62,571 nt of DNA, filler included, from Hausera hauseri (GCA_046269625.1; 11 parts of 11 records of this genome joined end to end with filler, not necessarily neighbours in it), one strand, 5' to 3'; counted from the first letter of the whole stretch, positions 1 through 62,571 are shown. Made by a program: numbers and translations. Notes: generated by a model not told the origin, from the sequence alone.

Positions 1-717
1 CTCTGTCAGCTCCCTTTCATTAAACAAAGAGACAGCAAAAAGGCGCCTTAATTCCACCAAGAGGAAACCTGGTCATTGTCTTCCTATGAAATGTTTGTCT
101 GACTTTGCTGCTCTGAAGAGAAGGAGGAGTTGTGAACGATGACATTCATTTTCTACGCTGTTTCAGAATTGTAGACTTGACAGGCATGACATGTCCTGTC
201 ATAATGGATAAATTGTCTTACTTCCATTGCTGTAGTAAAATATTTACAGGCGATCTGAGTCACTGAGGCTCTGTCAGAACTGCTTTATGATTTAGGAAAA
301 GTTCCATTAAGCTAAAGTTCGTGATCGTATATTCTTGAACAAAATACTGTGTGAGGCCTACGCTACGTCCAAAGGGACGGCGTCGCCTCTAGCATCGGAC
401 AGCGAGACTCACAAAAACATACAAAACCAGTCACCGACTAGCAAGAAAACAAAGAGAGAACAACCCAAAAGACTACTCCGTCACAACACCAGAAAAACAC
501 GCAGAGCTCCAGTCCATTCAGCAGATAGACAGCAAAACACTTACCACCACACGACAGCGCCACCTACCAACAAGAACAACAACGAAGGAAAAAAAAACAG
601 AACCCATGAGGCCACTGAGACACAACACCAAAATAAAATCGCACAAAGCTGGAACCTCTCCAGCACCAGGTTGCAGAGCACAAACCTTAAAAAAAAAAAA
701 AGGCGAAACCAAAGAGA

Positions 718-3700
718 CTACCCAGTCACAACACCAGAAAAAACACACAAAGCACGAACCCCTCGTCGAGAGCTCAGCGCTTTCCTCATAACGTCAGCAT
801 AACTAACCGGAGGCGTGATATCCAGCTCCTTAAAAAATCTATCCCTTTGCGGACTAAAGTGACTACAATAGAGAAGCAAATGATCAGGAGTTTCCGGGAC
901 GAGGCATACCGGACAAAGAGGCGAAGCAACAAGATTAGCCTTGAACAGCCAAGAGTTAGTAGTAATGGTTTTGGTCTTCCATCTCGCGATGGACACATCC
1001 GCGTACCGAGAGGAACACCAGTGGCTGTACCAGCGATCATCAGTTAGATAGGAGAAGTCATTATAGTAATCACTATCAAGCCAAGCGTACTCAGACTCAG
1101 TTTTCCAGTGGTCGCGAAAAGCCTCTTGACATCTTCCGGCGCAATTCTATTGTAACTGGCTGTCTGATAGGGGCCATGTTTGGCCAAATGGTCAGCTCTC
1201 TCGTTCTCTTTGATACCTCTATGCCCGGGACACCACACAAGCCGGACCCGTTGATTGCTCGCTATCAACCGTAACAACAGGTGCGAGAGGTGTAAAATGA
1301 CAGTAGGGGAACGCAGGGTGAGGGAGTGCAGGGCTTTTAGAACAGACAGACTGTCCGTCAAGAGAATAATATCCGAGAGGGCCGAATCCCCATGCGTAAT
1401 CGCGTAACAGATCGCAAGGGCTTCTGCCGTGAAGACGGAAGCAGTGTGAGGGATCAGAGCCGCAACTCCAAGTCCCGAAGAGGCATAAAAGATCCCAATT
1501 GCAGTCTTCAGAGTGTCTTTCGTCGCGTCAGTTGCAATCAGGCTCGCTCCACCTTGCCGCCTTCTCCAATCCCTCCACTCCCCTTGTATCACACTCTCAG
1601 GAAGATCCTTCCCCTGGAAAGGGAGGCACTGCATCAAAATGAGGCTTTTCAAATCCCCAAGGGGCGAGGTTGGCCAATTCAGCAACATAATCTGGCGGTA
1701 GTCGATTCCCAAAGAATCAAAGCTCTCACCGAGCCTCCAAGCCCAACCACTAGTACCAGACATCTCTGAGTTAAAGGACTCCCTGATACCCTGGCCGACC
1801 AACGAAAAGGGCAAAGATAAATGGCGAAGGAGGAAAGTCTTAGTAAGATACGCGAGTCTGCTGGCGACAGAGGAGACACCAGCCTCCCTGCGAAGAATCG
1901 GGATCGGTGTCCTTTTGGGCAACCCTGTGGCAAGCCGTATCGCAGCGTGGTACGTAATTTCTAAAGTGTTTAAAACGGTCCGACCTGCCGAGTAGAAGAT
2001 GGGACAAGCGTATTCAAAGAGGCTGCGAATTAAGCTATTGACTACTTTAAGCATATAATAACTACTGGCACCTCTAGTCCGACTCACAACTGCCTTGAGC
2101 ATGTTCAGTCTGCGGAACGCCTTGCTACGAAGATATTGAAAGTGATGGGAAAAGGATAAAGACTTACTAAGCCACACACCGAGTAGTTTTACACTAGGAA
2201 CCCATTTGATCTCGAAACCCTGCAAACGAAGAGGATCGTCGGACACGCGACGTCGAGAGAAGGAGATAGCCGTCGTCTTTTCCGGAGAGAGGCGAAGTTT
2301 GTAGAACGTGCACCACTGTGTCAGTCTGTCGATAGCATTCTGGATCTTATCGCGCGCTCTCTTTTCCTGATTGTCCACCACATAAAGAAAAATGTCATCC
2401 GCATAAATATTCATGAAAGTCCCCTCTTCCAGTGCTTCAAAAGCATCGTTCATGTAGATCATGAATAAAAGTGGCGATAAGACACAGCCCTGTGGGACGC
2501 CGCGGAAGTTGGTAGTAGCTGCCGTCAATCTCCTGGCCCACCGAACCCGTACAGATCTGTCAGTGAGAAAATTCCTGAGCCACAGTGCTATTTGACCTGT
2601 GATTCCCAGAGTGAGGCATTTGTACACTAAACCATCTATCCAGACGGAGTCATAAGTAGCCTGTATGTCAAGGCAAACCGCGAAAATATATTTGCTGGCG
2701 GCCCGCTCTTGAGCAATGTGGTCATAAGTTACAGCCAAAGTGGTTGTGCAGTCCCTGAAAGGGAAGAAGCCGAAATGATGCGGGTGTAAAATATTCTGTG
2801 AGCCCATCCACATAACAAGTCTGTTTAAAAGAATACGCTCGAAAATCTTAGCAAGAACTGAGGTAAGCGCAATTGGTCTGTACGATGAGATCGCCGAAGC
2901 TTCCTTTCCAGGTTTTAATATTGGCACAATGGTGGACTCTCTCCAGGTCTCAGGAACTCTTCCCGCCGCAAATAGGTCGTTAAAGAGTCTCAAAAGCGTC
3001 TCCTTATTGGATGGGTGTAAATGCTTTAGAGCTGTGGCAGATATCTCATCAGCCCCCGGTGTAGTGGCTTTCGTACTTTTGATGGCCATCTCTAACTCGG
3101 TGATGCTGAACGGTTTGTTCAACTCCTGGTTTTTTCCACTGAGATCATACGGTAAAGGTTCCAAAGGAGTCTCCTTACAGAAATGTCCCAAAAGCAGATC
3201 CGCCTGTACCCTCTCATCTGTAATACTTCTGTTGTTATGCATGATGTCAGTGGCGCTCGATTTCTTCTTATTTATCCGCTTGATGATCTTATAAATTCCA
3301 CCCCTAACACATTCTCTCCGGCAAACGTTTTCCCAATAGTCTCGTGAAGCTTGTTTAATTTGTTTTCGGAGTTTGCCAGCAAGTTTCTTGTAACAGAGCC
3401 AGTGGTCCCTCGAGCACAGAGAGCGGGCAAGATAGAGCTGCCTACGCTTAGCACATAGCAGAATCCGACAAGTCCTGTTCCACCAAGGGGGATATGGGTT
3501 GCCTGGAAAAAGTCGAAGGGTGGTAGCAGTCCGGATTTCTTTCTGACACACTGCGGAAAACTGCTCTATGTCGTTAGGCGATTCGCTGTCCAACACCTGG
3601 TTGATTCCCGTAGCCGCCAACTTCCAATTTGTGAATTTTCTACCCGGAGTCGCCAGGGTAGTTCTTATTCCTCCCAGTGTGATAACAAGAGGTTTGTGAT

Positions 3701-4313
3701 CCGAGTCAAAGGAATCTTGGCTCACTTCAATCGAGCAGCGGCTAAACCACTGAGGAGAGACTAAAGTCCAATCCAATAAGGAAGTAGTCCACGGCGTCAC
3801 TCTCGTCGGCGTATCAGTGTTCAGAGCGCACAGCGGTTGGTTAGCAAGCCAGGTCATAACGTCTTGCACCTGCCTGGGCACTGGCGGGCGTTGCTTCAGC
3901 AGATTAATGTTGAAGTCTCCTACAAACCATACCGCAATCTTGGTGGACCTAAGAATTTCTTCCATCCAGTCACCGGGAAAACCAGCAGTTCGACAGTAAA
4001 TGTTTACAATGCCAATCCACTCCTGGTTAATTCTCAGACAAACTCCCAGAGCTTCCACGTGCGGAGGGCCCGGAGGGAGGGGCCACGGTTTGGAAATAAG
4101 GGACGACTGAACAGCAGTAAGGAGTCCGCCTCCCTTCTCTCCCAAACGGTCATTTCTGTAAATAGTTTTATGAGGGATAGAAATAGAAAGATGAGCTTTC
4201 AGGAAGGTTTCCTGCAAACAAAAACAAAAGGAATCGTTAAAAAAGGCAGTACTAAGCCAATGTCCATTGGCAACAAAACCACGGCAGTTCCACTGAACCA
4301 GACGGAGACCCAT
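718..4313 (-). CDS. LINE ORF2: apurinic endonuclease, reverse transcriptase, RNase H and C-terminal CCHC; one frameshift near 1118
   Basis: APE: QWNCRG, LQET, GDFN, SDH. RT: YRPIALTS, GVPQGCVLSPLLF, YADD. RNase H: TDAT, SVFTAE, TDS, WCPGHRGIKENERADHLAK. The CPVC..ETPDHLLLYC finger lies in the shifted frame (718-996). Likely ATG at 4313 (MGLRLVQWN). Confidence 0.93.
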
Positions 4314-4388
4314 CAACCAAACAAAAAAAGAAAACCAGCAACACACAAAAAACAACAGGACCACCCAACAAAAAACCCACGGCCCGGG

Positions 4389-5678
4389 TCAAGTCCCCGG
4401 CGCCAGAGAAAGACCCGCTTTGATCTGATCAACGGAAAAGGAAGGCAAAAAGGGGGTAGGAGCAGACATGCTAATTTCCTGCATCACATCTTCAGTCTTC
4501 CTCTTAGCAACTTTTTGCAATTTCTTTCCCAATGGGGTTTTGGTTTTACTTGTCGAAGACTTCGTAGCCACGATTTGTGCAACAGCTTCAATTATTGTTT
4601 GCGTCATAGTGCTCATGATGTCTTGACACGCCTGCGTCTGTGCGTCTAACAACTGACTCACTAAAATTGTCATTGTATCCGTGATCTTCACCAACGACGC
4701 CTCCAAATCCGACTTGGTCACGTAATTATCCATGCACTGCTGTTTGACTTCGCTTCCTGCTGCCACCGAAGCATAAGATTGCGTCTTTTTCTCCTGGCCC
4801 TTATATCTTCTCCGCGCTTCACTGATAGAGAGATGATGGAGCCCTTTAAATTTCAAGATCTCCGATTCTTTCGTGAATTCCGGACAAGTTTTATCCTTAG
4901 CTTCGTGCGGTCCTTGGCAATTAATACACTTTACTTCTTCGGATTCACACGGTCCTTCGTGCTCGTTAGCAAATTTGTTGCAGATTTGTTTGCTGGTACA
5001 AGTTCTGGCATTATGGTCAAATTTAAAACATTTCCAACATTGTCTAGGCCTATCATAAAAAGGGCGAATTCTGTGCACCTCAAACCACAGCCGAACCTCT
5101 TCTGGCAAAGTCGTGCCAAGCTTCGTCACCAATATTGTGCCGCTGGCCTTGCGGTGGCCGTCTACTTGTTTTAGGAACCGGCGTACTTCGAGTATAGTCA
5201 TACCGGCTTCCTCCAGTTCCTCTGCAATGTCAGCGCATGTCACCATCGGGGCTATATCGTGAAGTAAGAACCGCGTTGTAATGCTTTCCCTCTGGACATT
5301 TACTTTCACCTCTTTGTTCAACAGTTGTCTAATAGACAACAAGTCTTGAACACATTGCGGAGATCCAGTCGTAATCAGAATTTTACCGTTACGCGTGCGT
5401 TTGTAGTACCGTATATCTCCTTGTGTAGTTACATGCTGCAAAAATTCTTCTTGCAGTCTCTTTGGATTTGTGTTTGGTATGACGCCATCGCATGCCTCAA
5501 TGAAAACAGTTACTCCTTTACATCCTACAATAATATCATTCGTGAAAAGACTGGGTAAAGAGGAAGTGTTTGTGTAGAGGTTCCGCTCATCAATAATGGA
5601 GGTATCTATCTGCATATGTACTGACGGTGCTTCCGACGCCATAGCGAGCGCGGTAAGAAGGGAACCGCCCCCCGCCAA
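4389..5678 (-). CDS. LINE ORF1 (gag-like nucleic-acid-binding protein)
   Basis: Three knuckles: RQCWKCFKFDHNARTC, ICNKFANEHEGPC (one Cys lost) and KCINCQGPHEAKDKTCP, followed by the ISEARR and SYASVA tail typical of I/Jockey ORF1. Confidence 0.9.
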   Translation of the reverse strand: MAGGGSLLTALAMASEAPSVHMQIDTSIIDERNLYTNTSSLPSLFTNDIIVGCKGVTVFIEACDGVIPNTNPKRLQEEFLQHVTTQGDIRYYKRTRNGKILITTGSPQCVQDLLSIRQLLNKEVKVNVQRESITTRFLLHDIAPMVTCADIAEELEEAGMTILEVRRFLKQVDGHRKASGTILVTKLGTTLPEEVRLWFEVHRIRPFYDRPRQCWKCFKFDHNARTCTSKQICNKFANEHEGPCESEEVKCINCQGPHEAKDKTCPEFTKESEILKFKGLHHLSISEARRRYKGQEKKTQSYASVAAGSEVKQQCMDNYVTKSDLEASLVKITDTMTILVSQLLDAQTQACQDIMSTMTQTIIEAVAQIVATKSSTSKTKTPLGKKLQKVAKRKTEDVMQEISMSAPTPFLPSFSVDQIKAGLSLAPGT

Positions 5679-5971
5679 AAAGCGGTATCACACCACCAAA
5701 ATGGAAAAGAAAACTCACTGCACCTGTGCAGTGAGGGAAAAAAACAAACAAGAATACAAGGGAAGATACAAAGAAACGAATTAAAAAACAGAAATAAAAC
5801 GAGTAAAACCTTACCCGAAAGCTGCCAAGTCGACACTCTAACCAAAAACGAAAAAGCCGCGTAAGCACAACAAACAAAACAAATCACCTGTGGCCACTCA
5901 AAGTACAGCGAAAAGTAGCGTCCTATGCTAGAGACCACCGACCCCAGAAACCCTAAGCTTACAACAGATCG

Positions 5972-6071
5972 NNNNNNNNNNNNNNNNNNNNNNNNNNNNN
6001 NNNNNNNNNNNNNNNTTAATTAATTAANNNNNNNNNNNNNNNNNNNNNNNNNNNNNNNNNNNNNNNNNNNN
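5972..6071. other. Artificial contig spacer (N-run, TTAATTAATTAA, N-run). Identical spacers at 14966-15065, 21268-21367, 26562-26661, 31523-31622, 37051-37150, 42142-42241, 46542-46641, 50959-51058 and 56249-56348
   Basis: Ten identical 100-nt blocks with a six-frame-stop linker. Composition and gene content change across each one. Confidence 0.98.
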
Positions 6072-7622
6072 TGTTATTTTTTAATGCGGTTTTCGAATTT
6101 GTGTAGCTGGATTCTTGCTCTTCAGGCTCATTTTCGATTTTTACTTTTTGGGATTTTTGTTGATTGGGGAAATGATTATTTCTCTCACAGGTTTCAAATT
6201 CAAAAAGGTCAGTTTGGGATTTTGATCGATTTTTTGACTTTTTAATTTAGACTTTTTGGTAATTAAGAGATCCTAACACTTTGGGTAAAGTTCGTACTCC
6301 TGCCATTGAATCTCAACTATGTTAATAATAAATTGATCGAATAGAATGCAATTTTAGTCAAACCTGAAATTGATAAGGGTTGTTTAACAACTAATACAAG
6401 ATCTCTCAATTTACATGAATTTCGTATGTATCAAATACTAATAGGCGTAATATTCGAACATTAGTTTATGAATATAGATTATCAATATTGGCTGGCGATA
6501 ACCAGTTTATTGTATACCAATAGGGTTTTGGATAGGAAGAGGTTCAGGAACGAACGTTACCTTATTACCGATAAATTAATAAAACCTAATACGACTAAGT
6601 CTACACGCCTTTGGTCATCTAAAAGTTCCTACATGAACTAGAATTTGGGGAATTCTTTTTCAACACGATTGGTGAACTTCCAAATGCATGGTAGAACATC
6701 GACATTTAAATAATTTACATAAGATCCTTTGGTCTTCAACTGGACACCATGGATACTTGCTGCATGATAAATGACTTCATTTTTTACTTGTCCTGTTCTT
6801 GTTCAGTTTTGATATTTCATTAACTGTTACTTGAAGATTTAATAAACGACGAATTTTACTCTCGTCCATGAAAATTTTGTAACACTCAATAATTACAAAT
6901 TATATTCCAATTTCTAAATACCAAATTTATGTGCAAATGCAATTTGTCTGTGTGTGTTCGTGCCAATCCATTTATTTACTGATGTCTGTTCGACTTTGTC
7001 AAATATTCAATTCTGCTTATCCACTGATGATTATTTGTCAATTGTGGATGATTCTTTGGTTGGAATGTCTGACTGTGGATTTTGAATGAGACAGAAATGA
7101 AATATTTGCAGATGCATGTGCATATTTGGTGAATTTGCTTTCTGCGCTAAAATTTGTTGATGATGACAATTTACTGATGTAGATGCGATTGATGCCAATT
7201 CATTACGCATGTAGGTTTGGTCATAAAGAAATTTCTGAATTGCTGATGTCAAATTGGTATGGCAGGTTTGGTAAGTAAATAATTAAATGGCTGTCAGTCA
7301 CAGGCAAATGGATGCAATACAACTACAGCACAACTGTGAATATATTACATTGCATAATTATATTCTGTTGCATCAGTTTGCATTTTGCAGCACATCCGTT
7401 CTGTCCATTAGACAGAGACCCAACAGATGATGTGTCGTGCATTAACAGTAACAGTGAAATTCTGTGGAAAAAACCTGTTTGCGGATTTGTGTGCAATGTA
7501 TTTGGCACTCCTTTAACAGAATGCATGCAAAGATTTTTTGAATTTATAACCAGGTAAACAAAATAAGTAGCATCAATTAAGTGCCATTTTACTGAACAAA
7601 GATTGGTAGGTAGAAAATGGGA

Positions 7623-9393
7623 AGTTTCCGTTTCATGTCGTCTTCACTTGACAGTTTAGTGAAGAACCTCCCTGCAGAAGAACTCAAGGAGACAAAACGG
7701 TTCTTGCCCACTGCATTTGACCTAGTTAAGAGGAAAGGGTGTTTCCCTATGACTATATAGCATCATGGGAAACACTGGATGAGACCTCATTGCCGGACAA
7801 GGACTTTTACAATATCCTCTCTGATTGCGATATCAATGATGCTGACTACCAGCATGCCCAGAATGTCTGACATACATTCCAATGCCGAACATTAGGAGAA
7901 TACAGCGACATACCTCAAGACGGACGTTCTGCTTCTGACGGATGTCTTTGAGAGTTTCGGGGATATTACGATAAAGAGCCATGTATTGGATCCGGCGCAT
8001 TTCTTTACGGCTCCAGGGATGAGTTGGGCAGCTATGCTGAGATATACAGGCGTCAGGCTGCAGATCATAAAGGATTACGACATATCCTCATGATCGAGAG
8101 AGGCATTAGAGATGGAATATGCCAGGCCATCCACCGGTATAGCGAGGCCAACAACAAGATATGGCCCAGTATGATCCATCCAAGGAATCCTCATATGTAT
8201 ATTATACCTGGATGCCAATAACTTGTATGGATGGGCAATGAGAGCCCTATTGCTATATGATAACTTCAAGTGGGTTGAGCATACTGAAAACATCCCTATA
8301 CTAGACCTGGATCCCACTGAAGATACGGGATACATACTGGAGGTAGATATGAAATATCCGGCTTCTATCCACACAAGGCATGAGCAGCTGCCTTTCCTTA
8401 CTGAGAGCAAAAGACCACCGAAAGGAGATTAGAAAAGTTAATATGCCATATTTGAAATCTGGAAAAATATGTAATCCGCTACATAAATCTCCAGCAAGCT
8501 GTCAGAAATGGACTCCGCGTTATTAAGATCCATCGGGACCTGCAGTTCAGCCAGTACATGTGGCTGCAGCCATACATAGATCTCAATACCAAGCTGCGTA
8601 CCAATGCCAAGAGCGACTTTGAGAAGGATCAATTCAAGCTATACAACAACAGCGTTTTTGGCAAGACTATGAAAAATATCCGCAACATGATCAACATCGA
8701 ACTGGTTTCTGAGTGGAAGCGGGCAAAGAAGCTCATTGCCAAGCCCAACTTCCACAGCAGCACCATATATGCGAAGAACTTGGTCAGCATCCATATGCTG
8801 AAAACGTCCTTGCAATTCAACAAGCCAATATGTGTGTATGGCAATACTGGATCTGTCAAAGACCTTGATGTACAAATTCCACTATGACATCATGGTCCCC
8901 ACATTCAAGTCCATACAGCTAAAGTATATGGATACTGATAGTTTCATCTATCAGATCCTTACATATGATATTTATAAAGACTTTGCCCAATTGGCACATC
9001 ACATGGATACCTCGGATTATCCGAAGGAACATCCAAATTATTCAATAGCCAACAAAAAGGACCTTGAGAAATTCAAAGACGAGGTGAATGGAGCAATCTC
9101 GAGATTTGTAGCTCTTAGGTCCAAAATGTATGCCATTGATATATGTAGCCAAGTAAAGAAGCGGATTAAAGAGGTTCAAAGGGCGACCTTAGCCAAGAAG
9201 ATTGGCTTTAATGACTATGTGAGAGTTCTGCATGAGCAGACTCATCATATCAAAGATGCGAAGGATCCTGTCTAGGGCTCATAACATTGAGACAGTAACA
9301 TTACAGAAGAAAAGACTAGATTGGATGGATGACAAGAGGCAGATTCTTGGTGACGGAATCCATACACTTCCTCACGGACATGTGGCATTGTAA
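7623..9393 (+). pseudogene. Protein-primed family B DNA polymerase (Polinton/Maverick type), C-terminal half, inverted relative to its N-terminal half
   Basis: Begins SFRFMSSSLDSLVKNL. Contains motif A YLDANNLYGWAM, motif B KLYNNSVFGKTM, motif C YMDTDSF, then KFKDE, LRSKMY and DDKR, with several frameshifts. Confidence 0.92.
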
Positions 9394-9470
9394 ATATGTA
9401 CACATTGTTATTCTTTGTTTAATAAATCTTTTATAGAAATATCGTGTTGTGTTCTTGGTCAAGTAATAAT

Positions 9471-11615
9471 AAACGGAAACTGTCTATGAAGCGAAGTCTG
9501 ATTTTCCGAATATGCTTGGTAAAGGTGATGTATTTTTCCTCACTATTAGGGATCACATCAATGTTTCCTTCAGTGCTGCCCAGTACCCGAACAATGAAAT
9601 GAGAATCATAGCCACTGATATTATGGAACACTACAGGCACATATATGCATGTTTTGCAGCGTAGATTGCAATGGTTACATGCTGCGACCCGATATGCACC
9701 TGTAAAATGGCAATGATCCCTGACTTTATAATTATCCTTAGTGAATGATTTTGAGCATAAGTAACATGCTGTTGCCTTGTGCCATTCTTCTTCTTGCTGC
9801 TTCGACATGCTCATGTCGTCCTTATGCTGCTGTTGCATATCTCCAATCCTATGAGCCATATCTTCAAGTCGCTTCATGAAATGAGATGCTGCGCCTGGAC
9901 CCCTCAATAGAAATGGTTCACTGTCCAGTCCTTTGGCATACATGCAATATTATGAGAGTTCATGATATTGGTATGCCGTTGTGTTGCTATGTTGAGGACT
10001 GGGAGTGCAGCTGTGAACTGGACGCAGAATCGCTTCAAAGTCGCAATAGATAACTGTTGGGACCTTGATCTTCTTCTCGAACTCCTTGAATTCAATGTAG
10101 TCCTGCTTGGGAAATCTGGCCTGATACAATAATTGTTGTTGCCGTACATTTTGTGTTCCTTCAGCTTCTACACAACTAACTTACCGCTGAAATGGGACAA
10201 GCATCGTTTACATATTTCTATTTGTCCATGATGTTTCGTAACTTGTGATCTGAGTAGCCGCTCAAAGTCTTTGATCCAAACATAATGTTTCTTTTCTCCA
10301 TTGTCTAGTAGGAGCAGATCCCTGTGATCTTCCAATTCAGCATCGCATATCTGCAGGGGATAGAATTTGTCCTCCTCATCCAATCTAAAGATATTGATAG
10401 ACATGTTGTTGATTCGCCCTAATTTTTTGACTTCATCTATGGATGGCGGGAACTTAATACATTGGAAGTCATAGCTGTGCTGCAGATCATTATATAGCCA
10501 AATTCGTGAAGCATGATCTTGATCCGTTACGAGTTTTGATAGAATGGCGTACATGAAAAACATGTGGTTATTATGGACATTGACACATGCTTTTTATTAG
10601 CGATCCAATCAGGGAGTTAAATAGATGAACTGCTCCGCATGAGAGTACTTGTGACCATACACAATCAATCTCTTGATGGTTTCCAGAGTCCATCCGCTCT
10701 TATCCTGGCTCTCCCCGGCTTCACAGATCAGCTTCTCGTGCGCCTCTTGCATCCATTCTGCTATATTGGTGTTTCCCAACATTGGTCTATTTTTGGTCTT
10801 GAAGACCCTATTGGATTCTTCGCCATCAACATTGATGTATGTGGCCTCCAGTATCATATTCACCTTAAGTGCTTTGAGCTCCGTTATGTTGTCCTAAAGA
10901 ATTCCCTCTGTCTCTTCCTTTGTGTAAAAGAGGAAGTCTTGGAGGATTGTTTGACCAGTTGAATCAATAACATATCTGCGGCATTTTCTCTTTAATGATC
11001 CTGCATCAACTGGCCGCTGTCTTTGGATTTTTGATGGAGCATCTGCTGCTGCAGCTATGCATTTTAGTCCTGCATCGGGCTTTGCTGCCGAAGCAGGCTG
11101 TACAATTGGCTGTGCTGCCGGAGCAGGCTTATGCCGCTGCTCATTACAAATGACCTTCTTTGACTTTTCTTGAAGTCTGTCAAATGGGCAATATGATCTT
11201 GGTAAAACTGCATATAACCTTCATCACATACAGCCTCACATCCTAGGCAAATATAATAGAGGATCATATTGAATTTGTATCCACAGTAGCTACTCATGGT
11301 ATTATCACAGTTCTGAGGATTGTGTAGTGCACATGTGCAATACACGTATGAACTGCATCTTTGATTTTCCTTAGACATGGAAGTCATTATTGGCATAGTG
11401 GTATTGAATATTTGTTTATTCCACTTGGTGAAGAAAATCGGGTGTTGTTTATGGGCATTGTAAAAGTCCCCATAACTGGTTTGGCACACTATCTCACATG
11501 TATGGCATATATAATACTCAACCCTGTTGTAAAGATGGCTGAAATATTTCTTCATAACATTGTGACAATTTTCAGGCTTGTGGATTTGAGCAAGCAGTCT
11601 TTGTATAGATTGCAC
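9471..11615 (-). pseudogene. pPolB N-terminal half: duplicated Cys/His domain, terminal-protein-like region, Exo I, endonuclease VII-like zinc motif, Exo II
   Basis: HYVWIKDFERL..CKRC, YCDFEA, DHCHFTGAYRVAACNHCN, VVFHNISGYDSHF and RFIDSFR. Collinear with the copy at 33040-36015. Confidence 0.9.
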
Positions 11616-11739
11616 ATCTAAAAATCAACCAATTATTTGAGGAGCACGAATGAAAATCTCGCCATTCGTGGAAGTGATTTTGTAAATAATGAAACATATA
11701 ACCATATCAACGCACACTGCCTCATTTATGAATTTTGTA

Positions 11740-12731
11740 AAATTTGGAATTTTCGAATATTCCAGAACACTGTTTTAATGAATCAAATAAATTAAATGCA
11801 CTTGGGCGACAACTTTAAGGTTTTCATACACGGGGAATCGAGTGCAGTCATTGGATTCTTCGAATAATGCATGCTTGATCGAGTTTCAAGTTAGAATAAA
11901 TAAATATTCGAATTGGAAGTTCGAATTCGAATGTCTAACGTCATATTCCGATACATCATACATGCTTTCCTATGTGTGCGCTTAAGGATTTATTGATTTC
12001 CGCTTCACTAAGCTTTAAATGCACATTTTGTTTCATTCGAAATATTGATTTTGTATCTATATAGCACATTTTTATGGAATAATTTTAAGGCATTAGGAGA
12101 TTTTCGGACATGGGGAATCGATTGCCGACGTTAGATTTTTCGAAAAGTTCGATATTCGAGGCAAAAAATTCGAATATTCGACTCGACATTCGAAATCGCT
12201 ATACTCGACTTACTAACTGTCCTCGCTAAATGTTGTATCGAATTTTGACTCCTTAGGGCCTAAAAACCGACGGGAAGTCTGCATCACCTCACTTTCAAGT
12301 CGATATTATTCGAAATCCACTCGATCGATTTAAATTCTAATTGCACATTCACACAGTGATCGTATATGCATTCGATTGCACCCGGTGCCGGATGCTAATA
12401 ATCAATATTGGAAATATCGGAAATCCGATATTATTGATTTTTCGACACTTGCACATATGCAGTGTACCTGCACTGTGCACCAATCGATATAAACTAATGT
12501 GCATTATCTATTAGCACTTTGCCCCGATCGATTCCATCAATTGTGCAATGCGCAACTATCGATTTGTGAAATGTATAAATGCGCCTAGCAACAATGCCTA
12601 GCGGCACCGTCAACTAGCACTACCAATCGATAGCGCTCCATGTGCACTATAGATTGGCACATGTGCAAAATTTATTTTATCGCTTACGCCCTCGGAGGTG
12701 GGTATGGGAGAACCGCCATTTTTACACTACT
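11740..12731. repeat. Palindrome-rich (TTCGAA/ATCGAT/GTGCAC) non-coding terminal region of the pPolB element, ending ...TTTTACACTACT
   Basis: Dense short palindromes (e.g. TTCGAATTCGAA at 11920). Internal direct repeat GGGGAATCGA..TTCGAA at ~11832 and ~12112. Homologous to 36060-36735 and, inverted, to 14520-14965. Confidence 0.7.
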
Positions 12732-12779
12732 AATGAGTGATATTTATATCACTCTTCACTTGACGAAAGACAGGTTTTC

Positions 12780-14510
12780 CCAACGTAAAATTATCAGGCA
12801 CTGGAGTGGTTAACAGTCTTGCTTCATACTGTCAATGATAGCCTGATTTTTGCTGGATAAAGCAAATGAAATTAATTCCTGTCAGATACCACTAATGCCT
12901 GTAAATCTTTTTCAATGAACATCAAATTCTTTATCAATGGCATGATAGTCCTTCATATTATGACAGAATTTTAGATCACTAAGTTGTGCATCTGCCTCAC
13001 TGCTGGTTTTCAGTCATAAAGGTACATAAAAGAGATTGACGAAAACATTCATTCGCTTGAGTTTGTTCAGCATATCAGCATCATAAGATATTTGGTGTGA
13101 AAACAGAAACATCTTTGTTGCATAGATTTTGCAAGCCATCCATCTGGCCTGATGAATTGCACCTGGCTTCAAAAATGCTTTCCTTTAGGTGGGTTTTCGC
13201 TAAATATTGAGTAAATTCTCTACACACTCACAGTAATCACCACGAATGAATATGCTGGAGCTTTTGTCACTTAAAATTATTATCATTTGAGAGACTGCAT
13301 GTCTCATAACTTTATTTAGCCACGGGTTATCTATATTCAATGTTCCAGTTGGTATTTCTTTATATAAGGAATCCCATGCGGTTTGGAACTCAGCAAAGTG
13401 CTTGTATTCAGGTCAAAGATTTTTGCCCAACAGAAACTTCCAAACAACCTCAACAGTTACTTCTAATATATAATGTCGGCAAGCTAGATAGAATAGCTTC
13501 TAACCTATTTGTTCTTCAAGAAGCTTTGCAGCAACCCTCCATGCCACTGTTGCTCCCTGTTGGATCAAAAATCAAATCGGTAACATTCTGCAACAGACTC
13601 TATACATTAGGCAAATCATAGATGGTATCAGATTGTGATTTACCGGTGGAGTCTTCAAGTGTATGCACACCCAACAGTTTTCCTTCCGCATAGACTGGTG
13701 CACCAGACACAAGAACTCCCAACAATATTTGTCATCTCAGTGAACTGCTACTAAATCAGGAGAATTTTGATGAATACTTTCAATGATACTTTCTGCAATC
13801 AATAACCTATGAGCCATTCTGGATCTGCGAGTTGTCTGTCAGGATATGTCAAAATCTTTAAGATCACTATTTTCTGCCTTTATAACGGCTGAAACTAGCT
13901 TTGTAGTCTGATTGTCTGACAACTTTAACCGGTCAGCTACAGTTGCTATGACATCGCACTGCATGATTTTTCTTGGAAGTTATGGAGTTGTTATCGCTCT
14001 TAGTATTTACAGAATGAAGAATGAAATCTTGGTCCACAGCAATTTCATCTACATAGTATTATCATTATCATAGATTTCATTATCACTGCATTCATGACCA
14101 ACAGTCTCTACATTAAACTTGTTTTCATTGAAAGCCTCCACCTTGTCACTCTCTCAGCAATTGGGAACGTGTTTGTCTCGCAGTTTGACTTTCTGTTTTT
14201 GTCTTAAATACTTTCTGTCCACCTTTTGATCCAGATAGAACTCAAATTCATCCTTTTTCTTCCGAGTTGACAACAGCCTGCATTTCTTGATTTCTTCAAT
14301 AGCATCAGGAGCTCCTATGTCAAACAGTTAATCTAATTGTAGAATAAAGTTGACTCTCTTTCTACTAGGATTATAGTGCGTCCTTTACTTTTTGCCAAAG
14401 AACCCCGTTGCTACCAAAATTTCATTATATCATTCATGCAGTTGTTTCAGAACCGCCACAGGCCTTTCCGCTATAAAATTTAAATCAATAATCTCAATAT
14501 GGCACATATA
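12780..14510 (-). pseudogene. hAT-superfamily (hATm-like) transposase relic
   Basis: Minus-strand fragments LFDI..FYLDQ, EGKLLGVHTLEDSTG, IFDPTGSNSG, LFYLACRHYILE and KPGAIHQARWMACKIYA. These carry the CxxH and RW signatures of hAT transposases; many stops. Confidence 0.75.
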
Positions 14511-14519
14511 CTGGCGGGT

Positions 14520-14965
14520 GCAGCACTTGATGCACTTTCGATCAATGCGATATTCGATTGCGTTATGCACTTGGATACGGTTGCCATGGCACTTTTCACT
14601 TTTCACACTTTTGCAGTTGTGAAGCGTAGAATTGATGGAATTGATCGGGATCAAGTGCAGATAGATAGAGCACATCGAGATGCACATTGATATATGGCGT
14701 GCAGTGCAAAAATATGTGCGCAAGTTTGCAAAAATCAATAATATCTAATATCCGATATTTCCAATATGGGTGATTGGCACTCGGCACTGGGTGCATTCGA
14801 ACACAAACACTGTGTAGTATATAAATGTGCAGTTAGAATTAAAATTTATGGATTAGTTATTAATTAATATCGATCGAAATTGCAAATTGGCTATATTTTC
14901 AACATGTTTTTAAGCCGTAGGAAGCAAAATTCGATCCAAAATTGAGCGGAGACAGACAGGAAATC
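14520..14965. repeat. Diverged inverted copy of the pPolB terminal region (matches ~12215-12660)
   Basis: For example, ctgtcctcgctaaatgttgtatcgaattttgactccttagggcctaaaaac (~12217) matches the reverse complement of ~14906-14955. The aatattggaaatatcgg and ccgatcgattccatcaat blocks are also mirrored. Confidence 0.8.
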
Positions 14966-15861
14966 NNNNNNNNNNNNNNNNNNNNNNNNNNNNNNNNNNN
15001 NNNNNNNNNTTAATTAATTAANNNNNNNNNNNNNNNNNNNNNNNNNNNNNNNNNNNNNNNNNNNNCACGAAAATTGCATATGGACAAGCATGTCACAACG
15101 CAACAAATCGCCACGTCCAAAACAAAAACAACATTGTATATAACGACAACACACATTCAACTGCAGGCTCGAATAAAAATGAAAACAATAAACACTGGTG
15201 CATCTTCTTGTGCTAAGCTAAAAGTGTGTTTATGTGCGTATGTATACTGAATTAATGGAGCAGATCAACATCAGTAAAATTAATTAACAAACAGTTGTGA
15301 GCACTACATGACAGTCAAATAGAAAACGAGAGGAAATAAATAAAACAAAAATCTAGTGATCATCTGAAGATAACATTGTCTGCTCCCAACATCACTCATT
15401 ATGCAAAATGATTATCTTTTAGCTGCAAGACGACCACTATTAATGTGTGGAGTGATGTTAGTGTTAGAAACGAGCAATAATCCACCGTGGTCAGATTATC
15501 ACAGTGGCAAAGTATCAATAGATATCAAAATAAAAGTAAAAAAAAAAATGTCTAAGAGAGAAAACAATACACAAGCGCGAGCTGCTATATATGCTCTGTT
15601 AACACATCAATGAGAAAATATTCTTTTATCCGTCCACTAGTGGCATAAACAATACATGAATGAGATTACCTCAAAAAAAAAAAGAAAAAAGAAAGTAAAT
15701 TTAGTGGGCACTACGACCGTCGTTCCTCACATTTTTGTTGTGTTCGATGCAGTTCATATCGCGATGTATAACAAGCCTCCTATCAAAACAGTTACCAATG
15801 TGTGACATGTGATATCTGAAGTAATAGTGGGAAGAATGACAGACACCAAGCGTGCTTTTGG

Positions 15862-18800
15862 TTACAAAGGACCATCTCGAATATCCTCTTCAGCCTTCTG
15901 CAGAATTTTTCCCCAATTAGCATCAAAGTACTTCGCATATCCATTCAAAAGATCAGAAAGATACTCGCTCCCTGCTGCGCCCTTTACTCCCAACCCCTCA
16001 GTTGTAATACGAGCAAACCGCCGTAAAAGTTCTGCATTTTCACGCTTGGCGCTGATAACAACTGCAAGGTACACGCTCTCCCTCTTTGCAGTAGTTAGCT
16101 CCGCCATTGGTTCAAGCAGCGCCTGGCGAGAAGACTCTATGCGTTGATTGTTCTTTGGAATAGTCTCGTCACAGTGTTGAATTCGGCACTCACACTCCTT
16201 AATTGCATTATCATACATTTGAAGCGCACATTCCACTTTATTTGCGGTCACCCTTCGCATAATTTCGCATTTCCTAAGTATTTGTTTCACTTTTTTGACG
16301 TGTAGTGGCAAGACGCCGCCACTGCGTAGTCGTTCGAGTTCGAGTTCGAGATCTCTGTCAGATATCTGCTGTTCAAGAGATCTTATCTCCTCATCCAGCA
16401 TCACAATCACTGCAGAGGCACAGTTTCTCTCCGAAAGATCAATTATGGCCATAGGAAAAGGCATGGATTGGCTGAAAATACCCGAGGGAATCAGAGACCG
16501 AGACAATTCGCCGAGTCGTTGTCGTTCGCCCCTTTTTTCCTCAAGTCGCTGACGATCGCTTTTGTTTCTCTTTTCGAACGCCTGTATTTGTTTTTCATTT
16601 GCGTTATATACTTTGTTCTTTTCTTCGAGCTGGGCCCACAAAGACGTAATTTCCGCCTGCTTTTGCCTGTGGGCATCAGCACCTGCCGTATCATTGGCCA
16701 GAAACCTGTCAATATCGTCCATATCTCCTCGATGATTCAGCTCCTCAAGTGTAATCTTTTGCTCATTAATCTTCGATAACTCCTTTGTTGTCTTTTCCTT
16801 CAACTGTTCCATCTCTGCGTTGCTCCGTTGGGCGTCAGCAATATCCGTGTTCAACAGCTTAATCCTCTCCTCCAACCCCCTGATCTTGGCAGGAACATCC
16901 GCTTCATATTTTCTCAACAAACGATTCTCCCATGTGTCAATATGCATCGAAATAGAATCTGAGAAACGCTTCTTAGCATCATCGGTACGCAACGCCGGTA
17001 AAAAATACCCTTTGTCAATCCCTGGGGAAGCAAGAAAGCCTTGTAAGATCTTATTCCTCATAGATCTATCTCGAAGATCAACGTAAAGAATACGTCCATC
17101 AGCAGCAATTCCAACAATAAAATTCCAAACCTCAATCTTCGCTTTTGCTGAACTGATCTGATCTGGATCAGACTGGTTGTGTCTCCGGATATCCTCCAAC
17201 TTACATTTCTCTTCATGCAATCCTGTGTCTGCAGCATTCTTGATATGGGCTGCCGGATCACCTTTGTACTTTGTGATTAATAAATATACAGATTGTCTCA
17301 CACAACGCTCTGTGAAGGCATTAGGTATACGATTTCTCAACCTGTTAAATAAGCCGAGTATACCTTGACACCTCTTGTCAAAAAACGCCGCAAACTCAAT
17401 TACCAACACAATACTCTTGACAGACCTTGCATTTCGGATAGCCTGGTCCATGCTGATCATTGCACGCAGTTCGTAATCCTTTGAGCGGGTGTCCTCAAAT
17501 CCTGGACAGTCACATAGTCGTAACGTTTCATAGTCGTTTCCAGTAGGCTGGTATCCATGAACGTAAGTTGTCTCCGAAGTAACTAGTGACTGACCAATCT
17601 TGGCGTATTCACCCTCAACCAAATCGTTACTTTTCAGGCGTATACGTGTTTGCTCAAGTTCCTCATATAACTCCAACGCATGTCCGATGAAGTAATTCAC
17701 AGAAACACTCTTTCCAGCACCAGTCGGCCCGAGGAACAACACAATATCCTTTCCTTGAATTCTCTCAACATGCTTGAATACATCATCGAACAAATCCATC
17801 CCCTTGAACACAGCTCGTTTCTCTCTCTTGTCTACCATTCGTGAGTAAGCCGCTTCAGTGATCAACTCAGACATTACTGTGGACACAGTCTTGGTTACAT
17901 CCATCTCCGCATACAAAGGAATGAGGCGATTGATGTCGGCTCGCAAACATTCGGGAACGTAGTCCTCGGAAACAGATTTCAGCCCGTTCCTCCGTAAATC
18001 ATTTAGAAGCCTATCAAAACATTCAGTGTTCTCCCTAGCACATAGAAATTTCAAGATGTTCAATTCAAGACCTTGGATCATTTCAAAGCGTTCCTGTGTT
18101 TTCATTGCTTCGGACACGTCCGCTGTTATCCGAATGCTGTCTTTCAACTTCCCATAGCTTGTGTCGTCCCACTCAAGACTCTGAAAATCCTCATCAATGA
18201 AGCAAGGAGTGTGGGAAAAATCGAAGGGATTGACGTTACCATTGCGAGATCCTGACAAAAGGCTAATTGCAGAGCCCTCATCACCACTTGTAGTTATCAC
18301 AAAATTATACTTCGCGTTTTTCTCTGTTAAACAGTTCAGCGTGAATGTGGCTTGCATTACGCCATCTGGAGTCTGATGTTCGTTCCCTAGTTGAAGTATG
18401 TATGACCCCTCATTGATCAGATTGTCAACTTCCATGCGTTTGTCCCGAGGGTAATAGACCTCAATTTCCTGTGTCATATCCGCATTCATGCTTGCAAGGA
18501 TTTGGCTCAACATAATGGGCTTCTTGCGTGATATATCCATAGACAACACATCGTGATCATTGAACGCTATTCGAATTCTGCTCTTATTAGCAAGATAAAA
18601 CAATAAACCTCTCCGACTTGAATCGAGAAACTCGCATCGCTTAATTACAGATGAAATAGAGTCGCACCCATTCGGATAAGAAAAATCAAACTGTTTCCCG
18701 ACAAAGTATTCTTCGTCCTTATCCAACCATTCCAGTGTTTGTGGCATGCTCCTTCTCGCATGTCTGTACAACTCAGCAACAAGAGTATACAAGTTCATGT

Positions 18801-19050
18801 CTTCACCAATGGCTGAAAGCGTTGTAGACAACCAGCCTTCGTCAGAGACAGCGTCATCACCAAATTTTTCACTGAGGAGCAGATACAGTCTTCGCTGGTC
18901 AGCAGACTTGTCCTCAGCACAGTCACCAAAGATCGCCTCTCTTATTTCATGTCTAGTGATCTTTTGCTTCCCATCCGACCCCAATGCTTCCAAGAACAAA
19001 TTCATGTTCCTTTCAAACTCTGGGGGCTCAGTAGCGTCCGGATTCATCAT
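15862..19050 (-). CDS. Large P-loop GTPase (AIG1/MMR_HSR1/dynamin-like TRAFAC class) with a long C-terminal coiled coil, intronless, ~1062 aa
   Basis: Uninterrupted 3.2-kb ORF. G1 FLGPTGAGKS, G2 SETT, G3 LCDCPGF, G4-like LLITK, and a heptad-rich C-terminal third. First ATG at 19050; the ORF track starts at an upstream TTG (19095). Confidence 0.85.
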   Translation of the reverse strand: MMNPDATEPPEFERNMNLFLEALGSDGKQKITRHEIREAIFGDCAEDKSADQRRLYLLLSEKFGDDAVSDEGWLSTTLSAIGEDMNLYTLVAELYRHARRSMPQTLEWLDKDEEYFVGKQFDFSYPNGCDSISSVIKRCEFLDSSRRGLLFYLANKSRIRIAFNDHDVLSMDISRKKPIMLSQILASMNADMTQEIEVYYPRDKRMEVDNLINEGSYILQLGNEHQTPDGVMQATFTLNCLTEKNAKYNFVITTSGDEGSAISLLSGSRNGNVNPFDFSHTPCFIDEDFQSLEWDDTSYGKLKDSIRITADVSEAMKTQERFEMIQGLELNILKFLCARENTECFDRLLNDLRRNGLKSVSEDYVPECLRADINRLIPLYAEMDVTKTVSTVMSELITEAAYSRMVDKREKRAVFKGMDLFDDVFKHVERIQGKDIVLFLGPTGAGKSVSVNYFIGHALELYEELEQTRIRLKSNDLVEGEYAKIGQSLVTSETTYVHGYQPTGNDYETLRLCDCPGFEDTRSKDYELRAMISMDQAIRNARSVKSIVLVIEFAAFFDKRCQGILGLFNRLRNRIPNAFTERCVRQSVYLLITKYKGDPAAHIKNAADTGLHEEKCKLEDIRRHNQSDPDQISSAKAKIEVWNFIVGIAADGRILYVDLRDRSMRNKILQGFLASPGIDKGYFLPALRTDDAKKRFSDSISMHIDTWENRLLRKYEADVPAKIRGLEERIKLLNTDIADAQRSNAEMEQLKEKTTKELSKINEQKITLEELNHRGDMDDIDRFLANDTAGADAHRQKQAEITSLWAQLEEKNKVYNANEKQIQAFEKRNKSDRQRLEEKRGERQRLGELSRSLIPSGIFSQSMPFPMAIIDLSERNCASAVIVMLDEEIRSLEQQISDRDLELELERLRSGGVLPLHVKKVKQILRKCEIMRRVTANKVECALQMYDNAIKECECRIQHCDETIPKNNQRIESSRQALLEPMAELTTAKRESVYLAVVISAKRENAELLRRFARITTEGLGVKGAAGSEYLSDLLNGYAKYFDANWGKILQKAEEDIRDGPL

Positions 19051-19145
19051 CGAGTCGTGGTCCAAGTGCTGTGCTGTATTTTTAATACACTGCAATTTTA
19101 CTTACACAGAGTCGCGTTACAAGAAAGGCAGAATGCACACTTGTC

Positions 19146-19190
19146 TGTGATGTGTTTTTAAAAAACAAAAAAACAAAAAAGAAGAAAGTC
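19146..19190 (-). promoter_or_regulatory. Polypyrimidine tract and CAG acceptor upstream of the GTPase ORF (cis- or trans-splice acceptor)
   Basis: Minus strand has a ~30-nt C/T-rich tract followed by CACAG, ~100 nt before the ATG. Confidence 0.4.
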
Positions 19191-22100
19191 ATTAGATGTA
19201 AGTAACACGTGTGTCTTTATGTAAGTCAAAGCGGTAAAGAGTATGAGGGAAATGATTGATAGTGTAGTAGACATATTAGCATCAGCGACTAACCACACAA
19301 ACGCCCGACGTGCCCAGCACATGCAAACTACAAACCTCCAAAATTAACATACGTTGAGAACGTTAGAAAGAGCAACAACAACAACAACAATACAGAAGTG
19401 ATAGCTTACCACCTCACAATCCACTATAGCTACACACAATTACAAGACACAACCAATTACTGTCACGGAGATTATGACATGCCCATTGTCGTCACCGTGC
19501 ATGTTCTGCTCCAGTCGGCCAACACTCATGACTCGATGCCAGGTGCATGTGCAGTTCATTTTCCTCTCTAACTCTCGACTGATACAAACAACAAAGAGAA
19601 CAAACAGACAATCAGGATAATGCATCATTGTTGAAGCCGATACGCGGCATGTGCTCACAGTTCTCTCAGTATATCCACGAACACAAGAGAGAAAGACTCG
19701 AACAGTGTAACCCTTCCATCAGAGCGAAAAGCAAACAGAATAACACCTCATACTGACAACACGCTATCGAAAGACGGACAAAGATAGATGCACAGAGAAT
19801 GGAGCAACAGTCATCATCTGTTTGCAGCAGTAGATCTCCACTTTAGGGAGAAACCAAACAGGTTCCACGGGCTCATCATGACACACCAATCCGTCTTCCA
19901 AGGACACAAATAGTTTGTGCCTCCCGCCATGCCTTTAGGCTTGTGGGAACCGACGAACAATGTGAAATGAGATTGCATTAATAACCCACACAGGCCGCGT
20001 CACGCGCACTACGGAAGCCTTTGCTGCAACATACCCTCCGACGCCCAGCCAAATTATCAACAGTAACATGGCAGTTACATGGGACAGCTATAATTCGACC
20101 AACGCAAACTCTCGTATAGCGATGTGTGAAGCTCTGGCATGACAAGTATAGGGAACAGTGCTTCTACAGACAGAATGCTTGACACAGACGCACGTCCGCT
20201 GTGAGCCAAGGATATAAACACGACTTACTGCGTCCGCCTGTTGCCCTCTTCAAATCAATGTGAAAACACAACAGCTTACGACTCTGTATAAAAAACCATA
20301 ACAGTTGGTTGGTGTAGCTCACGTCTCACTCAAGATGCGCAACAGCGATCAGCAACCGTGTCGTCTGAGAGATGCAGACTGTTGTCCGCATGGTGCCAGC
20401 AGCCTGAAGTTCACGAAATGACCGTTAGAATGCACGTTTTCCAATACCCTGCATCAAGATGGCGAAGTTCCCCAAATTTTGTTTGGTTCCTTCACGTGTT
20501 TTACCACAGGTGATGTGTATCTCATAGTTAGCAAATTATGTTGACTGACTCTCCGACATGCTACACATTACTACAGCTTTAACGCAGCTTCCTGTTTTTC
20601 TTCCTTCAAAAGATTAGCTGACGCAAGTGGCATTTGCTACTGTTACAACAACACCGTGATAAGTCACAGAAATAATAAATGACGACGTACAAACGAACAA
20701 AGGGTCAAATAGTAAAGTTACACAAGTAACGGCATTGGCTTGATCGTCTGTTGTGTTCTATGCAGCTCTCTAAAGATGCCCTGGATTACTGGCATTCGTA
20801 TAAACGCGGAACAAAGGAGAAGCCTTTCCACACATTCAGTTTCACACAGGCAATGACGAACCTCATCAAATCAGTCATTGAGCAGAGATACTCGAAGCCA
20901 CAACACACAAAAAAAAAAAAAAAACAAGGTAAAGACGTCGCCGCGCACTTGTGACGCAAGGCAGGTCGTGGGACAACATCGACATGATGAGCCGAAGTAT
21001 CGTATCTGGGAAAATTAACCTGGTGACGAAATCTTCGGTCGCAATGTGGTCAGCCGAGGGTCGGCACTTGTTTGCCGGCAGCATTATCTCTCCCTCGAAA
21101 TTGTACCACTGTTGATACAACAAGATGTTGTGAGCGGTGATGACAAACAACCTGTGGTTACTACACGTAAGACTTTGTGCGATAGGGAGGAAGCAAACCG
21201 TGTGTGTTGTGCTGATGGCTGCGGGGCTTGTTGTTCACCAGCCGACTGTACTGGACGATATTGTTCCNNNNNNNNNNNNNNNNNNNNNNNNNNNNNNNNN
21301 NNNNNNNNNNNTTAATTAATTAANNNNNNNNNNNNNNNNNNNNNNNNNNNNNNNNNNNNNNNNNNNNTTGGAATGTATGCCATTTTTAGGGAATAAAATT
21401 GATATTAATAAGGATTCAATAGTTTATATAACCAGAGTATATTAATGAGTATGATATGTGGAATTTGTAGATGAACGCGATTGGAGCAGATAAATGTGGA
21501 ATTTTACTCAAATAAATGAATCCAAAACTCTTGGTCAATTTGAACATGGAATTATAATATTCACATCTATTAGTTGCGTTATTAATGTGAATTACGCCAC
21601 AATTTATTAGATTTGATTAGCTGCATATATCATAAGATTTGAATAAGAGTATATAATAATCCTGTATTTATTAATAGAACAGTTGCTTGGAGGCGCGGTT
21701 TTCGAGTCGTATGGCTATTTCGGATTTATTATCGGCTAACTGTCGAATAAATTATATAGTATAGAGCGCGACGCCTACATTTGGATATCCAGTGCGACAT
21801 AGAGTAAATAATCCCAACATAATCACCGGCGTCCGGCGTACTCATGTCAAATTACTTTACCTTGAGAACAATTAAGAATTAATTTAGACCAAATCGGTAT
21901 CCTACGCAATTGGGAGAATTTATGAAGTACCGTGTAAGGTCCACGTAGATGATTAGCTCCCTAATGTACAAATCCCCGCACTAATCAAGACAATAGAAGA
22001 AAGATATGGTGAACATGTCATTCAGGTATCATGAGTAAAATGTCCAAGCGCAGGCCAACTTCGGTTACTGAACCGCTGTCGAACTCAAATTTCAAATCAA

Positions 22101-22297
22101 GCTAGTATAGAACATATATAGAGGTTCATATGTTGGAGGTATATCCCCGATTGAAATCCTCTATCTCAACATATGTCGTTTTTGTTTGCATTGCAACAAT
22201 TAGAACGGAAAGTGAATGAAAGATTCGCTAAAGTGGAAGAAAATGATGACAACCGTGCACCCATACTGCCAAAACATAATATACTTACAGTCATTGT

Positions 22298-22678
22298 TTA
22301 TACTAAACTTCTGTTACCACCGATGATACTACCCAGTAATGACACGACAACCGGTAGAATTGCACCAAGGAATCCTACATTTTGCTGCTACATGACCTCT
22401 CATTTCAGTCGTTTACTACGAGCATTAGCAAGGTCAATGAGTCATTTTTGATTTAGTAAATTCCGCTTTCCACAACCAATGTCTACGTGACCCAGAACAA
22501 TATTGTACAAAATTTTCATTAAATCGTCCACTACGAATTGCGGGAATGATCGTAGCATGATTCGTTTGTCTCGAAGGTGCTTTAAGCAAAGCAATAAATT
22601 ATGGTTGACTACGTTTGAAACGCATGTTTCATCAGTGAATAATGAATCTGCGACGTAGTTGTTTATAATCGTTGCCAC
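22298..22678 (-). pseudogene. Polinton/adintovirus-type small virion protein with a C-terminal GFLG-amphipathic helix
   Basis: FVVDDLMKILYNIVLGHVDIG continues in frame through stops to QQNVGFLGAILPVVVSLLGSIIGG, a decayed xGG-F adenain-type site plus amphipathic helix. Homolog at 30346-30573. Confidence 0.6.
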
Positions 22679-22848
22679 TTTGAGGGTACTTTGCGTCTCA
22701 CTGCTGCTGATATTGTTGTTCGAAGCACTGAATTGATTAATCTCTTAACTGTAGAGTTACGATTTGCTGCTGCTTCTGCCACACGTTTCTTTCTGGACAC
22801 CTGTTTATCAGCTTTACGTTTAGCCATTGTTTTGCGGAAATTCTTCAT
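22663..22848 (-). CDS. Small Arg/Lys-rich protein (putative Polinton core/DNA-condensing protein)
   Basis: 61 aa, strongly basic, overlapping the next virion gene. A similar basic frame sits in the same position at ~30570-30700. Confidence 0.4.
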   Translation of the reverse strand: MKNFRKTMAKRKADKQVSRKKRVAEAAANRNSTVKRLINSVLRTTISAAVRRKVPSKWQRL

Positions 22849-22919
22849 TTTTCGGTATTATTTTCATGTCGATTTTCGAATTTGTTTATAGACATACACG
22901 TCTTTCAGATTGAAATTAT

Positions 22920-23279
22920 TTGTTCGTACACGCATGTTATCTGGGCACTTGTGTAAAGTCAATGAACAGATATCCGTGTGATCTTCATCATGGTCTATTA
23001 GTGAAGAAGATCAGAGACGATGATTTGGATACAATGGAAGAAACAATTAGAAAGGTTGACAGTGATTTGATGTTGACTAACGATATCCGAGATATCGTCC
23101 ATTTTTCTCAAGGGAAATATGATAAAGTTTGCCAATTCACGTGGTGGAAAAACAGCAGCAAAAGCAGTTTTGCCACCGGAGGAGCTAAAGGCTATCTAAT
23201 ACTGAAGCTGAAAGGATACAAAGAACTGCACGGCGTTAAATCACCAATATGGAAGCCGCGGAAAAAAATTTTTACGTAG
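22920..23279 (+). CDS. Hypothetical Polinton accessory protein; C-terminus runs into the hairpin
   Basis: 119-aa ORF with protein-like composition, divergent from the virion genes. No recognisable motif. Confidence 0.35.
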   Translation: MFVHACYLGTCVKSMNRYPCDLHHGLLVKKIRDDDLDTMEETIRKVDSDLMLTNDIRDIVHFSQGKYDKVCQFTWWKNSSKSSFATGGAKGYLILKLKGYKELHGVKSPIWKPRKKIFT

Positions 23280-23352
23280 GGAAATTGAGGCAAAAAAAGC
23301 GGGGCGGTGTCGGGAGCTTTTTTTGACTCAATTTCCCTACGTAAAAAATTTT
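23265..23352. repeat. Long near-perfect hairpin (~36-bp stem, 15-nt G-rich loop)
   Basis: aaaatttttacgtagggaaattgaggcaaaaaaagc / ggggcggtgtcggga / gctttttttgactcaatttccctacgtaaaaaatttt. Confidence 0.95.
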
Positions 23353-23493
23353 CCTTTCTTTTTTTAATGCCATTTTTGTAGTTTTACTTTTAGATTTCCC
23401 TTCTCCATTTCTAGAGACTTAGGACTCTTGAGAAATTTCCCAGTTGGGTTAAAAATCTAGAAGACAACACTAAATTTATTTTGAAAAATACAT

Positions 23494-23781
23494 TTATTCC
23501 TCAGCAAGTTCCCGATCAATCATTTGGGAAACTTCCCGAGGTTCAGAGACAATAAGTTCTATGAAAACTTCCCGGACTTCTTCCAGGGAATTCGCTGCCA
23601 GAGTTTCGTTTTTATAATTTATCCAAAATTTTCTTTTCATGTCCAGGAAACCGTTTCTTAGTTTCCTTAATTCCTCGCGCTTTTCTTTATTTTGCTGGAG
23701 AAGTCTGGAGGTTAAATTTTTATTCTCCCAGTTTATTATTTTCAGGAAGTCATTTGTTTCCCGATTCTCCAGGAAGTACAT
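23494..23781 (-). CDS. Hypothetical helical protein
   Basis: 95-aa ORF whose frame stays open upstream to ~23855. Its stop overlaps AATAAA. It lies between the pPolB end and the hairpin. Confidence 0.4.
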   Translation of the reverse strand: MYFLENRETNDFLKIINWENKNLTSRLLQQNKEKREELRKLRNGFLDMKRKFWINYKNETLAANSLEEVREVFIELIVSEPREVSQMIDRELAEE

Positions 23782-23848
23782 TATTTGCAGATCAAATATT
23801 ACAATGAATTGTCTGTAAATATCAGTTAATTTTTGCAGGAATTGGATC

Positions 23849-26561
23849 TCATTGGTCTGTGTGCATTGCGTCGTCCTCGAAGAAATCGTGTTTTATTCGA
23901 AACGCCAGTGTCTGTACGCCCAACGCATTTCGCTCTACCCACTTACGCTTATCAACATTACATGATAAAGCGACTTTTGTATTCGTTACCATATACGGTT
24001 GGTACTTAATTGATCGGATGATCGTTTGGAACACAGCAGCCTTTTTTTGTTCTCCTCGTCGTCCTCCGTCTTCTGCTTCTCCTCTTTCATGGACACAGCG
24101 ATAATTACCGTGGTTTATTTCGGTCTGGGCCAACTGAACTCCTTTTGTGCGCATTTTCGGTCCAAGGTCCGTCAGAAGCCTGTAGCACTGGACGCAGAAA
24201 AATTCATTCTCCATACTGAACATGACCTTCGCAACCGATTTTGTTTGTGATGATGTTGCTGTACAATGGATGATTTTGTAGGTAGTTGGACATGTCCAGT
24301 AATCCGTCTGCCATCATTTGCTGCAGTAGCTGTTCGCAATTGACGTTTTTTAGTTTCGGGAAAAAACTGTTACCTGCAATTATATTAACCGTGCAGCCAT
24401 CAAACGTTTACCGGTATTGTGTAAAGTCGCTATACTTCAGCTCATACACCCGCAGTTTGTTTAGATCTAATACCATCAACCTTATAATTTGCCCGATCCA
24501 GTACAACTTCTTCCCTGTTTAAATACATGGCAACCAATCCATCGACAACATGCACTGACCGCCTGTATTGAGCTTTATTGATGTACGTAACCAATCGCTT
24601 TTCACTGTTGCATAGGCGTACGTTGAGCCGCCTTTTCAGATTCTCTACTGTCCTTCCGTAGGGAGAATCGTTTTTTAGTTGTAATAGTACTTTTCAAACT
24701 TCGTGCAGGCCGGGGCTCGTTTTTCCGAATTTCCACCTATATACGATTTGAATATCGGAGCCTGTGCGAATCGGTTTGCGCGATGCAGCTGTACGACGCG
24801 TCCACCGATCTGCATGTAAAATTGCAACAGACGCCAATGAATAATGTAATTTGATTTGTTTTTATGCGTCATAAGCAACTTCTTCGCCTTTGAGCCTGGC
24901 GGACATTTAATGATTGGTACGACCGGTAATTTATCCGGAAAGTCATGCAGCTTATCTGGTACTACGACATTGACTTCCATCAGGTATCCGATTGTATTTT
25001 TTTGGCATATATACTCTCGGCAGGTTTTCTATTATGTCGTACAGGTCTTGTCTGTCGACGATCCATTCAAATGAACCGTATGGCAAGGGTTGTGAAAGCG
25101 CCCAGCTGTACAGGTTATTAATGTCGATATACAACAGTGATGTGATGTCATCACTTGTAGCCGCAGCAGCACTAACATGTTACTTGTTGACAAATGTCGT
25201 GCCGCTACGAATACTACCATCAAGTAGTCGGTACATTTCTGGCTTTTGTAACAGCTCATTTCAATCCAGTGACATCAGAGCTGATGCCAAACTCATTCCC
25301 GGTATGGAATAAAAGTTGAGCGGCTCCAACCTATCTTCCGCCAAGGCTTAGCCCGAAATGTCTGAAACACATCGGCTGATGAGTACGTATCCACTTTCAG
25401 ATACTGAAGCATGTACTCCAACAGGTTTCTGCAATCAAGCTTTGCCAAAAACGACTGCTTTGTGATATTTGTCTGCGATACCGGGCCATTGGGTTGGTAA
25501 TTCGTCTGTCGTCTGAAGCCGCTCGTACGATATTACAAAGTCATACTGGTATATGCCTTTGCTACGCGCAATATGCACAGGGAACAGAGTCATTGTTAGC
25601 GGCACATTTGGCAAGGCATTTACCAGTTTGGCCAATGATTCATTGAGAAATTGCAATGAATCGAGGAAGCGTATTTGGATCCGGTTCATACGACCATCGT
25701 AGTCGGAATTACGGATAGTTCCCAGTGCGGAAATCCGCTTCTTGCTCATTTCAAAATATGGTGACAATCATAACCTTTGAAGTTATGAAATACCACCGGT
25801 AGGAATGGCTGCACACGCCTTGCCAAATTGTATGAATTACATGCAGTTCCTAGGTTTTGGCCGGTAAAGTGATCGTGATCCGGTACGAGCCGTTCCAGTG
25901 CGTTAAACGGTAATATTTTGATGCACAACTAACATCTGTGACTGCTAACGTTAGGCGTTTATATTCATCTGTCCACATCAAGGGTTTATTGCTATTTCTA
26001 CTGTATCAGGGTGCGACTTCCGTTTCTACTATTGTTTCCAACTGGTGTAGGAAATCGCGTACGCAGTTCCAGCCATGAAAAACGTAATATTGCGGTTGAC
26101 CTGCGGCTTTTATTGGGACAACCAACATACCGACGGCGATTGGAACATGTTTTTGATCGTATATGTCATGCCGTGGTAGTATTGCCTCAATATCGGCATA
26201 TACTACATATGCCGGACTGTCAGTTTTCGACCAGTCACTAAATCGCAGCTCCTTTTTTACTGGCATGACATACATTGTGGTTCCCGATGAATTTTGTCTG
26301 CATAGCGCCACGTGTTTTTGCCATGTCGCTTCTGATCTGAAGCCATGCAAACATATAGGGCACCATTTGCAACGTATACGCTTTTCGATGAACTGGTCAT
26401 GATCCATGTTCAGCAGTCGGTCCAAATTTGTCACGGCCACGTAATGGAATTTTTCCTTTTGCTCCAATAACAACAAATTTATTAGGCGACCATTTGGGTT
26501 CCGACTACGGTAGATTATATCCACATGGGGATTTTTGTAAATTTCTTCATCCGCCGGTATT
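23849..26561 (-). pseudogene. pPolB (Polinton/Maverick type), second family, heavily decayed
   Basis: HYVAVTNLDRLL..CPIC, VYADIEA (Exo I), DHDHFTG, VVFHNFKGYD (Exo II), RFLDS, YIDINNLY (motif A), SPYGRTVEN (motif B), motif C degraded to IIAGNSFF, and KVALSCNVDKR. Confidence 0.9.
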
Positions 26562-28849
26562 NNNNNNNNNNNNNNNNNNNNNNNNNNNNNNNNNNNNNNN
26601 NNNNNTTAATTAATTAANNNNNNNNNNNNNNNNNNNNNNNNNNNNNNNNNNNNNNNNNNNNGAAAAATTTATTAACTGTCCTGGATATCTGAGTATAGTC
26701 TGAATGTCAGCACTGCTCTCTATATTTTAAAAATATTGAAATATAGCTATTCGTTGGTTGTTAATTGCTCAGTTCTGGTTGGAATAACAAATGAGAATAT
26801 GACTAACAGTTCACAAAAAATTAACTAAGCTCATATCAAATTGCACCCACTTGTGTTGTAATGACGATCATTGAAAAGGATTTATCGGATGAAAATATCA
26901 CGTTCAGTTCAAACAATGATAACGTATTACGTGAGAAAAAAACTCAACGCTTGTTTATGGGTGAGAATTGTTTTCCATTTTCAAAAAATAACCAAACAGG
27001 TCTTCAAGTTCAGAACATTCTTCTAACCAACCGATGGTGAATAAATACTTAGAGCTGCTCTTTTGAAAGCCATCTGTGTCATCCAATCGGCATAACCGGC
27101 CAATCAAAATACAACCTATTAAATCCGGCTAATAAAAACTTTTATTCAAACACCATAATTTATTGCTAATAGAGTAAAAAGGATATGAGACAGAATTTGA
27201 TTCTTTGAGTCAAAGGATTAGTCAACTTGTAATTTACCAGTTTAAAAATCAATGAAAAATATCGCCCATTTTGTTACAAAAAATATACGGTAAAAATTTA
27301 AAAAGAACTTACCTTAATTTTTTTGCATTTAATGATTGACTTTCCATGAAAAATTGCAATTATAAAAACAAATTACTTTTGCATATTTTTAAAATTTGTT
27401 TCATGGTCATTTAAATTATTGTCCAGCAAATTTTCAATAATTTCATTGGTTTTGGCTATCAAAACAACATTATTAACATTATTAATCCGTGATATTCGGA
27501 AATCGTATTTATACGAGTTTATAACCTCCCACGAAATATTCATATTTGAAAGCCTGTTAATCAAGTGAAGTTTTAAACATTTCTACTATTTTCGAAGCTT
27601 TGCTGAATATGTTCGAAATTGTCAAAATATAATCTTGGATTTAATGACCTTTGAATTTTTGAATTATCGATGATTCAGATTAAGGCAAACAATTTCGAAT
27701 AAATATAGTTGGAATTTCATTGATTGTATTGATTACTACAATTTAAGTTTGATTGTTATTGACATACAAAAAAGTCAAAAGTGAATTATTGATTGTATGT
27801 GTGTTGTATCATTGACCTGGAATAAATTGATTTCTTCATAAATGATTGAAGCTGATGATGGTGCTGTGTATTGGAAAATTGGTAATTTTAAATGCAATTG
27901 TTTTAATAAGTGAAACTATTGGAAAAATTCGTATAAAAATTTATTGATTTTGACAAGGTTTTTTTCAGTTTTTGAACAGAAAAATTTGAGAAAAAACTGG
28001 TTAGCAGATTTGGCAGTGAATGAGATATGCAACTTTGGTATTCTTTAACACGTTCATCGCCACGTTAGTCGTTTGTGACTGACACTCACCGTTTGAAACC
28101 ATTTTTCCTTTATTCATGGTAGCATTTAATTATATATTATCATTAAAGTTAACCAAAAAATTAACGAATCTTTCTTATTATTTATGCAGCAACTGTGGGG
28201 TCACTAAGACACACTTAGTTGCATAGTCGTAAAGCTATGAATAAAGAATATGGGACTGTATTATATCGTTTTGAAATTCCGTATAATATTCCGCTTCGAT
28301 TTGCTTATCATTTTCAAACAGCAACTCGAAACGTACTATTTTAACAGCAATTCCGGAAATAATTGGAGCCAGAAATTGGGAGCAAACATTAAATCCCACA
28401 CTTTGTCTAATATATTAAAACTTTTTGCAAAACAAATGGACAAATTAACATGTACGATACTGCATAAATGTTTTCAAAATTTATTTAAATATTGATAAAA
28501 TAATAATAATCAATTCTGATCGCATTATATCCGGCAATAAAGGAAATTCATGGTGTGTTGTTTAATAGATGAAACAGACTTTTACTAATCACTAAGAAAT
28601 GTTGATAAGGATTTTATTTTTACTACAAATTCAATGGAATTATCGAATTGAATGTAGTGGTCTTCACATTTGTGATGAGGCATATTTTGTTTGGTACCCG
28701 GAAAAACAATTTGTCGGATCGAAAATTCTAGTCGAATATAAAAATTACGCTCGACAGACGATTGTTAAAGAAATAGAGGTTACCATTTTGTATACGTCTC
28801 CTTAGTTGATACTTGACAGAGAAATTCGTCTAATTCGAGTTTTCATATT

Positions 28850-29700
28850 GCCGAGGTACTACAAAATTACTGGGAGGCTCACGAAATTAAATTTAGAGCG
28901 ATGAATTCGTCGTTCCTTTTCTTGAAGACGAGTTCAAATAGCGAGGAATACATGAAATATTCCTTGAATATGGGAGGTAAAAGTAGGCGGGTATTTGTAT
29001 GATGTCTGTAAAAATGACTGCTGAAGAGGACATTCTTATTTTGTCAACTTGTACGGATAATGAGAAGCATTCCATTAAATATATTCGTACTATTGGATTG
29101 GGAGTCATGCAAACCTTGGTTGAACATATCCCAAATTAACTAAAATTAATCCAGGCCCAACATCACTACCTGTTCAGTTGAAACACATTGTTTTCACTTC
29201 GGAAATTTTGCGTTGCAAATTTGATCATCAAAGAGTTTTTTAATGAAGATGCTGCACCATGGTTATCATCAGGTTCATTCGTCTGACTCCATGGAAATTT
29301 CAATCAGATTTGCAGGAAGTGCGGAATTCATTAGCTACGTGTCGAGTTCGTTTGTCGAATATACACAATTACAAGTGTCGTGGATGATCAACAATCATCT
29401 ATATCTGTACATCCCAACTGGATTCGATGTGTCGTTGTTGATATCTGTGGCAACACAAACGTACTACTGAAGAAATTCAAAGTTGCTATTGTCAACCGAC
29501 AAACGCATTCTGTTTTGATTAACGCCTCGTTTCTGCACCACAGATATTACTGGGTTGCGTTGTTTGCTCCAGTGATATAATTGATGACTATATGAGCAGA
29601 TTGCTATAATGACTGTGTGGACTACCCGGCCACTGAATATTACGGAATTTTCTTCAACCCGCAGAAATGTAGTTATAGTTCTGTAGACAAGGCCTGTGCC
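28850..29700 (-). pseudogene. Possible Polinton minor capsid (penton) relic
   Basis: Fragmented frames NFFSSTFVLPQ..IESSWDV resemble the penton N-terminal N..S.F..LP..WEV pattern, and the region is next to the protease relic. Weak evidence. Confidence 0.25.
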
Positions 29701-29749
29701 AATGCAACTGATGTTCACATCACAGATACAGATATCACATGCGAATTTG

Positions 29750-30100
29750 GATGGCCGGTCAATCAATCATACAGCTATATCACAAATAACGGCCGATGTT
29801 GGTCGTATGGAATAAGCTTATGCAGAACATGTAGAGAAGTCCGTGTATCATAGATCTATCAACATTTATCTGGAGTAGAATGAATTGGATGAACTCGTGT
29901 CAGATTTTCATGCCGGTTGCTTCAAGGCCACGACGTCCATTGGTAACCTGGTAACATTTAGGGGTCTGCATGCCGATAATTGACAATAAAAAAAGATATT
30001 GTACGCAGAATTCCATTCACTGTAAGTCCCGGCAAAATAATAATAATACCATCATCATATCTTCGATCTGCTCTGGAACCCATTGAAATGGTGAATATGC
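29750..30100 (-). pseudogene. Probable adenain-like cysteine protease relic (Polinton PRO)
   Basis: IVNYRHADP*MLPGYQW at ~29987-29938 matches the IVNxDxxxxPGxHW motif, with the catalytic His lost. Polinton gene context. Confidence 0.5.
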
Positions 30101-30345
30101 AGTGTCATTTCATCTCAGGTAAAATGACTTCTGATGAAAAACAGTAAAATACAAGAAACCGACATTTAATAATTCTGTATATAAATTTCAATCAACTTAT
30201 CGATTTTGTATTGCCTAACAATAAAATTAAATTTAACAATATGAAGGCCTGAAACATCAGGAGTTGTTCCACTTCACTTTGAGTATAAGAATGATGAAAA
30301 TTGGAAGGGGGAATTGAAAATGTGAATGGTATAGATGAACAATCT

Positions 30346-30573
30346 TTATTTTTGCTTTCCAATATCAACACGACCCAGAACAATCTGTTGCAAAACTGCC
30401 ATAAAATCATTGAGAACAAAAGGAGGCATTGCATGAATCGTTTGCCATCTAATGTTTGCTGGTGCTCTGAGAAGCGATTTGAAATACGGTATACTCCGAG
30501 AAAACCGTCTTAGTTTTGGTGACCTATTCTTACTATCACCATCAACATTCATATGAACTTTTTTAAAACGCAT
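30346..30573 (-). pseudogene. Polinton small virion protein, homolog of 22298-22678
   Basis: MPPFVLNDFMAVLQQIVLGRVDIG aligns with FPQFVVDDLMKILYNIVLGHVDIG. Confidence 0.6.
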
Positions 30574-32653
30574 TTTTACGTATTTTTCGTCTCCTGACTG
30601 ATTGTTTACATTTGTTTATAATACCATTACCCTTCTGCTGCTTCTTTGATCGTTTTGTTCTTTTTCTTCGCTTTGATTTATAAGACAACAATGATTTATT
30701 CATGCTACGATTTCTCATTTGAAAGACACTATTTTTCATTTGTCCTATTTTGTTTATAAACCGTTATTTTTTTGGTTTGAACATATCACTTTTAACATTC
30801 TTGAGCTTTGAGTGTTACAGTAAGGCCACTGCCCTGTGAGTCTAAGCCTTACGTTGCAGTCCATGTGGATCAGCTTGACATTCTGTTTGTCTTTCGCCGG
30901 TCTGAGCACAGCCAAAACCATGTGGGCAGGCTGCAGTGTTTTTGTATAGCTACTGCTGTGGTTTTGCTTTGATGGGAATATTATGCTTCCACAGCAGCCG
31001 TTCTTCGTTTCAGATGCAGTGAACTGAATCGGGCATCTTTTGTTTCCTCTTTGGTATATTTTTTTCTTTAGGTTAAATGTACTTCTATGCCTTTTTAACA
31101 CCCACTCTTGCACACAGACACACATCTTCTTTGTATGTCTTGGTCCTTGAATCCCCTTTTTTTAACCCATCTTTTTCCTTGGGTTAAACCTTCCAGTTTG
31201 ATCAATCATTGATGATCCCAGGTGTCCTGAGCCCTCGGGGAATATCATGATTGGTATCCAGTCCTTATGTACACCCCCTTCATCCCCATCACACACACAC
31301 CTGCAGGCTCCTTACACCCCCTCCCCTTCTTGCTTTTCCAGATCACAGTTAAACCTTATCCTAACCCCTGCCCCAGTTTCTCCCTCTCGCTCCTTGGCTG
31401 TTTCTTATCTCAGTCTCCCTCTCTCTACACCCTGGACGTCAGTGAGCCAGCTTCAATTAAAGAAGCAGTGGGGTTCCCTAAGCCATTAGCCATATTAGTG
31501 TTGGGTCCATGCCTATGCCCCCNNNNNNNNNNNNNNNNNNNNNNNNNNNNNNNNNNNNNNNNNNNNTTAATTAATTAANNNNNNNNNNNNNNNNNNNNNN
31601 NNNNNNNNNNNNNNNNNNNNNNCGCTAATATTGTTTGTTTATCGTTTTTACCAGATGTGGAATTGTATACTGAACAGAAATCAATAATACGATTGATTTG
31701 ATTGATCTGTAGTCAACTTATGAGTTAATAAATGTTTGCCATGACAAATGACGTACGTTATCTTCTGGACGACTTTCTCAGCAGTTTTTCATTTCACAAA
31801 AATGCCATTCTAAACGGGATTTTTACATGAAATGTTGTGTCTATCATATCATGGTTACTTTTGGAGTAGTAATCATCAAATTAGTGAGTACAGTTCTTTG
31901 CAAGGTCTACAAGTACAAATTGATGTAAGATTCCGGATTTGGTTGACAAGAAAGTTGACAACGTTATGATATGACGGTAATTCCGTTGTCATGGATTTGG
32001 TTGTTTGTATGACCGATAAAGTTTATGGTACTTTCTGATGGTATATCTGGCATTAATATTTAAAATGAAAAAGAGCGCCACGGACAAATTTCATGTTGCA
32101 GTACGAGTAGTTCGAAATGATAAAAATTATCCATGATACATGTCAGATTATATCAATTAACATAAACAGTTTGAATGTGATATGTAAATCGTAATTTATT
32201 GAACATTATCACAGAATCCCAAACGATATGCCAATTACCGCAACCAATGATTTTTGCTAATCAAACATATGACCATTATCGATGTCCTGATGACGCTGGT
32301 TCGACTATGGAGGATGATCATTCGGATTCGTCAAAGAAATTTTGCTGTTTAGTCGAATCAACTTTACAATGCTGCAACAAGACCAAGTTCAAGTAAAATG
32401 GTTGTCATTTTCTAAATATAGCAATAGTTTGTATTATTGTTAGTCATCGTTTTACAAAATATTATGTGACTTACAAATGAGATGTGTGATGGGAAAATTG
32501 ATTGCGTTCAATTGCTGAACGAATTACAACATTATCAGCCTCTAACAAAGGACGACTTGTAGTTCGAACAATGTGCATTACAAGCATTAAAAAAGAATTG
32601 AACAAGAAGACGAATATGTGCATATGAATGTAGCAAATTGGTCATCATCATCA

Positions 32654-32857
32654 TCAGTGTCTTCCCAAATTCCATTCATGTATTTTTTCTATACCAATAC
32701 AAAATATAGCATTTGGGCATTTCCTACATATTGGACAATTCTTTCTTAACCATTTTACAGAGAATCTATGATTGTCACATTCTGCTATTCTCAAATTATT
32801 TTCAATCGTCACTGTCAGACAAATTCTACACGTTTTGTCCATTTTTGAATTAATCAT
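32654..32857 (-). CDS. Small RING-finger-like protein (degenerate), downstream of pPolB
   Basis: CRIC..C-DN-HRF..W..CPICR pattern; the central CxxC pair is missing. Confidence 0.55.
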   Translation of the reverse strand: MINSKMDKTCRICLTVTIENNLRIAECDNHRFSVKWLRKNCPICRKCPNAIFCIGIEKIHEWNLGRH

Positions 32858-33039
32858 AGAGTAATGCCAGTATTGACTTCAAATTTGAATTTCAAATTTA
32901 TTGATTTTCAATATATTACCGTATATTAATTAATATTAATTGAATAAAAACTCAAAACATTTATTCAACATATATACATATAGAACGTGAACAAACAGTA
33001 ACAAAGGTAATAAATCATAACTGAAAATGTCCATATTCT

Positions 33040-36015
33040 AAGATGTTTTTTGTTATCAAACCAATCCAGGCCCTTTTTGATCTGATGAGCCTGAAATTTA
33101 ATCATTCTCATTTCTGATATTGTGTTTGATCCCTCAGCGCCTTGAATGTTGGGACCATGATATTATAGTGGAAATCGTACATCAAGGTCTTCGATAGGTC
33201 TGGTATCGACGTGCCGACATAAATTGGCTTCTTGAACTCCAGCGATATCTTCAGCATATGGATGCTAACTAGATTTTTTGCTATATTGTGCTGTTGTGGA
33301 AGTTCGGCTTTGCTATGAGCTTTTTTGCTCTCTTCCAATCATACTGACTCAATGTTGATTGTGTTCCTGATGTTTTCCATAATTTTGCCGAAAACACTGT
33401 TGTTATACGGCTTGAACTGATCTTTTTCGAAATCGTTTTTGGCATTGGCCCTCAACTGTGTGTTAAAGTCAACATATGATTGTAGCCACATGGGCTAGCT
33501 GAACTGCAGGACCCGATGGATCTTTGTGATACGGAATCCATTTTTCATAGCCTGCTGAAGATTTATATAATGGGCTACAAATCGTTCTGGACACCAGTAT
33601 ATCACAGCATAGCTGCCCAACTCATCTCTGGTGCGATAAAGAATGAACCGGATCCAACTTATGGCTCTGAAGCGTCACTTCCCTGAAGCCTTCGAAGACA
33701 TATGTTAACAGCAACACATCCGTTTGAGGTACATGTCACTATATTCTCCGATTGTTTTACAATGGGATGCATTCCAGACCTTTGGAGCATGCTCATAATC
33801 ATCATCACTGATATCTGAGGCTGACAGCTAACTATAAAGTCCTTCTTAGCTGGCAATGATGTTTCATCCAAGATTCCCATAATGTGATATAATCATAAGG
33901 GAAAACTCTTTTCCTTTTGACCAAGTCAAAAGTTGATGGGAAGAATTTCTTTGTTTCCTTTAGTTCATATGATGGAAGATCCTTGACAAGGCTATCAAGA
34001 GATGAACTCATGAAACGGAAACTGTCAATGAATCGGAGTCTTATGTGTCCAACATGCTTGGAAAAAGTGGCATATCTCTCCTCACTGTTTGGGATGACAT
34101 CAATATTCCCTTCGATGTTTCCAAGTTCTCTGATTATGAAATGGGGATCATAGCCACTGAGATTATGGAAGATCACAGGCACAAATGTTAAAGTCCGGTA
34201 GCGTAAATGGCATGAATTGCATGCTGCACCTCTATATTCGCCGGTTACAATACAATGATCACGTATCTTGTAATTGTCCATCGTGAATAGTTTGCAACAC
34301 ATGTAACATGTTGTTGCACTTGGCCATTCACCTTCTTCTTTGGCTCATATTATCATACTTTTAAGTTTCATATTTTTAATCATGTGTGTCAAATCTTCCA
34401 ATTTGTGCATAAAATAATGTGCTGCATTTGAACCCCTGAATAAACATGGCTCCTTGTCAATTCCTTTTGCATACATGCAAAAGGATAATAGCGCATGGTG
34501 TTGGTGTGCTGTCGTATTACTTTGTTGAGGATCTGGACTGCAACTCTGAACTGGACTAAGGATAGCCTCAAAGTCGCAATATATGGTAAATGGCACTTTA
34601 TGCATCTCATATTCTTTGAATTCAATATAATTTTCTTTGGGGAATTCCGTTCTGATGCAATGATTGCTGTTATAATACATTTTGTGTTCTTCAAGCCTTT
34701 CCACAGCTAAGTCACCACTGAAGTGGGACTTTGCATACTTTTAAAGGATAGAATTTATCCGTTTCATCAAGTTCAAAGATATTGGTGGATATCTGGTTCA
34801 CTTGTTCAAATCTTTCAATTTCATGTATTGTTGGTGGGAATATCATGAAACACGTGAAGCATGCTTTTAATCCTTTACGACTGCGAATTTTGAAAGAATG
34901 TAATATTTGAAGCACATGTTGTCGTCATTTTGAACATTGACCCGTGCTTCTTTCAGTGCACTCCATTTTGGAAGCTTTATATAAGAGCTTCCTCGCATTG
35001 AGGAGTACCTGTGCACATGAATTATCAACCGTTTTATGGTTTCAAGAGTCCACCCGATCTTCTTATCTTGGCTCTCATCAGCTTCACGTATGAGTTTTGC
35101 ATGTTCTTCATACAAAAATCCTGATATATGGCTGGCTTCTAATATTGGTCTGTTTTTCGTTGGGAAAGCCCTATTTGACTCTTCACTCTCGACGTTGGAA
35201 AGTGTGGCCTCTAATATTAAATTGACTTTGATGGCTTTGAGCTCAATCAAGTTATCTTGTAGAATTCCAACAGTTTCATTCTTTGAATAATCCAGAAAGG
35301 CATGGAGTGTAGTTTGCCCTGTGGCAACTATGACATATCGCCTCACTTTTGCTTTGAATGTATGATTCTCTGGATTTCGGGACCTTTGACATATTGATGG
35401 AGCATTTGGATTGTTTGTGATCCGTTTTAATCCTGTATGAACAATTGGTTGCACTGATATTGTTACAGGATTGGATACATTTAGAGAAATTGTATACTTA
35501 TGTTCATTAAAAATCATCTTCTTTGACTTGGTTGTGAAATCACACTAATGAACTTTATGATCATCATAAAACTGCTAATAGTCTGATCAGATAACAATTT
35601 CACATCTAGGACAGATGAAGAAGTCCAGACTGTTGATTCTGTATGCATAATATCTCTGCATTGTACTTTGGTAGTTCTGAGGAATGTGTACACTGGATGT
35701 ACAATCACTGTAAATGTTGGACATACACTGAAATTCTAAAATAGATGTGGTTAATTTTTCATGAGAGCTAAATTAAAAACTTACCATTTGTGGAGCATAA
35801 GCAATGATGGGTTTAATCTTGTAGACGATTTTTTTCTTGGATGCTTCATACGAAGATAGATGATGTTTATGTACGTCACAGAAATCTTCATAACTGGTTC
35901 TGCTAACTGCCTCACATGTTAGACATATAAAATATTCGCATCTATTGAAACTGAAACTAAAATATGGTTTCATCAACTTGTGACAATTCTGTTTATCATC
36001 ATGAACATTTGCCAA
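33040..36015 (-). pseudogene. pPolB, same family as 7623-11615, with internal deletions
   Basis: NCHKLMKPYF..YFICLTCE, RGSSYIKLP, YCDFEA, DHCIVTGEYRGAAC, FHNLSGYD, RFIDSFRFMSSSLDSLVKDL and NNSVFGK. Motifs A and C are absent at deletion junctions near 33585 and 33138. Confidence 0.92.
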
Positions 36016-36059
36016 GCAGTTGACATGGAATTTAATAATTTAATTTAAGTTAGAAATAA

Positions 36060-36735
36060 TTTACCGTTGACCAAGTTTTCGAGTTCAACTCGATAATTAT
36101 TCGATTCGGAAACTTGTTTTCGAATATCTGACATCGGATTCGGATTCCCCATGTATTCTTTCCTATCTGTCTACGTTTAAAGATTTTTCGAATTTTGCTT
36201 CCTTTGGAGAAAACACGTGTTCTCAAACACACCAACATTCGAATCGATATTGTTCGATAAGCAATTGATCGATTTAAAAGCTGATGGCCCAGTTGTATAG
36301 AGTAACGTTTTTTCAATAGATTTGACTTGGTCATAAGTTCGAACCATCAATATTCGAATGATCACAAAACCAATATTATTGATTTTCACCAATTTCGAAT
36401 CGTGAACCAAATATTTCAAGTGCACGGATCGATGCATGCACATGTTCTCTATCGATTAGCACTTTAACCCGATCGATAAATGGATCGGGTTACTGTGCAA
36501 AATCGATTCTTCGAAAATCGATTCTTGGTTGCTATTCACGTAGTTACCATAACAACCGCCACCGGACAGTGGTTCCCCTAGTTACGGTCCCATGGCAACA
36601 TAACCACTAACAACAGTTGTCATGGGGCCGTGACCATAGCAACAGGCACTTCGAGATTGTTCCCATAGTGAAGTTCCATAATTACGGTAAGCCTCTTCCA
36701 GGGGTGGGCTGAACATACATTTTTTCCCTAGTAAT
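36060..36735. repeat. Palindrome-rich terminal region of the second pPolB copy, ending ...TTTTTTCCCTAGT
   Basis: TTCGAA/ATCGAT-dense. Shares ttagcacttt..cccgatcga with ~12511 and the GGGGAATC motif (inverted at ~36145). Contains X-box-like motifs. Confidence 0.7.
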
Positions 36736-36932
36736 AACATTCACCAACACCTGGTTACTAAAAAAGTAACCATAAAACACCTCCAGATGGTTAGGGCAGA
36801 TATTAAATTCTGCACCAAAAATCACTTATGGTACATTAAATTAACTTTAGTCCAAATTTGTCTTTGCGATATCAGAGGTCCTGACAGTAGGTGGAAAGAA
36901 GGACTTTGCACCACCCCCCCCAGGAAGGAAGG

Positions 36933-37045
36933 AAGGAAGCCAATGGGAGGAGAACACGTCATTGGTGGAAGGGAAACTGGCGAATGGGAGGAAGACACGT
37001 CATCGTGGGAACGAAGGAAGCCAATGGGAGTAGAGGACCAATCAG
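36933..37045 (+). repeat. Three ~40-bp diverged tandem units (GCCAATGGGAG..ACACGTCA)
   Basis: Units start at ~36939, 36980 and 37020. Confidence 0.8.
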
Positions 37046-37650
37046 GGAGCNNNNNNNNNNNNNNNNNNNNNNNNNNNNNNNNNNNNNNNNNNNNTTAATT
37101 AATTAANNNNNNNNNNNNNNNNNNNNNNNNNNNNNNNNNNNNNNNNNNNNTGTGTTGTATTTTTATTTCCGTTAAATGACTTGATTATTAATATTGCGGA
37201 CGCATGGTATGTATATTTTTTGAAAAATTTTCAAACTTTACAGAGCGTACTTAGTTCTATTACGATACAGGGCGAATTTTACTTAAGAGATGACTGAGTT
37301 CAATGTCTTTAAAAGAATTTGAAGATGAAAATCATTGTCGTATTATAACAGATGTGTTAAAAGAAATATCGTTTGATCGAAACTAGAAATTATCGCAGAA
37401 GTCTGTAAAATCTTGAATGAATGCAAAAAAAATTTTTTTACGGATTGATTGGCCTTGTAGATTTTGTGGTGGTTTGCTTTAATAATAAATTTTTTTTCTG
37501 TCTGATTCGAATTTGATTTTTTGCTACGCCATTTTTTTATTAAACAATTCGGGTGAATTTAAATGTTGATATTTTTCAATCGCCAGTTACGGAAAATTTA
37601 GGTCCAAGCAACAGTTTATAAATTCGACGTTGGAAAATCGTTACGTTTTC

Positions 37651-38090
37651 ATGTTGATAAAGAAATTGCGAAAAGTAAATTAGATAATTATGATGTTGGA
37701 AGTTTGTTGGGTACTGGGAAATTTGGTCGTGCTTTTTTAGCTAAGACGAAAAAGAAGCATTCATCTGTGCAGTGAAGGGTATGTTCAAAAATTCATGGTA
37801 TGCAAATGATTCTATTAATTTCGTTTTTTGTGAAGTAAATACTATGATTAAATTATCTCATCAGAATATTTTACAATTATATACGTGGTTTGATGATGAT
37901 ATTCGAATTTTTCTGGTTTCTGAGTATGCGTGGTGCGGTCAGATGTCGGCTACTTTATGTGAAGCACTTGTGTATTATCATTTAAAAGACGTTATACGTC
38001 GCGACGTAAAGCCTGGAAATTGGCTCACAGATTATGATTACAATCTGAAATTGGCAGATTTTGGATGGTCCTTGCATTCTCCTGGAATAA
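37651..38090 (+). pseudogene. Aurora-type Ser/Thr kinase fragment, intronless, with frameshift, internal deletion and truncation
   Basis: LGTGKFGRAFLAK, AVK, LSHQNILQLYTWF, RRDVKPGN and LKLADFGWS. DFGWS is Aurora-typical. Confidence 0.85.
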
Positions 38091-38114
38091 ATTTTCTATC
38101 GAAAATCCTGAATA

Positions 38115-39545
38115 GTGACGGTACTGGTGTGTCAAATTACCGTTACGACTCCAATGAAATTATTGAATAATACGTCAATACTCGGCTCCGATTTCCTGTC
38201 ACGCTATAACTTGCTAGTCAATTGTAACCACCGATGCCTGAAATCAAATACACCTGAAGTCTGTAGTACTGGAATAGGTAGCACCCTGACGACAGCACAG
38301 CTAACGGTAAATAGGCAGTCAATCTTAAAACAATCAATAACTCTTCCTAATTCTCTTAACTATCACGCTTTACCTCGTAAGATTTTAAAGGATAATGTCG
38401 GTAGTCAATCACAACTCAATTTCGATATTCACGATCTTGTATCTTCAGTAAAATCACTAAACAACACCACTTACTCAAATAAGGTCTTGGACACGACCAT
38501 TCTACATCAAATTCCACTCGATTTCCCACCAACAATCAACCAACATTCATCAATTACTGTTAGCAACATCGGTTCATCGTCACTTCCTATATTCCAGCCA
38601 CTACCCGTAAGTTTGCAACAATTCATCAATACCTCTTGTCCTCGTATACTTCAGAAAGATTGGAATTTCATTCCTGTAAACGGCATTTACCACCATATAA
38701 TTATACGACAACAAAGACCAATTCGACAAAAGGTCCGTCCATTGTCACCGCGTCACAGGTAGGCAGTAGAGGCGGAATTTTTTGAACTTGAACAATCAGG
38801 TATCGTCCGTAGATCTAAATCCTCATGGTCTTCGCCCCTCAACTTTGTCCAAAAAAGATGGATCCTTCCGACTATGCGGCGATTACCGCCAACTTAATAC
38901 TTTAACCATAATGGATGCATATCCACTGCCATTAATCAAAGACATTACATCGGCTTAATACTACTACAGTCTATTCAACAATTGATGTAGTCAAAGCTTA
39001 CCACCAAATTCCTGTCGTACCGGAAGACATCGAGAAAACTGCAGTTACCACATCTTTCGGTCTTTATGAGTACTTGTACATGCCTTTCGGTCTCCCGAAT
39101 GCTGCGCAAACTTTTCGGCGACACGTCGACTCAATACTTTCAGACTTCTCTTTTGCGCATCCATATACTGACGATATCTTGGTTGCTTCTTCTTTTGTTA
39201 AACAACACGAGGAACACTTACCATCTATCTTCAAACGACTTAACCAGTTCAACCTACAAATTAATTTTGCAAAATGTAACTTCGTTCAAAAACGCGTTAA
39301 CTTTCTTGGACATATTATCTCATCAAACGGCCATTCACTTCAGCCTGATCGAGTTGAGACTCTTAAAAACGTCCAACGACCTAGGACAACCACAGAAATG
39401 CGCAGTTTTCTTGGTACCTTGTATTTCGTCCACAAATATATTCCATATTGTTCGGAACTCACGGCACCATTTGCACACTTAAGTGGAGGAAAAAAACACC
39501 AGAAGATCCAGTGGATACCACAATTAGTTAATAAATTTGATAGGC
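38115..39545 (+). mobile_element. Ty3/Gypsy (CsRn1-like) pol fragment: end of protease plus RT
   Basis: [43 protein letters not shown] and FLGH. Closely similar to 57355-59000. Confidence 0.9.
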
Positions 39546-41236
39546 TACGCGAACGTTCTCTCGTCCATGTAAATCATTTAAAGAACATTAATATGTCCGT
39601 TCAATATCGAATTGATCCTAGCTCAGCGGAAAACAAGTCGTTGCATACTTTGTACGATCTGCTCCATTCATTGGTTATCAGTCTGTGATTAGACGTGCTA
39701 CACGAAAAATCCGCATCACTATTGCCAATATGACATTAATAATTTCATTGTTAGCCAGTAAAATCGATGGCCTTAGTCTCAAGATTCAAACTAATTCTGC
39801 AACCGTAATTATTAGAACATCGTTCCAAATTGAATTGGACTGTCTAACAAAATTCCAAGATAAGAAAATTAATTTGATTCTCAACGACTTAGATAAAGAT
39901 ATCAACGAATTACTTATCCGATCTTATGGCCATAACATTTTTACCGGCTATACCGTAGTTTCAACCCTGAACGTGAACAATAATAACATCATTAACAATA
40001 GCAGACGTAACACATCCAATTCATTAAAAAAACTTCGACTAATTCTTGTGAAATATCAATGTTTTCTAGTACTACAAAAAGCCGGTTATAAAAATCTTTA
40101 CCTGTTGCTTTACAAATCGCCAATATTTCCGGAAAAGAATGTCGAATCAATAAAACCAAATTCGTCCTATGACTTTCTCAATCGAGAATCGAATGACTTA
40201 TGCGAATTGATCTACATGCCAGTGAACTAAGAAAAGAATTACTGCATGTTGATTGTTTGCGAAACACAACCTCAAACGACACCGAATTATCAGATATGCA
40301 GTTTAGTTGCGTTGAAAGTGCTTTCCGTGTCTCAAAAGCATATTCTGAACAAATGGCCAAATATTATGACTCTTTTACAATGGGGATCGATCTGAACGCC
40401 CCAAAATGTCGAACTTTTTATTATTTTTCCTGTGTTAAATTTTATCAGGACAAGCACAACGTAATACATTCCGAACTACAGTAGGCACTGAACATTTTCA
40501 ACTATTTAAGTTACATAGAGTATTTAAATACATTATTAAAACAGGAGTGGGATTTCTCGGTTTGGTTTTTTCCTGATCACCGTCTGTATTTTATGGATCT
40601 AAAAATCCATACATGAGAGAGGAATCGTCACTACCGAACTAGAATTTTAGAGCATTCACAACCGAGTAGATATATTTGGAGTAGTCCATATTTCGAAATG
40701 AAATATTTTAATATTTAAAATCTGGGTGCATATATAATAAAATCTATATGCAATTTATATTAGTCAAAATATTTAATGATTATTATTGGCTAGGATCGAA
40801 TGCGTTACAAAATCTTGAACGGCTGAATGGACAATTTTTTTCAAAATATTGAAATTTCTATTACACAGTGTGTATGTTCGTTCTCATATAGAGGAGGTCC
40901 CATGAATAGCATTTAGATAAAGAAATTTAATACAAACGGTGCGTACCTTAAGGTGCCATACTCGACTATAGTAAGCTGAGTTAAAAGGTACAGTCATAAA
41001 AATTTCGCATCGAGAAGGGCTTTTGTAAAATGTGGTTTTCGCACTCAGCATAAAATCCAGAATACTGAAAAGGCGTGTAAGCCAATTCGTATAATAGTTG
41101 TAAAGGAATTGAAAATAAATGATATTCAAATAAATTGAAATGTATTTTTGGATTAAATTAAAATTTCAACCAGTTGAGTAGCCCTGTGCTAGAAGAGTTC
41201 CAAGCTTTTTGTTAGTTGTTTTTGTTGTCTCCTCAG

Positions 41237-42021
41237 ATGATGAAGATGACGACGACGATGAGGAGATTGACGTGGTGACCGTGGAGCACAAGCAGCAGCG
41301 TAAGCCTCGCCGACTGGTCGCCACCCGCAAACCTGTGACCATAACAGTTCGGGCGGACCCCCACGACCCCGGCACCAAGCGGTTCCACATCTCCATCCAC
41401 CAACAGCAGCACAACTACGCTGCCCCCTCCCCGGACATTCTGCCGGTGGCGTCTGAGCCGCCCCGGAAGAAGCTTCGACAGGAAGCCGCCGCTCCTGCGA
41501 CGCACCCTCACCTGAACTCTCTCCACCACCAGCCCCGCTTTGGCCACGCCCCCCTGAACTTGGACAGCTGGAAGTCGCACGTCACCGTGGCCGGAGTCAG
41601 GTCAGAGTCCCCCACCCTCAGCGCCTCCTCGCCCACCTCCTCCTCGTCGCCATCGTCTTTGCCCTACTCCTCCTCCTCCTCCTCCTCTTCTCACCAGCTT
41701 CAGAGCTCGCCCTCAAAGCCCCCCTCCCACCTGTCGAGCCCCCAGTCCTCGGACTGCGAGGACACGGACAAGCGGCGGGCGCACAACTTCCTGGAGCGCA
41801 AGCGGCGGAACGACCTGCGCTCGCGCTTCCTGTCGCTGCGGGACGAGATCCCGGGCTTGGCGGACTGCCCCAAGACCCCGAAGGTGGCCATCCTGACGCG
41901 GGCCACAGAGTACCTGCAGCAGCTGCACGCCGCCGACAGACAGAAGGCTCAGGAGAGGAAGCAGCTGAGAGCCCGGCAGCTGCAGCTGCTCCAGCGGCTG
42001 GCGCAGCTCAAACGCTCCTGA
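41237..42021 (+). CDS. mycl: L-Myc (bHLH-ZIP) terminal coding exon, teleost-like
   Basis: Pyrimidine tract and CAG acceptor ending at 41236. EEIDVVTVE, FHISIHQQQHNYAA, KRRAHNFLERKRRNDLRSRFLSLRD, PKVAIL and a leucine zipper. Very GC-rich codons. Confidence 0.9.
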
Positions 42022-43198
42022 GCGGGACCGGGATCAGCTGTCGCACTCACAGACGCTCGGCGCTGAATGGTTCGCTCCGAGTCGCTGGATCGTTGCTGCG
42101 TCTCTCTTCTGTTAGTTTTTGCTTTATAATTTGTGATTTGCNNNNNNNNNNNNNNNNNNNNNNNNNNNNNNNNNNNNNNNNNNNNTTAATTAATTAANNN
42201 NNNNNNNNNNNNNNNNNNNNNNNNNNNNNNNNNNNNNNNNNTGTCGGAATGGTAGATACTCGATCTACTTACACTATATAATAACGGATTCACCTAATCG
42301 GGGGATAAAAAATAAGTACCGATTCACCAATTCGTGAAATTCATTTCTGTTTAAACGCATCAATTCAAATGGAGGGAGGTACATTATTCTGTGCCAGAAC
42401 TCTCATTTTTCCTCTACTCGTTACAAATTGCTTTGGAATGCAAATTTTCTATCACATCTGTTTTTTGTAACATACTGTTGTCTACTGTCAGAAACAAATG
42501 TTTCATACCGCGTTATACGAAGGATATACATAAAGATTGTTAAAAGAAATGCACTGCGCCATGGAACTAAGGATTTAATTGAAACCACAAAAATTTAACT
42601 TCCGAGTCATAATTGACTGATTCGATTGCTTTCATTATTTTGACAGGAATATCAGGAGCTTCACTTTCGCCAGCAACCTTTTTTTCCTCACTAACTTTGT
42701 CGTCTTTAGCCATTCCTCACAATGTTACACTAGAGAACATTATCACGCAATTAATCATTAGATAATTCCATTTCATTGATTTAACTCCTCTATATTAAAT
42801 CGGCTATCTATCTAGAAGGCGATAACACGACAATATCCGAACGACAACCGAATGCTAAAAAGGAAAAATCCCCTAAGAAATCACCAAAGAAACCAAAATT
42901 AAAATTATCCAGTTTCAACGTTGACGGTATAATAGCTATTGTTACAGAACTTAGGTTTTGTTATTAAAGGAACTGTCAAAGAAGAATGTTCACTGTCAGA
43001 GAAAAAAATTAAACACGTCAGTTTGGGAAAGCTCAATTTATTTTCAGAACTAGAAGCGAATGAAGTTGGTTTATGAACATTTTCATTTAGTTTTATTATC
43101 GTTTTCTGAAGGCTGATGTCAAACAATCATCAAGGCAACCAAACGGTTGGACTTTCATCTTCCCCGTTGCCTATTGTTTGCTTGTTTTTTCTGTTTAG

Positions 43199-43457
43199 GT
43201 AGCTCAGTTACTTCGATGTCTCCTAAGAAACATTCGACTTTGTTACTGCAAAAGGATTGCTACACAAATGCAGAAATTGATGCTCTTGAACGAGAACAGG
43301 ACAAAATCGATGATGAAGCTTCAAGACTCGAGAAACAGTTGCGAATGGCGATGGCTAGCAAAGATAAGAACAGAGAATCGATTCTTTTGCATAAGTGGTT
43401 TGATTTGGTCGATAAGAAAAATGCCCTTATAAGACGTAACATGCAACTTCAAATTTT
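43199..43457 (+). CDS. EHBP1: Internal exon encoding a bMERB (DUF3585) domain, EHBP1-like
   Basis: EIDALEREQDKIDDEASRLEKQLR..WFDLVDKKNALIRR, bounded by TTTAG (43198) and GTAAG (43458). MICAL-like proteins cannot be fully excluded. Confidence 0.75.
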
Positions 43458-43532
43458 GTAAGAATAATGTTTAGTTTTTTTTCTAAATTTCTTAGTTTAA
43501 TTTTATTATTAGATCTCTACATTTTAGCCATT

Positions 43533-44293
43533 TGTTGCCATATTGGATAAGTTATATTGTTGATTTATATTATATGAATATGTCGTAGAGTGAGAATAAT
43601 TGGTTATCGCGTGTGAACAATCAACACGGATAATTGTACATAGTCCAAAACTAAATAATATAGAAAAATAACAGGTGTTTATTGGAATATCGAAATAAAG
43701 AGATAACATTATGTGTGTAAATATTATGAGAGGCCTGAATTATTAGTGTAAATATTATTTTAAAAAGGCCGAATTGATTGTAAATACCGTTGAAATCAAT
43801 TAATTGGTATGAGAATTGAAGTAAATAAGATAGTGAGGGCTATATAAGCCAGTGATTCAAATTCAAAAGAGAGAAGAGAGAAACCAGTTGAACTGTGCTC
43901 AGAAGCTGATCAGGAATTCAAAGCAGACAATTCAGTTACAAACAATTGACGATATTACGAGTTGATTTGACTTATCTTGCTGACGATTGATTTTTCCGAA
44001 TTTTGTGGTATAATTTGATTTTAAATATATTGCTGTTTTAAAATCTTAGATAGCTTTTTCGTCGCTCTTTAAGAGGGACTAGTACTACACTAAGTTTTAA
44101 ATTTATTTAACGTCTCTAGATAAGACTAGAAATTGTAAATTAAAGCATTCACTGCACGCAGTACCCGCAAGCTAAAATCAAGTGCAAACTTCTAACGAGA
44201 ACGTTAGAACTTATCTGCTTAAATCAAAACTTATTAAACGAATCTTACTGTTATAGTTAAGTGTTGGATAGGGCCCACCTTCAACTATTAACA
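43533..44293 (+). mobile_element. Possible solo LTR
   Basis: TGTT..AACA ends, GGCTATATAAG TATA box at ~43840 followed by an AG-rich tract. No TSD found. Confidence 0.25.
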
Positions 44294-45582
44294 CAAATAA
44301 TCAGAGAGACGTGCAAAATATAACATGAAAATACCTTTTGCCAAAGAAATCAAAATAACGCAATTGGAGGTTTTAAATGTGACATCTTTTCGCACTTGTT
44401 CAAATTTCTCCATTACGTTTATGAATTCTGAACTTTGATTAATATCTCGAGAAAGGAACAATTTTTTTTAAAATATTCGATTTTTATTGTTTTCTTGATG
44501 TTCTGCCAAGATTCATTGAATATTTGGCCTGCAGTCTGTGGTCACTCATGTGCATGACCAATATTTTTATATTACGGAATATACTACGGAACACTAGATT
44601 GAGTAAAGGAACGAATATTTTGACATAGTTCAAAACTCCTAAACACAATGGGGAAGATTTGAACAAGTTCAAAATTCTGTCACATTTAAAAGATCTACCT
44701 TTGCAGAAAACTGTAATAAATACCAAAATTTACAGTAAAATTCATTTCCTTGTAAAGATATTTGTGTTTATTTTCTTACCTGAAACATCGAATAAATGGC
44801 AAATGAAGTAGGCATTTAAGTATAGGATTTTCAAGTCATGTTAATATCACGGCTGTGATAAAAGCATTAATTCAGTGGGAGCATTGATGGAGAAACTACA
44901 AATTTTGTGTACATTTATTGACAACTAACAGCATTATTGACAAGCTCTGGCTGAAAAGACGACCGAATGTGCAAAATGATTAGCATTAAAACATCAAAAA
45001 GTCCATCGAAAAATCCATATTTCTCTCAGAAGAAGGTCAACCAGTCTAAGGATAATCATATACATTTTACGAAAAGTACGAAAACAGTACTAGCGAGAGA
45101 AGCGGTTTTCAGTGCGATGAAAGTACGGTTTATGTGGTGGAGGGCAAAGAATCTATAAGGTAAAAATATTCAAGATTTTCAGAAATAAATCAAACATATT
45201 GAGCCCTATTTTATCATTTGTCGAAAGGAGTATTGGTTCAGTTCTACTTTCAGTAAGACTTTGAATTTTACCAGGAAGTTCCAAGATGATAAATTCAATG
45301 ACTGGGCAAATTCAGGTCCACCACTTGACCTCCTTTAAATTCAGATTTTGTCTTGTACACTTACAAGCCAATGATAATTTAATGATTTGATAGAATGTCT
45401 CTTTATTTTGTGGTAATTACGTTGTATTTAATGTTCCTTTTTGCATGTGGTAGTAACTTATAGGGTATACTTATTCTGCAACTTGAAATGATTTATGATG
45501 GATCAAGATAAAATTATCATGACCCAGTTTTAGAATATTTCAATGAAAATATAGACCATCTTCCTTTCAATTTATATCTATA

Positions 45583-46541
45583 CAGTCTGCACATAGTACT
45601 CCCGTTTATACTTAATTTGATACCAAATTTTTACAGACATTTGTTCATCTGCAACTTTTTAGGAATATAGTCTTTTTGGTCATTTTTTGAATAACGTTAC
45701 CTACATTGAAATTGAGGCAGAATTAAAAAGTCTACCTTTGTTTTTCAACGCATTTGATTAACATAAATTTGTTATATTCAAGAACATTATGAACACTTAT
45801 TAATACAAGAAAAAATTTACTCCTTTTCATGCTGCTTTACGGCAGTTAGCTGATATTTTCTCCGTTGCTGTTATAAAGGAAGATGTAGGAATTTTCCTGA
45901 GAACTGATCTTGCCTTCCTTATTAAAGAATCTGCATTTTTGGCTTGAACATTATTAGAGTAGACCAAACGTTTGAAATGAAACCAAATTCATCAACTGGT
46001 CTAAGCTGAGGAACATTAGGGGGTTCATATCTTTTAGGATATAAGGAATGCACAGAGAGGTCTTTGTGTCTAAGGCACATTGAGCGTAGTGTGAGGATGC
46101 TATGTCAGGTCAGAAGACAACCGCATCACAAGTATGTTTCTCCAAGATGAATTTGACAATCTTAGGCAAGCATTTGGCGCGGTAAACGTCTCCTGTGATG
46201 AGCAAACCACCTTTGATAAACACTGGCACGGACATGCCACGCTCACTGATAGATAACCATAGAAATACTTTTTTGGAAACTTTGCACGTGGTATATACTT
46301 TATAGTTTCACTTGTTGGGGCGTCCTTGCCACTCATTTCCATCAACCGTCAGATATATCTCGTAATTCATCACACAAACTACATTTGACTTGGCAGGGAC
46401 AATCCCCATCTTCTTAAAATAGACCTTCACAGTTCTATAATGACAATTAAAACGCTGGACAAAGATGCATATGATTTTGCCCCCTTCCTATCAGTAGCCA
46501 TTTTGAGTAGCCGCTTCACATTTGATTTATATAAACTAGAT
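45583..46541 (-). mobile_element. IS630-Tc1-mariner transposon relic
   Basis: Decayed catalytic motifs VMNYEIY (normally VMDDETY), F*PDIASSHYA and NPPNVPQLRPVDEF(W)..KRLVY. Candidate terminus TA|CAGTCTG at 45581-45589. Confidence 0.8.
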
Positions 46542-47474
46542 NNNNNNNNNNNNNNNNNNNNNNNNNNNNNNNNNNNNNNNNNNNNTTAATTAATTAANNN
46601 NNNNNNNNNNNNNNNNNNNNNNNNNNNNNNNNNNNNNNNNNGTGGTTATTCTAATTATCAGTTTCAAAATCAGTTTCCTGCTCCATCCTATCTTTTATTA
46701 ATTTGAGTTCATCACAGCTACTAAAAGGTAGTGATTGCTTCCTTACAGCCGCATGTCTTGTTTTGAAAAATTGTCCTTCCCGTGACTTTTCTGTTTTCTT
46801 CACAAAAAGTTAGTAAGCGTTCTCAGTTTATATTTACATTATCTAAAATGTCTCAGTTATGTTGCCTCTGTATTAATTATTCTTCCCACTGTGGTGGTTA
46901 AATCTCCCAGTATTAATGTGACATTATTTTTAAGGTTCGCTTCCACTGTTTCCTGTAAAGTAAAGAAACCCCACACAATTAAAGGGAAGCTATTTGACAA
47001 ACATTATTTGAACAGGCACATTGAATCCAAGTTTGACACAGTGAGTGTACAAAAACAGCATCAGACATTATCAGTAGTTTAAAAATATGATTATTATCTA
47101 GAATAAAAAGTTTATTTGCACGGGTCAAACTAATTATTTTAATACTAATACTTCCTTTTTAACCCCAATCACATGGTCTTTGTTAGGGCAGTTTCAGGCT
47201 GTTAATGTACCTTAGACTTTGAATCATGTACAAATAGATGTAATATTTTACCAGCAGTAGTCCTGTTTATTGCTTGTGTCATAAACAACTCTTTGTGCAT
47301 CGTCATCATGTTCCTGCCATATCCTGAAGGGCTGGGACATTAACAGCGCTTTTAGGGGTATTAGTCATCAGCAGATGCCACTCGGATAAGGAAGAGGGAT
47401 GGCTGCATTATCTGTGATACATCATAGCCTTTTGCACCAACACGCACCACATTAAACCACTCCACCAACATAAC

Positions 47475-48776
47475 TGTAACTGTTAAGGCTGAACACCATT
47501 GTAAACGCAATGCAATAATTTGACAAGTCCACCATCAACTAATTAACTATAAATTTAATAACACAACAATAATGTCTAAATAGCCAATGCTTCTACTATA
47601 CAATCTATCTCAGTCCCACATTCTTCCAGTTATGTTTCCACACTTCCGGCCGCCATATTTTATCCGACTAGTAGAGATCCTTCTGTTACTATAACGTTAG
47701 AATACGTTAGTCAACGTGACAACCAAGTCCAACTTCACTTTCCTTGGATCCCGAAACTAAATATACTGTTCTCCCAAATCAGTCACTTTGCCTTCTTTTT
47801 ACTCTACCGTCTTTTCTCGTCTTCTTCTTCTCTAATTGTACGTATGTGTGTCAGTTTGGCAACCGCCGACCTTTAAGTTGACACACTCCTAGTGCTCTCC
47901 TTTGCCATGACCTTCACTTTAACTGTCTATAGTCTTACCCAGTGGTACCAAAAGTTACTCTGTCGACAAGCGAACAAACATATACTCACAGTTCTGACCA
48001 ATGTTCTGCCGTAACTCACTGCAGCCTTTGTGGCTCCCAACTGTCGTGAGCTTGGTTGACTTTCGCGAACAAGAATTTATTGAAACTAATAATACCGATC
48101 GACGATGCTGATGCTGTATCACTCGACGTAGTAGGCACCAATATTTTCATGTAGTTGCACCATAAATTACGAGATATGAGAGCTCTCTAATGACCGTTGG
48201 TCACGAATGATGAACTCGAAGAGATGTTGCTAACTCTGACGAATTTATGAGATTTTGACGAATGCGACAGTACTTACTGCAATAATTCGCCGTTGCATCA
48301 ATTGTTGTATAATTCTTCGATGTAAAGATGCTGAATAGTGATCTCCAGCAACAAACTCTTCTGACAATGCTGATCAGAGATGACCTTCACAACGTATGTA
48401 GTTCGTATTGATAGTTATAAGACGGACAGCTCTTGAGCACTACCAAATGCCGCGACGAATGTATGACGAATCGTGTCCGTTGCTAGCCACACGGCCCTTT
48501 TATACCGATCATTGCTAGACCGTTAGCCTAAGACGTAGATCACACTTACGTAGTAGTTCTTCAGCCAATCAGCGCTTGTTTCCTATTGCTTACCGAATGT
48601 TCTTAGACTTCTTGCCTTCCTGTTTGCTTTATCATTTATGGCTGCGTACATTTCTTGTTCTGTGGTTGGACCGCGCCATCTTTTTGTGTTAGTTCTCATG
48701 ACGTAAATTGCGTTCGCAAATTTACGTTCAATTGGCGTGCTCTAGAGTTTGGCGAACGCATTCTGCCACAGTCACA
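47475..48776 (-). repeat. 3' LTR (~1.3 kb) of an env-bearing LTR retrotransposon
   Basis: Terminal inverted ends TGTGACTGT..ACAGTTACA. Polypurine tract GAGTGAGGGG immediately upstream (48777-48786). TATAAAA at ~48500, CCAAT at ~48565, AATAAA at ~48077. Confidence 0.8.
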
Positions 48777-49742
48777 CCCCTCACTCATTTAAAGGACATT
48801 TTTCTCTACTGTCTAGTAGAAAAAAATTTCTTTACATAAATTTCTTTCTCACCCTTTCATACCGTGACCTGTACATTCACATGTAATTCTTCAAGACTGT
48901 CTTCTGTACGACAATCCTAATAATATCCACGTATTTATCAATTTTATAAAGACAAATTCAATTCACAAAACCTTAATTCAATTATCTGTAAAATACTTTA
49001 ACTTCATCCATCTTATCAACAGTTACTAACTAATTTAACCTTTAAATTCAATTCATAAAATTCATATCTTAATTACATCTATCCATAAGTATATATCTAT
49101 GTAATTTTCAGTCAACTTACAAATTCATCAGACACATATATCAATATAATATCAGCCAAGTTCCCGTGCTAACTGTTTTATTTTAATTTATCTTATTCCT
49201 CATTATCAACTTCTGGTCATTAATACCAGTATGTACAGCCTTCATCCTTTGGCTACATGCTTGGGATAACCGGTTTCCTTTTCCTTCAGTTATTTTTAGT
49301 GGCTTTTTATTTGGACCTGTTTTTCTCTTTCATACTTTAACTCTTTCATACTTCCCATGCATTCTTCATGGACATCTATATAGATGTACATCATCTCTGT
49401 GGGTTCAAATTATTGCTTTAAATCCCAAAGTAATCTCATACACGCATTCTTGCACTCATCTCGTTCGCGGGTTTGGGTTAGGTGTTCAGTTCCCCCAGTC
49501 CATTCATGGTGCAAAATGTTAACTTCTCAAAAACATTCTTTAGAGGTCTTTGCTTTCGTGTTAATTCTATTGAAAAATTCTTTAGGGGTCTTTGTCTTCG
49601 CGTTAATTCTCTGTCTTATTATATGGTGTTGCCCTTACTCCCTTTCGCGCCCCTCATCCATTTAAAAGGATGTTTTCCATTCTACCAATTAGAATGGGAA
49701 ATATCTTTCCCATTAAGCATACACGTACGAAATTTAGCCCCA

Positions 49743-50428
49743 CTAAACTTGTCGGGCCGTCAGGCTAGGGTAAATTGACCCTATATCCCTGAACTCTATC
49801 TTCGTGTCTTTAGTTTTCTGCTCTTCGGTTGCTGTTTGATTATGCAAACTGTTATTCCCATCTTCCGGTTGCTTACGGCAAGTGGTCTGGAAGTGTTTGA
49901 TTTTCTTCCACCATTCGTACTTTCTACTAAGTCCCATAACCAGTCCGCTTATAATAATGGCCGCTACTATAATTATGATGCTTATGTCTGTCCGGCTGTT
50001 ATCGTCATCTACTGCGCGAATCGCTTGAAATTGCTCTAATTCATTTAGCATTGCATCGAAGTTTATTCTTTCTACGTCTTTGAGATGTTTTGGAGGTGTC
50101 CCAAATGTAAGTTTCAATTTCTTCACTACTGTTTCTGCCTCAAAGTGTTTCCATTGCTGTATCTTTATATCCGGTGTATCTATTTTCGCTGTCTCAGTGT
50201 TGACCTGCGAGCTGAACGTTTGCAGTTCGGTGATGATTACTTCTTTTGAATACAACGTGCATCCTTTGGCTAGTTGAATTATTTCTAATTTCTCAGTTAT
50301 GCTACTTCCTCTGACTGAGCCTTGTCGTCGTGCTCACATAATTTCTGGGCTTTCATTTCGGACTTTGTGACGATCACCCATGTTCCGCTACCTATTTTCG
50401 TTACTTGTGGTGTTTGTTGGCCTCCTCA
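49743..50428 (-). pseudogene. Envelope (errantivirus/baculovirus-F-like) C-terminal relic with transmembrane anchor
   Basis: GSGTWVIVT..C..IQLAKGCTLYS, then TM IIIIVAAIIISGLVMGL and a basic cytoplasmic tail. Located upstream of the PPT/LTR. Confidence 0.6.
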
Positions 50429-50958
50429 CAGTGTTGCCAGACGGGCGGTTTTCCGCCAAGTTTGGCTATTTTTTCGGCTGCTGGCTGGAAATTTTTGCCT
50501 TTGGCGGGTTGGCTATTTTTTGGGCTATTTTCAGTGTTAGGATGGCGGTTTTTTTGGCGGTCCAGTATACTCAGGTATAGTTTGAAAGAAAATTGGTGAT
50601 AAGGAATTAAAGGATGGTCAGGGATTTTATTGACATAAGTGATAAGTGCCACAGTTGGATACGCTAGGTTGCAAGAGTGTGAACAGTGAGGTGTGGTGAT
50701 AATCAACCTGGATGGACAGGTAATTTAACTGGGGACTCATTGTTTGTAGTTTGATAAGTGGGCACTGACACGGGTGTGTTAACAAGTCCATGTGGCGTCT
50801 GAATGTGATACAAACTGAAAGTGACAGGTTAATGATAGGTAATGACAATGTAGGCGGGCTGAAGGCAGGAAATAAAATGTGTCGCGTCAGTTGATTAGTA
50901 CAGACAGTGCAGATTCGAGGATATTATTGCTGTAGAAACAACAAGGTTGTAACAGAAA
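50429..50958. mobile_element. hAT-type MITE/transposon end inserted in env
   Basis: CAGTGTTGCCAG terminus exactly where env homology stops, followed by subterminal GGCGG/TTGGC repeats. The other end is not seen. Confidence 0.55.
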
Positions 50959-51367
50959 NNNNNNNNNNNNNNNNNNNNNNNNNNNNNNNNNNNNNNNNNN
51001 NNTTAATTAATTAANNNNNNNNNNNNNNNNNNNNNNNNNNNNNNNNNNNNNNNNNNNNGCAAATACAGCCGCTTACACCAAATAATTGTTATTACGTTAT
51101 TAGTAAGGAGTTTAAACGCGGGATTATAAGCGGTTAGAGAGGGATTATGTAAAAGCTAATTAGAGAGCAAACATTGATAGGTTCAACGCAAATCAAAACT
51201 TATTAGTAAACGGTATAGAGAAACTTAATCGAAGAGAAACACGAAATAAACTTTATACTGAAGATAAGATAATAGATAAGCACTGTTTATCCGATACTAA
51301 ACTAACCTCCGTTGAACAATTTAAAGCTCCTCCTAGAATTAAAGTAGATAGACCGAATAAAATAAAA

Positions 51368-52460
51368 ATGGCAGCAGAGAACCCAGCTGTAGCCCAAAAA
51401 CTTGACATATTTACGTTCGATTCCTGGAACTTGCCGGCCTATGATGGTGACCCAGATGAACTTACTGACTTTTTACGAACCTACAAATTACACGCAGAAT
51501 GTGCCAGTCTTGCGCCCAAAGTTATGATTAAGCGATTGTCCTTGTACTTGAAAAATCTGGCTGCAGACTTACTAATAACGAGAAGAAATCATGGTCCTCT
51601 GTAGTAGGAGCCCTAAATCGTAAACTATTGCCAATGGCGACGCCATAACAGAAGCTTATGGCTTTCCAGAATAGAACACAACAAAAGGGTGAGTCAGTTA
51701 CTGAATTCGCATTCGCACTAAAGAAGCTTGCTAATAGTTACGTGAGTACGTTAAGGATAACTAATGGGGCAAAGGCGAAAACAGACGCATAACGTGAAGC
51801 GGCATAAAAGGCGAGTCCGACAGATTTAGATGTCATGATAACAACACAGCTAATAAACTACATATAGTCCAGAGATCTTGTTAAGCAACTAATTTTAGCC
51901 CGACCAGATAATTTCGAGACTGCACTACAGTTAGCACAGAACCTAGAAATGGCACTAGATAGGTATGCTAAACAGAGTGATAGATATGATCGAAATAATG
52001 ATCGTGATAACCGGGACAGAAACCGAAATAATAGAAGGTTCAACGAAAATAATAAGAATTGATGCTATGAAACTAGAACTCAAAGCGCCATTAACCGCAA
52101 CTCAGGATATGATAATAGGAACTTTAATGATAGTCGGAATACATATAATCCTTATAACAAAACAGGTTATATTCAGGATAGAAACCAAAACAATGACCGA
52201 GGCAATAAGAACCGATATATAGATAATCGGAGTTTTGAAAATAGAAATAACGGAATCGACAAGCAAGCTCAAAACAAGACAACAGGTAAACTCAAATCAC
52301 CAGTAAATTAAGATGGGAGACAAAGGATCGGCAGAGACGGGAACCTGATTTGTTATTCTTGTGGTAAAAAAGGACATATAGCTAGATCATGCCCTAATCC
52401 ACGGAGTGTATCATTTGCAGAAACCAGTAAAGCTAGCACGATAAAGGATAATTCATAAGG
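51368..52460 (+). pseudogene. Ty3/Gypsy-like gag with CCHC knuckle
   Basis: LPAYDGDPDELTDFL, RTQQKGESVTEFAFALKKLA, an R/N/D-rich linker, and ICYSCGKKGHIARSCP at 52351-52392. Confidence 0.8.
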
Positions 52461-52488
52461 AATCTACGGAAAACAAGGTGATATAAGA

Positions 52489-55400
52489 ATGATTATCGAG
52501 ATGCAGGACTTACGAAGATATGTGAAAAATATGGGCGAATCCAATAATCCAAAAGTAATCAAGGCCAGGAAAGAGTATGAAGAAAAGCTGCATCAAATGG
52601 AAGTTTATCATTGGTTAAGAGAACCAAGAACAGAGTACGAAAAAGCTATAGCACCAACTAACATGGCCAGGAAGAAAAATTTAAATCAAGCAGTGAAAGA
52701 GCAGGAAGAAAAAAACCGACTGCGTCTTCAAGTGTAAACGTGGACGCGGATACCGAAATCGTGTCTCAAAATAAATATAAAACAACGGACGAAGTTGAAA
52801 ATGAATTTATAGGGCCATTAATACTCAAGATAACCCAGAATAGAGGTAGAAGCCCCTCTCTTAGGAGAAGGTCAAGAACTCGTTCACGATCACCAGTTAA
52901 AAGGGATGCAGAAAAGGAGAAAGACTTCACAATCACTTTAAGAGATGAAACAGAGTTAAATACTCCTGTTACAATACAAGACGCTTCGGAAACAATAAAT
53001 ATTTCAAATATCGACAAAATTAGCGAAATATGTCCGTTACCACCTAGCGAAGAGGAACCAAAAGAGGAGAGATCTATTAAGTTTGGGAAGATCAGAAAGT
53101 CTTGGAAAAATGCAAGCGAACTAACCTAGATGACAGACACACTGAAGGATCCTGAGAGACTACAGGAAAGCTTGCAAAAACTTCAGCGGAATAGCAAACA
53201 ATTAGATATCTCCGGAAAAGAGCAACAATTCATAGAGAAGTTATATAAAAAGTTCAAAACTGGCCTCCAGAAAGAGGAAGAAAATATACCATATGAACTG
53301 CAAGAAATGCCGCATGACTCGATAGAAAGTTGGAAAAAGAAATTAGAATTGTGGACGAAGAGTGAAACTGAGTTTGCGAAAATAAGGTTGAATAGAAATG
53401 AGCCGATTATCGACCAGCTCAATCAAGCACAAGGACTATTAGACACACTTAAGAGCAATCCAAAACTAAAACGAGTAAAACGTAATTTAGAGATTGCTAT
53501 ACGAAATCGAAGGAGCGATAATTTCTTATCTTCATAACAAGTCAGTATACGAACTAACTAATGTCGACTTAGAGATATTTGGCATAAACCAAATCAATAT
53601 CTCCCTTCTAATAGAAATGTGCAGCCTAACAAAGGATAACCCTCGGAATTACCCAGATTTAAAAGTACTCATTGAAAAAGAAAAGGAAACACGAGCCAAA
53701 ATTAACGACGTAAGAATCAGTTTAGTTTACCTTGAAAAGGCAGAAGTATAGAGAATAATACGTGTTGACTTCTCAAGTTAGATGAGTATAGAGAAGAATT
53801 CAATTATATAAAACAATTTATAGAATTTGTACGAGGACCAGACCATGAACTAAAAGAAGCTTTTGAGGCGTTAGACGAAATAATATACGCTAAACCAGCA
53901 ATATCTAAACAATTAAGGAAGTGAATAGACTTGTTATCTTCCATAGCAGGGATAATAAACGAAAGATGGAGAGATTTCACCGATGGAGAGAGACATCAAT
54001 TAGAGGAAATGTTACTAGATATCGGTACGATGGAAGATGAAGCGAAATTGCGAATTAAGTTCAAATTATTTCGAGAGCTTAAATTTATGATCGAAGATCA
54101 AGACCAAACAACACTGACAGAGGTATGTAGTATGGTAGAAGAGAAGGAGTTTTACAAAAAAGAAGTAAGCTAAATGATCTACAGAGGAGTTTAGGGAACA
54201 TCCGTTGGGAAGAAATACAGAACCTAATGCAGAAACCATTGAAAGAAACTCTCAACACAGGAAATAGAAATATTACAAGTATGTAACGATCACCGAATTG
54301 CTCTGGCACAAAAATTACAATATTTACAGAATCCAGCAGAATGGACGCCAGGTTTTGACTTACATTGTCACACTAAATTAACAGAAATTAAGAAGGATCT
54401 TTAGTTGACGTCTGACGAAGCCAAGTTCATAGGCAGACTAATGGATGCAATAGATCCGGACGTGGAAGCGTTGAATCAAATGCACAAATTAATCGTATTA
54501 TTAACAGAAATGGCAGAAATTGACGAAGTAGTAGCTAAACGACTAACAAATAGAATAGGCCTGGTGAAAGAAACACGGTTACGCTCCGAAAAAAGTCAAC
54601 GCGAGCTAAACGAATTACTGAGAGAAACAGAAGTTTATAAGAATAAGTATTTCCTTACAGAGGCCGAAATAAACGACAAAACGGAATTTATACAAAGATG
54701 GCAAAGAGACAGAATCGCAGAAATGACTAGTTATCTGGAAAAGGCTTTGATACAACTAGAAAAAATGTGCCGATTAATAACATTGATACAACAAGCGTGT
54801 GAAAAAGGAGATTGATTTAGAATATCCGTAATGAAAATATTGCAACCGCAGTTAAGAGAATTACGCGAAAGAACCCAGGTTGGGCATATAGTACTAATGA
54901 ACTACGAGTTACCTGATTCAGAAAATGAAGCCGAGTGGGATAAATATCTCCAAGATCTAACCGAGAAAAATCAAAGAACTCCGATACAAATTTATGAGTC
55001 ACCTACCGGTGCGCAGAAGACGAGATTTGATGTGCAAATGCTACTTGATCCCACGCTAGCTGAAAAGGAATTGAGTAGTTTGTTGAAAATAAACATAAGC
55101 GAAGATAAGTTAAGGAGACTGATTCCAACCTTGACTAACCTATCCAGCGAAAATACCGCATATAGCGCCGTACCCAAGCTCTTAATAAGAGAGTACGCCA
55201 AACTATTGAAAAACAAACCGGAAGTGGAGATTAAAGTGAAAGTATCATCCGAATGGATGGATGATGAGGAATTTGAGTGTATTACTTCTACCACCGTCGC
55301 GGATATAAGACAACGAATAATGGATAAGCATGGAAAAGAATAAGTTAATTACCGGCTTTATTTCAGGGGTAGAATATTAGATGAGTTCGAATCCTTAATA

Positions 55401-55943
55401 GACGTAGGGATCATACCCCACGAACAGAATCAAATAATAACAATAATTGTCAATGAACAAACCAAAGACGAAGCCATAAGGAAGGCACATACAGAATACT
55501 GTGTTGGAAAAATCACGGGGATTCAGGACGCCGCAATGTACTCTGAATATTTACAGACGGATGACGAAAAACCGCAATATGATAAAAATTTGGTCCCGCC
55601 AAGCGAAACCTTACCACCAGTGAAACCGAAACGACCAGTCGGAAGACCAAGAAAAATAAAAGAAGTGGACTATGATGCAGACCTAATTAGAGAACTATGA
55701 CAACTATCAGTACCTACTCCGAATTCAGATAATGAAGAATTAATCGAGTTAATGAAGGATTTGATAAGGATAGTTAATTATACCGGATTACAAGGTGACA
55801 TGCTATCCGAGAAAAAAAGGTTAATATATAAAATGGCACGGACCATGAAAATTTTACGATTCAAGTTATCTAAAAGTACCCTCTCTGATGAAATGGTGAT
55901 TTATCGGATTATGATAGACAATGCAACGGAAAAATTAAAGTAG
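52489..55943 (+). pseudogene. Large decayed non-pol ORF: RS-rich patch, helical/coiled-coil body, ubiquitin-like domain (~55222-55452), AT-hook (55629-55655)
   Basis: Fragments at 52740, 53130, 53931, 54405, 54831 and 55752 share one frame, broken mostly by single stops. TTVADIRQRIMDKHG..YRLYFRGRILDEFESLIDVGI and KRPVGRPRK. Confidence 0.65.
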
Positions 55944-56003
55944 TGGGAAGGGAGGACACTGGGCCAACCCCCCCGCGGAGATAAAAATGGTGTGGGTCGC
56001 AGA

Positions 56004-56147
56004 TGAGTCATTGGTTAGAAAAAACGATACACACATGCACGATTAATAGGGCGGAAATAGGAGACACACAGTTATGAAAATAATACACACAAGAACGCGT
56101 ACTGTATGGATTGTAGGCGGACTTAAAAATTTGAATTTCGCGCCAAA
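56004..56147 (+). promoter_or_regulatory. Cluster of AP-1, CCAAT, GC-box, CHR and E2F-like sites
   Basis: TGAGTCA 56004, ATTGG 56010, GGGCGG 56049, TTTGAA 56130, TTTCGCGCCAAA 56136. Confidence 0.4.
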
Positions 56148-56348
56148 AATTTTTTTGTTTAAATTTTGATAAATTGCTTTTGTTTAAATTGTGGTATATA
56201 GCTACTAAAAAAGCCTAACAAACAAAAACAACATAAGACATAAGGTAANNNNNNNNNNNNNNNNNNNNNNNNNNNNNNNNNNNNNNNNNNNNTTAATTAA
56301 TTAANNNNNNNNNNNNNNNNNNNNNNNNNNNNNNNNNNNNNNNNNNNN

Positions 56349-57300
56349 CTACTCAAACTTGGCTAAAACTGCACCAAATTTGGCTCCAATCGGAAAACGT
56401 CGTCAACTCTTTAGCCAAAGCCAACAGCCTTTTTCCACGTACCAGCTTCCATTAAAACTAAAATCACCGATATAATCGATATCCCTCAGCATGCTGACCC
56501 ATATACACAACTCTATAATGCCGTCCTCAAGCTTACTGAGCCTTAAATCGATTTAATCATTCAAAGGTTCTTTAACGACAACGCCGTGGGCCCTCAAAAG
56601 CCTTCTAAATTCCTACGCACATCCTTGTCTCACCTAAACACCCTTAGCGTAACCTCTGAACACAGTCCCGAGCTTCTTCGTCGCTATTTCTTAAATGCCT
56701 TGCCCCTTCAAATAAGAGCTTTGCTAACTGTTGTTGAAGACTCCACGGCTCTTGACAAACTAGCCGAACTGGCAGACAAGGCATACGACGTACTGCACTC
56801 ACATGCAACACCAATTATCTTTGCAGCATTGACAACAGATCAACAACAACAAAATTCAATGCATCAGCAACAAATTGCGCAATTGCGCACACAAAATGAA
56901 ACATTACAAAAAATATAAACAACATTAACGATAAACTAAACGCATTAACACTACCTCGACGGAGTTTTTCTAGGCCTGATTCCCCTAATGCGTTTAATCA
57001 ACGTCAAAGACTGTCGCCTTCGCCTGTGCGGTCATTAATTTGCTATTATCATAGCAAATTTGGCAACAATGCTCAGAAATGCTGCATCGGTTGTCAATTT
57101 TATTAGCCTGATTTCAAAACAAGCAACATCGTTTGCAACTACCACTCAAAATTTGGCACCAAAACACACAAATGCCTACCTGGCTGTACTTACAGCACAC
57201 ACAATAAGACCAACACGAATAAGTTCACACAAAACAGTAGAACAAACTCACCAGTTCCAAAAAACTAATTTCGCCGCTAGGGCACACGGCAAGTCCTAGC
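56349..57300 (+). pseudogene. CsRn1-clade Gypsy gag with two CHCC motifs
   Basis: QKPSKFL, FLNALP, LAELAD, then CYYHSKFGNNAQKCCIGC and CNYHSKFGTKTHKCLPGC (both C-x2-H-x9-C-x3-C). Confidence 0.85.
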
Positions 57301-57354
57301 AAAGGCAACAACCAGCAAAAACATAGCCGACACATTTCCTCCGCTGTTTTCACG

Positions 57355-60300
57355 TTGGAAGCAGAGGTTATCACTCCAACAAAACAAAAAATAAACTTTC
57401 TTATAGAAACCGGTGCAGAAATCTCTCTACTACCACCAACACAACACATACAACACAATTACACTTTACAAAAGCAATTGTTCGCTGCGTCCGGTGAACC
57501 CTTACAAATTTTTGGAGTCACCACATTAACATTCACTTTCCGATACTTCACAAACACATTCGCATGGAAATTTACAATAGCTAATGTACACACACCTATA
57601 TTTGGTTCAGACTTTCTGTCCCATTACAATTTACTCGTAGATTGTAAACAATGTTCCTTAAAGAGCGAAAATAATCTTAATCAAATCAGCAGCATTTCGA
57701 TGACCACCCCGGCGACCGCGTCCAGTAAGTCAATACTAAAGAAAAGGACTACCGATTTGAATTATTTTTATAATCATTTATTATATAGAAATTTTTATTA
57801 CGGTGACAAATGCGATATTGCAAACTGCGTGGCACCTATTACTAATAGCACAGCTGCCAACATTATCTTCAACACGAATATCCTGCACCAAATACCACCC
57901 AGTCACAACACCTCATCTATAACTTATACCTCAACTGAATCCAGTCACAGTACATCGACATCATCGGATAATTTGTCATCGTTGCCTTCTGCTCTACAAC
58001 AATACATTTCTTCTTGCACGCGTCTGTTGCAGAAGGACAAATCCATTGTACCACATCAATAAACCTTTCATCACATTGTAACAGCACATCAAAGACCAAT
58101 ACGTCAAAAGGTCCGTCCGCTATCGCCTCGTCGCAGACAGGCAGTGGAAGCTGAGTTCCTTGACCTTGAAGAATCAGGCATAATCAGAAGATTAAAATCT
58201 CCCTGGTCTTCACCACTGCATGTGGTTCCAAAAAAAGATGGCACCTTTCGCCAATATGGTGATTACCGACGAATTAACACCATAACAACAATGGATGCCT
58301 ACCCTTTACCATTAATCAACGACATTCTTCACAGGCTCCATGGTGCGACCATCTTTTCCTGCATTGATCTACACAAAGCATGCCACCAAATCACAGTGGC
58401 CCCAGCATATATTCCGAAAACGGCTGTCATTACACCTTTCGGCCTTTTCGAGTACCTTTTTATGCCTTCTGGACTCCGTAGTGCTTCCCAGACCTTCCAA
58501 AGGCATATCGATACAGTTATTTCAGGTTTAGACTTTGCCTATCCCTATATTGATGACATCTTAATTGCCTCATTTTCCCCCAAGCAACACTCTGAACACT
58601 TACGTTTAATCTTCCAGAGCTTGCACCAAAACAATTTGCAAATTAACTTCTCCAAATGCTGCTTTTTTCAACATAAGGTCAATTTCCTAGGACACATCAT
58701 TAGCTCCTTTGGACATTCACCTCAGCCGGATCGCATCACGCAGCTCAAAAACATACAACTACCACGTACATCCACAAAGATGCGTTCTTTCCTTGGAACC
58801 TTGCACTTTATTCATAAGTACGTCCCACATTGCTCCATTCTAACCGCTCCATTTGCATCACTAAGCTCCGGAAAGAAGAAACAGCCTATTCAATGGACCG
58901 CCAATTTAGTCAATGCATTCGATTGTCTCAAAGAAAATTTAAAAACGGTTGAAATCCTGGCGTATCCAGACTCCCATGCAGAACTCTTCCTAACTACTGA
59001 TGCATCCACAACAGCTGCAAGTGCCGTCCTCCATCAAGTCAAAAGTGGATCCCTTGAGCCACTAGAGTTCTTCTCTCGAAAATTCGCAGTACAAGAACAG
59101 TGATATTCCACCTTTGACCGCGAGTTGCTCGCAATGGTCCTTGCCATTAAACACTTCAAACATCTCCTAACTGCACGAACTTTTACCATACAAACGGACC
59201 ACAAGCCCTTGTTTCAAATTCTCACCATGAAATTGCCTTCTCCACGTCAGGAGAGGCAAATATCGTATTTGTCAACATTTAATTTTCAAATTAAGCATTT
59301 AAACGGAGTCGACAATTTAGTTGCTAGCTTTTTTGAACCGATCGGTCAGCTTGATTGATTTTTTACCAATTTTTCCTCAAATTAAGCTTCAACAAAACCA
59401 GCCACCTCCTGACATCATTAAATCTTTTAAATCTTGCAAAACCATCGACGGTGTGGCCTTTGACACCTCCAAACCTAATAATCCCAAAATTATTCTTTCT
59501 GAGTCGCTTCAAAAGAAAGCGATCCACAGCGTACATTCGTTGCATTGTCCTGGTGCCAAGGCCACTTTTTGTTTCTTACAACGCCAAGTAGTATGGCCGT
59601 CGATGCGCTCTGACGTGCAGGCATGGGTTAGGCAGTGTGTGGCACGCCAAAAATACAAAGTTACTAAGCACCTACAGCCACCACTATTTCATTTTCCCTG
59701 CATGTATAATTTTGAATCTGTCCACATTGACCTTGTAGGCCCATTACCCTTAGACAACGGTCATCAGTTCATTTTCTCAATGATGAACCGTTCCTCGCGA
59801 TGGCCAAAAGCCGTCCCGCTTCGGAGCACAACACAGAAACTATCGCAGACGTTTTCATCCGCACTTGGATCAGCAGGTTTGGATCATTTCGCCACATCAT
59901 TTCGGACCAAGGTCCACAGTTCGAATCCAACCTGTTTAAAGCTCTTGTCAATAGATTGGGAATAAACCATATTCACACATCACCATATCATCCCCAATTG
60001 AACGGCCTTCTCGAACGCTTTCACCCAACAATGAAAACGTCTCTTAAAATTCTTGCTGAGTCCAATCGTAGTTGGATCACACTCCTTCCGTACGTTCTGC
60101 TTGGCTGGCGGAACACACCATTAACTTCTACAGGCTGTTCACCTGCACAAGCATTATTTGGCACTCCCATCAAATCATTATTCGAGCTGACGGAGTGGAC
60201 AATACTCCTACAGACGAAACCATACAATCAGCACAGAGACACTTTGTTGAGATCAGAAAAGACTCATTTTGCAGACTGTTTCACGCAAATAAACACTACA

Positions 60301-60480
60301 TACCAGACGATTTATATACTGCCAAGTTTGTTTGGTTAAAGAATCAGACGTCGTGTGGTTTTCAACCTCATTATGTCGGCTTTTACAAAGTAATTCGCTT
60401 GCACTCCCACAACATCATTATTCTCAAAGACGACAAAGAAGTAACCGTTCACATAAATAATGTTAAGCCGGCCTTCTTCA
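57355..60480 (+). pseudogene. Gypsy pol: protease, RT, RNase H, integrase
   Basis: FLIETGAEIS (catalytic D changed to E), YPLP, YIDD, TTDAS, TDHKPL, HIDLVGP, ISDQG and NGLLERFH; several stops and frameshifts. Confidence 0.95.
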
Positions 60481-61200
60481 TTGACGATACGTCTCCCATC
60501 GAAACCACTTTTCCACCAACATCTTTACACGATGCTCAGCAATTTAACAATCCACCTTCCATCTCTGCTCAATTTCTTAATCCACTTTTGCCTACGTTTT
60601 CTCCAAAAACTTTCACTACAATTTCTTCTCACAATTCAGCTTCTTTCTCCCCACCCGATTTTGCACCTTCAAGCCTTCCCCCACCTTCTTCATCTCACAA
60701 CAACCTGCTTTCTCCTTTTACAGCACTTCCTCCATAAAACACCATTTCGACTTCACCAATATCTCCATCGACACCTATCATCATTCCAACCTCTTGCACA
60801 CCACCCTCCAACTACTTTCCTTTGCCTTCTCCATCTTTTCGCTCTCTTTGGCCTTGTACCTCTTCGTCGTCTTCTCTTTCTCTCTGTCCCTCTCTTTCCA
60901 CATTTTATTCATCTTCGACGCTTTCGTTCCCCTTTTTTCTCACACATCAACTTTTACTCCTTTTACTTCCGCTTCACAACTTTCTCCTCTCTTTACCTCT
61001 TTCCCTATCCATTTTACTCTCTCTACTACAACTTCTGTTTCATCTTCAACTTCCACTCTCTCACACTATTCAATTCCAACCTCTACTACAACTTCTCTTT
61101 CGCTTCCTTTATCCTCCACTATACCTTTAATCATTCCTTCGTCTTCAACTATCTCTCTTCACCCTTCACCTTTTTCTTCTCTTCATTCTGATTCATATTT
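60480..61200 (+). repeat. C/T-rich low-complexity tract after integrase (Ser/Pro/Thr-rich frames)
   Basis: Strongly G-poor ~700-nt stretch with several overlapping open frames. Confidence 0.75.
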
Positions 61201-61436
61201 GCACAATACAACACTCACAACAAAATCCGACAATTTTTCCCCAACTTCAAACTCTGCAAGCAGACACACAGCACAAAGACAAAACACGCAGAGTCATATT
61301 CAGCAATCATAGCAGGGAAAAATCGATAGAAGGCACCCAACGTCTCGTACACACTAAGACCGACTGACACAGACATTTTTTCGTTTTGCGGTTTTTTTTC
61401 TTCCTTTTATACCCTTCAAAGTTTTCACTTTGCCAC

Positions 61437-61560
61437 GGGGGGTGATGTGGTGCCCACAGCGGCCGGTGCCCTTTGGCCTATTTGGTTGGGCGCGGCCGGG
61501 CGTCCGTTGCCGTCGCGTCGGGCCCATAGTCGGGCCCCGATCGTCCGCCTCGAAATCACG
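61437..61560 (+). repeat. Polypurine tract and start of a truncated 3' LTR
   Basis: GGGGGGTGA then TGTGGTG at 61446, followed by a GC-rich stretch that ends abruptly. Confidence 0.65.
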
Positions 61561-61801
61561 ATATGTGACTGCATCAAGTTACTCGTTGTTCAAGATTATT
61601 TGACAAAACTGAAAAAGCGTAGCAATAAAGAATTCATTATTTTGCGACTTCATTCGTCAGATTTGAAAAAAGGTCGCACGATGTATCTGTCGTTATTCCA
61701 GTATCTTTACACTCATGACAGATATGGTGTTGTAAATGAGAAAAATATGGGCCTTAAAGATTATTTCCACTTTTACTTATATGAAATTTTTTGGTTAGAG
61801 A

Positions 61802-62571
61802 ATGGCAGGAAAAACTGTTAAACAGCTCTATGGAAATGGAACCGGTCAAAGTTTTATGGACAGAGTTAATGCTGCAAAGCACAGTTTTACTGGTTCGGGT
61901 TTAGCAAACGTTGTTGTTTGTAAAGCTACTACGGAGGAAACTACTGCTCCCAAAAAGAAGCATTTAGAATATCTCGTTCAATGTACGTTTGAACAAAATG
62001 TGTCCATTCCAGAATTAGCCAATTTATTAATAGAGAGAACGCAACAACCAAATTGGGTTATTGTTTTTAAAGGTCTTATTACGATTCACCATCTTATGAA
62101 CTATGAAAATGGGAGATTTTTCCAGTATATTGAGTCCAATAATAGCCAACTTAGTTTGTCCAGTTTCATGGATAGAACTGGAATACAAGCATTCGATATG
62201 TCGAAAGTTGTCCGTCAATATTCTCGATATATTGAACATAAATCACGGTCGTACAAAAGTATGGCGTTCGACTTTTGTAAAATCAAACGAGGCAAAGAAG
62301 AAGGAGTGCTGAGAAAAATGACAGCTGAAAAACTGATGAAGACTATTCCTATTTTAGAAGTGCAGCTCGATTTTATGCTTGACTTTGATGCGAATAGCAG
62401 CGAGATTAATCATTCAATAGTTTATGCATCCTTCTTGTTGCTGTACAAGGATGCAATACGATTGTTGGCAACATACAATGATGGAATGATCAATTTTGAT
62501 AGAAAAATATTTTTCGATGACAAAGAAACAATGTCGAGAGGCTTTGAATTGTTACAAAAATTTCACGAAAC
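61802..62571 (+). CDS. PICALM: PICALM/AP180 (ANTH-domain clathrin assembly protein) 5' region, intronless; frameshift near 62497; runs off the window
   Basis: GQSFMDRVNAAKHS, CKATTEE..PKKKHL, WVIVFKGLITIHHLM, AFDFCK and YKDAIRLLATYNDGMIN, then LIEKYF..KKQC in the +1 frame. Missed by the ORF track because there is no stop. Confidence 0.92.
   Translation, partial: MAGKTVKQLYGNGTGQSFMDRVNAAKHSFTGSGLANVVVCKATTEETTAPKKKHLEYLVQCTFEQNVSIPELANLLIERTQQPNWVIVFKGLITIHHLMNYENGRFFQYIESNNSQLSLSSFMDRTGIQAFDMSKVVRQYSRYIEHKSRSYKSMAFDFCKIKRGKEEGVLRKMTAEKLMKTIPILEVQLDFMLDFDANSSEINHSIVYASFLLLYKDAIRLLATYNDGMINFDRKIFFDDKETMSRGFELLQKFHE

Follow-up and report, generated by a model that had tools for sequence, protein, structure and literature searches.

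A truncated, decayed retroelement copy in Hausera hauseri belongs to an abundant envelope-bearing Ty3/gypsy family with a probable ubiquitin-like cargo domain

The DNA analyzed here (the window) is a stretch of 62,571 nucleotides from Hausera hauseri (GCA_046269625.1) in which 11 parts of 11 genome records are joined with filler. The retroelement under study occupies one complete contig of 5190 bp (∼5.2 kb; G000:C312054), and no other stretch of the window belongs to the same family. All features of the element lie on the plus strand, beginning with a 5′ leader (51059..51367) within which the open gag frame extends back to position 51164. The PBS and 5′ LTR of this copy are placed ∼70 bp outside the contig start. 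The gag region (51368..52395) starts with the ATG at 51368 and encodes a capsid region, an Asn/Arg-rich linker and a single CCHC knuckle, with stops and a frameshift breaking the frame. The knuckle (52351-52392) matches PF00098 with an E value of 2e-07, in agreement with the sequence-only reading of a Ty3/gypsy gag, while PF03732 matches gag only at E 0.047, and in a sister copy.

Downstream of gag is a cargo segment of the polyprotein (52396..55938) that shares its frame with gag and env, and that in this copy is broken and truncated at its 3′ end. The main frame extends from 52662 to 55940 and comprises 1093 codons with 17 stops, plus frame breaks. A long stretch remaining mostly in one frame after gag, as had been described, is therefore present. 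The proposed ORF of ∼1100 amino acids fits the length of this dominant frame, but its end had been placed too early, since the cargo of the family measures ∼1,250 amino acids. The segment contains a genuine RS-rich patch (52842..52895), recognized from the sequence, followed by a predicted helical body (52896..55214), a probable ubiquitin-like domain (UBL; 55215..55463) that is internal and lacks a C-terminal Gly-Gly, and an AT-hook-like motif (55629..55655). The last of these was called by eye and by a regular expression, and is a motif match with no counterpart in Pfam. Among decayed copies, the AT-hook core is retained in 31 of 49, the RS pattern in 20 of 42 and the CCHC knuckle in 32 of 44. 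The remaining interval (55674..55938) corresponds to the first part of a helical domain of ∼135 amino acids, which sister copies carry ahead of the signal peptide of Env. As the earlier reading stated, the stretch itself has no DTG, YxDD or integrase motif.

The ubiquitin-like fold proposed from sequence is upheld by profile searches, but not by structure searches that started from a weak model. PF00240 matches all 13 stop-free copies of the domain (best E 1.1e-06), although the first member reaches 24.9 bits against a cut-off of 25.4, which is near rather than clearly above threshold. PF13881 matches nine of the 13 at E values up to 1, and a profile of the domain compared with the PDB retrieves ubiquitin, ISG15, ubiquilin and MDY2. 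The predicted structure (pLDDT 63.5) has a strand-strand-helix-strand order. With this model, Foldseek returned FN3 domains and monobodies at a best E of 0.099 and no ubiquitin, and VIA gave a best Z of 5.4 with ubiquitin not among the listed matches. We conclude that positions 55215-55463 likely encode a ubiquitin-like domain.

At position 55939 the element is cut by an unrelated repeat of high copy number, for which 4121 candidates exist and 40 were scored. Its left end occupies 55939..56248 (no strand assigned). This repeat starts at the identical base in five of five other loci, each with different flanks. Moreover, all 11 sister copies compared diverge from the window from the cut base onward, and the cargo in sister copies continues for ∼70 codons past the cut, into a signal peptide. 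What looked like a stop at 55941-55943, and the tracts rich in purines, thus belong to the inserted repeat, although both were previously attributed to the element. Pol is missing from the window because of this insertion and the end of the contig. The window copy is the dead, decayed and truncated front third of an element of ∼16 kb.

A query of genome contigs with the cargo yielded 1482 candidates, of which 40 were scored, the 39 other than the window copy showing 81-88% identity. All copies examined are decayed and are 76-88% identical. In sister copies the order of domains is gag, cargo, signal peptide, a fusion glycoprotein, protease, reverse transcriptase (RT), RNase H, integrase and a second membrane protein (ORF5). 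A RING-finger ORF (ORF6) lies downstream of the polyprotein stop, followed by a PPT and an LTR of ∼700 bp. Offsets from copy to copy give a total length of ∼16.5 kb, an internal region of ∼15.1 kb and an ORF1 of ∼4,050 amino acids. The glycoprotein, between cargo and protease, matches PF24664 (Monjiviricetes fusion glycoprotein) with E values of 3.5e-44 and 1e-21, and thus a class III-type fusogen sits between gag and pol, as in GAG-ENV-POL gB-type errantiviruses. Matches for the enzymes include RVT_1 (E 4.8e-37) together with RT_RNaseH_2, rve (E 1.2e-12) and RVP (E 5.5e-05). The RT is nearest to that of Ty3 among PDB structures (E 4e-72), and this RT together with the order protease-RT-RNase H-integrase places the sister copies in Ty3/gypsy (Metaviridae). 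ORF5 combines a signal-like stretch with a transmembrane segment, and has only weak FN3-type matches (fn3 in two of 11 members, best E 0.0047) and no profile match in the PDB. ORF6 is ∼750 codons long and ends in a C3HC4 RING (E 1.6e-09; RING found in six of 11 segments); profile searches, which included one for a nuclease, matched nothing beyond the RING. No env homologues were found among 3175 candidates retrieved with the env region from long proteins, or among 4221 retrieved with env alone. Reads of sequencing run X2, which may not be independent, are present at low depth in all 30 of 30 bins. PF00379 and PF01484, used as markers of the host phylum, gave no match, a result that carries no information on the phylum. 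LTRs, PBS and PPT, and pol were thus all found in the multi-copy relatives, and the family is an abundant, autonomous, envelope-bearing Ty3/gypsy LTR element.

To evaluate the reading frame, we counted contigs spanning each junction, those in phase and those free of stops. Since many junction loci were retrieved by junction queries, these counts test frame and not frequency. The values are 24, 13 and 3 for gag N terminus to CCHC; 42, 21 and 7 for CCHC to cargo; 43, 33 and 22 for the interval between UBL and AT-hook; 41, 22 and 3 for AT-hook to env; 34, 20 and 1 for the env transmembrane segment to protease; 17, 9 and 0 for protease to RT; 2, 1 and 0 for RT to integrase, with two contigs only; and 12, 5 and 1 for integrase to ORF5. 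No stop position at a junction is common to more than two copies, whereas the stop after ORF5 is common to four of five in-phase copies. In one copy (L013), a single frame of 2,582 codons starts in the tail of the cargo and reaches the second membrane protein when stops are read as X and local shifts are set aside. One mid-cargo interval is in phase in only seven of 26 contigs, the anchor used there having contained a stop, and one cargo stop position recurs in four of 20 copies. When indels were mapped against three reference copies, shifts proved either specific to a reference or located at A-run hot spots (∼1/4-1/3 of copies), and 8-10 of ∼32 copies carry a frameshift at one mid-cargo A-run. 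Because no intact copy was seen among those examined, we infer the single ORF, albeit strongly. Gag through the second membrane protein likely once formed one open frame.

We also estimated dN/dS by the Nei-Gojobori method, with 12-61 copies compared to one reference per region, such that comparisons are not independent. The cargo body gives values of 0.26 and 0.18, the UBL 0.14 and the cargo tail 0.12. Elsewhere, values are 0.12 for gag, 0.12 for RT, 0.10 and 0.06 for env, 0.27-0.44 for ORF5 and 0.12 for ORF6. Codon third positions are the most changed, and decay after insertion raises the dN/dS values. The low values for the cargo therefore show that it was kept by purifying selection while the family was active.

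Our main reading, to which we assign a probability of about 0.85, is that the copy in the window, truncated and decayed, comes from an abundant Ty3/gypsy element of ∼16.5 kb that encodes everything from gag and cargo through the fusion glycoprotein, protease, RT, RNase H and integrase to a second membrane protein, likely in one frame, with the RING ORF after it. The order of domains, the LTR, PBS and PPT, the absence of a common stop or frameshift at the junctions, and purifying selection on the cargo are all observed. The sequence-only reading had instead proposed a non-autonomous, pol-less family carrying cargo, or a domesticated gag fusion gene. Internally deleted copies do exist, as would be expected of the former: L020 lacks env to RT and L063 lacks its middle, while two further copies have deletions inside env. 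However, the breakpoints of L020 and L063 differ from each other and from that of the window, which is an insertion, and an amplified pol-lacking class with a common structure (LARD- or TRIM-like) was not found among the sister contigs. Among 27 sister contigs retrieved by cargo-only or gag-only queries, four stop short of the cut, and all 23 that pass it remain in family sequence, seven of them reaching the protease. Pol thus follows in relatives, with an envelope gene in between, and a pol-less family is very improbable. A domesticated gene might account for the between-copy dN/dS values well below 1, but a signal between copies reflects past transposition. With the 17 main-frame stops, frame breaks and insertion in the window copy, and with well over a thousand candidate copies, domestication of this copy has almost no likelihood. 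Nor is the join between gag and the large ORF an assembly chimera, as the contigs spanning CCHC to cargo demonstrate; gag is indeed continuous in frame with a cargo that is both large and real and that has a probable UBL and an AT-hook motif.

The long helical body, also predicted in the earlier reading, has no family match in Pfam or PDB profile searches. In a representatives library of 1.8 billion proteins it has one relative (P0001) of 150 amino acids (E 6e-12). For the C-terminal half of the cargo, none of 7990 candidates among longer proteins was confirmed and the ESM Atlas gave no relative, while in metagenome contigs none of 47 pattern matches to the cargo was confirmed. The AlphaFold model of this half has a pLDDT of 37.7 and is unusable. 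A likeness of the N-terminal half to the N-terminal part of dynein heavy chain (ESM Atlas clusters 0.94, low recognition) was set aside as generic helical likeness unsupported by Pfam or PDB profiles, and a Bcl-2-like interpretation of the ∼135-amino acid tail domain found no match. A published description of the cargo was not found, which is weak evidence given that most subscription papers are outside the literature searched.

A continuous gag-env-pro-pol ORF has reportedly been described by Sacco et al. 2022 for non-canonical endogenous retroviruses (ERVs) of nematodes, which are said to be restricted to nematodes and to lack a 1,250-amino acid cargo. The earlier reading did not recognize the architecture, but a gag-UBL-env-pol layout in a single ORF is already published for the Burro (GYPSM1) elements of planarians, in the portion of the report available (PMC6431247). 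According to the same text, these giant gypsy-like LTR elements exceed 30 kb in total, with internal regions of up to 25 kb, and their one ORF of 4,873-5,140 amino acids encodes Gag, cargo that includes a Ubi2/SUMO-like domain, env in frame and then pol (PMC6431247). BURRO1 is expressed upon loss of PIWI, as stated in the accessible part of another report (PMC8532177). Our family shares with Burro, as far as that description extends, the one huge ORF, a Gag with CCHC placed first, high copy number, accessory ORFs, and ubiquitin-related cargo between gag and env, which is detected here at the profile level while the weak structure model retrieved no ubiquitin (PMC6431247). Env is likewise in frame between gag and pol, an arrangement that here is deduced from decayed copies; the Burro env is described as matching mononegavirus fusion glycoproteins (PMC6431247). 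With ∼16.5 kb and ∼4,050 amino acids our element falls short of the giant size of Burro, and it has one knuckle rather than the two or three given there (PMC6431247). Its cargo has no HMMER match to MATH, BCL2, BIR, ankyrin or dUTPase, whereas the MATH, BCL2-like, BIR, ankyrin and dUTPase-like cargo of Burro was partly detected by HHpred (PMC6431247). Conversely, the AT-hook, the RS patch, the membrane protein after integrase and the C-terminal RING ORF are features of our element that the Burro text available does not include (PMC6431247). By analogy of layout and domains with that description, the element works like Burro at half the size, and is a candidate member of that lineage.

GAG-ENV-POL errantiviruses of "HSV/gB-type" occur in Nematoda, Bryozoa and Platyhelminthes and are not monophyletic, this order having arisen in several clades, and the same partially available report cites nematode non-canonical ERVs with env before pol, as found here (PMC13524379). 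The errantiviruses share with our family a Ty3/gypsy pol, a class III-type fusogen and the gag-env-pol order, but they are intact and recent whereas all copies examined here are decayed, and their available description is without a large gag-env cargo, UBL, second membrane protein or RING ORF (PMC13524379).

Hydrophobic stretches and general knowledge of polyproteins suggest how the product might be arranged. The protein of ∼4,050 amino acids would weave through the ER membrane, leaving Gag and cargo in the cytosol, Env in the lumen behind an internal signal sequence, Pol in the cytosol on the Env tail and ORF5 again luminal. Signal peptidase and the aspartic protease of the element would cut this polyprotein. 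Env ends in two hydrophobic stretches, which makes this topology tentative.

Three roles for the cargo can be weighed. Its motifs and the RING ORF point, at slightly below even odds, to a released accessory protein whose targets are the nucleus and the ubiquitin system of the host. RS and basic patches might direct nuclear import, the AT-hook might bind AT-rich DNA and the non-conjugatable UBL could be a docking module, with the RING protein probably serving as an E3 ligase alongside. We consider it rather less likely that the cargo is structural, staying joined to the signal anchor of Env and serving, much as a matrix protein would, to tether Gag capsids to membranes that carry Env. A tether would suit a long, predicted helical cargo whose frame is continuous with Gag before it and the signal sequence after it, a Gag that begins Met-Ala and so lacks the myristoylation glycine, and a single ORF that would yield cargo and Gag in equal amounts. 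However, a cargo with an RS patch, AT-hook and UBL rather suggests the nucleus or protein turnover, and the different cargo reported for Burro in the same slot, as far as that text goes, fits accessory roles better (PMC6431247). Retention of the AT-hook core and the presence of a PBS directly after six of 12 complete 3′ LTRs would also accord with an AT-hook/UBL cargo that steers integration or holds the pre-integration complex on chromatin, and that may favor insertion beside existing copies. Yet a long distance in the polyprotein, with Env in between, separates the cargo from integrase, and tandems can arise from recombination or assembly error, making this role improbable. Returning to the accessory protein, a bolder proposal, and a doubtful one, is that the family is an enveloped gypsy lineage separate from Burro, equipped with a second surface protein, head-to-tail arrays and a two-part ubiquitin toolkit (AT-hook/UBL cargo and RING E3 ligase) directed against host silencing.

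These findings remove a false lead, as the locus is neither a pol-less element nor a domesticated gene, and enlarge by one family the small group of retroelements with gag-env-pol in a single ORF. What is new is an unrelated-looking cargo with an AT-hook and RS patch, the RING ORF and the frequent head-to-tail copies. The probable UBL lies in the gag-env slot as in Burro while the other content differs, and this together with purifying selection suggests, by analogy, that this slot is a modular accessory slot in invertebrate retrovirus-like elements. If host silencing is indeed what the cargo and RING protein target, they would count as counter-defence proteins of a type that has received little study in invertebrate LTR elements.

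The LTRs of the family are ∼660-745 bp long with TG...CA ends, a variable U3, a TATA box and AATAAA. The PPT lies upstream of the 3′ LTR and the PBS directly after the 5′ LTR. In the available part of an eLife table, tRNA-Arg entries come closest to the PBS, and a pattern search for a matching host primer tRNA gave no matches. Three of four solo-like LTRs have a TSD candidate of 4-5 bp, but LTR lengths there are inconsistent (615-846 bp). Thirty loci were recovered via the 3′ end; 12 have a complete LTR, and the six that then run into a PBS are head-to-tail copies with a shared LTR. At one such locus (L057), the depth of the unique LTR part (∼10) is not double that of the adjoining internal sequence (8.6-12.8), a weak hint that this tandem exists in the genome rather than stemming from a collapsed assembly.

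Half of the complete 3′ LTRs of the family (6 of 12) are followed directly by a new primer-binding site and gag, with a single LTR between these and the 3′ end. This head-to-tail arrangement involves the LTR regions of sister loci L057, L051, L062, L064, L068 and L204-L206, and reflects either true tandem arrays or collapsed LTRs. Sequencing depth at L057 hints at a true tandem rather than a collapsed LTR. The U3 region cannot be aligned between family copies (an example LTR occupies L057:4240-4975), whereas the final ∼300 bp of the LTR are conserved, as are its TATA box, the AATAAA signal and a small palindromic sequence.

Downstream of integrase, the family encodes a second membrane protein, ORF5 (L013:35-1400, minus strand; L045:1598-2401), whose linkers are rich in Thr and Ser. 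Matches to FN3-type domains are weak, being found in two of 11 members with a best E of 0.0047. Values for dN/dS between family copies are 0.27-0.44 for ORF5 and 0.12 for ORF6, a frame of ∼750 codons upstream of the polypurine tract (L057:5122-7474, minus strand). ORF6 ends in a C3HC4 RING, outside of which domain searches return no match.

In the window, the gag frame is open for ∼70 codons upstream of the first ATG (51164-51367). This extension is conserved in several copies, and gag might possibly start at a non-AUG codon. The repeat that cuts the element is very abundant, and its left end (55939-56248) starts sharply; no inverted repeat was found in four loci.

Elsewhere in the window, a GC-rich Myc fragment (41182-42021, plus strand) with Myc_N and HLH matches shares its stretch with a gypsy pol. 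This fragment is possibly foreign or captured DNA, because its HLH resembles that of vertebrate L-Myc. An intact frame of 1,079 codons (15862-19101, minus strand) yields only weak P-loop matches (E 0.008). Directly after a gypsy element lies a damaged, intronless frame (∼61800-62571), which resembles a clathrin-assembly gene (PICALM-like).
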